Of a stretch of 64,000 nt of DNA, positions 1 to 64,000 are shown piece by piece. Below the pieces are notes generated by a model. The model did no database searches, was not told the origin of the DNA, and was given only the letters and a program-made list of their open reading frames with translations. Position 1 is the stretch's first letter; the number at the start of each line of letters is the position of its first letter. The position numbers and the translations under genes are program-made. This stretch comes from Promethearchaeota archaeon (GTDB taxonomy: Archaea; Asgardarchaeota; Lokiarchaeia; Sigyniarchaeales; SOKP01), in NCBI GenBank assembly GCA_048938895.1, contig JBHLLU010000017.1:1-64000 (forward strand), in the 5' to 3' direction.

Positions 1-563
1 TCGTCTAATACAATATATTTTAGATTTTGACAAATTCTTCTCCATTTTTGCTTAAACCAAGGTAGATAAAAATGAAGGCCATAAGGATTTGTAATTATGA
101 TATTAGCGTTGTTTAATATGAATCTTTTATCCTGAGGTTCCACATCTCCATCATATACACCTATTCGGCTTTGTTTTATATTGGTTTCCGAGAAAAGGTG
201 AGATAAAACATAAAATTGATCTCTTGCTAGAGCCTTAGTTGGAAAAACATAAATTGCAGTTGTTTTAGGTTCTTCTAAGATGGATTGTAAAATAGGGAGA
301 TTATAACAAAGAGATTTTCCAGAAGCTGTAGAAGTTACAATAACAGTATTTTTATTATTACGAATTAGATTTATAGCATCTGCTTGGTGTCGCCATAATT
401 TTATATTATTTCCTTCTAACCAACGCTGAAGCCGCTTCTGAAACGGTTTCTCAGTATCACCAAATTGAGCTTCTCGCTTAGGAATATGTTCAATATGATA
501 TATTTGATTCTGATAATAATTTTGGGCTTTTAAAAAACGTAAAAACTCTTCGAAATCAAACAT
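1..563 (-). CDS. DEAD/DEAH-box SF2 helicase, MrfA/Hrq1 (DUF1998)-like; N-terminal part, runs off window start
   Basis: Manual translation from ATG at 563: MFDFEEFLRF...LWRHQADAI (Q motif), TSTASGKS (motif I), FPTKALARDQ (Ia), YDGD, ITNPYGLH (Ib), YIVLD at the window edge (start of motif II). Not in ORF track. Confidence 0.85.
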   Translation of the reverse strand, partial: MFDFEEFLRFLKAQNYYQNQIYHIEHIPKREAQFGDTEKPFQKRLQRWLEGNNIKLWRHQADAINLIRNNKNTVIVTSTASGKSLCYNLPILQSILEEPKTTAIYVFPTKALARDQFYVLSHLFSETNIKQSRIGVYDGDVEPQDKRFILNNANIIITNPYGLHFYLPWFKQKWRRICQNLKYIVLD

Positions 564-780
564 AAATTGTTTCAAGAACTATAATGAATAATCTCAATTA
601 AAAATTTCAAGGAGTAAAGGATTTATTATTTCTAATAAATTGAGTTAGTTTATATAATAAACCATCTTATTTTCAATATATCAGTCTGATAGAAATCTAA
701 AAAAACTTGGGTGTTTAAACATTAGAAAAAATAAGATTTTAAGATATATCTTAAATAAATATTTTATTAAATTTCTCCTA

Positions 781-2274
781 TTGTATCTTATTCTATTACC
801 AACATTCTTCTTTTTCCGAAACCGTTTTTGTGGTAATCAAAATATTAGTTATAGTCAAGATGATAAAAAAAGAATAGTTACTAGTACTCAAGAAGCTTTG
901 AGTTTAAATAATGACTATCAATTAGTCGATCCTATAAATATAACCACTTGGAGTGATTGGGCTCTTTATCCCTTTATAACAGGAAATGGTACTGATTTAA
1001 ACCCGTTTATTATTGAAAATATTCAAATAATAGGTGATGGTATTAAAACAATACATTCAGGAAACGATACTATTTTAGATTATACATACGCAGGAATTTT
1101 TATTGGCACAAATGGTTCCTTTAATATTCAGAATTGTAAAATTTCAAATACATCTATAGGGATTCGTTTTTTAATTGGTCCCCCCTCAGTAAGTTATCAA
1201 TATAAGATAATGAATGTTGAAATTACTGAATGCAGTATAGGGATTTATAACCATTGGCACCAAGTTCGATTAAACGTTTCAAATTGTTATATTGCCAATT
1301 GTAATTGGGTTTCAATAACTACCGACCTATATATGTTAGATTATCTAAAATATGGTGGAATTGGGGTAGTACTCATATCAAATGACGGTGCTGTTGAAGA
1401 TTGTCGAATTGAGAATTGTTCGATAGGAATGACGGCAGAATTTGTAACAGATATCCATAATAATGAACTAATAAATTGTGGGATTGTACTTGGTGAGACT
1501 ATACCTGAATATGATAGTAGTAATACTGTCAATGGGAAACCAATAGGTCTGTTTTGGGGTGATGATAACTTGGTTTTTACCCAAACTGATGCTTCAAAAT
1601 ATGGTCAGTTAATTTTTATATCATGTCCTAATCTAAAACTTTCTAATATTCATATCAAGGAAACATGTAGTATAGGAATTCAAGTATTTTCATTAAATTT
1701 TAACCAAACAACAAAATTGAAAAACATTATTTGTGAAAATCAAAATCTTGGGATGTATATCAAAGGTCTTGATGTAATTGGACATAATTTATATGTTGAA
1801 AATTGTGAAGCTGGATTTTATTTTGCAGATTTAAGAGATAGTACCTTTACTAAGATTATGATAGATAATAGTGATATTCCAATCTATGGGCTAGGAATAC
1901 AGGATTCGACTTTTGAAATTGAACAATCGACTAAATTATATTTTGTTGAACCTTTCGCTTTATATACAGAAGAATTTAATGTCAAATCTTCAGATACTGA
2001 ATATAATATATCTATGACTTATATACCAGAATTAGGAAATCCAGGTTATGTTTTTCAGTTTAATGATACAAAATCATATCACGCTAGCCTTTACCCTGCA
2101 CATCTTGGAGGTAGATTGTATTTTACGGTTATCTCAGTTCCTCGTTATACACGACCGGGGGTTACTAGTGTTATTCTTGGTTATCCTTTATTTTGGCTCT
2201 TAAGTATTATGATTATAGGTATTTTAATACGAATTGGATTATATCGAAAAGGAAATCGACTAAAATTAAACTAA
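781..2274 (+). CDS. Secreted/surface right-handed beta-helix (NosD/CASH-like) protein with C-terminal membrane anchor
   Basis: ITGNGTDLNPFIIEN motif, repeated I.NC.I.N..IGI units, SNTVNGKPI, C-terminal ILGYP + hydrophobic helix + basic tail (Loki-CTERM-like). Frame is open upstream to ~712, so the true start may be earlier. Confidence 0.7.
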   Translation: MYLILLPTFFFFRNRFCGNQNISYSQDDKKRIVTSTQEALSLNNDYQLVDPINITTWSDWALYPFITGNGTDLNPFIIENIQIIGDGIKTIHSGNDTILDYTYAGIFIGTNGSFNIQNCKISNTSIGIRFLIGPPSVSYQYKIMNVEITECSIGIYNHWHQVRLNVSNCYIANCNWVSITTDLYMLDYLKYGGIGVVLISNDGAVEDCRIENCSIGMTAEFVTDIHNNELINCGIVLGETIPEYDSSNTVNGKPIGLFWGDDNLVFTQTDASKYGQLIFISCPNLKLSNIHIKETCSIGIQVFSLNFNQTTKLKNIICENQNLGMYIKGLDVIGHNLYVENCEAGFYFADLRDSTFTKIMIDNSDIPIYGLGIQDSTFEIEQSTKLYFVEPFALYTEEFNVKSSDTEYNISMTYIPELGNPGYVFQFNDTKSYHASLYPAHLGGRLYFTVISVPRYTRPGVTSVILGYPLFWLLSIMIIGILIRIGLYRKGNRLKLN

Positions 2275-2279
2275 AACAC

Positions 2280-3785
2280 CTATTTCTTTTTATCTAAGAA
2301 TTTAGTTTTTCTCCCATATTCATAAAGAGCTAAAAAGGATTTTGCTGCTCTTCGAACTGAAGGATAGACAATAAAACCATCTTTTATGAGTTTATTTAAA
2401 TATTTTTTTCTGTACCTGCTGGGATATTGAGGTAAGACCAATATAAGGATTTTATCTAGATCTTCGGTATATTCTTTTATTTTTAAGATGTTATTGTAAT
2501 ATCTATTAAAATGTTCAGCTTCCAATTCGTCCTCCCATACATCAGTTTCAATAATTGCTAAATCAATATCTTCTGCAATTGCTGTCGTTACCACATCAAG
2601 ATATATTTGAGACCTTGAAATCCAAGGCATATCTAATGGGTTATTCAGACTCCCTATTTTGATGGGATAGATATCTCTTAGTTTTTGTAAACTTTCACCT
2701 TCGAAATAGGGAACATTCAATCCCAGCTCAGTAATTATATTTGTATCAATAATGCCAAACCCTCCTGACCATAATGTTAATAGTACGTTTTTCCCTTTTG
2801 GATATTTAATTTCTTTGAAATCTTTTCCTAATTTTTTAAATCTATTAATATAGTTATTAAATAAATAAATGTAATCGATCATATCATCCATAGAAGTTGG
2901 AACTTCGATGATGGGCGTTTGTTTAACAATAGCATTCCAAATTTTTTTATTGGAACCTAAAGAGCCTGTATGAGTTAATACGGCAATTTGGGCTCTTTCA
3001 GTTTTTCCACCATTCATAAACAATACAGGTTTATTCATGTATTTTAAAGTGTTAAAGAAATTTCTTCCTTCATGAGGATGAAGTTTAGAGAAACCCTCAA
3101 AATATACTCCAATAATCTCAGTATCCTCATCTTGATTATAATATTCGAGAAAGTCCGAAATCTGTAAATCTACACAATTACCCACACTAACTCCTTTAGA
3201 ATATCGTAGATTATATCTTCTCGCCCCAATTCTAATTGTTTGAGAATGTAAATCACCTGATTGAAATACAAATGAGATATTTCCAGGCTCAGTTGGGAGT
3301 AATGGTTCATATGCTAAGTTGCCATTTGGAGAATAAACCCCCATACAATTAGGTCCTATAGCACGGATGCCATTATTCTGTAAGATCTGCATAATTTCTT
3401 TTTCAATTTCTTTTCCTAAGTCATCAGATTCTCCCATTCCCGCTGTGAAAATATGAATTGTTTTGATTTTCTTTTTACTGACTAAATTTTTCAAGCTCTC
3501 ATTTATGTTATCTCTTGCAACTGCTAAAATCAATAAATCGATTGTTGGTTCAGGGATATCAGAGATGGATTTGAAACATTTAAATCCAAATAATGAATCT
3601 TTTGAAGAATTAATCAGATATACCTTTTCTGGGTTAAAATTTTGTTCCTTAAGTCCAATTAAAAAATAATCTAATTTTTCACTTGCTCTATAGATTGCTA
3701 CATTACGGGGATTAAATAGAGTATTAATTGTTTTAATGACATCCGGGTCCATTTCAGACTTCTCGTATATTTCTTTAATTTTCAA
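2280..3785 (-). CDS. Acyl-CoA synthetase (NDP-forming) alpha-like, CoA-binding protein
   Basis: LFNPRNVAI, IGPNCMG, FQSG, SVGN, THTGSL phospho-His loop, NNPLD. Confidence 0.85.
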   Translation of the reverse strand: MKIKEIYEKSEMDPDVIKTINTLFNPRNVAIYRASEKLDYFLIGLKEQNFNPEKVYLINSSKDSLFGFKCFKSISDIPEPTIDLLILAVARDNINESLKNLVSKKKIKTIHIFTAGMGESDDLGKEIEKEIMQILQNNGIRAIGPNCMGVYSPNGNLAYEPLLPTEPGNISFVFQSGDLHSQTIRIGARRYNLRYSKGVSVGNCVDLQISDFLEYYNQDEDTEIIGVYFEGFSKLHPHEGRNFFNTLKYMNKPVLFMNGGKTERAQIAVLTHTGSLGSNKKIWNAIVKQTPIIEVPTSMDDMIDYIYLFNNYINRFKKLGKDFKEIKYPKGKNVLLTLWSGGFGIIDTNIITELGLNVPYFEGESLQKLRDIYPIKIGSLNNPLDMPWISRSQIYLDVVTTAIAEDIDLAIIETDVWEDELEAEHFNRYYNNILKIKEYTEDLDKILILVLPQYPSRYRKKYLNKLIKDGFIVYPSVRRAAKSFLALYEYGRKTKFLDKKK

Positions 3786-3904
3786 GAGCTAGTATAATGA
3801 TTTTAAAAATTTTTAATCATCTTTAGGTTTTATGTTTCATATCAGACTGAAGGATGCCAAAATGACATCAAATTTAAATAAACAAAATAACATTAGAAAT
3901 ACAT

Positions 3905-4912
3905 ATGTCTGATTCTGATTGGAGCAAAATTAGCTTTCAGCAATTTCTAAATGAATATAATGATGCTCTTTTGGTTGATACAGCTCCAACACTACTTTAT
4001 TCTAAGAAGGATAAAGAACCTGAAGCTTATAACTCTCTAATTGCTTTCTTCTTTATAACTGGAGGTTTACTTATCTACATTTCAATTACCTATTTCTTAG
4101 CTTCAATATATTTTAATTTATTATTGTTTTTTGTCATCATATTAATTGCTACAGTTGCTTCAATTCTTCTCTTAGTAAACTACATTAAAACAAATATCTA
4201 TATAAAGCCTTTAGAATGTTGGTTTGAGATATATAGAGGCAAAATGGAAAATGGTTATGTTAATTTCTGTTTTACGTATTATATTATCTTTTCAGGAAAA
4301 AGCCATCCAAATAAAGCTAAGAATGTTATCCATAAATTATATCAGGAGCAAATTTTGAGAAGTAAAATTGATATCTCTCCAATTGAGGTTTATGTGAAGT
4401 TAAATCCGAAAGAAAAAAATATCCAAGAATTTGTTGGTTTTTTTTTCCAGTACGGAGAAGGTAATTCTTTCAAAGAGGAAAATATTAATATAGAATCATG
4501 GAAATTTTTTCCAGCTACAAAATTAGAGAAAAACAACTTCATAGCGATAGCAAATTGGAATCATCAATTCGAATGGCGAGATGATCTCGAATACGATTAT
4601 GATAAATTACATGAATATGCCCCTTGGGTAATTCAGAGATGGGATAAGTTTAATTTAAAACCTATAAATGATAATTTTAAAAAGGAAATTAACTGGGACG
4701 TAAGAATAATTGACTCAATCCCAAAATTAAAACCATGGGAGGAAAATTTCGAGGACCAAGAATATCAAAATCCTCAAGTTAATAGAGAGGAAATCGTAGT
4801 GAATGGTGCTATTCAAAAAGTCATTGGTCCTGAGAGGAAAATCGAGAAAATTAGAGATATAAAAGATAAACTTATGGCAGTTAAATCCTATTTTAGAGAT
4901 TTGAGCCTTTGA
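3905..4912 (+). CDS. Hypothetical membrane protein (2 N-terminal TM helices)
   Basis: 335-aa ORF with two hydrophobic segments; no recognised family. Confidence 0.6.
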   Translation: MSDSDWSKISFQQFLNEYNDALLVDTAPTLLYSKKDKEPEAYNSLIAFFFITGGLLIYISITYFLASIYFNLLLFFVIILIATVASILLLVNYIKTNIYIKPLECWFEIYRGKMENGYVNFCFTYYIIFSGKSHPNKAKNVIHKLYQEQILRSKIDISPIEVYVKLNPKEKNIQEFVGFFFQYGEGNSFKEENINIESWKFFPATKLEKNNFIAIANWNHQFEWRDDLEYDYDKLHEYAPWVIQRWDKFNLKPINDNFKKEINWDVRIIDSIPKLKPWEENFEDQEYQNPQVNREEIVVNGAIQKVIGPERKIEKIRDIKDKLMAVKSYFRDLSL

Positions 4913-5084
4913 TCGTCTTCTTAAGATAAATGAGAAAACCGAATAAATATCCTCTTAATCACTATATATGGACAGATAAATTTATTATTAATAACTAAGA
5001 TATAAAGACTTATTAGAGAAAAATTGTTAAGGATCAAAAAACAATATACAATTCATTAGAATAAAAAAAGAAGTAAAAAAGGGA

Positions 5085-6467
5085 ATGGAAATGTTAGAAA
5101 ACATAACAAGTATTGAGATTCCTACCAATAAAGTTTCATTTGATAAAAAAACCAGTGTTCTGGCTATAGAAGTATTAGATTTTATGTTTGTAGGTATATA
5201 CAAGAAATCTGCAAAGCTTAGTAAAATTTTGGATGATCTATACGCTTCTTTAGGTGAATTTCAATTAGAAAGGAATAGTATTTGCTTTGTTGACTTTGTT
5301 ACAGGAGTAAAGATATCTGAGACAGAAAAATTAAAACGCTTGAAGATAACAAAAAGAGAGAAAATCGAAAAGAGAAAAGAAAAAGCCCAAGATAAACAAA
5401 AATCTTTAAAACGAGATGCATTTGAACTTTATGAAATGGAAGAAGAAGTAGAACCCATTGAAAAAGAGCTTAGAAAAGTCTCGTCAGTTGTGGAAGATGT
5501 TGACTATGGTGCTGTAAAATATAAGGAAGAAGAAGAACTATTATTTGATGATGCATATGAAGAAGAAACTAAAAAAGAGAAACAAGAAGTAAAAGCTAAA
5601 AAGAGAGCTCCATCGGTACCGCCACAATCACCTCCCGGTGCAGGTGCACCACCAGCTCCTAAGCGTGCAGTATCAGCACCCACTCCTCCTTCTGATTCGT
5701 TTCGACCTTCAGCCCCTGCTCCGCCACGAGAAGAGCCTTCTATAGTCGCTCCTGAAGAACCTCAACCATTAGTTTATGAGATAAACATGGGGTTACAATA
5801 CTATTCTGTCATGATGGAACAAAGAAGTTATCTCTTCTATGTCTATTTTTCCCATCAAGAATTAAAGATAGTTGATGAAGAAGGTAAAACAGTTTATAAA
5901 ACTACAGTTAAAATTGTTACCACTAAAAAAGAACCTCCTGTTTTAGATCTCAGAATTGAGGGAGAAGGCTTTGAAGTTCATCCAATATTTGGAAAGGTTG
6001 AAGTGAAAAAAGATGCTGTAAATCCACCAGTAATGATCTTCTCTATAATGCCTACGAAATCAAAGAGGGAGAAAAAAAAGAAAAAAGAAAGTGAAAGAAG
6101 ATTTCTGAATGTTTACATAGAATTTGAAGAGAAAACTATTAGTCACACAGTACTCTCAATAATAGTCCAACCTAAATTTTTCCGTATTGAGTTAGGTCCA
6201 ATTCATTTTAACCTTAGTAAAAAAGCAGCTGCAATAATTTCATTCATATCGATATTAATTGCGGGAGCTTCCATGGCGTGGATGCTTTTATCTGTTGATC
6301 CTTCATCATCTTTCATAGATTATCTAAGTGGTTTTGCTCCGGGTTTGGGATCTATTGTATTTATAGTAATATTCCTCTATACACTTCTAAAAGAAGGAAT
6401 TTACCCTCTTAAGGAGAAAATAAGCGCATTTTTAAATTTCGATCAAACGGGAGTTCTAATAAAATAA
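5085..6467 (+). CDS. Hypothetical protein: charged region, proline-rich linker, beta-rich domain, 2 C-terminal TM helices
   Basis: 460-aa ORF; PPQSPPGAGAPPAP...PAPPREEP segment; hydrophobic C-terminus. Confidence 0.65.
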   Translation: MEMLENITSIEIPTNKVSFDKKTSVLAIEVLDFMFVGIYKKSAKLSKILDDLYASLGEFQLERNSICFVDFVTGVKISETEKLKRLKITKREKIEKRKEKAQDKQKSLKRDAFELYEMEEEVEPIEKELRKVSSVVEDVDYGAVKYKEEEELLFDDAYEEETKKEKQEVKAKKRAPSVPPQSPPGAGAPPAPKRAVSAPTPPSDSFRPSAPAPPREEPSIVAPEEPQPLVYEINMGLQYYSVMMEQRSYLFYVYFSHQELKIVDEEGKTVYKTTVKIVTTKKEPPVLDLRIEGEGFEVHPIFGKVEVKKDAVNPPVMIFSIMPTKSKREKKKKKESERRFLNVYIEFEEKTISHTVLSIIVQPKFFRIELGPIHFNLSKKAAAIISFISILIAGASMAWMLLSVDPSSSFIDYLSGFAPGLGSIVFIVIFLYTLLKEGIYPLKEKISAFLNFDQTGVLIK

Positions 6468-6493
6468 ATTTTCACTTTATTTTCATTATTTTT

Positions 6494-7411
6494 TTAGATG
6501 TTAAATTGAGATTTCAACTCATTCCAAAATTTCTTTTTCATTCTGCTCAGTTCTTTTCCTTTTAATTTGGCAAGATATAGTAGTCGTTTGGTGATATAGG
6601 GATAGTTTTTAATTTTTAATATTTTTATCAGCCCAGCTGATTCTGCTTTGCTAGCTATAATTTCACTCATTATGCTTAGGTAATTAGATTCACTGACAGT
6701 TGATATAATCGAATCATTATCATTGAATTCGAGCTCAAATCTCAATTTTTTATATCCTGGGAATTGTTGTTCAAGCGTTTCTCTCGTTCCCGAGCCTTTT
6801 TCTCGCGATACAAAAGGGAAAACTTCAAGTTCTTTTAAATTCACTGTAATACCCTCTTTTGTCAATATATGCTTAGGAGAACAAATTATTTTTAATTCAT
6901 CTTCTCCTATTTTAAAATAATCAAAATCATCTTTATTATAACCCATAAAACTGCCAATTCCTGCGAAGTCTGCCATCCCATTCTTTAAATTTTCAAGAGA
7001 TTTCTTGGAATTACTTATTTCTATTTTGAATTTCACGTTTTGATTATTACTTCGAAAATTAGCAATAAATTTTGGTAAAACATGAGAACCAGGAATTGTG
7101 GAGGCTGAAATAATAATATCTTCAATCATCTTATTTTGAAATTTTGAAATTTCAAGTTTACAATTATCGTATAATTCCATTATTTGTAGAGCATGCTCTT
7201 GTAAAATGCTTCCTGCTTTAGTCAATTCAAATTTTTTTGTTGTCCGATTGATTAGAGTCACCCCTCCAAATTCCTTTTCTACCTGTGATATTTGGTGTGA
7301 TAATGTGCTTTGAGAAATTTCAAGTTCTTTTGCCAATTTAGAGAAACTTTTGTAATGGGTTAATTTAATAAAATTTCTTAAATATTCAATATTCAAGCTT
7401 TTGATCGCCAA
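6494..7411 (-). CDS. LysR-family transcriptional regulator (CysL / selenium-metabolism-associated-like)
   Basis: SFSKLAKELEISQSTLSHQI HTH; ASTIPGSHVLP and REKGSGTR motifs; divergent from DsrE/TusA genes. Confidence 0.9.
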   Translation of the reverse strand: MAIKSLNIEYLRNFIKLTHYKSFSKLAKELEISQSTLSHQISQVEKEFGGVTLINRTTKKFELTKAGSILQEHALQIMELYDNCKLEISKFQNKMIEDIIISASTIPGSHVLPKFIANFRSNNQNVKFKIEISNSKKSLENLKNGMADFAGIGSFMGYNKDDFDYFKIGEDELKIICSPKHILTKEGITVNLKELEVFPFVSREKGSGTRETLEQQFPGYKKLRFELEFNDNDSIISTVSESNYLSIMSEIIASKAESAGLIKILKIKNYPYITKRLLYLAKLKGKELSRMKKKFWNELKSQFNI

Positions 7412-7416
7412 TAAAT

Positions 7417-7499
7417 TATCGATAATTATTATAAGATTAGGTAATAATACTATTTTTATTTATCGAATTTTTTAATAAACTATAACGAAAAAATTAATA
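7417..7499. promoter_or_regulatory. Putative LysR binding sites in the divergent lysR/dsrE promoter
   Basis: Three related 17-mers: TATCGATAATTATTATA (7417), TATCGAATTTTTTAATA (7461), TAACGAAAAAATTAATA (7483), offsets 44 and 22 bp; the first two contain T-N11-A. Confidence 0.4.
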
Positions 7500-7569
7500 A
7501 ATCTCTTAGCTTTTTTATTTAGTAACTATTCAGTGACTTAATTATTTGAAGAATAAGGGATAATGGAAG

Positions 7570-7929
7570 ATGACTGATGAGAACAAAAATTTTACTATTA
7601 TAATCGGAGACGGACCTTATACTAAAGAAAGACCCTATACAATGCTCCGATTTGTTTATACCGCTCTATTGGAAGGACATAAGGCGAATATTTTTCTCGT
7701 AGAAGACGGAATCTTTGTTGGCAAAAAAAATCAAGATCCTTCTACTTATGATAATATTGGAAAATGGATGAAAGATGTTCTGTCTGAAGGTGCAAATGTT
7801 AAAGCTTGTGGTGTTTGCATGAAAGCACGAGGCGTAAGTGAAGATGAGCTATTAGAAGGTATTGAAAAAACGACTATGAATGGATTAGTCGAAATGTGTG
7901 AAGAAGCTGATAATATTCTTTTTAGTTAA
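7570..7929 (+). CDS. DsrE/TusD-family sulfur-relay protein
   Basis: GPY..E, IFLVEDG, ACGVCMKARG motif. Confidence 0.85.
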   Translation: MTDENKNFTIIIGDGPYTKERPYTMLRFVYTALLEGHKANIFLVEDGIFVGKKNQDPSTYDNIGKWMKDVLSEGANVKACGVCMKARGVSEDELLEGIEKTTMNGLVEMCEEADNILFS

Positions 7930-7947
7930 TTGGAATTGATTATAATT

Positions 7948-8175
7948 ATGCCAAATATACAAAAATTAGATTGTTCTGGACTGGTGTGTCCAATGCCAGT
8001 AGCGAGAACTAAGAGAACGCTTCTTGAGATGAATAGTGGAGATATTCTTGAAGTTACAGGAGATTATGCTGAAGCAGGAGAAAATATTAAACGCTATATT
8101 GAAAAACACAGCAATAAACTTTTAGAATTTACGGTGGATGGAGAAGGATATTATATAAAAATCCAGAAACAATAA
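7948..8175 (+). CDS. tusA: TusA/SirA-family sulfurtransferase
   Basis: LDCSGLVCPMP motif; ATG at 7948 is the more likely start than TTG 7930. Confidence 0.85.
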   Translation: MPNIQKLDCSGLVCPMPVARTKRTLLEMNSGDILEVTGDYAEAGENIKRYIEKHSNKLLEFTVDGEGYYIKIQKQ

Positions 8176-8288
8176 TCTTATTTTTTTTTCATCATTAAAA
8201 AAGTTTTTATGAAAATTAACTTTAATAAGAATATCATTAAACTAAATGCTGAATTCTTCCATAATCCGTAATAGAGAGAAGAGAAATA

Positions 8289-8930
8289 TTGAAAGAGGAT
8301 GAAATTCTAACCAATTTGAGAAATAGCATTATAGAAGGAAATTCAGAAGAAGCTGTCAACTATATTCTTAAGGCTATTGATGCAAATATCAATCCCAAAC
8401 GGATCTTAGATGATGCCATAATTAGTGGTGCTCAAGAAGTGGGTATGAAGTATGAGAAAGGTAAATATTTTCTCGCAGATATGATTTTAGCTGCAGATGC
8501 TATGAATGAATGTATGGTTTTTATTAAACCCAAATTAGTGGAAGATAAACATAAATCACTTGGTAAAATCTTAATAGGAACTCCTGAGGGTGACATTCAC
8601 GACATAGGGAAAAGCATTGTGGTTGCATTATTGCAAGGTCAAGGGTTTGATGTAGAAGATTTAGGAACGGATATTGCCCCTGAAAAATTTTTGGAAGTTG
8701 CAATGGACAAAAAACCAGATATTATTGGTTTAAGTGGATTACTAACTGTAACTATTTCTAAGATGATAGAAACTGTGACTATGCTTAAAAATAAGGGAAT
8801 AAAGTCTAAAATTATAGTTGGCGGGGGTATTCTTTCAGAAGAAACATGTAAAAATATCGGTGCTGATGCGTGGAGCAAAGATGGATGGGAAGGTGTAAAA
8901 TTAATTAAAGAACTTATGAAGGAGCTTTAA
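8289..8930 (+). CDS. Methyltransferase corrinoid protein (MtbC/MttC/MtaC-like)
   Basis: EGDIHDIGK B12-binding motif, DLGTD, IGLSGLL, IIVGGG. Confidence 0.9.
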   Translation: MKEDEILTNLRNSIIEGNSEEAVNYILKAIDANINPKRILDDAIISGAQEVGMKYEKGKYFLADMILAADAMNECMVFIKPKLVEDKHKSLGKILIGTPEGDIHDIGKSIVVALLQGQGFDVEDLGTDIAPEKFLEVAMDKKPDIIGLSGLLTVTISKMIETVTMLKNKGIKSKIIVGGGILSEETCKNIGADAWSKDGWEGVKLIKELMKEL

Positions 8931-10010
8931 ATGCCGCACGATTGGGAAGCATCTAAAAGAAGATTAAGAGCAACTTTTTCGGGAACATCTGATATTGATC
9001 GCGTACCATTTTTTCCTCTCGCCTGTGAGGAGATTATCTGTCGAATATCTGGAAAAACTTTCCGAGAGCTAATAACTTCTCCTAAAACTTATGGCAATGC
9101 TACTATTATGACTTATGAATTTTTAAAAGCGGATACTCTTTCAATACCTACTGCTTATGCTGGTCCTGCTGAAGCTTTAGCTTTTGCAGAGGTTAATAAT
9201 AAAGAAGGAGTAATATCTTGGTCTGATTATAAAGTTTTTATGGTTAAGCAGGGTGCTATTTGTAAAACTGAAGAGGATATTGAAAAATTAGAGATTCCGG
9301 ATCATAGAAAGATATCTTTATGGGATACTAGCATTTCTGCGGTAAATTATATAAGAGAAAAGACAAAATTCCCTCAGAGTTGTGCACTTGGTATTTGGTC
9401 TGTTGTCCAAGAATTAAGGGGTGTACAAGCTTATAGAGATATGAGAAAGAATCCAGATTTATTACTCCAATTATGTGAAAAAGTATACGAATCACAATTG
9501 GATCTCTACGATTTCTATACAGAAACAGTAGGGCCTAGTCGGACAGTATTCTTTACAGGTTACTCTTTTAATAAACACATGATGAGTTTTGCAGATGCTA
9601 TGAAATATGAAGGAAATTTTATTAAAAGACTACAGAATGAGACTGGTGCACGAATAATACTTCATAATTGCGGGACTACCCCATATTTTGATGAATTGTG
9701 CAGTAATATTGAACTTTCGGCTATTAATGGTTCACACCCATTAGATATTGAATATTGGGTGAGATTTAAAGAAAAATACCCTGATGTAACCATAATTGGT
9801 GCAAATATTGACGTGAGTCGAGAGCTTTTTAGTGGAACACCTTTAGATGTTGAGGAAAAAGTGAAAGAAAATATTAAACATTTAGCCCCTGGAGGTAGAT
9901 ATGCTGTTGGTCCAATCTGTTGTTTACCATGGGGTGTTTCACTTAATAACATTTTAACAATACCCAAAGCGATTAAAAAGTGGGGTACATATCCTCTCCA
10001 GACGTATTGA
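8931..10010 (+). CDS. Uroporphyrinogen decarboxylase-family / MtaA-CmuA-like methylcobamide methyltransferase
   Basis: DRVP N-terminal motif, HNCG zinc motif, GANID, C-terminal PICCLP; abuts corrinoid gene. Confidence 0.8.
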   Translation: MPHDWEASKRRLRATFSGTSDIDRVPFFPLACEEIICRISGKTFRELITSPKTYGNATIMTYEFLKADTLSIPTAYAGPAEALAFAEVNNKEGVISWSDYKVFMVKQGAICKTEEDIEKLEIPDHRKISLWDTSISAVNYIREKTKFPQSCALGIWSVVQELRGVQAYRDMRKNPDLLLQLCEKVYESQLDLYDFYTETVGPSRTVFFTGYSFNKHMMSFADAMKYEGNFIKRLQNETGARIILHNCGTTPYFDELCSNIELSAINGSHPLDIEYWVRFKEKYPDVTIIGANIDVSRELFSGTPLDVEEKVKENIKHLAPGGRYAVGPICCLPWGVSLNNILTIPKAIKKWGTYPLQTY

Positions 10011-10045
10011 TAATCTAACTTAAATAGATTGAGTTTGTTGATGAA

Positions 10046-10528
10046 ATGGAATTAATTATTCGGAAAGCTGAAATTAAAGATGCTAAAAGGATTCATGAAG
10101 TCATTTTAGCAGCTTTTGAACAATATCGCTATTTCTATTCTCCAGAAGGGTTCGCTGATACAGTTATGTCTGAAGCAATGGCTGTAGAACGTATTAAGAG
10201 AACGACAATTTATATTGCTGAAGATCAAAGTGGTGAGATAATCGGAACGATAGGGTGGAAGAAGGTGAGTAAAGAAGAAGGTCACATCCGAGGAATGGCA
10301 GTACATCCAAATTTTCAAGGGAAAAAAAGTCCCGCAACTGATTTGTTAAAAATGGTAGAAATAGATGCTCTTTCTGAAGGTTGTAGTTTTCTAACATTAG
10401 ATACTACAGAAGTGTTAGAACGTGCTCAAAATTTCTATAGAAAAAATGGTTTTGCAAAAACAGGGAAAACTGGTGATTTCTTTGGGGCAACTATTTTTGA
10501 GTTTAAAAAGATTATTTCAGATAAATAG
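10046..10528 (+). CDS. GNAT acetyltransferase
   Basis: MAVHPNFQGK, AQNFYRKNGF. Confidence 0.9.
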   Translation: MELIIRKAEIKDAKRIHEVILAAFEQYRYFYSPEGFADTVMSEAMAVERIKRTTIYIAEDQSGEIIGTIGWKKVSKEEGHIRGMAVHPNFQGKKSPATDLLKMVEIDALSEGCSFLTLDTTEVLERAQNFYRKNGFAKTGKTGDFFGATIFEFKKIISDK

Positions 10529-10533
10529 ATAAT

Positions 10534-11328
10534 TTATTTTATACTCGGTTTTCTACATCGAATAATTAAGAAAAATGGTATGATTCTAGAATCATATTCT
10601 TCTGGATACTCTTTTAATATCTGATCGTCAGCATAAGGTTCACAAAATTCTTCTAAAATGAACCCTTCTTCGATTAGTAAATTTAACCATTCTGATAATG
10701 TTCGAGTAAATCGTGGAATTCTAAACTTTCGCATATTTTCAGTCAATTCTTTCGGAGCCGCTCCAAATATCCATTCTTCAAATTCACCATTATACTTCCT
10801 AAAATAATCTTTGACAACGAGTCCAACTTTTACACCATCTTCATTCCTCACCCAACCAAAACCAGAATTGCTAACAAAGGGATGAGTAATTGAAAACTGA
10901 AAGAATCCTTCAGGCTTGATGACTCTAAAAGTTTCTTTTATTGCTTTCTCATTTTCAGCCATATCCATAAGACTCATAGTTGCTATAGCGAAATCAAAAT
11001 AGTTTTCTGGAAATGGAAGTTCAGTTCCACTAGCAACCTTATATTTAATTCCGAGTGTATCATGCAATTCCATCTCTTTAGCATACTTTATAAACATCTC
11101 AGATATGTCAATCGCTGTCATATCTGCTCCCTTTTTTGCTGCAATTCTCGTATTATATCCTTCTCCGCAACCAATATCTAAACCAATTAAACCTGAAATT
11201 TGAGGGAGCATTTTAAAGAAAGCAGGAGAATTAATGAGATCTCTGCATCGATCATATCCCATTCTCGCTAACTTTGTCCAATTTTCTGCATTTTTATCCC
11301 AATATTTACCTACTTTTTTGTTATCCAA
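10534..11328 (-). CDS. Class I SAM-dependent methyltransferase
   Basis: LDIGCGEG motif I; LPFPENYFD. Confidence 0.9.
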   Translation of the reverse strand: MDNKKVGKYWDKNAENWTKLARMGYDRCRDLINSPAFFKMLPQISGLIGLDIGCGEGYNTRIAAKKGADMTAIDISEMFIKYAKEMELHDTLGIKYKVASGTELPFPENYFDFAIATMSLMDMAENEKAIKETFRVIKPEGFFQFSITHPFVSNSGFGWVRNEDGVKVGLVVKDYFRKYNGEFEEWIFGAAPKELTENMRKFRIPRFTRTLSEWLNLLIEEGFILEEFCEPYADDQILKEYPEEYDSRIIPFFLIIRCRKPSIK

Positions 11329-11411
11329 ATGAGATACATCTCTAAATTCTTTTTCAATAATATAATAAAGGATAATAAGTATATATTGTTAATACATACA
11401 TAGTTTTAGGA

Positions 11412-11747
11412 TTGGAAACTATGGCAAATATCACGAATTACTTTGATTTTGAAAGTAATATAGGAAAAAAAGTTAAGATTATAGGTAATCTTGCATCAGA
11501 AATATGGCAACATATTACCACATATATTGAATCTCATCCTTACATGAATTATTTTGACCTTGAAGATGGACACCAAATTGTTATATACACGAGAGAAGAT
11601 CTCTCATGTAATAAGCAAATAGAAGCAACAGGAAAATTAATCAAAGCAGAAGCGAACCATAAAAATCCGAGATCCAAAATCACTGAAAAATACTTTGAGT
11701 ATCAGTTAATTGTTGATTCATGGAAATGTTTAGAAAAAGAAAAGTAG
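11412..11747 (+). CDS. Hypothetical protein, possible OB fold
   Basis: GKKVKIIG...IEATGKL...YQLIVDSW beta pattern. Confidence 0.55.
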   Translation: METMANITNYFDFESNIGKKVKIIGNLASEIWQHITTYIESHPYMNYFDLEDGHQIVIYTREDLSCNKQIEATGKLIKAEANHKNPRSKITEKYFEYQLIVDSWKCLEKEK

Positions 11748-11764
11748 AGATTTAAGAAGAGAAG

Positions 11765-12847
11765 CTAGAAGAGAGTAACATCAATATCTCTATTTGCAAG
11801 TAAAGTTCTGAGATCACTATCAAGGAATTCCATCGCCTGTTTATTATTCTTAAGATAAGCGTCCATGTGGGCAAGTCCTAAACCGCGAATATATTCATAC
11901 GCTCCTTTTGAAGGGTGTAATTCTGAAATTGGTTGCAGTGGTTTCGCTAAAATTTGTGCTTCCAGATTATTACCCCTCATAGTCATTTGAAGATTACGGA
12001 AATATTCATGGACCTGTTCAATACCATCATTAAAATGGAAATGATCAGCGTTATTTAATACTACCATACGTTTAGGCTGTGGTGAACGATTATAAAGGTC
12101 TATTACACCTTTCAATTCTACGAGGTTGTCTTTTTCTCCAGTTAAATATAAGATGCCAACCTTACGATCCCAGAATTTACGGATAACATTTAATGGTCTA
12201 TTTTCATCCTGTTCTTCTCCACTTTCAGAAGAATCACCACCTCCTGGTGCAAGCGGGAGAGCCGCTTTAATTCTCTCATCTCGACTTGTTGCTAAGATGG
12301 TTGTCCACCCACCAAAAGAGTGACCTGAAATGCCTATTTTATCCGCATCGACAGAATTTCGAGGAACCCAAGTATTTCCTGATAAAATACTATCAATTAA
12401 GAATGAAATATCTTTAGGCCTGTCGATTGCAGATTGCATAGCCATCTTTGACATTTCCTCGGCAGATCTTCTAAGAGTAGGATTAGCGATTTCCATCATA
12501 GTGTTACCAACATGATCTGGTGAAGCTACTATATATCCGTGGCTAGCAAGATGACAGCATAGATGGGTTGTTTGACGTCGGTGTCCACTATATCCATGGG
12601 AAAACAATATCAGAGGAAAGCATCCACTTTTAAGTTTAGCATCTCTAACTGCTTCCTGTCTTATTTGAGTGAGAAGTATGTACTTGTCTTGAGTTTTTCT
12701 GTCTAAATCTTGGCCTTTATAATCATCTGTAGCAGGATACCAAAATTCTATTGGTAATTTTCTCTTTCGAGGTTCATCGTTCAGTTCTTGCGTACGAACA
12801 CCTACTGGGAATGGGCCTCGAGTGAAAGGATCGTATTTTGTACTCAT
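11765..12847 (-). CDS. Alpha/beta hydrolase (dienelactone hydrolase / PAF-acetylhydrolase-like)
   Basis: FSHG, GHSFGG nucleophile elbow, GEKD, ADHFHF. Confidence 0.85.
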   Translation of the reverse strand: MSTKYDPFTRGPFPVGVRTQELNDEPRKRKLPIEFWYPATDDYKGQDLDRKTQDKYILLTQIRQEAVRDAKLKSGCFPLILFSHGYSGHRRQTTHLCCHLASHGYIVASPDHVGNTMMEIANPTLRRSAEEMSKMAMQSAIDRPKDISFLIDSILSGNTWVPRNSVDADKIGISGHSFGGWTTILATSRDERIKAALPLAPGGGDSSESGEEQDENRPLNVIRKFWDRKVGILYLTGEKDNLVELKGVIDLYNRSPQPKRMVVLNNADHFHFNDGIEQVHEYFRNLQMTMRGNNLEAQILAKPLQPISELHPSKGAYEYIRGLGLAHMDAYLKNNKQAMEFLDSDLRTLLANRDIDVTLF

Positions 12848-12996
12848 TATACTTCACTTTATAGTAAAATTTTAATATGAACCAGAGTTCTAAATCCAAA
12901 TCTAATTTATATAATTTATACCAAAACTATATATTAATTTAAAGAAGAAAGAATAAACAATAATAAATTTTCACAAAACTGAGGTTATATTCTGCT

Positions 12997-13893
12997 ATGT
13001 CCTTACAAAAAATGACCACGAAAAAAATAATCGAGAAAAAACATAAGGGAGAAAAAATAGTTACAATCACAGCCTATGATTATTCAATAGGGAAAATTGT
13101 CGATGAGTGTGGTTTTGATTTAATTTTAGTTGGAGATTCACTTTCTCAGGTAATTTTGGGTCATGAAAACACTTTAGCTGTAACTATGGATGAGATGATC
13201 CACCACACTAAAGCAGTTTCTAGGGGTGTCTCTAACGCATTATTAGTTGGTGATATGCCATTTCTCTCATATAAAATTGATGTTAAAGATGCTGTATATA
13301 ACGCCGGAAGGTTTATTCAAGAGGGTGGAGCTGAAGCAGTAAAGGTTGAAGGAGGGACGGAAATTTTACCTACTGTGAAAGCAATAATTGATGCAGATAT
13401 TGAAGTTATGGGGCATATTGGCTTAACTCCACAAAAAGTGTATCGGTTTGGGGGGCATTTAGTTCAAGGAAGAACTATAGATGCTGCTAAGAAATTAATA
13501 ATAGATGCAATAAACTTACAAAATGCTGGTGTTTTCTCTATTGTCCTGGAAGGAATTCCATGGCAAATTGCTAAATTAGTAACCAGCACAGTGGATATTC
13601 CAACCATCGGAATAGGAGCGGGACAGTATTGCGATGGTCAAATTATAATTATCTATGATATGCTTGGAATTTTTACAGAATTTAAACCAAAGTTTGTTAA
13701 GCATTTCGGACAAGTTGGCAAGAATATCAGAGATGCTTTAACCAGTTATAGGGATGAGATAATTAATAGTCAATATCCCGATTTAGACCATTCGTATACA
13801 TATCCAACTGAAGATTTAGATGATATAAATGAATGGTTCGAAAGTGCTGATCTCGAAAAAGAAGCAGAAAAATTAAAAGAAACCTTGTCCTAA
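12997..13893 (+). CDS. panB: 3-methyl-2-oxobutanoate hydroxymethyltransferase
   Basis: TAYD, LVGDSL, DMPFLSY, VKVEGG, GHIGLTPQ, IGIGAG. Confidence 0.97.
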   Translation: MSLQKMTTKKIIEKKHKGEKIVTITAYDYSIGKIVDECGFDLILVGDSLSQVILGHENTLAVTMDEMIHHTKAVSRGVSNALLVGDMPFLSYKIDVKDAVYNAGRFIQEGGAEAVKVEGGTEILPTVKAIIDADIEVMGHIGLTPQKVYRFGGHLVQGRTIDAAKKLIIDAINLQNAGVFSIVLEGIPWQIAKLVTSTVDIPTIGIGAGQYCDGQIIIIYDMLGIFTEFKPKFVKHFGQVGKNIRDALTSYRDEIINSQYPDLDHSYTYPTEDLDDINEWFESADLEKEAEKLKETLS

Positions 13894-13987
13894 ATCCCTA
13901 GTTTTGATTGTATTTTTTTTATTATAACAGTTGTAATAGAGATTAAGGATCTCTTGATATACCAAATTGTAAAAATAGGTAAGGTTA

Positions 13988-14773
13988 TTGATAACATACA
14001 AAATTATGGATGAGGATTTATTTTTATGTAGATGTATGCATCTTGGCCCAGTATTTGAAATGGATCTCAGAAAAACAGTACCAGAAGTGTCAGATGAGAT
14101 AGTTAAAAAAATATTGAATACAGCAATTAGTAAATTTGGTTCCTGTGCGGTTCTAGCAATTGATAGTGATCTCTACAATGCAATTATTGGTGTATTGTTC
14201 TTCTATCCTCAAATTTTTCTTGATAAGTTAAATGGGGCTCATCCCTGTATACAAGATCCGAAAGAGCTTAATAAAATCAAACCCATCTTAGATAAAATGC
14301 TTTCTGTACCTAATTTTGAGGAATTACAAGATAAAGATAAAATTCTACGCATAGAATGTATGCAGGTTGTTGGAAAGCCTGGAAAAAGAATAATTAATTC
14401 CTATGAAGATCTATCGAACAAAAGAGAAACTATAAAATATGCTTCCTATACTAATAAGGGAATCGGAGATGGTATGATTACTAAACTAATCACATGGGCA
14501 CGAGACTATGGATGGAAAAAAATACAATCAACTGCAATTCCAGATGTGAAGCCATTAAAATTATGGTGGGGAAACCAATCTTTAAGCGGTTATCTTAAAA
14601 AAGGATTTACTATAATCGAGGGTTCAAAAGAAATTCATAAGGAGGTTCTCGATGGAATCAACAACATGAAAAAAGGATTACACGGAGTTGAGATTCAGTC
14701 AATGTGGAAGGATTACGAGAATAAATCAGAAGGAGAATTAATTACTACTTATCAAGTAGAACTTGTTCTATAA
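13988..14773 (+). CDS. GNAT-fold protein
   Basis: LRIECMQV...YTNKGIGDGMITKLITWARDYGW...YLKKGF. Confidence 0.6.
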   Translation: MITYKIMDEDLFLCRCMHLGPVFEMDLRKTVPEVSDEIVKKILNTAISKFGSCAVLAIDSDLYNAIIGVLFFYPQIFLDKLNGAHPCIQDPKELNKIKPILDKMLSVPNFEELQDKDKILRIECMQVVGKPGKRIINSYEDLSNKRETIKYASYTNKGIGDGMITKLITWARDYGWKKIQSTAIPDVKPLKLWWGNQSLSGYLKKGFTIIEGSKEIHKEVLDGINNMKKGLHGVEIQSMWKDYENKSEGELITTYQVELVL

Positions 14774-14789
14774 TAATATAAAAAAATAA

Positions 14790-15701
14790 TTAGATCTCTC
14801 CTTTATAATTCTGTTCAATAAGTCTTCTTATGAATGCAATTTTAGGTGGATTATGTTCTTTCATCTTCTCAAGTAATTTCTTAGCTTCAACATTCTGAGA
14901 TTCAATTTCTAATAAGTAATTACAGAAGTCTACAACCGAACTGTACCACCCTAAATCCTCTGATAACTTTGCTAATGAGAGCAAAACGTTTGTGTCTTTC
15001 GGGTTTTCTAAAACTACGATATTGAGATCCTTATTAAATTCTAAATAACCCTTAATAAAATTTCTAACCTTTTCTGCAGGATAGCTTACTTCCTCATGTC
15101 CTTCTAGCATATAATCAATATCTAGCTTTAAAATTTTCTCCATAGATTTGATATATTGATTTAAATTGCTATCCAAAATATTGATCGCTATTCCTGGAAT
15201 ATCTCCAGCAAATAAAATATTTTTTCCACCAATATTCAAGAGATATGCTAATGATCCTGTAGTATGTCCCGGGATGTGAATACACCTAAATTTAAGTTGC
15301 CCAAATTTTAAAATTTCATTATCCTCTTTAATTCTCCTAGTTATTTTAACAGGTTCATATTGAAAACGCTCATAAAATGGATTTGGGAACGGGGCTGTTT
15401 GCTTTTGTTCGATCTTCTCAGCATCAAGCTCATGAGCATAAAATTTAATGTTTGGATTAAATTCTTTTAACCTATAACAAATTCCATAATGATCCAGGTG
15501 TCCATGAGTTATAAGACAATGCTTGATATTGCTCAATTTAAACCCTTCTTTTTCAATTTCTTGAATTGGTTCGAAATTAATGCCAGCATCAATTAAAACT
15601 AATCCATCATCACTCTTTGTATCTACGAGATAAACACAACAATCTATAACCTCTGGATCAAAAGGTTTCACCACATAAACATTATCAACGACGTTTTTCA
15701 T
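14790..15701 (-). CDS. MBL-fold metallo-hydrolase with TPR-like C-terminus
   Basis: THGHLDH, PGHT, FAGD, EGH. Confidence 0.9.
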   Translation of the reverse strand: MKNVVDNVYVVKPFDPEVIDCCVYLVDTKSDDGLVLIDAGINFEPIQEIEKEGFKLSNIKHCLITHGHLDHYGICYRLKEFNPNIKFYAHELDAEKIEQKQTAPFPNPFYERFQYEPVKITRRIKEDNEILKFGQLKFRCIHIPGHTTGSLAYLLNIGGKNILFAGDIPGIAINILDSNLNQYIKSMEKILKLDIDYMLEGHEEVSYPAEKVRNFIKGYLEFNKDLNIVVLENPKDTNVLLSLAKLSEDLGWYSSVVDFCNYLLEIESQNVEAKKLLEKMKEHNPPKIAFIRRLIEQNYKGEI

Positions 15702-15863
15702 AAGTCATCAACTAATTTTTTATCTAAAATAATTAGAATAGTAATTATAAAATTCGATATATTTGTTTTGATTTGTTATTTGAAATTTCAAAATATTCTT
15801 GAATTGTTTATATTTTGAAATAATATCTTTATTCGCTCTTATATTTAATTCATTTTAGTGAAA

Positions 15864-15992
15864 AATAGCCAATATCCAGATTTAGATCATTCTTATACAT
15901 ACTCAACAGAGGATTTAAGTGAAATCTGTCAATGATTTGAAAGTGTTGATATTAAAAGGCAGACATTAAGGTTAAATAAAGATTTAACCTAA
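15864..15992 (+). pseudogene. Orphan diverged copy of the last 43 codons of panB
   Basis: NSQYPDLDHSYTYSTEDLSEICQ*FESVDIKRQTLRLNKDLT* aligns without gaps to panB 13765-13893 NSQYPDLDHSYTYPTEDLDDINEWFESADLEKEAEKLKETLS*. Confidence 0.9.
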
Positions 15993-16046
15993 TCTTTTAT
16001 ATTTATTCCTTGACTATCTCCATTATATTACTCTGGTTTAAGCTTA

Positions 16047-17174
16047 ATGATTGAAAAAAGAAAAAATGTAAGCTTAACAGTGAAAATGGGACCTTCTTTA
16101 GGTAGTCCCTTGAAGAACTGGCTTAATCTGATTTTTTCAAATGGATTTTTTGTCAAATTAAAATATTATCCTAGACTCTATCTTATCCTTATAATGAGTA
16201 TTATAGGTATTCCTTTTAGAATTTTCGAGCATCGTAAATTTCGGAAGAAAATTGAATTATCAAATATTATAAATCCTCCAATTTTCATTCTTGGACACTG
16301 GAGGAGCGGAACCACTTACTTGCATAACCTTTTAACTCAAGATCCTCAGTTTGGTTATATTTCAATGCTTGAGGCAAGCTTTCCAAAATCATTCTTAATT
16401 ACAAATTTCTTTAAATTCTTCATGAAATCCTTCTTACCTAAGAACAGACCAATGGATAACATGGAAATGGGACTAGATTTTCCTCAAGAGGAAGAAATGG
16501 CAATTGGTAATCTCATACCGTTTTCATTCTATAATGCTCTTTATTTTCCAGAAAAATTAATGGAGAATTATTACAAGTATATCTGTCTTGACCATGTATC
16601 TAAGAAGGTTTTAGAAAAATGGCAAAAAGCATATCTATACTTGTTAAAAAAAACAACTCTTACCGTTAAAGGTAAACAATTAATTCTTAAAAATCCAGCA
16701 AATACTGCCCGTATAGGTTTATTGTTAAAATTGTTTCCCGATGCAAAATTTATTCATATTTATCGGAACCCTTATGTGGTTTTTGTATCAATGAAGAACT
16801 TCTATGAATCAACAATCAGACAATTTATGCTTCAAGAAGTATCAGTGAGTGAAATTGAGAAATTTATTCTCATAATTTATAAAGATATGATGGAAAAATA
16901 TTTTAGAGAAAAGGAATTAATACCAAAAGAAAATCTAATTGAAATAAAGTTTGAGGATTTAGAAAAAGATCCAATTAGTATTTTAGAGAGCATATATAAG
17001 CATTTAAGGTTAAAAGGATTTAGCAGAGTAAGAAATCAATTCGAAAAATATTTACTATTAATAAAGAATTACCAAAAAAATATATACAACTTCACAAAAG
17101 AAAAAATAAGCCTTGTACAAGAATACTGGAAATTCACGATAGATAACTGGAAATACAAGTTTCCATTTGGTTGA
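16047..17174 (+). CDS. Sulfotransferase family protein
   Basis: GHWRSGTTYLH PAPS-binding loop, LKNP, FIHIYRNP. Confidence 0.9.
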   Translation: MIEKRKNVSLTVKMGPSLGSPLKNWLNLIFSNGFFVKLKYYPRLYLILIMSIIGIPFRIFEHRKFRKKIELSNIINPPIFILGHWRSGTTYLHNLLTQDPQFGYISMLEASFPKSFLITNFFKFFMKSFLPKNRPMDNMEMGLDFPQEEEMAIGNLIPFSFYNALYFPEKLMENYYKYICLDHVSKKVLEKWQKAYLYLLKKTTLTVKGKQLILKNPANTARIGLLLKLFPDAKFIHIYRNPYVVFVSMKNFYESTIRQFMLQEVSVSEIEKFILIIYKDMMEKYFREKELIPKENLIEIKFEDLEKDPISILESIYKHLRLKGFSRVRNQFEKYLLLIKNYQKNIYNFTKEKISLVQEYWKFTIDNWKYKFPFG

Positions 17175-17355
17175 GATTCTTCAATAAAATCCACCTACAT
17201 AAATATGGATTACTTATATTTTGAAGTAAGACCTTAATTCACCCTTATATTTATATAATCTTTTTTAATAATTTTAAACAATTCTTCAGACAGAAGTTTA
17301 AATTTGCCAATTTTTGTAATAGTATTACATTTTATAAATTTAAGGTGAAATATGT

Positions 17356-17463
17356 ATGGAAAAAGTTGAATGTTCGAAATGTGGTATGACTTTTGAAGCA
17401 AAGACAGAGAAAAAAGCTAAGAAAATTATGCAAAAGCATGCCAAAAAATATCATTCTAAATAA
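17356..17463 (+). CDS. 35-aa C2H2-type zinc-finger microprotein (DUF1059-like)
   Basis: MEKVECSKCGMTFEAKTEKKAKKIMQKHAKKYHSK; AGGTGA RBS upstream, T-rich tract downstream; below ORF-track cutoff. Confidence 0.75.
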   Translation: MEKVECSKCGMTFEAKTEKKAKKIMQKHAKKYHSK

Positions 17464-17605
17464 AATCCTTTTTTCTTTTTTTTGAATAAGCTTACCAGAA
17501 ATAGCAGGGAAATAAATTAATAATTAGTTTTATTATTAGAGAAATCATTCTATTTTCATAAAAATCATTATTTCTTAAAAATTATAATACAATGGTGAGA
17601 TTAAG

Positions 17606-17809
17606 ATGCCAGTAGTTCATGTAAATATGTGGAAAGGAGTCAGCGAAGATATAGTTAAAAAGTTAATTTCAGGAATAACTAATGTTTTTGTCGATCTAGG
17701 TATTCCTGCCAGAGCAGTGGAAGTTCTTGTTCATGAAGTTCCTAAGGCTCACTGGGGAATAGGGGGCAAACCGGCTACAGAGGCGCTCCCAGATGAAAAT
17801 CCTCCTTAA
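17606..17809 (+). CDS. 4-oxalocrotonate tautomerase family protein
   Basis: Catalytic Pro after Met; HWGIGG motif; GGTGA RBS. Confidence 0.9.
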   Translation: MPVVHVNMWKGVSEDIVKKLISGITNVFVDLGIPARAVEVLVHEVPKAHWGIGGKPATEALPDENPP

Positions 17810-17957
17810 TGAGAACGGATAATTAATCGAATGAAATAAAAATCTTTAACTTAAAAATTTTTTTTGGATTTATTTAAATCCATTAATTAAAATTAGAGGA
17901 TGGGTGCAGATTTCAAAATAATTATAATCGATGGAAAAGCGATCTTTGGTTTTTAAC

Positions 17958-19112
17958 CTAAACTAATTCATGAATAACCTCAACAATACGTTTAGTTCGA
18001 GGATCACCTGTTAATGAGAGAACAATCTGATTCATAGCATAAGCATAACATAATTTAGCATCTGGATCCATAACACACATAGACCCTCCTAAACCACCCC
18101 AATAGAATGTTCTTGGATTACTCCCTCTTGGAATTAATAATTTTGGACTGTTTAATCCAAATCCTAATCCAAATCGAATTGGGTTCATAAGAACCAGATC
18201 TACACCACTAATTTGTTCTTCAATAGCCTTTTCTATCATTTGATTAGATAAGAATTGAATTCCCTCAAATTTGCCCCCATTAGCTAAAATAGATCCAACT
18301 TTCGCAATTGATCTCGCATTCCCATGTCCATTTGAAGCCGGTATTTCAGCAGCTCTCCACTCCCTTGTTCTTGTATCTTCATAAGTTAAAATAGGATTAA
18401 AAAGTGCTTTCATAAATAAGGTATTTGATTGTAGTTCCTCAAATCCTTGTTGTTGATCTGAAGTTGGGGGAACTAAATCAGCAACCCGAGAATCGATATC
18501 TTCTGTAAAACCAATGTGAAAGTCTGCATCTACTTTTGAGGTTACTTCATCTCGGAAAAATGTTCCTAAGGTTTTTCCAGAAACTCGCCTAACAATTTCC
18601 CCCAATAATTGCCCAAACGTGACTGCATGATATCCGCTTTTAGTTCCTGGTTCCCACATCGGTTTTTGTTCCGCTAATAACTCTACACTTCGATCCCAAT
18701 CATATAAATCCTCTTTCTTCATGGGTTTATCATATCCTGATAATCCTGCTGAATGACTTAAAAGATATTTAACAGGAATTTTTTCCTTTCCCGATTGTGC
18801 GAATTCTGGCCAATATTTAGCAACTGGAGCTTCTAAATTTATTAAGCCTCTGTCTGCAAGCATTAAAGTACAAAGAGCTGTCATAATTTTTGTTGTTGAA
18901 TAGACATTTACGATTGTATTTTCTTTCCAAAGGCGGGTTCTTTCTGCATCTGCATAGCCTGCCCATATATCAATAACAAAGTTCCCATTAATCGTAGCTG
19001 CGAATGAAGCACCTACCTCCAACCCTTCTTCAAAATTTTTTATGAATGCTTCTTTCACAGGTTCAAATCTCTTATCACAAAACCCATGTACTTCTACTTC
19101 TTTTTTTGCCAT
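17958..19112 (-). CDS. Serine hydrolase, beta-lactamase/esterase family
   Basis: STTK (SxxK), LLSHSAGL, YHA, WGGLGGS. Confidence 0.9.
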   Translation of the reverse strand: MAKKEVEVHGFCDKRFEPVKEAFIKNFEEGLEVGASFAATINGNFVIDIWAGYADAERTRLWKENTIVNVYSTTKIMTALCTLMLADRGLINLEAPVAKYWPEFAQSGKEKIPVKYLLSHSAGLSGYDKPMKKEDLYDWDRSVELLAEQKPMWEPGTKSGYHAVTFGQLLGEIVRRVSGKTLGTFFRDEVTSKVDADFHIGFTEDIDSRVADLVPPTSDQQQGFEELQSNTLFMKALFNPILTYEDTRTREWRAAEIPASNGHGNARSIAKVGSILANGGKFEGIQFLSNQMIEKAIEEQISGVDLVLMNPIRFGLGFGLNSPKLLIPRGSNPRTFYWGGLGGSMCVMDPDAKLCYAYAMNQIVLSLTGDPRTKRIVEVIHELV

Positions 19113-19340
19113 ATATATCCCATAATCAAATCTTTTTTGAAGATCTTAAATTTAGAATAAATTTAACCTTTCTGATCGCATGACTAAAATTAGTTGGTAA
19201 TACCTCATCATATGAAAATTGCTTTTGATGTCAGTTATAAAAAAAATAAAACCCTTATTCATAATAAAACAATTAAATCTTATATTGTAACATACCTATT
19301 ATCATAATTATAAATGAAATTCTAATTAAGGTAAAAATTA

Positions 19341-20390
19341 ATGGCTTTATCTCTATTAGGATGGTTTAATGGTATAACATCTTTTATAATCTTAGTTTTT
19401 TTTGTTCTTTTTGGACTCTATTGTTTATATCAATCTTATAGAACTAAAGCAAAGTTACTCAAATTTTTTGGACTAGCAATTTTACTTGAAGGATTTGCAT
19501 TCATTTTTCTAAATGTCGAATTTTTCTCTATTCTATTCTCCATTCTTCCTTTAAATTTCCCGGATAATTTGTATTTGCATGTTTTATTAGCTTGGAGTTG
19601 GCATGCTCCTGCAGCTTTTTTTATTTTATATATTGGTGTGTGGTTCCTCTTACCGAATTATAAAAAGTACCTCATATCTTCTATTTTAATATTTGGTTCT
19701 ATTTTTTTATTATTTCTACTATTTGATCCTGAAGGTTCACTTACTTTGGAACCCCCTGAGGTGCTAGGAACAAATTTATATAATGGTTATTTAACTGTAG
19801 GTTCAATACCATTCATTGTGGAATCTGCATTTTTTGTTTTGGGTTTTAGTTTGAATGGGTTTGGATTGTTATATAAAGCATCGAAATCAGAGGGGATAAT
19901 TAGACGAAAATTTATCCTTATTTCGATTGGGTTTATGACTAATTTTAGTTTTGTTTTATGGGATAGCCTTACTACCCCTGGATTATCAATTGCTTTTATT
20001 CGAGTTGGAATCCTAACTAGCGCTATAATTATTTATTTTGGATTAAGAGAAGAACCCGAAAATAAGCTAAAACTTGAAAAAGAAATAAAAGTTGAAGGAG
20101 ATCTTTTTAGAATATCCAATATTCGATCTGGTGAAATAACTGAAGAAGAAGTATCGATTTCAAAAGAAAAAAAAATCTGTCTTGTGTGTAAGGGAAAATT
20201 GGCGAGAGAATTGTACATGTGTCCTGAGTGTAGTACATTCTATTGCCTCAAATGTATTAGTAAATTGACAGATTTAGAAAATGCATGTTGGGTATGTGAA
20301 ACTCCATTTGATGAAACAAAACCCATAAAATTACATGATAATGAGAAAGAAAAGAAAGAAGTCAAAAATTCAAAAATAAAAAAAGAATAA
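19341..20390 (+). CDS. Multi-pass (about 7 TM) membrane protein with C-terminal Cys8 zinc-finger domain
   Basis: Hydrophobic helices then CLVC-x10-CPEC-x4-CLKC-x10-CWVC. Confidence 0.75.
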   Translation: MALSLLGWFNGITSFIILVFFVLFGLYCLYQSYRTKAKLLKFFGLAILLEGFAFIFLNVEFFSILFSILPLNFPDNLYLHVLLAWSWHAPAAFFILYIGVWFLLPNYKKYLISSILIFGSIFLLFLLFDPEGSLTLEPPEVLGTNLYNGYLTVGSIPFIVESAFFVLGFSLNGFGLLYKASKSEGIIRRKFILISIGFMTNFSFVLWDSLTTPGLSIAFIRVGILTSAIIIYFGLREEPENKLKLEKEIKVEGDLFRISNIRSGEITEEEVSISKEKKICLVCKGKLARELYMCPECSTFYCLKCISKLTDLENACWVCETPFDETKPIKLHDNEKEKKEVKNSKIKKE

Positions 20391-20483
20391 ATAGCATGAT
20401 GCAGTTAAAAATTAGGTTTAGCTTTTAGATGAATACCTTGATAATCTGCTAAAAAAATTTTAAAAAAAATAAAAAAAAGGAAT

Positions 20484-21707
20484 TTAGCGTTTTAAATTAG
20501 CATTAACCCAATCAGTATAACCTTTTGCGTCTAATTCTTTTGGTACAGCTTCAAAGAATTGAGCTGTTATTTCTTTTACATGTTTTGCGGCAATTGGATG
20601 GAACATCATAGCAAGATCTAGTCCTACAAGACTCAGAGCAAGAGCATTGATGATTTCCCATATAGGACCTCTATACTGGCGCAACCCCCATTCAGGGGCA
20701 ACCTTCTCACTCATCCATGCTTCTCTTGCACCCCATGCATTTGTAGTACCTCCACTAATAGGGTAAGCAAGATCTGTTTCTCCTAGAAGCCCAGCAATAC
20801 GCATCCTTTGATATATACTGAAGGAATACTCCATCCCATAGCCAAGAGTAGCGCATGTAGGGTCCATTACTATCCTATTTGGAGCAAGTCCTAATTCAAG
20901 AGCATCTTTATTCATCTTAATTTGATTGTTCAGATCCAAACTTGTCCACAGCAAGCAATTATGGTCATGTTTGACTGCCAATGGGATTTAAAGGTCAATT
21001 GATGAATTCAATTGACTTACTTCTTCCCACGTAGCTTTATCTGCCGCGGAAAGCATAAGGACTTCGCTTTCTGAGATAGCAGCCAATTCTGTGAACATTT
21101 CAACATCCTTCTTTTTGTTTCCTGAACACCCAATTATGACAGGAACGTCAACGGCTTGTAGAATCTCTTCTAGAAATTTTCTTGATTGTGAGACAGGTGC
21201 ATCACCCATAGCGGGATCAATTTCAAGTGAATGAAAGGTAATACATTCGGCTCCAAACTTCTTTACTGCAAACTTTGCCCATTCAGCGGGATCCGCGAGA
21301 ACTTTACCATATTCCTCCTTGATCGGCTTAGGAAGCATCATTTTCGAACCCATATCAAATACGTCATAGGTAACTAATGGAGGATTCGGATTTCGTTTTT
21401 CAAGTCCGAGGAAGTTATAAAAAGGAGGTACGACTTCTCCTCCTATCACAGCTTTTTTCCCATTAGAACGGACAAATTCTATGGTCTGGATTTTACCAGG
21501 ATAGTCAATATCAAGAGCAAATTTAGCAGGAGTCCATTCTGCTTTTCCAGGAACTCCCGGGAGCACCGCTTGAGCCGCGGTTTGCACAATACTTGGTAAC
21601 ATTTGAAGTTCGAGATATTCGGCAAATAGATCTACGTCTTTCAACTCAATTTCTTCAGTATCCTTCATAAACTCTGCGAGTTTCTTACTTAATTCGTCAA
21701 ATGAAAT
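20484..21707 (-). CDS. cdhD: Acetyl-CoA decarbonylase/synthase delta subunit (corrinoid FeS protein small subunit), interrupted by a 30-nt candidate intron at 20988-21017
   Basis: ORFs 20988-21668 and 20484-20981 are in the same frame and together give CdhD/AcsD motifs (IGGE..PFY, DPAEWAK, VPVIIGCSG, IVMDPT..LGYGMEY, AWGAREAW, MFHP). Probable ATT start at 21707, otherwise ATG at 21668. Confidence 0.9.
20988..21017 (-). other. Candidate bulge-helix-bulge (BHB) mRNA intron in cdhD
   Basis: mRNA UGGGA-A-GAAG-UA^A-GUCAAUUGA-AUUCA-UCAAUUGAC-CUUU-AA^A-UCCCA. Central helix GAAG/CUUU, two 3-nt bulges, 9-bp intron stem; canonical cuts give W-E-E-V-I-P-L in frame. Confidence 0.8.
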
Positions 21708-22001
21708 TTATATCACTTTTGTTGATTAATTGCTATTTTGATAGATAGACAATTGTAGAATGGAATTTAAGTTTATTTAAAAAGGATTTACGACGGAATT
21801 AGTCATTTGATGTAAGATTGTGATCCCACATCAATCGTTTAAAGTTTAAAAATCAATTATAGGATACAGAATTTATGAATTAATCTTTTAAGGAAAATTA
21901 TCTTCTTAATTTTTAACCGAAGTGTAGAATTTAATCAATAATATATTTTGTACTGAAATCTTTTATCTTTAAAACGAGTAAATAGTAGGATCTTAAAAAT
22001 T

Positions 22002-23834
22002 ATGCGTATTTCCATGCATCAGGATCTTGAACGAGCCATGAAGCTTATAGGGGAGGGGAAAATAGAGGAACCTTTACAAATATTTGATAATTTTAAAAAT
22101 TTAGAACATATAACCCCAAGAGATAAACACTATTATCGTTTTTTTAAAGGGACTATTGTTTTTCAGATGGGAAAGCTTCAAGAGGGCCTTAAAATAGCAG
22201 AACAAGATTATAAAGAGAATGAAAGTAAGAATAATCCTTTATTTCTAATCGATGCAGTCTTTTTAAAATGGAACATCTTACTTCTTTTAGGTAAAGGCCA
22301 TGAGGAGCGAGAAAACGTTATATTTTGTGAGAAATTGCTTAAATCTGTTACAAAAGAATCCCCCTCCGAATTAAAATTAAGAGAAGGTTTTCTTTTTTGT
22401 ATGAAGGGATTTTTTTTATATTGGGAACAAAAGTATGATGAGGCTATAGAACTTTATAAAAAAAGTCTCTTAATTTTTGAAAAGTATGTCATTACTTCAA
22501 TATTGATCCCCTTTACTTTAAATTTGCTAGGATTATCTTATAGAGCTAAAGGAGAATTAGATTTAGCATTAGAATCTCATAAAAAATGTATAGAACTTTC
22601 CAGAGGAAGTAGTATAGCAATCAATATGAGAACTGGAGTCACTTATAGTAATATTGGTGAAATTTACTTTCAAAAAGGTTCTCTAGATCAAGCAAGTGAA
22701 TATTACAAAAAAAGTCTAAAAGTTTTTGAACAATATAAAACAGCCTTAGCAGTATCTCGAATAGGAATCAGTTTTGATAGCTTGATAAAAGTCTATTTAT
22801 ACAAGCGTTCTCCTGAAGAAGCACAACAACACTTAAACCTTTTCTATCAATACATAAAAAGAAATAATATTTCAAAAAATTTCTCATGGTATAGATTAGC
22901 AAAAGCACGAATGCTAAAATCAAGTCCTCGTATCCGAAATAGAGCCGAAGCCGAAAAAATTCTAAGAGAATTAATTGGGGAACATCGTGGAGTAGATAAT
23001 GAATTTATAATAGCTATAATCGAGCTTTGTGATTTTTATTTTGAAGAATTACGTCTAACAAACGAAATAGAAATAATTGATGATATTCAGCCCCTTATTG
23101 AAAGGTTACTAAAGGAATCAAAACGAACAAATTCCTACACACTCCAAGCTCAAACTTACTTATTACATGGAAAAATATCTTTACTTCAGATAAATATGAG
23201 TGATGCTCGGAGATATTTAACTCAAGCCCAAAGTATTGCTGAGGAGCATGGCCTTCAATTGTTAGCTAGAGAGATATCAATGGAGCATGATAAATTATTA
23301 GATCAATTAGATGAATGGGAGGACCTTAAGATAAAAGAAACCTCAATTTCGGAAAGAATGAACTTAGCATCGTTAAAGGAATCTATAGATTTACTACAAC
23401 GTAAACGTGAGTTAAAAGCACCAGAATTAACTGATGAAGAACCTATTTTGCTTTTAATAATATCAACAGGAGGGGTTCTCCTATTTTCATATTCTTTTTC
23501 TAACGAATTAAAAATCGATGATGAACTTTTCGGGGGATTTTTATCGGCAATAACATCTTTTAGTGATGAAATTTTCTCTCAGGGGCTTGATCGAGCTAAG
23601 TTCGGTTCATATACAGTTCTTATGAATAATGTTGGACCTTTCTTTTTTTGTTATTTACTTAAGGGTCAAACTTACTTAGCAAAGAAAAAGTTATCTAATT
23701 TTACAGAAAACTTACAAAAGAATTCCTCGATGATGGAAACGTTGAATAAATTTAATCAAAGAGGTCAAGTTATCGAGCTCAAAGATTTTCCCTTTCTTGA
23801 AGGTTTTATACAAGGAATTTTTAATAAAAAATAA
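22002..23834 (+). CDS. TPR-repeat protein with C-terminal longin/roadblock-like domain
   Basis: TPR units (LNLLGLSYRAKGELDLALESHKKC; YSNIGEIYFQKGSLDQASEYYKKSL); C-terminal LLIISTGGVLLFSYSF...LFGGFLSAITSFSDEI. Confidence 0.75.
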   Translation: MRISMHQDLERAMKLIGEGKIEEPLQIFDNFKNLEHITPRDKHYYRFFKGTIVFQMGKLQEGLKIAEQDYKENESKNNPLFLIDAVFLKWNILLLLGKGHEERENVIFCEKLLKSVTKESPSELKLREGFLFCMKGFFLYWEQKYDEAIELYKKSLLIFEKYVITSILIPFTLNLLGLSYRAKGELDLALESHKKCIELSRGSSIAINMRTGVTYSNIGEIYFQKGSLDQASEYYKKSLKVFEQYKTALAVSRIGISFDSLIKVYLYKRSPEEAQQHLNLFYQYIKRNNISKNFSWYRLAKARMLKSSPRIRNRAEAEKILRELIGEHRGVDNEFIIAIIELCDFYFEELRLTNEIEIIDDIQPLIERLLKESKRTNSYTLQAQTYLLHGKISLLQINMSDARRYLTQAQSIAEEHGLQLLAREISMEHDKLLDQLDEWEDLKIKETSISERMNLASLKESIDLLQRKRELKAPELTDEEPILLLIISTGGVLLFSYSFSNELKIDDELFGGFLSAITSFSDEIFSQGLDRAKFGSYTVLMNNVGPFFFCYLLKGQTYLAKKKLSNFTENLQKNSSMMETLNKFNQRGQVIELKDFPFLEGFIQGIFNKK

Positions 23835-23883
23835 AATCTTTGTTAAAGTTCAGTAGTATATCTAAAAACAAAATTATAAATTT

Positions 23884-25539
23884 TTAAGGTTTACTCAGTT
23901 TTGCTATTTCTTGCTCTTCCAGTTTTTTAAAATCAATTTTACCAACTAGTGTTTTTGGTAATTGAGTGCTAAATACGATCTCCCTCGGACAGCTCCATTT
24001 TAACAAATGTTCTTGACAAAAATTGATTAACTTGTCTTTCATTTCAGTACTTTCTTTATTTTTATCTTTTAAAACTACATATGCTTTTACTTTTTGAACC
24101 TGTTTTTCATCAGGAACACCAATCACACATGCTTCAAGAACATCAGGATGTTTATAGAGAACATCTTCAACTTGAGCAGGATAAACATTGTATCCAGAGG
24201 ATTTTATCATTCGCTTAAGTCTAATTTTAAAATAAAAAAAGCCATCTTCATCCATGGTGGCAATATCTCCTGTGTGGAGCCAGATTCTACCATCTTTGTG
24301 TCTTCGTAATGTTTTAGCAGTTTCTTCTGGCATATCTAAATAGCCTAGCATAACTGCTGGACCATGAATGCATAGTTCACCTTCTTGACCAACAGGGGCT
24401 TCATCTTCATTGTTTATTTCAACAACTTTCATCATCATATCTGGGAAAGGTATGCCAATACTTCCCTCTCGATATTCCCCTAATGGCATAGCACAAATGC
24501 CAGTTACGGCTTCAGTTAATCCATAACCTTCTCTTAGTTGGACCGTTGATCCATTATCTCTGCATATTTTTTCAAATTTTTCCTTAGTAGTCCGTGGTAA
24601 GGTATCTGCTCCACAAAATGCTGCTTTTAAGAAACTTAAATCAGTTTTTTGAAATTTTGGATTTCTATTAAGTGCTTCATAAAGGGTTGGCACACCAAAT
24701 AATAGCGTTGGTTTTTTTTTATCAATTAGATCTGCCACTTGATCAGGGGTAAAAGAGGGAACTAAAATTGTTTTTCCACCTCCCATGAATACAGCATTAA
24801 CACATACTCCCAATCCGAAACCATGAAAGATAGGTAATATTGCTAACGCTGAATCTTGATCCGATAGATTCATCCAAGTGGCTACTTGAGTTCCTTCTGA
24901 TATAATATTATAGTTTGAAAGCATAATCCCCTTCGGAACACCAGTCGTTCCGCCAGAATATAGTATTACAGCCATTTCGTCGGGATTCATTGGAGATGTA
25001 GCTATTTTTGGGTAAGATTTACTCATGATATCTTTCCACCAATGAACTTTTGTGCTGCTAGGGGATAGTTCCATTTCAGGACTCATCTGAACTAAAATCA
25101 ATACCTTTAATTCTGTAGTATCTATTATCTTCTCAAAATTATTATATACATTGTCAATAGTGAGTGCAAAAGAACTTTTACTTAAATTTAGAAAAAATTC
25201 AATCTGATTTGGAGGACTTAAAGGATGAATCATGCTTGCGATTGCTCCGATTTTATTTATAGCATAAAAGCAAATAACTCCTTGAGGAGAACTCGGCATA
25301 GCTATTGTCATTCGATCTCCCTTTTTAAGTCCTAAACTTTGTAAAGCTTCAGCACATTGGTCAATTTGTTCTATTAACTGTTCATAAGTTGATTCATTTC
25401 CCATAAAATCATATGCAACAGCATCAGGATAAATATTTGATGTATTTACTAAAGCTTTATACATAGTAGATTTAGGATAATCAATATGTTCAGGAACGTG
25501 TTTATCATAAAAATTCAACCAAGGTTTTTTTTCATACAA
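23884..25539 (-). CDS. Long-chain fatty acid--CoA ligase (AMP-binding)
   Basis: YSGGTTGVPKG, EGYGLTE, HTGDI, LPKTLVGK. Confidence 0.92.
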   Translation of the reverse strand: MYEKKPWLNFYDKHVPEHIDYPKSTMYKALVNTSNIYPDAVAYDFMGNESTYEQLIEQIDQCAEALQSLGLKKGDRMTIAMPSSPQGVICFYAINKIGAIASMIHPLSPPNQIEFFLNLSKSSFALTIDNVYNNFEKIIDTTELKVLILVQMSPEMELSPSSTKVHWWKDIMSKSYPKIATSPMNPDEMAVILYSGGTTGVPKGIMLSNYNIISEGTQVATWMNLSDQDSALAILPIFHGFGLGVCVNAVFMGGGKTILVPSFTPDQVADLIDKKKPTLLFGVPTLYEALNRNPKFQKTDLSFLKAAFCGADTLPRTTKEKFEKICRDNGSTVQLREGYGLTEAVTGICAMPLGEYREGSIGIPFPDMMMKVVEINNEDEAPVGQEGELCIHGPAVMLGYLDMPEETAKTLRRHKDGRIWLHTGDIATMDEDGFFYFKIRLKRMIKSSGYNVYPAQVEDVLYKHPDVLEACVIGVPDEKQVQKVKAYVVLKDKNKESTEMKDKLINFCQEHLLKWSCPREIVFSTQLPKTLVGKIDFKKLEEQEIAKLSKP

Positions 25540-25614
25540 AATCTATTCACCTTCTATAGTACTCGAATTATTCAGTTAAAAGAAGATATTACAAAATGTA
25601 TTAAAAATTTTATT

Positions 25615-26139
25615 TCATGCAAAAAATCTTTTCCTAATAAGAAGGAGAGTTATACTTATTGCAAATATGAGTGAAATAAAAATGAATTCTAATCTAAATC
25701 CAGGGATAATTGGAAGATAATATCTGGTCACGGTATACCCTTCCGGTAAAACGGTCAGATTATATGAATCTGGTCCACTATTTACTAAAATTATTTCTAT
25801 ATAATAAATTTTAGTTTCTGGAGCTGTATAGTTTATAAAAGGGGTATCATCAATACTGTAATTAACAAGTGAAGGCTTACTGAATATTTTGGTATTCAGT
25901 GATTTATCAGCTTTAACATATGATTGAATAGGACGCTTATTAAAGAGGAAAAGGGTAAAGTTTCCACTATCCTCATGATTTACGGTAATTTGAGTATTAT
26001 TACCTGCCTGTAAATCGAATAAAAAGAAAGCATAATTACCGTCCTTAATATAATCAAGATGGACAAAGGCTTTCACACCCGTTATTGGGATTACCAGTAA
26101 AATCACAGAAAAAAGTACAGTAAACTTTTTGTAATTCAT
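25615..26139 (-). CDS. Secreted protein with Loki-CTERM-like C-terminal anchor
   Basis: Signal peptide MNYKKFTVLFSVILLVIP..VKA; C-terminal IPGF + TM helix + RKR. Confidence 0.7.
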   Translation of the reverse strand: MNYKKFTVLFSVILLVIPITGVKAFVHLDYIKDGNYAFFLFDLQAGNNTQITVNHEDSGNFTLFLFNKRPIQSYVKADKSLNTKIFSKPSLVNYSIDDTPFINYTAPETKIYYIEIILVNSGPDSYNLTVLPEGYTVTRYYLPIIPGFRLEFIFISLIFAISITLLLIRKRFFA

Positions 26140-26281
26140 TATTAGATAACTTCGAATTCTATTAAAATAGATATATTATAACTAATTTTAAAATTTTTGA
26201 TTTTAAATAGTGTTGTATTTAAGAACTTTTTTCAAGATCATTACATTTTAAAATTATTGTATATAAGAATTAGTTGATTTT

Positions 26282-27163
26282 ATGGGCAATTTACAGCTAA
26301 AAAATCTGGAATTTGAGAAATATCATGGATTAGGAAATGATTATATATTATTAAATGATATAAATTGGGAAATTCCTGAACAGAAAAAGTCATTATTAGC
26401 AAAGAAACTATGCGAAATCCATTTTTCCATTGGGGCAGATGGTTTAATTTATGTTGGTAATTCAGATAAAGCAGATATAAAAATGCGAATATTTAATAGC
26501 GACGGAACAGAAGCAGAAATGTGTGGTAATGGGATAAGATGTTTTTCTAAATATGTTTACGAACATAATATTGTCCACAAAAAAGATATTAGAATTGAGA
26601 CATTAAAGGGGATAATGGTTGCAAAGAATACAATCATTGATGAATCTGTAGTAAGCGTTGAAATTGATATGGGCCCGCCGATTCTAAAATGTGCAGAAAT
26701 ACCAGTAATATCAGAATCCTTATCGGACAAATGTATAAATGAACCAATTTCTATTATAGATAAAATATTTAATTTTACAGCAGTATCTATGGGAAATCCT
26801 CATGCGGTAATTTTTATAAATAAACAATTAAATGATGATGAACTAAATATGTATGGTGCTACAATAGAGTCACACAAACGATTTCCAAATAAGGTAAATG
26901 TGGAATTCGTAAAAGTTATTTCAGAAGAGGAAAGCATTGTAAGAGTATTTGAAAGAGGTGTTGGGATTACTAAATCTTGTGGAACAGGTGCTTGTGCATC
27001 TGTAGTAGCAGGTGCAATTTTAGGTAAATTTAAGAAAGCCACACCGATAACGGTCCATAATGATGGAGGGGATTTAAAAATTACTTATATAGGCAAAACT
27101 GTCCTTATGGAAGGTCCTGTAAATAAAATTTTTAGGGGAATCCTTGAAGAATTAAAAGTCTAA
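26282..27163 (+). CDS. dapF: Diaminopimelate epimerase
   Basis: KYHGLGNDY, AEMCGNGIRC, GNPH, ERGVG.T.SCGTG. Confidence 0.97.
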   Translation: MGNLQLKNLEFEKYHGLGNDYILLNDINWEIPEQKKSLLAKKLCEIHFSIGADGLIYVGNSDKADIKMRIFNSDGTEAEMCGNGIRCFSKYVYEHNIVHKKDIRIETLKGIMVAKNTIIDESVVSVEIDMGPPILKCAEIPVISESLSDKCINEPISIIDKIFNFTAVSMGNPHAVIFINKQLNDDELNMYGATIESHKRFPNKVNVEFVKVISEEESIVRVFERGVGITKSCGTGACASVVAGAILGKFKKATPITVHNDGGDLKITYIGKTVLMEGPVNKIFRGILEELKV

Positions 27164-27183
27164 CACTGAATTGGGTTTTTAGT

Positions 27184-28497
27184 ATGAAATATGCTGAATG
27201 GTTAAAAAAGAAGGATTTAGAATATAGAAATGATATTCTACATTTTGGGAATCTTAATACTATAGAATTAGCTAAAGATTTTGGAACTCCTATTTATATA
27301 ATTAACGAAACAGCTATTAGAAGTCGATATAAAGAATTGAAAAAGATTCTAGATTCTGAATATACCAATAATTCCATACATTTTGCTATGAAAGCAAATT
27401 CAAATTTATCTATTCTAAAAATACTCGAATCAGAAGGAGCAGGTTTTGATTGTACTTCTATGGGAGAGATTCACGCATGTTTAAAAGTAGGAATTTCTCC
27501 AGACAAAATCATATACACAGGAAATATGTTTACGAATAAAGATTTTGAATTTGCGGTAAAAAATGATATTCTCGTGAATTTAGATAGTATCAGTCAATTA
27601 AAAAGATTAGTAAAAATGTATAATGATTTGGGAAAAGAAAAGAAGCTAATTTCGTTTAGAATTAATCCAGAATTTGGGGCAGGTCACCATTCTCACACCA
27701 TAACAGCAGGAAAGACAATTAAATTTGGAATATTAGAGGACCAAGTAATTGAAGCTTATTCGGAAGCGAAGGAAGCAGGTTTTAAAAGATTTGGGACTCA
27801 CATCCATATAGGTTCAGGAATCATTAATGCTCGTGATTTTGAAAAAGCGATAGATAAATATTTAATTATTATTATGAAATTAGCAGATACACTTGATATT
27901 TCTTTTGAGTTTGTTGATTTTGGGGGTGGTTTAGGCATACCATACCGACCAGAAGAAGAACCATTAGATCTAGAACTTTATAAAAGTGTAATTCTCAAAC
28001 GATTCAAAGAATTAAATGAAGGCGGGAGATTTAGGAATCCAAAATTTATTATTGAACCTGGACGTTATCTTTCAGCAGAAGCATCTATAATTCTTACTCA
28101 AATAAATACCATCAAAGATAATGGATATAAATTATTTGCTGGGACTGATGCGGGATTTAATACCTTAATTCGTCCTATAATGTATGGTTCGTATCATCAT
28201 ATTATTCCTTGTAAAATAATGAATAAAGAGATGACAATGACTTATGACATAGTGGGTCCCATCTGCGAATCAGGCGATATCCTTGGTAAAGAAAGAAAGT
28301 TACCAAGATTAGAAGAAGGAGATTATCTTGCTATACTTGATACTGGTGCCTATGGCTTTACTATGAGTAGTTCCTATAATTTTAGACCAAGACCAGCAGA
28401 ACTTTTAATTTCCAAAAGTAAAACATTCATAATTAGAGAAGCAGAAACTTTTGAAGATTTAACTAAAGGACAAGAAATTCCTGATCATCTGAAGTAA
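27184..28497 (+). CDS. lysA: Diaminopimelate decarboxylase
   Basis: AMKAN PLP lysine, HIGS, DFGGG, EPGR, GPICESGD, GAYG. Confidence 0.97.
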   Translation: MKYAEWLKKKDLEYRNDILHFGNLNTIELAKDFGTPIYIINETAIRSRYKELKKILDSEYTNNSIHFAMKANSNLSILKILESEGAGFDCTSMGEIHACLKVGISPDKIIYTGNMFTNKDFEFAVKNDILVNLDSISQLKRLVKMYNDLGKEKKLISFRINPEFGAGHHSHTITAGKTIKFGILEDQVIEAYSEAKEAGFKRFGTHIHIGSGIINARDFEKAIDKYLIIIMKLADTLDISFEFVDFGGGLGIPYRPEEEPLDLELYKSVILKRFKELNEGGRFRNPKFIIEPGRYLSAEASIILTQINTIKDNGYKLFAGTDAGFNTLIRPIMYGSYHHIIPCKIMNKEMTMTYDIVGPICESGDILGKERKLPRLEEGDYLAILDTGAYGFTMSSSYNFRPRPAELLISKSKTFIIREAETFEDLTKGQEIPDHLK

Positions 28498-28603
28498 ATT
28501 TTTGCAAGATATTCCTATTTAATCCTACTCTTTTTATTAGGTATATATTGATTTTTAATTCTAAGGAGAAGAATTTATTATTGATAATATTATCATTAAA
28601 AAT

Positions 28604-29887
28604 ATGAAATTGAGCTTGCAGGAATGCATAGCGACTCGTAAAGATTGTTCTGGTGGTGGTAGTATATTACCTCTTACCGATATTTTGGATCTTTGTAAAG
28701 CTGCATTTGAAGCTGCTCCTTTAAAATTATTATATATTATTCTTCCCCAAGGAAAAGATTATGAAGGGGGCATCTATACATATAATGGGAAGGATATTGT
28801 CTTACTCTCCAGTATACTAAAAACTAAATTTACAATGGAATTATATCCCGAGTTGAATAGTAAAGATTTAATGAATTTAGGGGAACTAATTAATGTAGGA
28901 TTGATCTGGCAATATCTTTCATTGAAAGCAGTAAGTATTGGATTGGGTGTTTCCCAGCGAGCTCGAAGCCCTAAAAAAATCAATAATCTTGTGAATTCCC
29001 TTACAAATAAAGATCAAGTTTTCTTATATTCAGTTGCTGTACAAAAAGATAATGATGATACCCTGGTGCAAGATACGTCAGAACCACTCCAAATTACTTT
29101 AAAAGAGGGAACTTACCTTCTCAACACTCCAGAGTGTTATGAAAATCAAGCTATTTATAAAGGTGTTTACAAAGGAGTTTCTTTAGAAAGTGCAATTTTT
29201 AAGCAATCCAAGGAAAAAACATCAAATATAAACAAAGTATACCAAATTTCGCAATTGCTTTGGGCGTGTGAAGGAGAAACTGATCATACTACTCATGGAA
29301 ATAGGGATAATTTAGATAAGAATGGATTTGGCCGCGTTCATGCTTCTGGATGTGCAGGATATGCTGTATATCCTATTATTTTTATAAAAAATTTCGTCGT
29401 TTTACCTAAGGGAGCTTATATTTACAATCCAGTGGGTTTCTCTGCCTTGAAAAGATGGGTTAAAATAGATAACCGTATAAATTATGATCATTATTTGCAA
29501 AAATATAGTTCAGAAGAACTATTTGATGGAGTGAAGGAGGAATTCGACCTTGATTGTTCACAGTTTATAATCCTTTTATGCATTGATAGAAAGAAACCTT
29601 GTTCTGGCTTTATGCATCGTAAACTTATGGATACTACTGGCTGGGCGGAAATCGAAGCAGGTATGGCACTAGCAGGATTACAATTACAAGCTAATGCTTT
29701 AGGTTTAGAATGGGAAAAAGTAATCATATCATCATCAGAAAATTCGGAATATCGTGATATGTTTCATTTAGACTTAGCAGAGATGGCTATTAATAAAGTA
29801 GCTAAAACACTAATAAACCTCCCGAAAAATGAACACTTATCACTTATAGGAAAACTTTTACCAACGGTCCTATTTTATACAAAATAA
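28604..29887 (+). CDS. Divergent nitroreductase / SagB-ThcOx-like protein, tandem domains
   Basis: SLQECIATR; SQLLWAC...R.HASGCAGY...GAYIYNP; EAGMALAGLQLQANALGL. Confidence 0.6.
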   Translation: MKLSLQECIATRKDCSGGGSILPLTDILDLCKAAFEAAPLKLLYIILPQGKDYEGGIYTYNGKDIVLLSSILKTKFTMELYPELNSKDLMNLGELINVGLIWQYLSLKAVSIGLGVSQRARSPKKINNLVNSLTNKDQVFLYSVAVQKDNDDTLVQDTSEPLQITLKEGTYLLNTPECYENQAIYKGVYKGVSLESAIFKQSKEKTSNINKVYQISQLLWACEGETDHTTHGNRDNLDKNGFGRVHASGCAGYAVYPIIFIKNFVVLPKGAYIYNPVGFSALKRWVKIDNRINYDHYLQKYSSEELFDGVKEEFDLDCSQFIILLCIDRKKPCSGFMHRKLMDTTGWAEIEAGMALAGLQLQANALGLEWEKVIISSSENSEYRDMFHLDLAEMAINKVAKTLINLPKNEHLSLIGKLLPTVLFYTK

Positions 29888-29899
29888 ATAAATTTAATC

Positions 29900-30625
29900 A
29901 TGTCCAACATTTATTTCTCAATTTCGATTATTGGTCTTGTTATATATTTATTTAATAGTGTTAGTGTATTTGCCTATGCTTCAATTATTATTGATAGGCT
30001 ATATATTGCTAAAAAATTCAGTAAGAGTAAAAATTTTGATCTGTATAATGATCTTTTTTCTTGGGAAACCTTTTTTATTTCAATTGGAATAGTAAATATA
30101 ATAGAAATTTTTCTTCTATTAATAGAATTTGATAATATCCTTTCTTATTTATTATTTAAAGTTATCATTCTCATTATGTTTTCTGCATTTTTCATGAAAA
30201 TTATTCATGTAGAGAAAGTAATGAGAATTATCACCTATGAAAGGCATTATTATGCCGGAATCATACTTTTTCCTATTCTTTTCATCTTATTAATATTCGA
30301 TATTTCAGTCATACTTTTAATATTAATTTTTGTCGTTACTGCGCTTATTCCTTTTTTAGTTTTTTTCTCATATTTGAGAAATAGTGAAATGACAATAAAG
30401 AATTCAGTGAAAATATGCATAGGAGCAATCTTTTTAACATTTGGGTACATTCTAACAGCGGAATATTTATTTGATTTAATAACATTGAATGATTCTTTCA
30501 GTATCTTATATGATATTATCAAGATTATTACATCAGTTTTTTTCTTGGTTGGATCATTTTTAATTTATTGGAGTATTCGGATGTATCTTACTCACTCTAC
30601 AAATGATCATAAAGAAGATTTTTAA
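29900..30625 (+). CDS. Hypothetical multi-pass membrane protein
   Basis: About 7 hydrophobic segments. Confidence 0.6.
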   Translation: MSNIYFSISIIGLVIYLFNSVSVFAYASIIIDRLYIAKKFSKSKNFDLYNDLFSWETFFISIGIVNIIEIFLLLIEFDNILSYLLFKVIILIMFSAFFMKIIHVEKVMRIITYERHYYAGIILFPILFILLIFDISVILLILIFVVTALIPFLVFFSYLRNSEMTIKNSVKICIGAIFLTFGYILTAEYLFDLITLNDSFSILYDIIKIITSVFFLVGSFLIYWSIRMYLTHSTNDHKEDF

Positions 30626-30726
30626 TTCTTCACTCGAATTTACTATTGTGACATTTTAGCCCAAATTTGACAAATCTTATTATTTTAGTTTACTTTTTAT
30701 TATATTGAGATAAGATTATAAGAAGT

Positions 30727-30840
30727 GGGATTATTTGGGCTGGATACCCTCTAATAATCTCGATGAAGTGTTGGCGTAATGAAATCTGGCTTAGAACTAA
30801 CACTAAGGCGATTGATGATAATACTGATCTGCACTGATTC
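30727..30840 (+). ncRNA. Structured K-turn RNA: C/D-box-like sRNA or SECIS-like hairpin, with 5' hairpin
   Basis: Relatively GC-rich island in an AT-rich spacer. 5' stem GGGATTATT/AATAATCTC; CGATGA (30761), ATGA (30779), stem AATC..CTTAG/CTAAG..GATT, TGATGA (30813), CTGA (30824 and 30834); TATA-like tract about 25-30 nt upstream. Confidence 0.6.
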
Positions 30841-31099
30841 TCTTTATAATTTTATCTCAATCTTTTACATTGCTAAACCTGTTAACCTTATGTACAATTT
30901 TATTATATAAACATTTTATTGTTGTATAATTTAATTCTCTAATCTAATGTCAGTTTTATCGACATAAATCTTAAATTAGGGGGGAATAAAATTTGAAATT
31001 TATTTTTCAAAATATTGTATATATTGTCTATACCTTTATGAAGATTAAAGGACGATAAAACATCTTAGAGAAGATAACTTATAAAAAATTGATATTATT

Positions 31100-32467
31100 A
31101 TGAAAATAACCGTAAGTGATATAACTATTGAATGGGATCCAGAAAGAGGTACTTGTACATTTGAAACTCTACCTGTAGCGATGATGTGGGTTCATACCAC
31201 CCTTGCAGGATTGATGTCTGGCATGCAGTTTATGGTTGGACCTAAGCGTTTTAACTTAGCATTACAAAGTGAAGGACGTAAGAGTGTAGAAGAAGATTGG
31301 GATGTTTTTATTGGTTTTTCAAAATTTACTGAAGGATTTAAAGCAATTGCTAATATTGCTGCAGTAGCTGGTTGGGGTCGGTGGAAGCTTATAGCTATAG
31401 ATGAGGAAAAGAAGAAATGTCAATTCTAAGTTGAAGATAGTTGGGAAAGTCGGTATCAAAAAGCATTAGGTGTCTGTTGGGGGAGTGGTATGGTAGCAGG
31501 TAAAATGGCAGGTTATTGCTCGAAACATTTTATGACTAATTGTTGGGCTGTACAAACCAAATTCATAGCCAAAGGGGATGATGTTGATGAATTTATTGTT
31601 GAACCTTCAGATCGCACAATTGAAGAAGAGATAGGGAAATTATTAACTACTGATGAAGCCACTAAAGCAGATATGGCTGTTGCATTAACAAGGTTAACAA
31701 AAGAAATTAAGGAACGCGAAAAAATCGAAACGCAATTAAGACAGTCAGAAAAAAGATTTAAGGATGCTTATGATCGTGCCGAATTTTATAAAGATTTATT
31801 TGCTCATGACATTAACAATCTTTTACAGGGAATTTTATCACCAACTCAATTAATTGAAGTAATGACTAAAGATGAAAAATTAGAAGCTTCCATCAAAAAA
31901 GCTTTAAATATAATCCAAGAACAAGTTGATCGAGGATCACGTTTAGTTTTTAATGTACGAAGGCTTTCTCAACTCGAAGAAAATAATATGATGATGGAAA
32001 AAGTTGAAATTGTCAGTATTTTGAAGAAATCAATAGAAAACTTAAAAAATTCTTTTCAAGATAAAAAGATAGAAATTAACTTTGATTCATTTGATGAAGA
32101 GATATTTATATTGGGAAATGAATTAATCCAATACGTATTTGAGAATATTCTAATTAATAGTGTCATGCACAATAATAACCCAATTATTAAAATTGAAATA
32201 AAAGTTTCAAAACAAACCTTACGTAATTATTATAATTATAAAATTGAATTTATTGATAATGGTTTTGGTATAGAGGATTCCCGCAAAAATTTAGTTTTTA
32301 ACCGAGTGAATAAAGACGGGAAAAATGTAAGTGGAATGGGTTTAGGATTGTCTCTTGTAAAGAAAATAATTGAGATATTTAAAGGAAAAATTTGGGTCGA
32401 AGATAGAATAGAAGGTGATTATTCAAAAGGATCGAATTTCATAATATTATTTCCTGAGATGATTTAA
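31100..32467 (+). pseudogene. V4R-domain sensor histidine kinase with in-frame TAA at 31427-31429
   Basis: ORFs 31100-31429 and 31490-32467 are in the same frame; read-through CQF*VEDSWESRYQKALGVCWGSGMVAGK is continuous V4R-like sequence; HDINN H-box, DNG, GMGLGL. Confidence 0.8.
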
Positions 32468-32468
32468 A

Positions 32469-32834
32469 ATGCCATCTATATTAATTGTTGATGATGAACC
32501 TTCTATCCAATTTACATTTAAACATATCTTTTTAGCCTATGGATTTGAGATAGCAGGTATAGCCAATAATGGAGAGGAAGCTATTGGTCTCTTTAAATCA
32601 TTTGTAAATAAACCAGACATTATCTTAATGGACCATAGAATACCAATCAAAAATGGTCTAGAGGCAACAAAAGAGATTTTACAATTAGATAGTCATACTA
32701 AAATTATTTTTAAAAGTGCAGATAGTAGTATTAAAAATGAAGCTCTTTCTTTGGGTGCAGTTAGCTTTCAAGATAAACCATTTAAGATTGAGAAAATGAT
32801 CGAAGAAATTCATAAAGCTCTTAAACAAAGATGA
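32469..32834 (+). CDS. Response regulator receiver (CheY-like)
   Basis: ILIVDD, PDIILMD, KPF. Confidence 0.9.
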   Translation: MPSILIVDDEPSIQFTFKHIFLAYGFEIAGIANNGEEAIGLFKSFVNKPDIILMDHRIPIKNGLEATKEILQLDSHTKIIFKSADSSIKNEALSLGAVSFQDKPFKIEKMIEEIHKALKQR

Positions 32835-32863
32835 AAATGCTAATTGCGAAAAAATATTTAATT

Positions 32864-33685
32864 CTAAAGTTTTAACACTTCTGCCATAGAGTAAATCTTA
32901 TCATCTTTAGCGTTAGCTAAAAATTTAATCGCTTTAATTGAACCATTTGCAAAACAATCTCGACTGTGAGCTTGATGTTTCAATTCAATTCTTTCTCCAG
33001 GTCCGGCATATAGTATTATATGATCACCTACAATATCACCACCACGAATTGAATGGATTCCAATTTCTTCTCTTGCTCCCACAAGCCGTTTATTAGGACC
33101 CTTTTGCCTTCCAAATTTTGCTATTTTTTCAAAATCAGAACCTAATGTATCACTTATATTTTGACCAATCTTCAAAGCTGTTCCACTGGGAGCATCAACC
33201 TTTCTGTGATGATGTGCTTCAATTATCTCAATATCCCAATCTGCTAAATATTTTGTCAACACCGATGCCATTTTAAATAGTACATTTACCCCTGTTGCCA
33301 TGTTTGGTGAGAAAACTGCGGGTGCGTGTGTTTTTTTTATTAATACATTCAATTTATCAAAAAACTCTTGAGACAAAGCAGTGGTTCCAATAACACATCT
33401 GATCCCGTTTTCAGCGCAGATGATGCAATTCCTTTCTGCTGCAGAGGCGACTGTAAAATCTACTGCTACTTTTGGTTTTTTTGTTGATATTATCTCCTCA
33501 AGATTTTTTACATCACTAATTTCAATGTTATTTGGATCTTCCACGCCTGTAATATGTGCTAACTTTTCACCTATTTTATTTACATCACATGCAGCTACGA
33601 CATCTATTTCCTCGTCATCTAATGCTAGTTTACTAATTAATTTACCCATTGAGCCTGATGGCCCAAAAATTAATAATTTAATCAT
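32864..33685 (-). CDS. dapB: 4-hydroxy-tetrahydrodipicolinate reductase
   Basis: GPSGSMG, VIGTT, EAHHHRKVDAPSGTA, RGGDIVGDH. Confidence 0.97.
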   Translation of the reverse strand: MIKLLIFGPSGSMGKLISKLALDDEEIDVVAACDVNKIGEKLAHITGVEDPNNIEISDVKNLEEIISTKKPKVAVDFTVASAAERNCIICAENGIRCVIGTTALSQEFFDKLNVLIKKTHAPAVFSPNMATGVNVLFKMASVLTKYLADWDIEIIEAHHHRKVDAPSGTALKIGQNISDTLGSDFEKIAKFGRQKGPNKRLVGAREEIGIHSIRGGDIVGDHIILYAGPGERIELKHQAHSRDCFANGSIKAIKFLANAKDDKIYSMAEVLKL

Positions 33686-33708
33686 ATAAATACCCGCTTC
33701 ATATAATA

Positions 33709-34608
33709 TTAAATTAAATCTAATTTTTTAAGAACAGTTTTGATCTTCTTCTGATTTTCTTTTAAAGGGGGTGTTAATGGTAGCCTCATCCTCATATCCA
33801 TTAACCCCATTTCATCTGCTGCGTATTTAACTGGTCCAGGATTTGTCTCAATAAATAATACTTTGAACAAATCGTAAAGTTCGAGTTGTATTTCTCTTGC
33901 TTTCTGCCAGTCATTATTCAGCATAGTAGAGGTGAATTCAACCATTCTTGAGGGAATAATATTAGACGCAACACTAATAACTCCTTTACCTCCCAAAGCC
34001 ATGATGTGATAAGTCATAGCATCATCACCACTTAACACAATAAAATCATCAGGAGTGGTTTTAATAATTTTAGTTATTTGGTCAATATCACCACTAGCAC
34101 ATTTTATCCCAACAATGTTATCTTTCGCATATGCAAGTTTTGAAATAGTCTCAGGCTCCAAATTTCTCCCTGTTCTACTTGGCACATTGTATAGAATAAT
34201 AGGTAAGGATACAGAATCTGCTACAGCAGAAAAATGGTTAATTAACGAGTGTTGAACTGGCTTATTATAATAAGGTACGACTATTAATAGTCCATTCGCT
34301 CCAATTTTCTCTGCATATTCAGCGAGAGAAATTGCTTCTCGAGTTGAGTTACTTCCCGCCCCGGCTAACACAAATGGATCTTTATTACTCTTTTTTGCTT
34401 CATCAACTGCTATATCCATAGCTTGATGATGTTCCTCATGAGATAAAGTAGGACTTTCCCCTGTAGTGCCCATAGTTAGTATGTGGCAACCATTGTTAAT
34501 CTGAAATCTTATGAATTCTCGATATTTGTCTTCAGCTATAGTATAATCATCATTAAAGGGAGTAATCATTGCCGTAATAACATTTTTTAGTTTATCTATC
34601 TCAGCCAT
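33709..34608 (-). CDS. dapA: 4-hydroxy-tetrahydrodipicolinate synthase
   Basis: GTTGESPTL, PYYNKP, YNVPSRTG, GIKCASG, ETNPGPVK; likely start at the second ATG (MAEID) after GGAGG. Confidence 0.96.
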   Translation of the reverse strand: MAEIDKLKNVITAMITPFNDDYTIAEDKYREFIRFQINNGCHILTMGTTGESPTLSHEEHHQAMDIAVDEAKKSNKDPFVLAGAGSNSTREAISLAEYAEKIGANGLLIVVPYYNKPVQHSLINHFSAVADSVSLPIILYNVPSRTGRNLEPETISKLAYAKDNIVGIKCASGDIDQITKIIKTTPDDFIVLSGDDAMTYHIMALGGKGVISVASNIIPSRMVEFTSTMLNNDWQKAREIQLELYDLFKVLFIETNPGPVKYAADEMGLMDMRMRLPLTPPLKENQKKIKTVLKKLDLI

Positions 34609-34797
34609 AAGAAATTCCTCCATATTTTTATTGTGTAGATTAACACTTAATCTAGTAATGTATCTATATAAGACTTTTTAATAACCTTTTACTTAAGTTA
34701 ATATTATTTTTTTCCTCCTTATTTAAAGGAAAAATCCAAATGTACTATTTCGTGGTTACCAAAAAATTAAAAGAATAGACATTTATGTTGAATTACA

Positions 34798-35814
34798 ATG
34801 TCATTAGATTTATTAGATAAATTCCAAGGTACTCTAATTTCGGTTGCAATAGGGGATACACTCGGGTGTCCCTTTCAAGAAAAGCTTCGGAAAGAAATTT
34901 ATTCTTACTTTAAAGATTTCAGAGAATTTATTAAAGAATATAGAGATATTTTTAGAACTTATACCGACGATACTCAATTAACTATACATACTGCCAAAGC
35001 ACTTATTCAAGGAAATGGCTTTAATATAGATAATTTTATTAGAGAATATGTAAAATGGTTAGATGATCCACCTATAGGGCCAGGATGGGGTTGTATATCT
35101 TCAATTAGAAAACTAAAATATGGAATTCCGTGGAAAGAAGCGGCATCAAACTCTGGTGGGAATGGTACTGTAATGAGAATTGCTCCAATAGGACTTTTCT
35201 ATTGTACTAATCTAAAAGGATTAAAGACCACCGCAATTAAATCAAGTATTATCACTCATTCTCATCCCGCAGCCTCAGCAGGAGCAATCATAATTGCTCA
35301 GGCTATAGCATATTTGATTAAGAAAAATCCAAATACTGGTTTTCCAATTGATGAATTCTTCGAGATCTTAATTTCATCAATTTCTAACTCTCATGAAGAT
35401 ATTTGGGAAGAATTTATCAGCCTTCTGGAAAAATTAAAATCTAATCTTAACATCCCCATTGAAGCGGGTTTAATTAAATTTTCCCAAGCAGGAGTAAAAT
35501 CACCCTATTTTATTGAAGAATATATGGGGCAAGCGTTTGTTCATCCCTATACAATAAGCACTGTGATTTGTTCACTTTTTATTTTTTTAAAAAGACTAAA
35601 TTCGTTTGAAGAATGCATCTTTGAACTTGCTACTGCAGGAGGAGACAGTGATACAGTTGGAGCAATAGGAGGCAGTTTGGCAGGAGCTTATTTTGGAATG
35701 AAAAATATCCCCTCAGATTTAATAAAATTAGTGAAAAATAATAAGAAACTCTTGAAACTTAGTGAAAATCTTTATACTACATTCATTAAACGATTTAATG
35801 TAGAATCATTTTAA
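34798..35814 (+). CDS. ADP-ribosylglycohydrolase family protein
   Basis: AIGDTLG, YTDDTQ, GNGTVMR, GGDSDTVGAI. Confidence 0.92.
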   Translation: MSLDLLDKFQGTLISVAIGDTLGCPFQEKLRKEIYSYFKDFREFIKEYRDIFRTYTDDTQLTIHTAKALIQGNGFNIDNFIREYVKWLDDPPIGPGWGCISSIRKLKYGIPWKEAASNSGGNGTVMRIAPIGLFYCTNLKGLKTTAIKSSIITHSHPAASAGAIIIAQAIAYLIKKNPNTGFPIDEFFEILISSISNSHEDIWEEFISLLEKLKSNLNIPIEAGLIKFSQAGVKSPYFIEEYMGQAFVHPYTISTVICSLFIFLKRLNSFEECIFELATAGGDSDTVGAIGGSLAGAYFGMKNIPSDLIKLVKNNKKLLKLSENLYTTFIKRFNVESF

Positions 35815-36384
35815 TCAGGAAAGAAAAATATTTAATTCTTTTTTACAAATTTCACAATATTCTACAGGCTTTTTATCTGTATCTGCTAAACTATTAGATA
35901 GTTGCATTACACATTTATTATTACAATGTATTAACCCAAATGTATGCCCAAGCTCGTGTTTTGCTTCCTTTAATACTCTTTCATTAAATTCATCCTTTGA
36001 TTCTACTTTTCTATAAGCTGTTCCTGATTTAATATAAAAATTTTCTCTAAGACGAGGTAAGGAGATAAGAGCAGCATAGGAACCTCTTTTAGCTAACCCA
36101 AAAATGAAATCTTTTTCCTTAGAGTAGATATCTTTTCCAACAATTCCAAGAAGTCTAAAAAGTTCTCTATTTTTAGCTTTTTCTTCTAACTTATTTAACA
36201 AATGGATTGCTTTATATTGATTTCTAATTGAATTATAGTATTTTTTTCTCAATTTTATCTTTTCTTTAAGAATCTCGATACTGATGTTAAAATCTCTTAA
36301 GCTTATCTCAAGATTCTGCTTTAAATCAATTAATACCGACGGGGAGATCTTACCAATGCCTAATAAAAAGATAGTTCTAAGCAT
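35815..36384 (-). CDS. amzA: Archaemetzincin Zn-metalloprotease
   Basis: HELGHTFGLIHC...CVM..S....D.K...YC..C. Confidence 0.9.
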   Translation of the reverse strand: MLRTIFLLGIGKISPSVLIDLKQNLEISLRDFNISIEILKEKIKLRKKYYNSIRNQYKAIHLLNKLEEKAKNRELFRLLGIVGKDIYSKEKDFIFGLAKRGSYAALISLPRLRENFYIKSGTAYRKVESKDEFNERVLKEAKHELGHTFGLIHCNNKCVMQLSNSLADTDKKPVEYCEICKKELNIFLS

Positions 36385-36492
36385 GTTAACATAAATCGAT
36401 TTTCTCAGATGCTAATTATTAAATAAATTACTGACTTCTAAATTATTCGTAACAAAATTTTTTCATTTAACCTTTTAATTTCTGTTATAAAC

Positions 36493-38391
36493 TTGGGGGC
36501 TGGGTTTAAGATGGTGCGAATGAATGGCAAATTAATAGAAACAACAGATAAATATCAATTTTTAATTAATAATGTCTTGGACGTCATAATCGAAGTAGAT
36601 TTAGATGGATTCTTTTCCTATATTAGCCCCAGTGTTTACCATATGCTCGGATATCAACCAGAAGAAATTGTTGGCACTCAATTTTTCAGTTATATTCATC
36701 AAGATGATTTAGAATTAGTAAATATAAATTTAGCAAAAGTTATCCATGGAGAGGGTATAATTTCATTAGAATATAGGGTAAAACATAAAAATGGACATTA
36801 TATTCCTGTTACTGCAAAAGGTTCGTTAGTAAAGTTAGATCGTAAATTAAAACTCATAGCTGTTCTAAGGGATAATTCACAAAAAGATAAAGTTCAAATT
36901 GAATTGGAAAAAGAAAGAGAGAAAATTCAATTATATTTAGATACCGTAGGAGTCGTGGTCGTTGCTTTAAATAAAGAGGGTGAGATCACGATGATTAATC
37001 GAAAGGGCTGCGAAGTTCTTGAATATACCGAGGAAGAATTGATTGGGAAAAATTGGTTTTTACATTGTCTCCCAATTTCAATTCAACACGAAGTATATAA
37101 AGTTTTTCAAAAGCTAATGGCAAATGAAATTGAAACTACTGAATTCTACGAAAATTCTGTTGTAACGAAAAATTCAAAAGAAAAAGTAATAGCTTGGCAC
37201 AATACAGTATTAAAAGACGATAAAGGGAATATAATAGGGACTCTTAGTTCAGGAGAGGATATTACTGAACGTAAGAAAGCTGAGAAGCTTCTAAAGCAAT
37301 CTGAAGAGAAATATCGTATGATTTTTACAGGAGCTAGCGATCCAATTGCCATACTAGATGATGACATCATTGTAGATTGCAATCAAATGGCTGTAAATTT
37401 ATTTGGATTTGATAAAAAAGAGGAGATAATTGGAAAGCAACCTTGGAGATTATCTCCACCACGACAACCAGATGGAACAGAATCGATTAAGAAAGCTAAT
37501 AAATATATTAAACAGGCACTCCTTGGAGAATCTCAAAGATTTTATTGGCAACACCTCAAAAAAGACAATAAACCATTTGATGCTGAGATATCATTAAGTA
37601 GTTTTAAACTGGAAAATAGAGATCATATTATGGCAATTATCAGAGATATTACGGAAAGAAAGAAAGCAGAAAAGGATATTAAAGAAATAAGCCGATTAAA
37701 ATCTGAATTACTGGAGAGAACATCTCATGAATTAAAAACACCTCTCATTTCAATTAAAGGCTTTACTGATCTCTTATTAGATTTGCATAGAGAAAAATTT
37801 GATGAGGAAGTCTTTTCAATTTTGGGTGAAATTCGACAAGGTACAGAACAACTCGAATCAATAGTTAACAAACTCCTAGAGAGTTCACTTTTAAAGTCAG
37901 GAAAGATTCAGTTTAACCCAAGTAATGAAGATTTATCATTCTTAATCAGGTTTTGCGTAAAGAACTTACAAGGTCTAGCAAAAACTAGAAATCACACAAT
38001 TAAGCTAGATATACCAGACAAATTGATTCTCAAATTTGAAAAAGAAAGAATATACGATGTTATATCCCATTTGATTATCAACGCGATAAAATATACACCA
38101 CCCTTTGGGGAAATTAAATTAAAAGCTGAAATTGAAAATGATTTTGTAATCATTGCTGTTCAGGACAATGGAATTGGGTTTTCTATGGATGACAAAGAAA
38201 AGATCTTTAAACAGTTTGGTAAAGTCGAACGTTATGGTAAAGGATGGGACATAGGTATCGAAGGAACCGGAATGGGGTTATATACTTCTAAAAAGATTGT
38301 AAAGTTACATGGGGGAGATATATGGGCTGAATCTGAAGGAAGAAATAAAGGTTCTAAGTTTAGCTTTTCTCTTCCGATTTCTAGAAATTAA
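36493..38391 (+). CDS. Multi-PAS sensor histidine kinase
   Basis: Three PAS domains (two ending DITERK), SHELKTPL, NAIKYT, DNGIG, GTGMGL. Confidence 0.92.
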   Translation: MGAGFKMVRMNGKLIETTDKYQFLINNVLDVIIEVDLDGFFSYISPSVYHMLGYQPEEIVGTQFFSYIHQDDLELVNINLAKVIHGEGIISLEYRVKHKNGHYIPVTAKGSLVKLDRKLKLIAVLRDNSQKDKVQIELEKEREKIQLYLDTVGVVVVALNKEGEITMINRKGCEVLEYTEEELIGKNWFLHCLPISIQHEVYKVFQKLMANEIETTEFYENSVVTKNSKEKVIAWHNTVLKDDKGNIIGTLSSGEDITERKKAEKLLKQSEEKYRMIFTGASDPIAILDDDIIVDCNQMAVNLFGFDKKEEIIGKQPWRLSPPRQPDGTESIKKANKYIKQALLGESQRFYWQHLKKDNKPFDAEISLSSFKLENRDHIMAIIRDITERKKAEKDIKEISRLKSELLERTSHELKTPLISIKGFTDLLLDLHREKFDEEVFSILGEIRQGTEQLESIVNKLLESSLLKSGKIQFNPSNEDLSFLIRFCVKNLQGLAKTRNHTIKLDIPDKLILKFEKERIYDVISHLIINAIKYTPPFGEIKLKAEIENDFVIIAVQDNGIGFSMDDKEKIFKQFGKVERYGKGWDIGIEGTGMGLYTSKKIVKLHGGDIWAESEGRNKGSKFSFSLPISRN

Positions 38392-38497
38392 TTTTATGAG
38401 ATTATTTACCTAATGATGTAATTTTTCAAAGTTAAGAGTTTAATTGTGTAGATTTAGGATAATTTTAAAAACAAATCATACAAAATCATAATTAGAG

Positions 38498-38902
38498 GTG
38501 TTAAAAATCTCAAAAATACCTGCTATAATTTTTTTAACTACAATAATTATTGGAATAATTCTCCTGATAACCGGAATTAATATGAGAATTTATGTTTTTC
38601 AAGTTATCGAGCAGAATAAAAATGATCCAGATTGGGACAGATTTGGTTTATCTTGGACGGAGTTCTATTCATGGGTGTGGATCGGAATTGGTACCTTACT
38701 TATAATCCTAACCGTTATCCTGGCTTTTAGTTATTACTACCAATTTCCTTCTAAAGTGGTGGAAAAGAACTACTATAAGAATGAAAAGTGGTTAAATCAT
38801 CAATATAACGAGTTGAGAAGGAGCCTTCAAGACATTGCAATTGATCAAGGGGTAAGTATGATAACAATTAAGAAATGGGTTGATAAGCTTGATAAGCATT
38901 GA
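38498..38902 (+). CDS. 2-TM membrane protein with C-terminal HTH-like domain (tandem paralog 1)
   Basis: GTG start after GAGG; two TM helices; [28 protein letters not shown]. Confidence 0.7.
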
Positions 38903-39032
38903 GGGAACTGGAATAGGATTATATACTTCGAAAAAGATTGTAAAGTTACATGGAGGAGATATATGGGCTGAATCTGAAGGAAGAAATAATGGTTCGAAGT
39001 TTTCCTTTTCACTTCCTATTTCTAGAAATTAA
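38901..39032 (+). pseudogene. Orphan diverged copy of the last 44 codons of the histidine kinase (38260-38391)
   Basis: Gap-free alignment; 11 codons differ, 9 synonymously. Confidence 0.92.
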
Positions 39033-39122
39033 TGTTTTTAGATAATTTAACTAATTATGACATAATGAGTAGATTTAGGATAGTTTTAAATATTATTCCT
39101 TAATTAAGAGATCTAATTAGAG

Positions 39123-39536
39123 GTGACAAAAATCTCAAAAATACCAGCTATACTTTTTTTAGTTTCCTTGATTATTGGAATAATTCTCCTGATACATGGA
39201 ATTAATATTAATATTCGTGTGCTTGAACTATTTCGTCTTGATGAATTGCACCAATATGACCCAGATTGGGACCCATATGATCCATGGATAGGTGAGTGGG
39301 TTGCAATGATGTATATCGGACTTGGTACCATAATTATAATCATCACTGTTATTGTTAGTTTTACTTATTACTTTCAAGCACCTTCTAAAGTGGTGGAAAA
39401 GAGGGAATATATGAATGTAAAGTGGTTAAATCATCAATATAACGAGTTAGAGAGAAGTCTTCAAGACATTGCAATTGATCAAGGGGTAAGTATGATAACA
39501 ATTAAGAAATGGGTTGATAAACTTCCTAATAGGTAA
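39123..39536 (+). CDS. 2-TM membrane protein with C-terminal HTH-like domain (tandem paralog 2)
   Basis: Paralog of 38498-38902 with near-identical C-terminal domain. Confidence 0.7.
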   Translation: MTKISKIPAILFLVSLIIGIILLIHGININIRVLELFRLDELHQYDPDWDPYDPWIGEWVAMMYIGLGTIIIIITVIVSFTYYFQAPSKVVEKREYMNVKWLNHQYNELERSLQDIAIDQGVSMITIKKWVDKLPNR

Positions 39537-39684
39537 TATACTACTAGTTTCTAAAGAAAAAATACCAGCCACAAAAATTAACGATAAAACTTTTTTAGAT
39601 TATTAAATTCTAATATCTAGACCTCTAAATAATTTATCTCCTCATTTTAAGAGATTCGCTGATAAGAAAAGCCAGTTTCGTCAT

Positions 39685-39816
39685 GGGAGGGTGGTCTAGC
39701 CTGGTATGATACTATAGGGATTCTCTCTATGGCGTGAATCTTGGTTTGGGACCAAGGGGTCGGGGGTTCAACAGGTGACGCACAACGCGTTTCCTGAACA
39801 ATTCCCCCCCCTCCCA
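39685..39816 (+). tRNA. tRNA-Pro(UGG) with two BHB introns: 39711-39738 (position 25/26) and 39772-39801 (position 58/59)
   Basis: Acceptor stem GGGAGGG/CCCTCCC-A; anticodon arm CTTGG-TT-TGG-GA-CCAAG (anticodon 39747-39749); T arm GGGGG-TTCAA^TT-CCCCC after intron removal; CCA not encoded. Confidence 0.92.
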
Positions 39817-39842
39817 TCTTTTTATCATTAACTATTCATGAG

Positions 39843-40106
39843 TTAATTTTCTTCTAATGATTCTTCTGAATTAAAAGAAACTTCGGGTATCAAATCTTGT
39901 ATTGCTGAATGTAATGATAATATTATTCCAGGATTTTCTGAATATACAATGAAGTAATTTGTAATTTTACTTATTTTTAAAATCTTAATCTGATCTTTAA
40001 AAAAACTGAGTAATTCTTGAACACTTTCCTTATAATTGTTATCTTTTTGAATCCATGCTACTAATCTTTTATTTTTATTGGTCTTAACTTTTAATTTCAA
40101 TTTCAT
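39843..40106 (-). CDS. Hypothetical protein
   Basis: 87-aa ORF with ATG, convergent with the tRNA. Confidence 0.55.
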   Translation of the reverse strand: MKLKLKVKTNKNKRLVAWIQKDNNYKESVQELLSFFKDQIKILKISKITNYFIVYSENPGIILSLHSAIQDLIPEVSFNSEESLEEN

Positions 40107-40296
40107 TATAACATCATCAATTATTACTTTAAAACAAACTAAAGACGTTTAATATAGTTTTAACCAAATCTATTTAAACGAGGAGCTTTTTAAGATAAGA
40201 AGTTGTTTTTAGAGGTTTCTTCAAAATAATATTAATATAGTATAAATTTTATTAAAGATTTTATCACTGTAAAAATAGAATTGTGTAAATTAAGAT

Positions 40297-41079
40297 ATGA
40301 TAGAAATATCAAATCTTTCAAAATCCTTTGGAAGTTTTAAGGCTGTAGAAAATCTCAACATGAATATTCAAGCGGGTGAGATATACGGTCTTATTGGTCC
40401 CAATGGTTCAGGAAAAACGACAACGATTTTAGTCTTATTAGATATTTTAGATCCAGATCCAGGTGCTACTATAAGGATAGATGGAAAGCAGATCCCAAAA
40501 AACATTAATCAAGTTTATCCTAAGATTGGGTTTATGCCCCAGGAGCTTTCTTTATATTTAGATTTAACAGTTGAGCAAAATTTAAAATTTTTTGCAGATT
40601 TATATCAAATACCTAAACCCGATATTCATCCTCGTATTAAAGAAGTCCTTAAATTAATAGACCTCACAGAGTATAAAAAGAGATTAGTCTCCAACTGTTC
40701 GGGAGGAATGCAAAGACGATGTTCTCTTGCAGTTGCCCTACTGCATAAACCAGAAATTCTAATTTTAGATGAACCTACTGTAGGGGTAGATCCTGAACTT
40801 AGAATCGAATTCTGGAATTATTTTAAGAGAATCTCAAAAGAACAAGGAGTAACAATACTCATTACAACTCATTATTTAGCAGAATCAGTAAATTGTGATC
40901 GAATTGGATTAATGAATAAAAGAATTTTGATCTCGGGAACACCTATAGAATTAATGGAGAAGGTAAAAAACCTCAAAAACCTTGAAAACCTTCCAGACAT
41001 GGAGGAAGTTTTTATCTATTACACGGAAAAGATGAAAAGAAAAGAATTTGGAGGGCATGAAGATGGGTATCAGTTTTAG
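40297..41079 (+). CDS. ABC-2 type transporter ATP-binding protein
   Basis: GPNGSGKT, SGGMQRR, ILDEPTVGVD, TTH. Confidence 0.93.
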   Translation: MIEISNLSKSFGSFKAVENLNMNIQAGEIYGLIGPNGSGKTTTILVLLDILDPDPGATIRIDGKQIPKNINQVYPKIGFMPQELSLYLDLTVEQNLKFFADLYQIPKPDIHPRIKEVLKLIDLTEYKKRLVSNCSGGMQRRCSLAVALLHKPEILILDEPTVGVDPELRIEFWNYFKRISKEQGVTILITTHYLAESVNCDRIGLMNKRILISGTPIELMEKVKNLKNLENLPDMEEVFIYYTEKMKRKEFGGHEDGYQF

Positions 41080-42220
41080 AAGGATCATGGCAATAACTCG
41101 AAAAAATCTTTTAGCTCTATTACATGATAAAAGAACATTAGGATTACTTATTATGATGCCTATCTTTTTGATGCTTCTTTTCGGATTAGCTTTTGGACGA
41201 CCTGTGAGACATGTACCTATCAAGATTGTTAATTTTGATGAAGGCGGAGAAGGTATACCATTAATGGGGATAAACGATACTCAATTCTCTGAATTATTTA
41301 CAGAAATCCTGAAGGAAGACAATAGAGTGGATGTCAAGGTATTGGATTTAAGCACATTTAGCCTTTCAAAAGAGGAGTCAAAAATCTATGGTGGAAATGA
41401 TTATTATGCACTAATTGTAATACCTATAAATTTTACAGAGGATATGCTAAATTTTTCAAAAAATATAGAATTATCAACATATATAGATGGAAGCGATCCA
41501 CAAACAATAAGTTCTGTGATAGGTGCAGTTTCAGAAGCCATTGGAAGAGTGATTAATGAGATAACTGGGGAGGAATCTCATTTAGAATTGAATCTTATCT
41601 ATGTTGCAGGAGACCCGAGTTTGAGACCAATTGATTCACTTGGACCGGGGATTCTTAGTTTTGCACTCTTTTTATTTATGATATTAACTGTTACGGGAGG
41701 CCTTACTAGGGAACGAGTGAGAGAGACATTATACAGAGTTAAAACGACATCCACTTCCAAATCAGAAATGATGATTGGATATTTACTGGGAAATTCGTTA
41801 ATAGCATTAGTCCAAAGTGTACTTTTACTATTGATTTCAGTCCTATTCTTTCAGATTCATATTGTTGGTAACATTTTTTTATTGTTTTTTATACTATTCA
41901 TCTATGCAATGTCTTGCGTCGGAATGGGTATTTTTGCTTCCACTTTTGCCAAAAATGAGCTCCAAGCATTTCAATTCATTCCATTACTCCTAATACCTTC
42001 AATGTTCTTCTCAGGATTTATATTTCCTATAAATTCATTCCCACCAGTATTTCAATATGTTTCATATGTCATTCCCATGACCTATTCAATAAGAATTAGC
42101 AGAGCAATAATGATTAATGGTTTTGGTATAGAGATGTTTTTCTTGGATTTCCTTATAATGACACTATTAACTTTAGTATTTTTAGTACTTGCTATTGTCG
42201 TATTTAAAATGAGGAAATAA
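41057..42220 (+). CDS. ABC-2 type transporter permease
   Basis: DGSDP extracellular domain, TRER, FSGFIFPI; ATG at 41057 after GGAGG. Confidence 0.9.
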   Translation: MKMGISFRRIMAITRKNLLALLHDKRTLGLLIMMPIFLMLLFGLAFGRPVRHVPIKIVNFDEGGEGIPLMGINDTQFSELFTEILKEDNRVDVKVLDLSTFSLSKEESKIYGGNDYYALIVIPINFTEDMLNFSKNIELSTYIDGSDPQTISSVIGAVSEAIGRVINEITGEESHLELNLIYVAGDPSLRPIDSLGPGILSFALFLFMILTVTGGLTRERVRETLYRVKTTSTSKSEMMIGYLLGNSLIALVQSVLLLLISVLFFQIHIVGNIFLLFFILFIYAMSCVGMGIFASTFAKNELQAFQFIPLLLIPSMFFSGFIFPINSFPPVFQYVSYVIPMTYSIRISRAIMINGFGIEMFFLDFLIMTLLTLVFLVLAIVVFKMRK

Positions 42221-42278
42221 AACCTGAAGCCAAATTTATCATTTAAAATATGGAAAACCTAATGAAAGAACATTCGTT

Positions 42279-43334
42279 CTATTTATATAAAATTTTATGC
42301 AGTTCTTCTCTAATTTTTTTGGTTTTTTTATCTTTTATCCAATATCTTATTTTTGAAGATCTGAGAAAAGATTGAACATGTTTGTTAAGTTCAATTAATT
42401 TTTCACGATCCTCTTTAGATAATTGTGGAACTTCTTCTTCGATTTTCTTTTTTACTTTCTCAACTTCTTCTTCAAGAAGGGGAATTGAGATTTGTTCTTT
42501 ACCAGTTATTAATTTTTTTCGAAAAATTTCCTTAATGCTGTTAACCCAGCCTTTAATCCATGGATAATTACCCATATTTTTAGGTTCTTTAATTGCAATT
42601 TCTTTCCTTTCCACAATTATTAAATCATCAGGACAAGAGTTTTCACAAGCACCACAATAAAAGCAATCATCTTCATTACAGGCAATTTTACCGTATTTTT
42701 TTACATCTTCTGCTTTTTCTGGAATAAAAAAGGATTCAGTTGGACAAATGTTGACACAGGCTTTACAGCCCTGAGGATCGCATTTATGTAACATATTTCT
42801 CTTGATAATAACCTCCCCTTTTAAAGGTGAGTCTATTGAGAAGCAGTTGGTTGGACATTCCTTTTCAATCTTATAATAACTCTTTATATGGTTCCTTTCT
42901 CTTACATCCAAACATAATTGACAAATTTCATTTTTTTTATCCTCAATACATTTCTCAGTATCAATTTTATAGAATTTATCTATAGTTGGATATTGATCTA
43001 AGTCAATTTTTCCCTCAGGCTTGATATTCTCATGAAATGCATCGTTTGGGCAGATAATCGCACAAAGCATGCAATAGCAACATTTTTCATAATCGATTAG
43101 AATCTTAGGATTAGTTTCATCTAGGATTTCTTGAGCAATCTCTGGTATTGGCCCGAGCGCTATTGCATCTGTAGGGCATACTAGTTTGCATAAGGAACAT
43201 CCTATACATTTCTTTATGTCATAAGTTAGATTTTTATCAACATCTTGATATTTCCATTTTAAAATTAATTGATCTGGGCTGATCTCAAGATCTTTTTCAA
43301 TTATCTCATCCTTATTTTCTTCCTTAGAGATCAT
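42279..43334 (-). CDS. Polyferredoxin (FwdF-like 4Fe-4S protein)
   Basis: Multiple CxxCxxCxxxCP motifs, including CDPQGCKACVNICP. Confidence 0.85.
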   Translation of the reverse strand: MISKEENKDEIIEKDLEISPDQLILKWKYQDVDKNLTYDIKKCIGCSLCKLVCPTDAIALGPIPEIAQEILDETNPKILIDYEKCCYCMLCAIICPNDAFHENIKPEGKIDLDQYPTIDKFYKIDTEKCIEDKKNEICQLCLDVRERNHIKSYYKIEKECPTNCFSIDSPLKGEVIIKRNMLHKCDPQGCKACVNICPTESFFIPEKAEDVKKYGKIACNEDDCFYCGACENSCPDDLIIVERKEIAIKEPKNMGNYPWIKGWVNSIKEIFRKKLITGKEQISIPLLEEEVEKVKKKIEEEVPQLSKEDREKLIELNKHVQSFLRSSKIRYWIKDKKTKKIREELHKILYK

Positions 43335-43689
43335 TTTAGATAAGATTACCTTTTAAAAAGAGTGAATTCTAATTAGTTCAACATAAACATCTCTAATAAT
43401 CTTATCTATTAAATAAAAAAGGAATGGGGATCAATTATCAAAATCCATCAGAATATCTTGTTCAACACATCGATTTTGAAATTTATATTGATAAGATGAT
43501 TAATTTTCATTAAAATGAGAGTTAAATTTTTGTAAATCGATAATAATAAATAGATAAAATTCTGTACTTGTTTTGCAAATAAAATTAATTAAGATTTGAT
43601 ATTGCCTATAAATTTAGGTTGAATGTTTAAGCAATACAATTTCTCTAGAGGAATTTAATAGATTTTATTTGGTTTAGGAGGGATTTTCA

Positions 43690-44070
43690 ATAAAAAAGAT
43701 TTTTATTGCTGAGGATGACAGAGACCTACAACGGCTTTATGAATTACTTCTAAGTATGTCAGGATTTCAAGTACTAGACTTTGCAAGTAATGGAGATGAG
43801 GCTATCGAAATGTATAAGAATTTTCAAGAGAAACCAGATATTATTATCCTTGATTATAGAATGCCAATCAAGAATGGGATTGATACGTTAAAAGCTATTT
43901 TAGAAATCGATATAGATTCAAAAATTATTTTTGCGAGTGCAGATAGGAGTATACGAGAAAAAAGTTATTTTTATGGGGCAGTTGGATTTTTAGATAAACC
44001 CTTTACGCATAAGAAATTAGTAACCACTTTGAATAATATTTTAGATATTTCCCATCCGATTAAAATCTAA
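43690..44070 (+). CDS. Response regulator receiver; probable ATA start
   Basis: The essential acidic pocket IFIAEDD lies upstream of the ATG at 43756; ATA at 43690 follows GGAGGG. Confidence 0.85.
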   Translation: MKKIFIAEDDRDLQRLYELLLSMSGFQVLDFASNGDEAIEMYKNFQEKPDIIILDYRMPIKNGIDTLKAILEIDIDSKIIFASADRSIREKSYFYGAVGFLDKPFTHKKLVTTLNNILDISHPIKI

Positions 44071-44095
44071 TATTAAACGAAATTTCTTTCTTTTT

Positions 44096-44578
44096 CTAGG
44101 AATAATACTCATAGCTTTGTCTATCAAAATATTTTATATATTCGACGGGAATACCCTCAGGTTGATAATCGGGTGGAGCATAAATCAACCTTAAATTAGG
44201 GAAAAAGCTTTCTATTCCTTGCTTAGCAAGTATAATAGCAGGATGATCTGCTTCTTTAAAAATTGCCTCACTTATTCTCAAAGTAATATCCCGGCATTGC
44301 TGCTCATTTAATACGCCAAGTGAATGAATATATTCATGTAAAAGGATATGATATGTGTAAGCCCAAATAATTTCATAAGGCTGATCATCAAGAAGTATTT
44401 CCAGTGGCGTTTTATTCATAACTATATCAGTCCCTGGAGATATATAGTAACCACCAATAAAACCAATGAAACCCATATTATTCATCCCCATTTCGACCAA
44501 TCCTAACGTAAGTCCTGCTCTTTGACGACCAGTTACTCTTCGAACATCCCGTTTAACGCGTTCGAATATTTCAGGCAT
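44096..44578 (-). CDS. HEXXH Zn-metalloprotease-like protein
   Basis: ILLHEYIHSLG; last gene of the hsp20-cdc48 cluster. Confidence 0.7.
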   Translation of the reverse strand: MPEIFERVKRDVRRVTGRQRAGLTLGLVEMGMNNMGFIGFIGGYYISPGTDIVMNKTPLEILLDDQPYEIIWAYTYHILLHEYIHSLGVLNEQQCRDITLRISEAIFKEADHPAIILAKQGIESFFPNLRLIYAPPDYQPEGIPVEYIKYFDRQSYEYYS

Positions 44579-44637
44579 TTCTTTCTTTAGATCTTCGAGT
44601 TTTACTTTTATTACCTCATAGAATATAATAATTTTAC

Positions 44638-45411
44638 CTAAATATCAAAAAACCAATCATCTTCATCTTCAATCAAGAAATCCATCATTGTAGTCAAGTC
44701 TCTGAGTAAATGGCGGACAGTAAGTTTATTCACATCTCTACGTATTGGACCCATCTCTGTGAAAATATCATCTAATAACTTATCAATATTTATTCTCTTA
44801 AAATACTTAGCAGGGTTATAGAAAAGAGTATAGAAAATCTCTTTTTCTAAATTGGGTTGTTCCTTAGTCTTTAAATTATCCTCAAATTGTTCTGCCATTA
44901 GATTTTTAAGCTCAATAATAAAAGCCTCTTTATCACGAAGTAAAGCATTTCTTTCCTTTTCCAGTACGTTTATTTTCTGTTCAATTTCTTTTATTCTCTC
45001 CCCAATAAATCGAAATTTTTGATCTGCATTTTTAATTTTTTGATAATCAACATAACATCCAATATCTTTTATTTCTAAATTATCATCTACTTTTGACACA
45101 TTATAATTGATATTATAGTAATCAGGGGTGATATTTATTCTCAGAGACAAGTTACTTTTAATTCGATATTTAATATTCCTTGGATCATCCCCGAAACTTT
45201 CAATTATCCCATAATCAGAAAGCATTTTGAGTTGAGAATGAATTGCTTGTCTTGATATCTTCTTTCCGAAGGAAGCTGCTAATTCAGAAGCACCAAGAGG
45301 GACTTTAGCTAATTTCGATAAAATAATTCTTCTTGTGGGATTACCTAAAATTTCAAGTAAATTATCTAGACTAAGGAATAAGTTTCCAATTTTTTGTTCT
45401 TCCACTTCCAT
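44638..45411 (-). CDS. ArsR-family wHTH regulator with coiled coil (heat-shock repressor HSR1/Phr-like)
   Basis: ILGNPTRRIIL, ISRQAIHSQL; gene context. Confidence 0.8.
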   Translation of the reverse strand: MEVEEQKIGNLFLSLDNLLEILGNPTRRIILSKLAKVPLGASELAASFGKKISRQAIHSQLKMLSDYGIIESFGDDPRNIKYRIKSNLSLRINITPDYYNINYNVSKVDDNLEIKDIGCYVDYQKIKNADQKFRFIGERIKEIEQKINVLEKERNALLRDKEAFIIELKNLMAEQFEDNLKTKEQPNLEKEIFYTLFYNPAKYFKRINIDKLLDDIFTEMGPIRRDVNKLTVRHLLRDLTTMMDFLIEDEDDWFFDI

Positions 45412-45455
45412 TATTCTTAGCCTTCACTCAATTTTATTATAGCTATAATTTATAA

Positions 45456-47681
45456 TTATCTATATAATTCTTCTGATGGTTCTTTTGAATAAAATTCATG
45501 AGATTTTTTAGCTTTATCAGCAGATTTTAAAACTTTAGTAATTGCTTCATCAATTTCTTTGTATGATATTTTTACAGCTTTCACAGAATTAGCATCTTGA
45601 GTATTGATATTAGGATCTGATACCGCTTTCCGAATCGTCAATAATGTTGCTTCTTCACATATCGCTTGAATATCAGCCCCAGTATAACCTTCCAAAGCAT
45701 CTGCTAGTTTACTAACATCTACATCAGCGGCAAGAGGTTTGTTTTTAAGATGAATATTAAATATTTCTATTCTTGCCTGTTTATCTGGCATAGGAATTTC
45801 AATATGCCTTCCAAATCTTCCTGAACGTAATAAAGCGGGATCCAGCATGTCTTGTCGGTTGGTTGCTGCAAGCAAAATGACGTCTTTTAGTCCCTCTAAA
45901 CCATCCATTTCTGTGAGTAATTGTGACACTACTTGCTCAGTTACTTGAGAACTGGCAAATCTACCTCTCATTCCGGCAATTGCATCAATTTCATCAAAAA
46001 ATATGATACAAGGTGACGCTGATCTAGCTTTTCGAAAGGTTTCTCTTACAGCTTTTTCGCTTTCTCCTACCCATTTTGATAAAAATTCAGGACCTTTAAC
46101 GGAAATAAAATTAACCTCACTTTCATGAGCTAATGCTTTTGCTAATAATGTTTTTCCCGTTCCAGGAGGTCCAAATAATAATATTCCATTGGGTGGATTT
46201 GAATTAAGATGGCGATATAAGTGAGGATATTTTAATGGCCATTCAATAACTTCTTGCAATTGCTGCTTTGCATCTTCCAATCCACCGATATCATCCCATG
46301 TCTCGGAAGGTTGGGTTATAAGAACCTCTCTTAATGCTGATGGTTCAATACTATTTAAAGCAGTTTCAAAATTTTTCATGTTAATTTGAAGATCAATTAA
46401 AATTTCTGGTGGAATTGGCTTATCTAAATCAATTTTGGGCAATATTGCTCGTATTGCTAGCATCGCAGCTTCTTTTGCTAAAGATTCAACATCCGCCCCT
46501 ACGAATCCATGGGTCTTCTCAGCAATAAGATGAAGCTTAACATCACCATGCAATGGCATCCCTCTAGTATGAATTAGTAAGATCTCATATCTACCATTAG
46601 TATCTGGAACCCCGATTTCAATTTCCCTATCAAATCTCCCAGGGCGTCGAAGTGCTGGATCAATGTCATTAACTCGATTTGTTGCTCCGATAACAATAAT
46701 TTCGCCCCTTCCTTCTAAACCATCTAACAAAGAGAGAAGTTGAGCTACAACTCTTCTTTCAACCTCCCCGGTTACTTCACCTCTTTTAGGTGCAATGGAA
46801 TCTAGTTCATCTATAAAAATTATCGATGGTGCCATCTCTTTTGCTTCTTCAAATACTTTTCTTAAATTCTCCTCACTTTGACCATAAAATTTACTCATTA
46901 TTTCTGGTCCACTTATCGTTATAAAATGTGCTTCAGTTTCATAAGCAACCGCCCTTGCAAGTAGGGTTTTTCCTGTTCCTGGTGGACCATGAAGTAACAC
47001 ACCTTTAGGGGGATCTATACCTATTCTTTTAAACAATTCAGGATGTCTGATAGGTAATTCAATCATTTCTCGTATCTTTTGAATTTCTTCTTCTAAACCA
47101 CCAATATCTTCATAAGTTACTCTTCTACGTTCCAATTCTTCTAATTCTTTAGATGTTTTTTCAGAAATCGTAATTTTAGTATCTAAATGAATCCGTACAG
47201 CATCTGCTTTGGGTGTATAATCAACAACTATAAAATCAATCCTTCTACCCATCGCATTAAAACTTAATATATCATGTTTGGTAATTACTCTATTTTCTAA
47301 CATTCTAACTAGCTGATCAGACCTTCTGATAATCACTGATTCTTCGACACCCGCAAAAGTTATCCTATCTGCAAGACTTGCTTCGATTTTTCGTATTTCA
47401 ACCATGTCGTCTAAAGATGCGCTAAGATTTCTTCTTAGAGAAGAATCAATTCTGATTGAACGTGATCCTCGATCTTCTTCTTTCCCTGGGAATAAGAGAG
47501 CAGCAGTTTTCTTTCCCTCATTACGATTGGCAATTTCAATTACATCTCCATTTTTAAGACCCATTTCTTGAATTACCACAGGATCAATCCTTATTCGACC
47601 CCTTCCTGCATCTCCTTTATATGCATCCCTTATTCTTACTTTTCTTCCATTTCCTTTATATTCCCGAGTTACTTCACTCAT
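45456..47681 (-). CDS. cdc48: CDC48/VCP AAA+ ATPase
   Basis: N domain plus two [11 protein letters not shown] modules, [18 protein letters not shown]; C-terminal LYR (HbYX). Confidence 0.97.
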
Positions 47682-47738
47682 AATCTTCTCATAATATCTT
47701 TTTTCTTTAGATAAATTTTAAATCCATAAAATTTCTAA

Positions 47739-48362
47739 TTACTGCTTCATAGCATTACTGATTCTTATCATAGCAATCCCATTATTTATTTCCATTTTAC
47801 ATTCTGATTCTGAAGATTTAAAAGGTAGAGGTATGGTCTTGATATACATGCGTTTTTCATTTTTAGCTATAAATTTTAATTTTTTTCCTTTTTCCTCAAA
47901 TTTAATTTGGACATTTTCCTCATCCATTCCGGGAATCTCAATAAGTATTTCAGAAAAACCTTCGTTATCACATATTTCAGTATATGGCTCTAATAGTTTT
48001 CTTTCTGATTCTTTATCTTTATGAAAAGTAGTATCCAATGAAAGTGCATCTGCATCAATTTCTTTAGTAGATTGTGATCTATATAGATCATTCAGTTTTG
48101 GGATTTTTGATACATCAATGTTCTTTAAATAATCACGTATGTTTTTATCATCAAGATTACCATCAACTTTTATCTCTGGTTTGTCCATTCCTGGCTCATA
48201 ATGATATGATATCTTGAATCCCTTTACACTTTTGTTATTAGGATTTTTATTAAAATTAATATCTGATTCTGGAACAAATAAAAAATCTATATCAAACATA
48301 TCAGAATCTAATTTAAAATACTTCTTAATTCGGTCAATAAATTCATCAAAATCATCCCTCAT
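47739..48362 (-). CDS. Hsp20/alpha-crystallin family protein
   Basis: EPYTEI...IEIPGMDEENV...INNGIAMI; upstream of cdc48. Confidence 0.75.
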   Translation of the reverse strand: MRDDFDEFIDRIKKYFKLDSDMFDIDFLFVPESDINFNKNPNNKSVKGFKISYHYEPGMDKPEIKVDGNLDDKNIRDYLKNIDVSKIPKLNDLYRSQSTKEIDADALSLDTTFHKDKESERKLLEPYTEICDNEGFSEILIEIPGMDEENVQIKFEEKGKKLKFIAKNEKRMYIKTIPLPFKSSESECKMEINNGIAMIRISNAMKQ

Positions 48363-48387
48363 TATTTCCTACCTACATTATTTAAAA

Positions 48388-48406
48388 TGTCAATTTTGTC
48401 TTGACA
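48388..48406. promoter_or_regulatory. Inverted repeat TGTCAA-N7-TTGACA, candidate operator of the hsp20-cdc48-ArsR operon
   Basis: Perfect 6-bp arms between a minus-strand TTTTTATA box (~48443-48450) and the hsp20 start. Confidence 0.5.
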
Positions 48407-48491
48407 ACTTCATGCATTACGTTTAAAATATACTAAACGATCTATAAAAACTTATCGATTCTATAAAATAAAGAAAAGAACATATGAGAAG

Positions 48492-50456
48492 TTAATTTAA
48501 AGGCATATGATAGTAATCTTTTAATAATCTAGAAAAGTTTTTTACATCCAAGTCAAAGAGTTGAATGAATAAGAAATTGATTATCTTCTGAATGGATTCT
48601 TTGTTATTAATATTTAATTTTTTAGGGACATTATCTTTTATCAGATTATAATTCACTGAGATTTTTTGGCTGAATTTTAGTAATTCATTAAATAATTCAT
48701 CTATCTTAACAATTGAGATAGAACTGACTTTTTCCATTATGAATAAAGCTAATTCTTCTATGAGATTGATAATAATGCTCTTTTTTTTAGTAGAAAAAAA
48801 ATCAAGGTTAGGAATTGGTAATCCGTATTCGAGCTTGGTTTTACTTCTTTTAATGAATATGTTTTTAGCTCTGAATAAGAATGATACTATATTTGAATTC
48901 AAATAGGCAACTATAAATGGATAATTAATGCTTTTTTCGTTCAGCTTTGGCCACAGAAAATAAGTATCTGAAGTAGCATAATAGGGATCAGTTGTATATC
49001 CAAAGTGATTTTCGTTTGAAATGAATTTTAGGAAGATTTTTTGACCACTTTCGTACGAAGATTCAAGATCAACTAAAATCTCATGTGAATCTCGTTCGAG
49101 TTTTCGAATAAAAGATCCTCTTCGAGGATAATAGAAGTCATGTGGGTTTTCCTTAGCATTGATGAGGGTTTTAGACAATCTACCTTTGAATTGCTGTAGA
49201 TATTTAGTAAGATTGGGATATTTTTTTTCAAGGAATTGATATCGTTCTTTTGCTGATTGATCACTAAATTCAGATTTATTAAAGTAGATAAGGTACCCTA
49301 TGTAATCTTCTTTGTTATACCCATAAGGAATTATTGCTCTACTTTTATATATTTTTTTAAGTCTTTTTCTTTCATTTGTATTAAGTTTGAAGTACATTCC
49401 GTTAATCTGGATATAATATTGGTTCTTTTCTATTTTTAATTCTTTTCCTTCCTTTAAAATAAATATGTCATCATTAATTAAAATCAGACCGTTCCTTATG
49501 ATAAAGAAATTGTTTAGATTTAAAATTCTGTCATTTATTTTACAATAATTTTCAATTTTATCTACAATCGATTTAATCTCTCTAGGATAAAGTAGATTCC
49601 AGTTACCATTATGTTTTAAATCTTTATTAGTAATTGCTGAAACATAACTTCGTTTATAGCTTGAATCACCTTTATGGATTAGTTCCTTAAAAACTAAATT
49701 ATTAAATGAATCTTGATTCTGAGCATGCCTATGATTTCCTAAAATTTGAATTATTTTGATATCTCTATTCGTGTTATTAATTTTTTCTTGATTAGTTTTT
49801 TTTTGTAGAACGAAAATACAATTATGTTGACCTCTGGCATCATCGAATACCTTCAAATTTGATAAATCTATATATTGTAGCAGAAAACATTCATTGAGTA
49901 TATGTGGTTTCAAAAGCTTTATCCCAGTTTTTTGAGATTTGGTAATCCAATAATTAGTTGTAATAAAAGAAAGAAGGCCTCCGGGATTTAGCTTCTCAAT
50001 TCCGATATGAATGAAATAGTAGAACAAATCCATATTCCCTACAAAATATTTAGCACATATCGGATATTTCTTCATATAATCTTGGAAAACTGCTGCATTA
50101 TAGTTTTGACCTAGATAGGGAGGATTCCCAATTATGAGATCATACTTATCTTTTTCGTTAGATCCTAAGAAATTTTCAAACTTGAAGTTGACAGCGGGGT
50201 ACAAATTTAAAAGAATTTGCTTAAGGGACGTATCCATTTCAAAAGCATGGATATTTGAAAATTCATGTTGAAGGAGATATTTTAAGAAAATACCTTCTCC
50301 TACAGAGGGTTCAAGTATCTTCAAATTCTTTAGATGTGTATTACTTTTAGCAAGCAAAGCAACGATATTTCTTACCATGAATTCTGCAACGTAATCAGGC
50401 GTAAAAATTTGTCCAATTGATTGATTATTGTGATAATTACTTTTATTTGAAACCAT
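48492..50456 (-). CDS. N6-adenine DNA methyltransferase (Eco57I/TaqI-like, gamma order) with C-terminal TRD
   Basis: GQIFTP, LEPSVGEG (motif I), GNPPY (motif IV), YLNS. Confidence 0.88.
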   Translation of the reverse strand: MVSNKSNYHNNQSIGQIFTPDYVAEFMVRNIVALLAKSNTHLKNLKILEPSVGEGIFLKYLLQHEFSNIHAFEMDTSLKQILLNLYPAVNFKFENFLGSNEKDKYDLIIGNPPYLGQNYNAAVFQDYMKKYPICAKYFVGNMDLFYYFIHIGIEKLNPGGLLSFITTNYWITKSQKTGIKLLKPHILNECFLLQYIDLSNLKVFDDARGQHNCIFVLQKKTNQEKINNTNRDIKIIQILGNHRHAQNQDSFNNLVFKELIHKGDSSYKRSYVSAITNKDLKHNGNWNLLYPREIKSIVDKIENYCKINDRILNLNNFFIIRNGLILINDDIFILKEGKELKIEKNQYYIQINGMYFKLNTNERKRLKKIYKSRAIIPYGYNKEDYIGYLIYFNKSEFSDQSAKERYQFLEKKYPNLTKYLQQFKGRLSKTLINAKENPHDFYYPRRGSFIRKLERDSHEILVDLESSYESGQKIFLKFISNENHFGYTTDPYYATSDTYFLWPKLNEKSINYPFIVAYLNSNIVSFLFRAKNIFIKRSKTKLEYGLPIPNLDFFSTKKKSIIINLIEELALFIMEKVSSISIVKIDELFNELLKFSQKISVNYNLIKDNVPKKLNINNKESIQKIINFLFIQLFDLDVKNFSRLLKDYYHMPLN

Positions 50457-50531
50457 CTAATCTTAATATTGATTTAAAAATCTATAAAATTGACGGTTGG
50501 TATACAAGATAGAACTAATCAATTGGATGAT

Positions 50532-52052
50532 TTAATGATGATGATGCTCATGATGCTCCATTTTTATATTGATTGGTCTTAAATTGCCAATCGCCCAACC
50601 AGTGACCTCATTCAGAGAAGGATGAATTACCATGGATTTATAAATTGGCATAAATGAACCTGCTTCTGGGCACGCTCGTTCCAATTTTGGAATATGGAGT
50701 CCATGCGACTCTGGTAATTCACATGTGAATCCAGAATTCATAAGATACACAAATGGTTGTACTAGAATAGCAGCGTGAGGACCAACAACATGAGCACCCA
50801 GTATTTTGTATGATTTATCAACAATTAATTTAAAAAATCCATTATCGTCATCATCATTTTCAAATCCCATAGCAAATCCTTTTGCAACAGTAGAGTAATT
50901 TTTCTTTGCGACATATATCTCATGTCCTTTTTCAATAGCTTCTTGTTGGGTCATCCCAACATGTCCTATTTGAGGATAGGTAAAGATTGCCCAAGGGACA
51001 GAAGAATATTCAACAGATTTCTTTTGTTCTTCTGGTCCAAAAATATTATTAACACAAATTTCTGATTCATAATTAGCTTTATGTCGAAATTGGTAACGAC
51101 CATTTGCATCTCCAATGCACCATATATTTTTTATATTCGTTTCTAAATATTGATTGGTTTTTATCCATCCTTTTTCGTCAGTTTCAATCCCAGCCTTCTC
51201 AACTTTAAGCTTGTCAGCATTTGAACGTCGACCAGCAGCAATTAATATCTCTTCAGCAGTAACTTCAATTTCCTTACCATTTTCCATATTTTGGGCGACT
51301 ATCGCCTTTACTTTTTTTTTCATTTTTGCCTTAATTGCTTTATGGTTAACGTATACATTCATGTATTTCTTAAAATTATGTTCCAAAAATCTACTTATTT
51401 CTGGTTCCTCAGTGGTAACCAAACGTGGAAGCATTTCTAAAACAGTTACCTCTGTTCCCATAGCAGAAAAAATGTGAGCAAACTCTGCCGCTATGACACC
51501 TCCGCCAATTATTATCAAGCTTTTCCAAGGTTGTTTAGGAAATTTATCACCAAAAAAAGTTCTGTTTGTAACATAACCTACTTGCTCTAATCCTTCAATT
51601 GGTGGTATAAAAGAACGTGCTCCTGAAGCAATTACAAATCTTTCGGCTTTAAACGACCCTAAAACTTCTTTTCCGTCTTTGGATTTCACTTGCATTTCTT
51701 TATCCCCAATAAACTCACCGATACCTCGATATAATGTGAGATTTTCAACTTGTGATAATCCTTCTTCTATTTGCTTACTCTCGTCAATCTGAGACCACAT
51801 TCTTTGTGAAATTAATTCCCAGTCAATGTTATCAATATTAAAATGAATTCCAACTTTTTTTGCATGTTCTGCCTCTCGTATTAAATCCGCAGGATGAACT
51901 AAAACTTTCGAAGGGATACAGCCTCGGGTTAAACAGGTCGCCCCTAATTTTGTATCTTCAATAAGGACACACTTCATTCCTCCTTGTAATCCTACACTTA
52001 AGACATTTAAACCCGCACCACTCCCTATAACAACTAAATCATAATTTTCCAT
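50532..52052 (-). CDS. Pyridine nucleotide-disulfide oxidoreductase (dihydrolipoamide dehydrogenase / mycothione reductase-like)
   Basis: GSGAG, TCLTRGCIPSK, GGGVIAAE, HPSLNE; His-rich tail. Confidence 0.9.
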   Translation of the reverse strand: MENYDLVVIGSGAGLNVLSVGLQGGMKCVLIEDTKLGATCLTRGCIPSKVLVHPADLIREAEHAKKVGIHFNIDNIDWELISQRMWSQIDESKQIEEGLSQVENLTLYRGIGEFIGDKEMQVKSKDGKEVLGSFKAERFVIASGARSFIPPIEGLEQVGYVTNRTFFGDKFPKQPWKSLIIIGGGVIAAEFAHIFSAMGTEVTVLEMLPRLVTTEEPEISRFLEHNFKKYMNVYVNHKAIKAKMKKKVKAIVAQNMENGKEIEVTAEEILIAAGRRSNADKLKVEKAGIETDEKGWIKTNQYLETNIKNIWCIGDANGRYQFRHKANYESEICVNNIFGPEEQKKSVEYSSVPWAIFTYPQIGHVGMTQQEAIEKGHEIYVAKKNYSTVAKGFAMGFENDDDDNGFFKLIVDKSYKILGAHVVGPHAAILVQPFVYLMNSGFTCELPESHGLHIPKLERACPEAGSFMPIYKSMVIHPSLNEVTGWAIGNLRPINIKMEHHEHHHH

Positions 52053-52164
52053 AATTTCTTTCTTGTCTATATCATTTTTAAAGTTTATATTAATAATTTA
52101 AATGAAATTTATAATGTGATTGATAAATAGACCTTTTGTTCCAGAAATAAAAACAGTATTATTT

Positions 52165-53868
52165 TTAAGTAGCTTCTTGGAGTAATATCACAAAAGTACT
52201 ACCTTGTTTATAATCTCCATTAACTCTATCTTCGACCCAAATATCACCCCTGTAACTTTCAATTATTTTCTTTACCAGGGATAAGCCTAGACCCATTCCT
52301 TTACTTTTTTGATTCCTACGCTTTCCTTTCTCAAATATGACTTTCTTACGATAATCTGATATGCCTATGGCATTATCTTTGAATTCCATCTTTATATATT
52401 TAATACTCTTCAGTTCTTCTTTACTGATATCAACACTGATCTCTATTTTAGATTTATTATTATGTCTAACAGCATTTATTAGTATATTTTCAAATACATC
52501 CAATAAGAGGTTATTTCCAATTACATTGAGGTTTTTTTCTAAATTATTAATTTGAATATTAATATCTCTTGCTTGAAAACTATTTTTTATATAATCAATT
52601 GCTTTCTCTAATAATCGAAAAACTTTGACATTTTCTAGATTTACATCTGACTCATCAATTTCAGTTATTTTTCTGACATTTTCAATTAATTTTTTGCCTC
52701 GTTCAATTTGTTCCATTATAATCTCAGATAATTCTTTCAGGGTATGCAGTTTTTCAGGATTGTTTAAATAAAGAGAACTAAGTTCCGTGGAAGATTGAAT
52801 ATTCTGGAGCATATTGTTTATATCATGAGCAAAAATATCTCTATACAGATTAGCTTGGGAATAGGCTTTTCGATATTTTTCTTCTGATTCTTCTAATTTT
52901 TTTGTTCGCTCACTAACTCTGTTTTTCAATTCTTTATTTAAGTTTTCTAGTTCTTTTTCAGTTTCATTACGTCTTATCGCATTTCCTATAATTTCAGATA
53001 AAATTTTAAGTAGAGTTAGATCATCTAATCCCCACTTTTTGGCTGCTTTTACATTATCGAGCCCTATAAATCCAAATATTTCTTCCCCTATTTTAAAGGG
53101 TAAAAAAATCAAGGATTTTATATTCTCTCTTAAAAATTCTTCTTTTTCTGCAGTTGCTTCTTCTGGTAAACTATTTACGTCATCGATGTTAAGAATTTCT
53201 CCATTTTTTAGCTTTTTTATTGACCATGGGAAAACCTCCATCTGTAAATTTTGTAATTTTTCAATTTGAGGGTAAACACCATCTAAACACCATTCGTGTG
53301 TATTACTCATTGTTCTATTATCATTGTCGAATATAAACAAATAACTTCGACTTGCTTGACTTAAAAGACCTATCTCTTCAAGTGATGTTTGGATTGCTTC
53401 ATTAAGATTCGTAGGATTGACGAATCGGGAAGAAATTTTAGATATAGTTCTCTCAAATTCTACCTTCTTCTTATAATTTTCTTCAGCCTCAATCAATTCT
53501 GAGTGCCTATCGAAAATAGCAGCGACTTTTCCTGAAGGGAGTTTGTAAATATAGAATTCTGTCCATCCATCAACTCTATCATCCTGGTAAAATGATGTTG
53601 GTGTATGTTCAGATTTCCCTGTTTTCCATACTTCTCGTAGTCCATTGAGAAAACCAAATTCTTCTATGCTAGGAAATACATCAGAGAGGTTTTTACCTAT
53701 AATATCCTCTCTAGTGGTTTCACACATGCGTAATCCCGCATTATTAATCTCTCGAATAATAAAACTTTTGCCATTATCAATGGTTTCATAAATAGCTACT
53801 CCACTGCTGATATGGTTAATAAGTTCTTTAAATATTTTATCTGACTCATATAATTCAGAATTGATCAA
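52165..53868 (-). CDS. PAS-GAF sensor histidine kinase
   Basis: SNTHEWC GAF motif, AHDINN, NAVRHN, GMGLGL. Confidence 0.9.
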   Translation of the reverse strand: MINSELYESDKIFKELINHISSGVAIYETIDNGKSFIIREINNAGLRMCETTREDIIGKNLSDVFPSIEEFGFLNGLREVWKTGKSEHTPTSFYQDDRVDGWTEFYIYKLPSGKVAAIFDRHSELIEAEENYKKKVEFERTISKISSRFVNPTNLNEAIQTSLEEIGLLSQASRSYLFIFDNDNRTMSNTHEWCLDGVYPQIEKLQNLQMEVFPWSIKKLKNGEILNIDDVNSLPEEATAEKEEFLRENIKSLIFLPFKIGEEIFGFIGLDNVKAAKKWGLDDLTLLKILSEIIGNAIRRNETEKELENLNKELKNRVSERTKKLEESEEKYRKAYSQANLYRDIFAHDINNMLQNIQSSTELSSLYLNNPEKLHTLKELSEIIMEQIERGKKLIENVRKITEIDESDVNLENVKVFRLLEKAIDYIKNSFQARDINIQINNLEKNLNVIGNNLLLDVFENILINAVRHNNKSKIEISVDISKEELKSIKYIKMEFKDNAIGISDYRKKVIFEKGKRRNQKSKGMGLGLSLVKKIIESYRGDIWVEDRVNGDYKQGSTFVILLQEAT

Positions 53869-54063
53869 CCCTATTCACCTTTCATTAATTTATGAGAATA
53901 TTTAAGATGATCTTTACAAATTTAGTTCTTTGATCAAAATCAACAATGATGTGAAACCACATTAATAGTCGACTAATTATTTATAAACTTATGTACTTAA
54001 ATTTTGATTAATTTAACCAATACCAATTAACTGAGTCTTAGAAATTATGTTATCAATCAGAAA

Positions 54064-55500
54064 TTACTTCTTTAATAGAATTGTTTCATCAATTTTAACT
54101 GGTTTTTCAGTTTTAACTTTTCTTAAAAACAGCACAGCGATGATGTAGAATATACTCTGTGAAGCAAACAAAAATGTAATAATGATTGGATTAGTTTTGT
54201 TTTCACCTGTGAGGATAAAACCAATAATTATTGATGATAATCCCATTCCTAGTGAGCTAATAAACATAGAAAAGCCGTTATAGGATCCGGAAATATTCGA
54301 AATGGTTTCATCAACATTGGGTGTATTTTTTCTAATCGCTGCTTCCTCTATTAATGTTGCAGTTAATGGTATTCCAAATAGTGGAATTGAATAATTTGTG
54401 CCTAAAATTGTACCAAAAGAAACGATATATAAAGTCATTTTTAATAGATAAGGAAGATTACTAAATAAAAATAATAAATCAGAAAATGAAACCACAGCCG
54501 CAAAAATTAGTGATAGAGAATATGATGATGTTAAAGATTTTTTCTTTAGAATCATTTTCCATATAAAATACCAAATTAATTTTCCAAATATTGAAATGGC
54601 GGGGTAGATCAAGAATTCTGATTCTGTGAAATTGAGTAGGTTTGCTTGAACTGGAAATACTAAAAGGCCTAATGTACTTCCACATATTCCAACGAAAAAA
54701 CTTACGAATACTAGATTTCTATAATTGTAGTCTTTTGCTGGTAGTGCCATTCGTTTGAAGGTATCTCTCAAAGTCACTTTCTTTTTGATAAAGTTCGAAT
54801 AAGTCAAATGAAAGCTTTCATCAACAGAAAAAAATAGGATTAACACAAGCATTAAACCAAAACTTGAAAAAATAATCCCTATCAATGGAATATAAAATAG
54901 TATGATTTTGCCTGATTCTTGATCCCATCTAACCTGTTTAGGGTATGGTAAAAGACTTTGAACTAGTAAGGGCATCAATAGAGAAACAAAAGAAGCCACA
55001 ATCATAAAAATTGCTCGAAGTGATGCAACAGAATGTCTATTCTCTAGCGTTTGAGACTGTTCTGGTAACATAGCTAAATAAGTATTAAAAATTAAAGATC
55101 TACTTAGAGCTCCTATAATAGTTACCACCCAGAAATAGGTTGCTGTTGGCATGTATAATGGATTATCTACGGGACAATACCATGGAGGAAGCCAGACAAT
55201 AATACTAGATATAATCCAGAAAGGTAATCCATATAGTAGAAATGGCCGCCTTTTTCCGAGTTTTCCTGGTTTTTTATTGTCCATAATAACCCCAAAAATA
55301 ATTGAGAAAAATGCGGATATAAAGACATTAAACGAGATTCCAATTGAAGCGAGAACGGAATCTAAATTAATAGTATAGACATAAAATTGAAATAAATAAG
55401 TGCCAGTAAAAACATTTACTAGAGATATCCCAAAGTTCCCAAGTGTGTACCCTAATAAACGTTTCCCCTTTAACTCCCTTAATTGCTGCGATGAGTTCAA
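54064..55500 (-). CDS. MFS transporter (GPH/MelB-like)
   Basis: D....GKLGKRRPF motif; about 12 TM helices. Confidence 0.88.
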   Translation of the reverse strand: MNSSQQLRELKGKRLLGYTLGNFGISLVNVFTGTYLFQFYVYTINLDSVLASIGISFNVFISAFFSIIFGVIMDNKKPGKLGKRRPFLLYGLPFWIISSIIVWLPPWYCPVDNPLYMPTATYFWVVTIIGALSRSLIFNTYLAMLPEQSQTLENRHSVASLRAIFMIVASFVSLLMPLLVQSLLPYPKQVRWDQESGKIILFYIPLIGIIFSSFGLMLVLILFFSVDESFHLTYSNFIKKKVTLRDTFKRMALPAKDYNYRNLVFVSFFVGICGSTLGLLVFPVQANLLNFTESEFLIYPAISIFGKLIWYFIWKMILKKKSLTSSYSLSLIFAAVVSFSDLLFLFSNLPYLLKMTLYIVSFGTILGTNYSIPLFGIPLTATLIEEAAIRKNTPNVDETISNISGSYNGFSMFISSLGMGLSSIIIGFILTGENKTNPIIITFLFASQSIFYIIAVLFLRKVKTEKPVKIDETILLKK

Positions 55501-55620
55501 ATTTTATCCGTTTTTATTATAGTGGTTTTAAAAAATTAATAAGAATTGAAATAGTTTTTTGTAATTAAAAGATTAAAAAAAAACAAATTAAATACATTAA
55601 AATTACCAAAAGGTAGGTTT

Positions 55621-57108
55621 TTATCCAAGCATATAAGGTAGTATTCTTGCCAATGGAACAGCTAATCCGCCAAGTAATGACCCAATTGAGCTTAATTTTT
55701 TAAGATAATCCTTGATATTTTTAGTAACCTTCACGGTTCTTGTCTTTCCTTCTATAATTGTTCCATCCTCAGAAAGTAAGAAGATTTGAACTGTTTGCTC
55801 TCCCACTTCTCTAGGTTCTAAGGTTAGCCATGTGGTATCTCCATTTTCAAGCATTGATGAAAGAACTCCCGCTATATCTCTTCTCTCAGAGGAGATTAAT
55901 GGTATTGGTGAATTGGGTATAAAGAATGTTCCACGACCCTCCACTTCAATATCGAGTTTTAACTTAGAAGGCTCAAATCCTGGAGCATTGATTTTAATCG
56001 CGTATTTTTTAGCTTCAGGAGCATTGTTAAACAAAAAACAGAATATATTCAATTCTGAATTAAGATATACCACTTCTTGAGCAGTGGAGTCCATATAGAT
56101 TGGGTCCTTCGAAATCCTTTCAATATTATCTGCTAGTTCTAATTGAAGTCGGTCAATTATGTTGAAAAAACCAGGATTGAACTTTTTGATATAATTGAAT
56201 AGTTTGTAAATATCATTTGCTGAGAAATACCACGCTCCTTCCATGTATATACCCTTTTCAATATTAAAAATGTCTGAGTCGACGTCAATGACTTCTTTTA
56301 ATTCTTGAATAAACTGCTCTTCAGTTAACACTTCTTGAAATTTCAAATAATACAGAAATAGGATATTTTCTATAGCAAAAGTTATAGGTAATTCATCTTC
56401 TTCCTGCTCTTTTATTTTTTGAATAAATCCTGGAGTTAAGATTTTAGTCATTTCTAATAAATACTCATCCCATTTAAGAAAAGTTACTGGATCTAAGTGG
56501 TTTGATAGAATCTCCGCAAAAAAGTTATCCAAGAATATCTGGTGTGTTGTTGGCTTATAAAAATCTTGTAGCCCGTTTACATCGTGAATATTGAGGTTTA
56601 GACTACGGATTAATATAGATAATCCTAATCCTACCAATGCAAAACCAGCAGCAGCGAACCCAATGTCAAGTACATCAATTACAATCATAATTACAAATAA
56701 AATTATAGCAGTAAAACATATTAGTGATATGAATTTCAACAGATTTGTAACCCTTTTTACACTACTTGAAAGTAAATCAAAGCCATCCAGACTATCTATT
56801 GGTCTTCCCCTTTTTCGTTCAAATTTTAATCTCATTTTTAGAGAACTTTCGGTAGAACTTGCACCTAATAGTAACATTATGGAATTAAACGCGTAGATGA
56901 CTAATATTACCAAATAGATAATCTTTAACGTAAAATCAAGCGCCTGAATGAATGCAAGTAATGTAACTATTAAAAATATGATAGGCAATATAAAAAGTAA
57001 GAGTTTCCCCACCTTAGAAATATATTTTATCATTTTACCTTGAAATCTCTCTTTTTTGAGAATTTTCGATAAGTCTTTTTCAAAATCTTTTGCCATTTTT
57101 CTTATCAT
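55621..57108 (-). CDS. Hypothetical membrane protein (4 N-terminal TM helices, C-terminal beta-rich domain)
   Basis: 495-aa ORF; no recognised family. Confidence 0.6.
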   Translation of the reverse strand: MIRKMAKDFEKDLSKILKKERFQGKMIKYISKVGKLLLFILPIIFLIVTLLAFIQALDFTLKIIYLVILVIYAFNSIMLLLGASSTESSLKMRLKFERKRGRPIDSLDGFDLLSSSVKRVTNLLKFISLICFTAIILFVIMIVIDVLDIGFAAAGFALVGLGLSILIRSLNLNIHDVNGLQDFYKPTTHQIFLDNFFAEILSNHLDPVTFLKWDEYLLEMTKILTPGFIQKIKEQEEDELPITFAIENILFLYYLKFQEVLTEEQFIQELKEVIDVDSDIFNIEKGIYMEGAWYFSANDIYKLFNYIKKFNPGFFNIIDRLQLELADNIERISKDPIYMDSTAQEVVYLNSELNIFCFLFNNAPEAKKYAIKINAPGFEPSKLKLDIEVEGRGTFFIPNSPIPLISSERRDIAGVLSSMLENGDTTWLTLEPREVGEQTVQIFLLSEDGTIIEGKTRTVKVTKNIKDYLKKLSSIGSLLGGLAVPLARILPYMLG

Positions 57109-57420
57109 CTCATTATTTAGTATTAATATGAAAAATATAACTGAATAATAGAAATTGACATTTAAAATATTTCTGCATTAAACTATTCTCAGAAGAGATA
57201 TGTAATTAATGAAGAGAGTAGATTAAATATATATTCTAAATAGAATAATCTTAATTATTATAACTAAATTAAAAGTAAATATAAAGAAATCAATGTAATT
57301 ATTATAGGGATCATTGTATTCCAGATGAAGACTAGATTTTAAAATAAGTTCAAGGGATAAGGGGATTTAACTCAATAAATAGACAAAAATATATTCCAAC
57401 CAACTCAATATTAATTTAAC

Positions 57421-58146
57421 ATGAATTATAAGTCAATTTGGAACCAATCTGATTGGACAGAGGAAGCACGTAGCCTGCTAAAAGGACTTGATAAGTTTCC
57501 CGAAGACTCGAAAATAATCTTTATAATAAGGCATTCCCATAGAAAATCAATTGAACAAGTAAATGAGAAGACTTCAGGTATAAGACTAACTAAAATCGGT
57601 CATGAGATTGCTAAAATATTTGCATCAAATTTACCATTGGATAGAACAATTAGACTCTTTTATAGCCCGGTTCAGCGTTGTAAAGAAACTGCTATTGATA
57701 TATTTGAAGGATTTAAATATGTATCTGGCCAAACTAGTATCAATGGCCCAATTAATGAATTATATGATTTTGGGATAGAAGCCAATTTTTTTTTTGAGGA
57801 AATAAATAAATATCCAACTCAGTTCTTATATCGGTGGGCTGCTGGTTTGTATCCTTCCGAAAAAGTTACACCATTTAAGGATTACTGTCAAAATGCCCTG
57901 AGGATAATCTTAGCAAAAAATATAAAATCATCAAAAAAGAGTATTGATATTTATGTATCTCATGATCTTATAATATTGGCATATAGGTTGGGGTGGTTTG
58001 GTTTATCTCCAGAGGGAAAACGGCCCTCTTTTTTAGGAGGTTTTGCATTTGCTATAACTAAAGGCAACATTTTGTTATTAGATGTAGATAAGTTACTCAC
58101 TGTTGAAATTCCATATTGGTGGAATGTCCAAAATAATATGATATAA
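57421..58146 (+). CDS. Histidine phosphatase family protein
   Basis: IRHS, SPVQRCKETA, VSHD. Confidence 0.85.
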   Translation: MNYKSIWNQSDWTEEARSLLKGLDKFPEDSKIIFIIRHSHRKSIEQVNEKTSGIRLTKIGHEIAKIFASNLPLDRTIRLFYSPVQRCKETAIDIFEGFKYVSGQTSINGPINELYDFGIEANFFFEEINKYPTQFLYRWAAGLYPSEKVTPFKDYCQNALRIILAKNIKSSKKSIDIYVSHDLIILAYRLGWFGLSPEGKRPSFLGGFAFAITKGNILLLDVDKLLTVEIPYWWNVQNNMI

Positions 58147-58233
58147 TCATAATTTCCATACAATAAAGGAAATACAAAACTACAAATTTTCAAAATAATT
58201 CTTGTTATTAATATTATTGAGAGATTAATCATT

Positions 58234-59259
58234 TTGTTTTCTGTTAAGTTCAATTCTGAGGTCACTAAAATTGAAGAGGTTTATCGCATCAAGATAGATG
58301 TGCCATGGAATGTTAGAAATGTTTCACTTTACCTTTTTCAGATTCATGACAAAACCGTTCTATTCGATTCAGGATTAGATATGGGCAATTGGAGTAAATT
58401 ATTCTTCTTAGCTCTCAAAGAGATTAACCTTACTGTTCAAGATATAGATTATTGTTTTATATCACATAATCATTCGGATCATGTGGGATTAGCTGGAACC
58501 TTAAAACAGAAGAATCCAAACCTTCAATTATTAATGCATAATATAACCGCTAAAACTCTCAAATGGGAAAATCAAGAGGAGAATATAGTTGAGTTAGAAA
58601 GAGAATCTGAAAAAGTTGCATTTCAAATGATAAAATATGGGTTTACTGAAAAGCAAGCTGAAAGAGTAGTTGAATATTTTAACTTTTGGCCTCAACATCG
58701 AAAATACCAAGAGCCAGATATAATTTTAAATGATGGTGATATAATTTTGGAAGATTTAGAAGTAATTTGGACACCAGGGCATAGTTTTGGTCATATTTGT
58801 CTTTTTAATTCAAAAGATAAATATCTTTTTTCAGGAGATCACATACTTTCAAGAATTACTCCTCACATTGGTAATTATATTATTCCTAAAGTGCTATTTG
58901 AAGAATACAAGAGTTATGATTTTAATAACATTTTGAAACATTATTTAAATTCCTTGGATCGAATTGATAAGTTAAATCCAAAAACTATCTTTCCCGCTCA
59001 TCAAGAGATCATATATGATCCTCATAAACGCATTACAGAAATAAAAGAGCATCACAAAAATAGACTTGCGGAGATATCAAGACTTATCAAAGACAATCCT
59101 TTGTCACCCTCAAAAATTTCTGAGTTACATTTTGGAGAATTAGATGACATGAATTCATTTTTGGCACTTTCCGAAGTTCTTGGTCATCTTTTTTATCTTG
59201 AAGATAAGGAATTGGTAAGTAGTATTGAAAAAGATGGTAAAATTCTATATTTTAGTTAA
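58234..59259 (+). CDS. MBL-fold metallo-hydrolase
   Basis: SHNHSDH, TPGHSFGH, SGDH, PAH. Confidence 0.9.
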   Translation: MFSVKFNSEVTKIEEVYRIKIDVPWNVRNVSLYLFQIHDKTVLFDSGLDMGNWSKLFFLALKEINLTVQDIDYCFISHNHSDHVGLAGTLKQKNPNLQLLMHNITAKTLKWENQEENIVELERESEKVAFQMIKYGFTEKQAERVVEYFNFWPQHRKYQEPDIILNDGDIILEDLEVIWTPGHSFGHICLFNSKDKYLFSGDHILSRITPHIGNYIIPKVLFEEYKSYDFNNILKHYLNSLDRIDKLNPKTIFPAHQEIIYDPHKRITEIKEHHKNRLAEISRLIKDNPLSPSKISELHFGELDDMNSFLALSEVLGHLFYLEDKELVSSIEKDGKILYFS

Positions 59260-59283
59260 AATTAGATAGCATTTTTATCCAGT

Positions 59284-59910
59284 TTGAATTTTAATATTAT
59301 TATGCTAGCTTGGATTAATCTTATAGTTTTAATTATTTCAACTGTAATGATGGCATTTTTTTATATAAAAAGTGTTGGACCAGCAACATCGGAACGAAAA
59401 ATTGGTTTAACCGCTTATGTAAGGAGTGCCTATTATAGAATAGTTGCAAGTATCTTTGAATTAATTGTAATTGTGAATTATATTATCTATTTTTTCCAGC
59501 CTCTCCCTATTTCCTTACCCCAATTCTTCATGTGGGATTACTGGATTTCAATAATAATTAGTATTATCATACTAATCCCGAGTATGTTTATTATGTTAAT
59601 AGGGCTTAAAGATGCGGGACGAGAAGCTCTTTACCCCGATAAAGAAAATACCCTTTATAAAGGGATTTATGAAAAGATTCGGCATCCTCAAGCCTTAGGA
59701 GAAGCTTTCATATGGTGGAGTGTTGCACTAATCTTAAACTCTCCATTTCTTTTCTTGTATTCTATAGTATGGTTTCCATTATTTTATTGGTTTTGTAAAG
59801 CAGAAGAAAAGGATTTGGTAATTAGATATGGGGAACCATTTAATACTTATAAAAACCAAACTGGAATGTTTTTTCCAAAACGAAAAAGGGAAGATATAGA
59901 AAATAGTTAA
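59284..59910 (+). CDS. Isoprenylcysteine carboxyl methyltransferase / PEMT-family membrane protein
   Basis: GIYEKIRHPQ, EEKDL..RYGE..Y.NQTGMFFP. Confidence 0.82.
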   Translation: MNFNIIMLAWINLIVLIISTVMMAFFYIKSVGPATSERKIGLTAYVRSAYYRIVASIFELIVIVNYIIYFFQPLPISLPQFFMWDYWISIIISIIILIPSMFIMLIGLKDAGREALYPDKENTLYKGIYEKIRHPQALGEAFIWWSVALILNSPFLFLYSIVWFPLFYWFCKAEEKDLVIRYGEPFNTYKNQTGMFFPKRKREDIENS

Positions 59911-59957
59911 TTTAAATTATTTTAAGAGATTCTGTTAGAAATAAAAAGTGTATTAAA

Positions 59958-61529
59958 ATGACAATACAACAAAATCAAAATATTAACCAATCATTTGATG
60001 CCGTGGTTATTGGAGCAGGAAATGGTGGTTTAACTGCTGCTGCAGAACTAGCAAGAAACGGTGTCAAAGTTTTATTATTAGAACAGCATAACCTTCCTGG
60101 GGGATATGCAACTAGTTTTGTTAGAGGGAGATTTGAATTCGAAACATCACTTCATGAAATCAATGCCTGGGGTCCAGAAGATAATCCTGGAGCTGTTAGA
60201 AGGCTACTTGAAAGAAGATTAGGTATCGATTCTGAATTTATTCAGGTCCCAGAAGCTTATCGTTTAATTATAACTGATGAATCAGAAAAAATTGATATAG
60301 TAATGCCCTTTGGTATTGAAAATTTTATTGAAACTATTGAAAAAAAAGTTCCCGGAAGTCGAGAACCTTTAAAAAATTTCTTTCAGATTGCTCAGGAGTG
60401 TCACAACGCATTTAATTATATTGGGCGTATGAGAGGAAGACCTGATCAAGGAACCCTCTTTAAAGAATTTACTAATTTCCTTAAAACTGCAGCATATTCT
60501 GCTAGTGAGGTACAGGAGGCATTAAAAATACCAAAAAAAGCAATTGATATTATGAGTGCATATTGGTGCTACATAGGGTTGCCTCTTAATCGTCTAAATT
60601 TTACTATTTTCGCTATGATGCTCAATAGCTATTTAAAACGTGGGGGTTATATTCCCAAACTTCGATCGAATGGTTACACATCCGCTTTAGACAGGAAGAT
60701 TAGAGAATTAGGGGGAATCATTGAATATAATACCCGTGTTGAAAAGATTTTGGTAGATGATGGGAAAGTAATTGGTATAGAAACCTCTAAAGGAGATCAG
60801 ATTAAGACAGACCATGTCATAGCAAATATTTCACCCACTCTTCTGTACAATAAATTAATACATCCTAAAACTGAAGTACCTGAAATTGCATATAAAGATA
60901 TTAATGCCAGAATTCAAGGACTCAGTACTTTCACAGTTTATATGGGACTAGATGCCCCACCAGAAGAAATAGGCCTTAAAGAGTACAGTTATTTCATAAT
61001 GGAAAGTATGAATACAGAAGATATATATGAATCATGGGGAAAATTACAAACACCAAAAGGACAAGCAACAGTCTGTATAAATAATGCATTACCTGATTGT
61101 TCACCTCCAGGAACTAGTATTGTGTTTATCACAACATTGTTTAGACCTGAAGTGTGGTATAATGTAAAACCGGAGGAATATGTAGGAATTAAGAATCAAA
61201 TTGCTGATGGCTTAATTGCTGATTTAGAAAAAGCAACAGGGGCAAACATCAGAGAGCATATTGAAGAAATAGAAATTGCCACGCCCATAACGTGTGCTAG
61301 ATACACTCGAAGCTATAATGGAATCGTTTACGGCTATGAATTGGAGTCATGGGATTCAGTTTTAACTAGATTTATGTCAATGTTTAATGATATTTATATT
61401 GAAGGATTAGAATTCTGTGGAGGTTTTTGGAGGAGGGGTCATGGTTATAGTTCTACTCTAGTTTCAGGGAATCTAGCCGCAGCAATGACGCTTGCTAAAT
61501 TAAAAAAAGGAAGGGATGAGAATGAGTAA
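59958..61529 (+). CDS. Phytoene desaturase-family FAD oxidoreductase
   Basis: GAGNGGL, EQHNLPGG, ATPITCARYT...G.VYG. Confidence 0.85.
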   Translation: MTIQQNQNINQSFDAVVIGAGNGGLTAAAELARNGVKVLLLEQHNLPGGYATSFVRGRFEFETSLHEINAWGPEDNPGAVRRLLERRLGIDSEFIQVPEAYRLIITDESEKIDIVMPFGIENFIETIEKKVPGSREPLKNFFQIAQECHNAFNYIGRMRGRPDQGTLFKEFTNFLKTAAYSASEVQEALKIPKKAIDIMSAYWCYIGLPLNRLNFTIFAMMLNSYLKRGGYIPKLRSNGYTSALDRKIRELGGIIEYNTRVEKILVDDGKVIGIETSKGDQIKTDHVIANISPTLLYNKLIHPKTEVPEIAYKDINARIQGLSTFTVYMGLDAPPEEIGLKEYSYFIMESMNTEDIYESWGKLQTPKGQATVCINNALPDCSPPGTSIVFITTLFRPEVWYNVKPEEYVGIKNQIADGLIADLEKATGANIREHIEEIEIATPITCARYTRSYNGIVYGYELESWDSVLTRFMSMFNDIYIEGLEFCGGFWRRGHGYSSTLVSGNLAAAMTLAKLKKGRDENE

Positions 61530-62751
61530 AGAAGAAAAATTCGTTATAACTGTGAAAAGTAACACAAAGGATTTATATGCTTTTACAAAAATGATTTCAG
61601 AAAGAAAAAAAAGAATTGAAAAAGCTTCAAATGAGCCAATTACTTTAGATCCAATAAATGATCTTGCCAGAAGTCTTCATCCAGAACGCCAATTTCTGGT
61701 CATTAAAGGGATTCAAGAAGAAACTATATCCACAAAAACTTTCAGGTTAATACCAGACCCTGATTCTGTTACCAAAGAGTTGGCATACTTTAGAGCTGGA
61801 CAATATCTAAGTTTAAAAGTTGAAGTTAATGGAGTTAAGATTACACGACCTTACTCAATTTCTTCAAGTCCAAAAGATGCACTTGAGGGATTTTATGAAA
61901 TAACTATAAGAAGGGAAGAAGAAGGATTTTTGACTAATTATATCTGGCAAAATTGGAAAATTGGAACAAAAATTGAAAGTTCAGGACCTGAAGGATATTT
62001 TTATTATGAACCTCTTAGAGATTTGAAAAATATTGTAGGAATTGCGGGGGGTTCAGGAATTACACCATTTCGTTCATGGATAAAAAATATAATAGATGAG
62101 GAATCAGAAATTGATTTAATTCTGCTTTATGGCAGTTCAGATGAAGAAGATATTATCTTTTATAAAGAATTCAAAGAATTGGAACAAATAGTTCCGAATC
62201 AAATAAAAATAGTATACATCTTAAGTTGTGAGACAATATCATTAGAGGGATGCGAACAAGGTTTTATTACTTCAGATATAATTGAAAAATATTGTGATGT
62301 GCATAATTCATCTTTTTTTATTTGTGGTCCCCAAATTATGTATAATTTTATTGAAAAAGAATTAGAAAAATTTAACCTTCCTAAGAAAAGAATTAGAAGA
62401 GAAGCTTTTGGGGAGATAAAAGATGTCATTAAATATCCAAATTTCCCACAAGAAGTTGCAGGTAGCACTTTTAAAGTAAAAGTCCAAATAGGCAATAGCA
62501 TTAAAGAGATCCCTGCGATCTCAACTGAATCTATTTTAGTAGCTTTGGAAAGAGCTAATATAGCCCCTCCTTCTAAATGTCGTTCGGGAGAATGCGGATT
62601 CTGTAGGTCACTCCTTTTATCTGGAGAGATATTTGTCAGTCCTATATCGGATTGGCGGCGTGAAGGTGATAAACAGTATAAGTTCTTCCATCCTTGTGCA
62701 TCATATCCTATTTCAGATCTAGAAATCAGTGTGCCAAGGAATGTTTATTAA
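61522..62751 (+). CDS. FNR-type FAD/NAD oxidoreductase with C-terminal 2Fe-2S domain
   Basis: RPYS, AGGSGITP, CGP, CRSGECGFC...C. Confidence 0.88.
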   Translation: MSKEEKFVITVKSNTKDLYAFTKMISERKKRIEKASNEPITLDPINDLARSLHPERQFLVIKGIQEETISTKTFRLIPDPDSVTKELAYFRAGQYLSLKVEVNGVKITRPYSISSSPKDALEGFYEITIRREEEGFLTNYIWQNWKIGTKIESSGPEGYFYYEPLRDLKNIVGIAGGSGITPFRSWIKNIIDEESEIDLILLYGSSDEEDIIFYKEFKELEQIVPNQIKIVYILSCETISLEGCEQGFITSDIIEKYCDVHNSSFFICGPQIMYNFIEKELEKFNLPKKRIRREAFGEIKDVIKYPNFPQEVAGSTFKVKVQIGNSIKEIPAISTESILVALERANIAPPSKCRSGECGFCRSLLLSGEIFVSPISDWRREGDKQYKFFHPCASYPISDLEISVPRNVY

Positions 62752-62835
62752 AACTTAATCCAGTTCTTAATTTTTTTAATCAGATTTGTTTAAAATCAGA
62801 GTCAATACACATTAAAAAAAGAGAAATAAAAGAAA

Positions 62836-64000
62836 TTAATCAGTTTCATATTCAATTCCATATGGGAATTGTTCCATTAAAATATCTCTTAATCTTGGTG
62901 TAATTGGACGTCCTTTTTTATGGATAGCTCGACCGACAATAGCCTCTGCAGCCTCTAACACCATTTCTGAGAGAGTAGGGTGACTATGTACTGTCCCTGT
63001 GATATCCTCAATTGTTAGTCCATTTTGCATTGCCAGCGTAATTTCACCAATCAATTCTGAGGCACCCTCACCAATGCAGGAGGCTCCCACGATTTGAGTT
63101 GTATGTTTATCAGCTAAAATCATTAAAAATCCTTTTTCTCCCATGCATTTTGCCTTTCCTAATGATTCGTAGGAAAATTGACCAACTAACACATCAATTC
63201 CTAATTCTTTTGCTTGATTTCTTCTGAGCCCAACTGAACCAATATTGGGACTTGTAAAAATTGTAGAAGGTATAACTCGATAACTTGCTCTTTTAGGATG
63301 ATTTTTATATATCCCAAGACTAGAAAGGGCATTTGCAACAGCTATATCACCCTCATAGCTCGCAACATGGGCAAGCATAATTCCTCCTGTGACGTCTCCT
63401 ATTGCGTATATTCCTTTTACAGTCGTCTCCAACGTTCCAGGATCAACTTCAATTGCTCCCCTTCTTGTTCCAATTCCTAACTCTTCTAATCCTAAATTAT
63501 TTGACACTTTATTTCTACCAATTGAAACTAAACATAAATCTGCTTCATATACTGTTTTTTCAGCATTTTCAATTTCTTCTCTTGGAACAGAAGCAGAACA
63601 AGTTATCGCCTTTACACCAGATCCTGTATTTTCAACTGATAGTACATTTTGTGAAGTAAATATCTTAATACCCATTGCATCAAATTTTTTTTGCAATTCT
63701 TTTATAATGATTGGCTCTTCTGTAGCAATTGGATTTGGAAGATATTCCAAGAGAGTTACTTCGCTCCCAAAAACAGAAAAGATATTAGCAAACTCACATC
63801 CAATTACTCCTGCTCCGATAATTAATAATCGCTTTGGGATAGTTTTGAAATTTGGGTTTAAAATATCATCGCTAGTTAATACCCTCTCATGATCAACATT
63901 AAAATTTGGAATTAACGCAGGAGTAGAGCCTGTTGCTATAATTATTCTTTTACTAAGAATGGTTTCTTCCTTGGCTTCTCCCTTAATTAAGATTTTAAAA
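62836..64000 (-). CDS. lpdA: Dihydrolipoamide dehydrogenase, C-terminal part (starts beyond the window)
   Basis: Frame continues upstream of the listed ORF through ATGS.P and IGAGVIGCE; AIGD, MLAHVA, HPTLSE. Confidence 0.88.
   Translation of the reverse strand, partial: FKILIKGEAKEETILSKRIIIATGSTPALIPNFNVDHERVLTSDDILNPNFKTIPKRLLIIGAGVIGCEFANIFSVFGSEVTLLEYLPNPIATEEPIIIKELQKKFDAMGIKIFTSQNVLSVENTGSGVKAITCSASVPREEIENAEKTVYEADLCLVSIGRNKVSNNLGLEELGIGTRRGAIEVDPGTLETTVKGIYAIGDVTGGIMLAHVASYEGDIAVANALSSLGIYKNHPKRASYRVIPSTIFTSPNIGSVGLRRNQAKELGIDVLVGQFSYESLGKAKCMGEKGFLMILADKHTTQIVGASCIGEGASELIGEITLAMQNGLTIEDITGTVHSHPTLSEMVLEAAEAIVGRAIHKKGRPITPRLRDILMEQFPYGIEYETD

What the first reader, a model, noticed from the sequence alone, without database searches (positions are those of the whole stretch)
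20988..21017. Candidate tRNA-type (BHB) intron in the mRNA of the Wood-Ljungdahl gene cdhD
Seen: the two cdhD halves are in one frame, separated by AGTCAATTGAATTCATCAATTGACCTTTAA (30 nt, ending in an in-frame TAA). The pre-mRNA folds as exon stem UGGGA/UCCCA (one extra A), a 4-bp central helix GAAG/CUUU, 3-nt bulges UAA and AAA on opposite strands, and a perfect 9-bp stem GUCAAUUGA/UCAAUUGAC. Established: archaeal splicing endonuclease (EndA) cuts after the second base of each BHB bulge, and cbf5 pre-mRNA in Crenarchaeota is spliced this way. Applying that rule removes exactly these 30 nt and gives ...UGG GAA GAA GUA|AUC CCA UUG (WEEV-IPL), a full-length CdhD. Inference: this is a spliced mRNA intron in a core carbon-metabolism gene of a probable Asgard archaeon, which pipelines would miscall as a pseudogene. 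It could also gate CFeSP production.
Basis: partly seen in the sequence, partly recalled or inferred. Interest (0 to 1): 0.96.

Follow-up and report, generated by a model that had tools for sequence, protein, structure and literature searches.

The report
tRNA-type intron splitting Asgard cdhD
A 30-base insert that breaks the only cdhD gene of a Lokiarchaeia-type (Asgard) archaeon has exactly the RNA shape cut by the archaeal tRNA-splicing enzyme, and comparison with relatives indicates it is spliced out of the mRNA, a kind of protein-gene intron known in archaea only from one gene of Crenarchaeota.

Summary
On the minus strand, 21017..20988 is a 30-nt insert with an in-frame TAA that splits cdhD. 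[quoted passage not shown]

Cutting after the second base of each bulge gives exactly the sequence of 13 uninterrupted orthologs in the same genus (…WEE/DVIPLAVK…).

Among 153 distinct cdhD sequences I found 27 such inserts at three sites:
- Lengths are 29, 30, 33, 36 and 57 nt.
- 23 of 27 have a perfect 4-bp central helix at the cut that restores the protein.
- Site 1 shows compensatory base changes.
- One 29-nt variant shifts the frame unless it is removed as RNA.
- Exons of intron carriers evolve under strong purifying selection.

A second gene of the same genome (PurM-like, contig C101) carries a 30-nt BHB insert. Another species has a 29-nt version of it.

The genome has two EndA subunits and RtcB. 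This is its only cdhD.

Best reading (0.85): EndA/RtcB-spliced mRNA introns in Promethearchaeia. No RNA data were available, so splicing itself is inferred. The idea that splicing gates expression is untested. My literature searches found no report of this in Asgard archaea.

The parts
21018..21668 (-). cdhD exon 1 (217 codons, ATG at 21668..21666, ends ...TWEEV)
   Evidence: the exon end is set by the BHB rule and by the ortholog alignment
20988..21017 (-). 30-nt BHB intron with an in-frame TAA at 20990..20988
   Evidence: it matches exactly the gap in 13 same-genus orthologs
20484..20987 (-). cdhD exon 2 (167 codons plus the stop, begins IPLAVK...)
   Evidence: dN 0.03-0.10 with saturated dS against orthologs
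20977..21035 (-). whole BHB-forming stretch of the pre-mRNA: outer helix 21035..21025 with 20986..20977, central helix 21023..21020 with 20993..20990, bulges 21019..21017 and 20989..20987, inner stem-loop 21016..20994
   Evidence: MFE fold, RNAalifold consensus, pair counts

Best explanation
The 30 nt are an archaeal tRNA-type (bulge-helix-bulge) intron inside the cdhD coding sequence. The pre-mRNA folds so that exon and intron bases together form helix-bulge-helix-bulge-helix. The two-subunit splicing endonuclease EndA cuts after the second base of each 3-nt bulge, and RtcB joins the exons. The result is a 383-codon mRNA for a normal ACDS delta subunit (the small subunit of the corrinoid Fe-S protein).

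Shown here: the structure, its conservation, the exact fit of the cut sites to intron-less orthologs, the presence of the enzymes, and selection on both exons.

Inferred: that cleavage and ligation actually occur on this mRNA. Whether splicing is constitutive or regulated is unknown.
For: 1. The MFE fold is a BHB. RNAalifold predicts the same consensus with no input from me.

2. In the same genus, 13 of 18 full or near-full cdhD genes are uninterrupted (1131-1152 nt). They read ...WEE/DVIPLAVK..., exactly what the cut rule gives here.

3. Among 153 distinct cdhD sequences there are 27 inserts at three sites, in 23 sequences.
- 23 of 27 have 4 of 4 central-helix pairs at a peptide-restoring cut; the other 4 have 3 of 4.
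- 152 of 153 sequences are stop-free after removal by the rule.

4. Covariation at site 1 (5 sequences): 93.8% of cells are paired. Eight pairs have changes on both sides, reached by 1 of 500 shuffles; 0 of 500 reach the covariation score. One of these pairs joins an exon codon base (GAA/GAU) to an intron base. Slid controls give 20-48% paired.

5. Two variants are 29 nt long and would shift the frame, yet the exons downstream are intact. These are cdhD of G004 and the PurM-like gene of G024.

6. Pairs of intron carriers have dN 0.06-0.12 with saturated dS (omega about 0.02-0.06 where it could be computed). The region downstream of the intron is as constrained as the region upstream.

7. A second BHB intron lies in the same genome at C101:4435-4464. 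It is 30 nt with 2 TGA, in a PurM-like gene, and 18 orthologs lack exactly these 30 nt.

8. The genome holds two EndA paralogs that match the catalytic and structural halves and RtcB. Asgard archaea are reported to have the broad-specificity (alpha-beta)2 EndA (PMC5829648, discussion passage).

9. This is the only cdhD in a genome that is 98.7% complete. cdhE and cdhC are present elsewhere.

10. The insert is single-copy in the genome.
Against: - No RNA evidence of any kind is available.
- The motif is slightly relaxed: one unpaired A lies between the outer and central helix.
- 4 of 27 instances have a mismatch in the central helix.
- My genome-wide scan found no excess of BHB-split ORFs over a mirrored-topology control (1081 against 1086). 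The phenomenon is therefore rare in this genome, or my criteria are weak.
- Insert lengths are mostly multiples of three (30, 33, 36, 57; only two are 29). Pure RNA removal does not predict this. It may reflect how loci were picked: the best 80 by tblastn, which penalises frameshifts.
- The site-1 inserts of L046 and L050 have no stop, so they could in principle be translated.
- Carriers are related, so counts overstate independence. The independent origins are 3 sites in cdhD plus 1 in the other gene.
Confidence: 0.85

Rival explanations
1. The gene is inactivated. The insert is a small palindromic insertion that killed cdhD, and the BHB-like fold is incidental.
For: There is an in-frame stop. 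cdhD stands alone, away from other cdh genes. 4 of 24 same-genus genomes gave no cdhD match, so loss may be tolerated.
Against: There is no further damage in 167 downstream codons. dN/dS between carriers is far below 1 with saturated dS. The same site is occupied in six distinct sequences from separate assemblies, with compensatory changes. Three sites and a second gene all obey the same cut rule. The insert is single-copy, so it is not a repeat family. This is the only cdhD, while cdhC and cdhE are kept.
Confidence: 0.04
2. The insert stays in the mRNA and is handled at translation. Options are stop read-through giving a 10-aa insertion, ribosomal bypass, or two separately translated CdhD pieces that assemble.
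For: Most insert lengths are multiples of three. Two site-1 variants have no stop. A TTG follows the insert at 20981.
Against: The 29-nt variants in two genes cannot be read through. Site-2 inserts carry two TAA each. The codon before the insert (GUA) and the codon before the resumption (UAA) do not match, as a gene-60-type hop would need. Splitting a barrel protein at three different places in close relatives is unlikely. None of these readings explains the conserved BHB or the covariation.
Confidence: 0.04
3. EndA cuts the BHB but the exons are not, or only rarely, rejoined. The motif would then be a cleavage switch that lowers cdhD expression rather than a productive intron.
For: The BHB and the enzymes are present. 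BHB cleavage without exon joining is known from rRNA processing (recalled).
Against: This is the sole cdhD copy, and its downstream exon is under strong purifying selection. The cut sites sit exactly where ligation restores the ortholog sequence, at all four independent sites. That fit would be unnecessary for a mere cleavage site.
Confidence: 0.05

Closest known systems
cbf5 pre-mRNA introns of Crenarchaeota (Desulfurococcales, Sulfolobales)
   Same: A short intron inside a protein-coding gene, recognised as a BHB-like structure by EndA. It is patchily present among relatives, with gain and loss inferred (PMC2738675, background and results passages).
   Different: The gene differs (cdhD, plus a PurM-like gene), and so does the phylum (Promethearchaeota, Asgard). 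Here there are three intron positions in one gene, and presence or absence differs between nearly identical alleles. Splicing of cbf5 was shown experimentally; here it is inferred.
Non-canonical tRNA introns of Asgard archaea
   Same: The same predicted machinery and motif. ARAGORN finds only 24 tRNAs in this genome, 13 of them with introns. This fits a report that most tRNA genes of some Asgard archaea are interrupted (bioRxiv 10.64898/2026.10.13.758758; I saw the start of the abstract and one passage).
   Different: The substrate is an mRNA, so removal has to restore a reading frame rather than a tRNA body. In that preprint's main text, a search for 'mRNA', 'cbf5' and 'open reading frame' found 0 occurrences.
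HAC1/XBP1 unconventional mRNA splicing in eukaryotes (recalled; only a reference title on RtcB and HAC1 was seen)
   Same: Non-spliceosomal removal of a very short intron from an mRNA by an endonuclease acting on stem-loops, followed by a tRNA-type ligase. Removal changes what is translated.
   Different: The endonuclease is Ire1, not EndA. The motif is a pair of stem-loops, not a BHB. That splicing is stress-regulated, and no regulation is shown here.

Membership tests
Archaeal BHB (tRNA-type) intron, EndA substrate | Two 3-nt bulges on opposite strands separated by a 4-bp helix | tested here: met
   MFE fold, decomposition, RNAalifold consensus. 23 of 27 instances have 4 of 4 central pairs.
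Archaeal BHB (tRNA-type) intron, EndA substrate | Flanking helices h (exon-exon) and h' (intron) | tested here: met
   The outer helix has 10 pairs and the inner stem has 9. One unpaired A (21024) between h and H makes the motif slightly relaxed.
Archaeal BHB (tRNA-type) intron, EndA substrate | Cuts after the second bulge base give a functional joined RNA | tested here: met
   Removal gives the sequence of 13 intron-less same-genus orthologs. 152 of 153 cdhD sequences are stop-free after removal by the rule.
Archaeal BHB (tRNA-type) intron, EndA substrate | Structure kept by compensatory changes | tested here: met
   Site 1: 8 pairs changed on both sides (reached by 1 of 500 shuffles; 0 of 500 reach the covariation score). 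Site 2 is weaker: 2 pairs, reached by 39 of 500 shuffles.
Archaeal BHB (tRNA-type) intron, EndA substrate | Host encodes EndA and an RNA ligase | tested here: met
   Two PF01974 genes (C83, C123) match the catalytic and structural halves. RtcB is on C5.
Archaeal BHB (tRNA-type) intron, EndA substrate | Excision and exon ligation seen in RNA | not testable with these tools
   No RNA holder was listed.
CdhD, ACDS delta subunit (TIGR00381 / PF03599) | Score over the curated cut-off along the full length | tested here: met
   The read-through protein scores 334.4 bits against a cut-off of 252.9. The halves hit profile positions 7-140 and 139-227.
Repeated palindromic insertion (MITE-like) | Several copies in the genome | tested here: not met
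   blastn-short of the insert plus 8 nt on each side against the whole genome found only itself. Other matches were 20 nt or shorter, E 0.47 or more.
Programmed translational bypass (gene 60 type) | Matching take-off and landing codons | tested here: not met
   GUA precedes the insert and UAA precedes the resumption. The feature itself is recalled from memory.
Group I/II introns or any Rfam family | Match to a curated covariance model | tested here: not met
   0 matches in the window at gathering score, and 0 at E up to 1 in 20800-21200.

The most novel reading that the evidence does not exclude
Promethearchaeia carry a dynamic population of EndA-dependent mini-introns in protein-coding genes. 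These introns are gained, lost or moved between alleles on short time scales. cdhD alone has three positions, and at least 8 presence/absence changes are forced by well-supported branches of its tree. Splicing may act as a switch on expression, as with HAC1/XBP1. That would make mRNA splicing by tRNA-type machinery a regular part of gene expression in the closest archaeal relatives of eukaryotes.
Probability: 0.3. Interest if true: 0.92.

Novelty: new member of a known kind. Interest (0 to 1): 0.8.

Why it matters
- BHB introns in archaeal protein genes are known from a single gene, cbf5, in Crenarchaeota. As late as 2025 a paper on EndA still cited only the cbf5 papers for this (reference list seen).
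- Finding them in Asgard archaea, in a core Wood-Ljungdahl gene and in a second unrelated gene, shows that tRNA-type splicing of mRNAs is not a crenarchaeal curiosity.
- The several positions and the presence/absence differences between species give a natural system for studying intron gain and loss in the lineage nearest to eukaryotes.
- There is a practical consequence. Such genes look like pseudogenes or split ORFs, so metabolic reconstructions of Asgard MAGs may wrongly score pathways such as Wood-Ljungdahl as incomplete.

Tried and rejected

- **RNA evidence.** No RNA holder was listed. The 15 runs listed are all DNA.

- **Genome-wide scan of G000 for BHB motifs whose removal fuses two open frames of at least 60 codons.**
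  - It gave 1081 hits, against 1086 for a mirrored, non-substrate topology. There was no enrichment at any helix threshold, nor after a filter against nearby ATG starts (297 against 316).
  - That filter also removed the true PurM-like hit.
  - By eye, most strong hits are gene junctions. Examples are C130:12616-12645, the TldD/PmbA boundary, C152:32291, C144:49072, C60:24824 and C95:40421.

- **Paralog test.** I ran a tblastn test for paralogs spanning candidate junctions. It hit real and mirrored candidates alike. The output was cut, so I did not see the mirrored total. I draw nothing from it.

- **Trees.** A DNA FastTree printed change counts of 4, 10 and 4, then stopped on a script error of mine. 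I repeated the analysis on proteins.

- **Other checks.**
  - Repeat-element reading: rejected.
  - Rfam: nothing found.
  - tRNAs in the window: none.
  - Read-through, bypass and split-subunit readings: rejected for the reasons given under rival explanations.

- **Literature.** Searches found no paper on BHB introns in Asgard mRNAs. Supplements were not opened. Those of bioRxiv 10.64898/2026.10.13.758758 (a census of intervening sequences) could bear on the novelty claim.

Full report
**What is there.**
- cdhD lies on the minus strand of the window, 21668..20484.
- Read straight through, it is one frame of 394 codons broken by a single TAA.
- The read-through protein passes the curated cut-off of TIGR00381 (cdhD): 334 bits against 253.
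- The two ORFs hit consecutive parts of Pfam CdhD, profile positions 7-140 and 139-227.

**The fold.**
- The minimum-energy structure of 21040..20970 is a bulge-helix-bulge motif.
- It has a 10-pair outer helix made of exon sequence on both sides, then one unpaired A.
- Next comes a 4-bp helix, GAAG/CUUU, flanked by 3-nt bulges (UAA and AAA) on opposite strands.
- Inside is a perfect 9-bp stem with a 5-nt loop.
- The energy is -23.4 kcal/mol against -9.8 +/- 2.4 for shuffles, z = -5.7.
- Each bulge lies 3' of its strand of the central helix. That is the arrangement in pre-tRNAs with an intron at 37/38 (my derivation from recalled tRNA numbering).

**The comparative test.**
- I searched 40 related genomes.
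- In the same genus, 13 of 18 full or near-full cdhD genes are uninterrupted (1131-1152 nt). At this place they read ...WEEVIPLAVK... or ...WEDVIPLAVK....
- The DNA alignment shows a gap of exactly 30 nt. Cutting after the second base of each bulge gives precisely that sequence.
- The other five genes carry inserts:
  - G016 and G005 have a 30-nt insert at the same site, without a stop, plus a 36-nt insert with two TAA further on.
  - G019 and G022 have only the 36-nt insert.
  - G004 has a 29-nt insert at the first site.

**A wider sample.**
- From genome and metagenome collections I took the best 80 of 416 relatives and the best 80 of 425 relatives.
- Together with the window and G004 this gave 162 sequences, 153 of them distinct.
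- 23 sequences carry 27 inserts at three sites:

| Site | Position in the protein | Instances | Lengths (nt) |
|---|---|---|---|
| 1 | WEEV/IPL | 6 | 30 (five), 29 (one) |
| 2 | CAT/LGYG | 17 | 36 (twelve), 30 (three), 33, 57 |
| 3 | DPT/CAT | 4 | 33 |

- For each insert I looked among the 2-8 cut positions that restore the ortholog peptide for a BHB. In 23 of 27 there is a perfect 4-bp central helix with 3-nt bulges. The other four have 3 of 4 pairs.
- After removal by the rule, 139 sequences give full-length stop-free proteins.
- Another 13 are partial or start on a non-ATG codon but are also stop-free.
- One sequence (L225) has an unrelated nonsense codon.

**Structure is conserved, sequence is not.**
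- Across five site-1 sequences, 93.8% of cells pair.
- Eight of 23 pairs show changes on both sides, a count reached by 1 of 500 shuffles. 0 of 500 shuffles reach the covariation score.
- Sliding the partners drops pairing to 20-48%.
- One covarying pair joins the third base of an exon codon (GAA or GAU) to an intron base.
- RNAalifold predicts the same consensus on its own.
- Site 2 is nearly invariant among the six sequences first aligned, so it is weaker evidence: 2 pairs changed on both sides, reached by 39 of 500 shuffles.
- Later site-2 variants (L217, L229) have quite different inner stems and a compensated central helix.

**Not a dead gene.**
- Between intron carriers, dN is 0.06-0.12 while synonymous sites are saturated. 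Omega is about 0.02-0.06 where it could be computed.
- The 167 codons downstream of the intron are at least as constrained as the upstream part.
- The 29-nt insert of G004 would shift the frame, yet the downstream frame is intact and the rule restores it. L223 carries the 30-nt form of the same intron.
- The window's gene is the only cdhD found in a genome that is 98.7% complete.
- The other full-length PF03599 hit (C144) is the gamma subunit. cdhC is on C28.
- The insert is single-copy in the genome.
- It is present without differences in assembled contigs of two samples.

**A second gene.**
- My genome-wide scan ranked cdhD first. It also turned up C101:4435-4464, a 30-nt insert with two TGA in a PurM-like gene with AIRS N- and C-terminal domains.
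- 18 orthologs lack exactly these 30 nt and read ...GFHVTRAALRD..., the sequence the rule produces.
- In G024 the same site holds a 29-nt version with compensated stem changes. The ORF is intact only after removal.
- Both versions fold as textbook BHB motifs, -23.1 and -27.8 kcal/mol.

**Machinery and organism.**
- The genome has two EndA-family genes of about 200 aa.
- One aligns to the catalytic half and the other to the structural half of the two-domain enzyme. The second lacks the histidine of the recalled Tyr-His-Lys triad.
- RtcB is also present.
- This fits the (alpha-beta)2 EndA with a specificity-broadening loop reported for Asgard archaea (PMC5829648, discussion passage).
- Same-genus loci come from records titled Promethearchaeota or Promethearchaeia. 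A few depositors' titles name other Asgard phyla.

**Distribution.**
- On a protein tree of 139 cdhD sequences the introns are scattered:

| Site | Carriers | Minimum changes |
|---|---|---|
| 1 | 5 | 5 |
| 2 | 15 | 12 |
| 3 | 4 | 4 |

- Well-supported branches force at least 8 changes for presence versus absence overall.
- Near-identical proteins differ in intron presence, for example L209 against L202.
- Introns at one site are similar in sequence. The pattern therefore means many precise losses, transfer between alleles by recombination, or both. I cannot tell which. The gene tree is also shallow: 49 of 132 inner branches are unresolved.

**Limits.**
- No RNA data exist for this organism in what I could reach. 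Splicing is inferred, not seen.
- The whole-genome scan shows no excess over a mirrored control. ORF-breaking BHB introns are thus few in this genome, or my criteria miss the weaker ones.
- Insert lengths are mostly multiples of three. This is unexplained and may come from how loci were ranked.
- The suggestion that splicing gates production of the corrinoid protein has no evidence for or against it.

**Known or new.**
- EndA-dependent introns in archaeal protein genes are documented for cbf5 of Crenarchaeota (PMC2738675, passages).
- Seven full-text searches found nothing on such introns in Asgard mRNAs.
- A 2026 preprint on Asgard tRNA introns does not mention mRNA in its main text. I did not see its supplements.
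- I file this as a new member of a known kind. What stands out is the lineage, the metabolic genes involved, the several positions in one gene, and the rapid turnover.

Noticed in passing
G000:C101:4435-4464 (+), which is L117:1036-1065; the ortholog in G024 is L142: This is a second BHB mini-intron in the same genome. It is 30 nt with two TGA, inside a PurM-like (AIRS-domain) gene of unknown exact function. 18 orthologs lack it, and G024 has a 29-nt frameshifting version with compensated stem changes.
   Followed up: yes
cdhD orthologs: L038, L046, L050, L055, L075, L087, L159, L160, L163, L164, L169, L183, L196, L207, L217, L223, L229 (site 2); L044, L066, L169, L209 (site 3): There are two further BHB intron positions in cdhD, only 3 codons apart (DPT/CAT and CAT/LGYG). 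L169 carries both. The window's gene has neither.
   Followed up: yes
all intron instances: Intron lengths are 30, 33, 36 and 57 nt, with only two of 29 nt. That is an excess of multiples of three, which RNA-level removal does not predict. It may be an artefact of ranking loci by tblastn score.
   Followed up: partly
whole genome G000: ARAGORN finds only 24 tRNA genes, 13 of them with introns, in a genome rated 98.7% complete. Many tRNA genes are probably hidden by multiple or non-canonical introns.
   Followed up: no
window 17958..25539, and G000 contigs C144, C28: cdhD stands alone. Its neighbours are a beta-lactamase-family gene, a membrane protein with no Pfam match, a TPR protein and an AMP-binding enzyme. 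cdhE (C144) and cdhC (C28) are on other contigs, so the ACDS genes are dispersed.
   Followed up: partly
run X4, loose end at window 21022 (table 7): A contig from a sample of the same study matches cdhD up to the intron boundary. It then continues directly with exon-2-like sequence of a relative (WEDVIPLAVKYD). Intron-less relatives therefore co-occur with this organism in the same sediment study.
   Followed up: no
L225 (metagenome contig, cdhD ortholog): This is the only one of 153 cdhD sequences with an internal stop that is not explained by a BHB insert. It may be a true pseudogene or a sequencing error.
   Followed up: no
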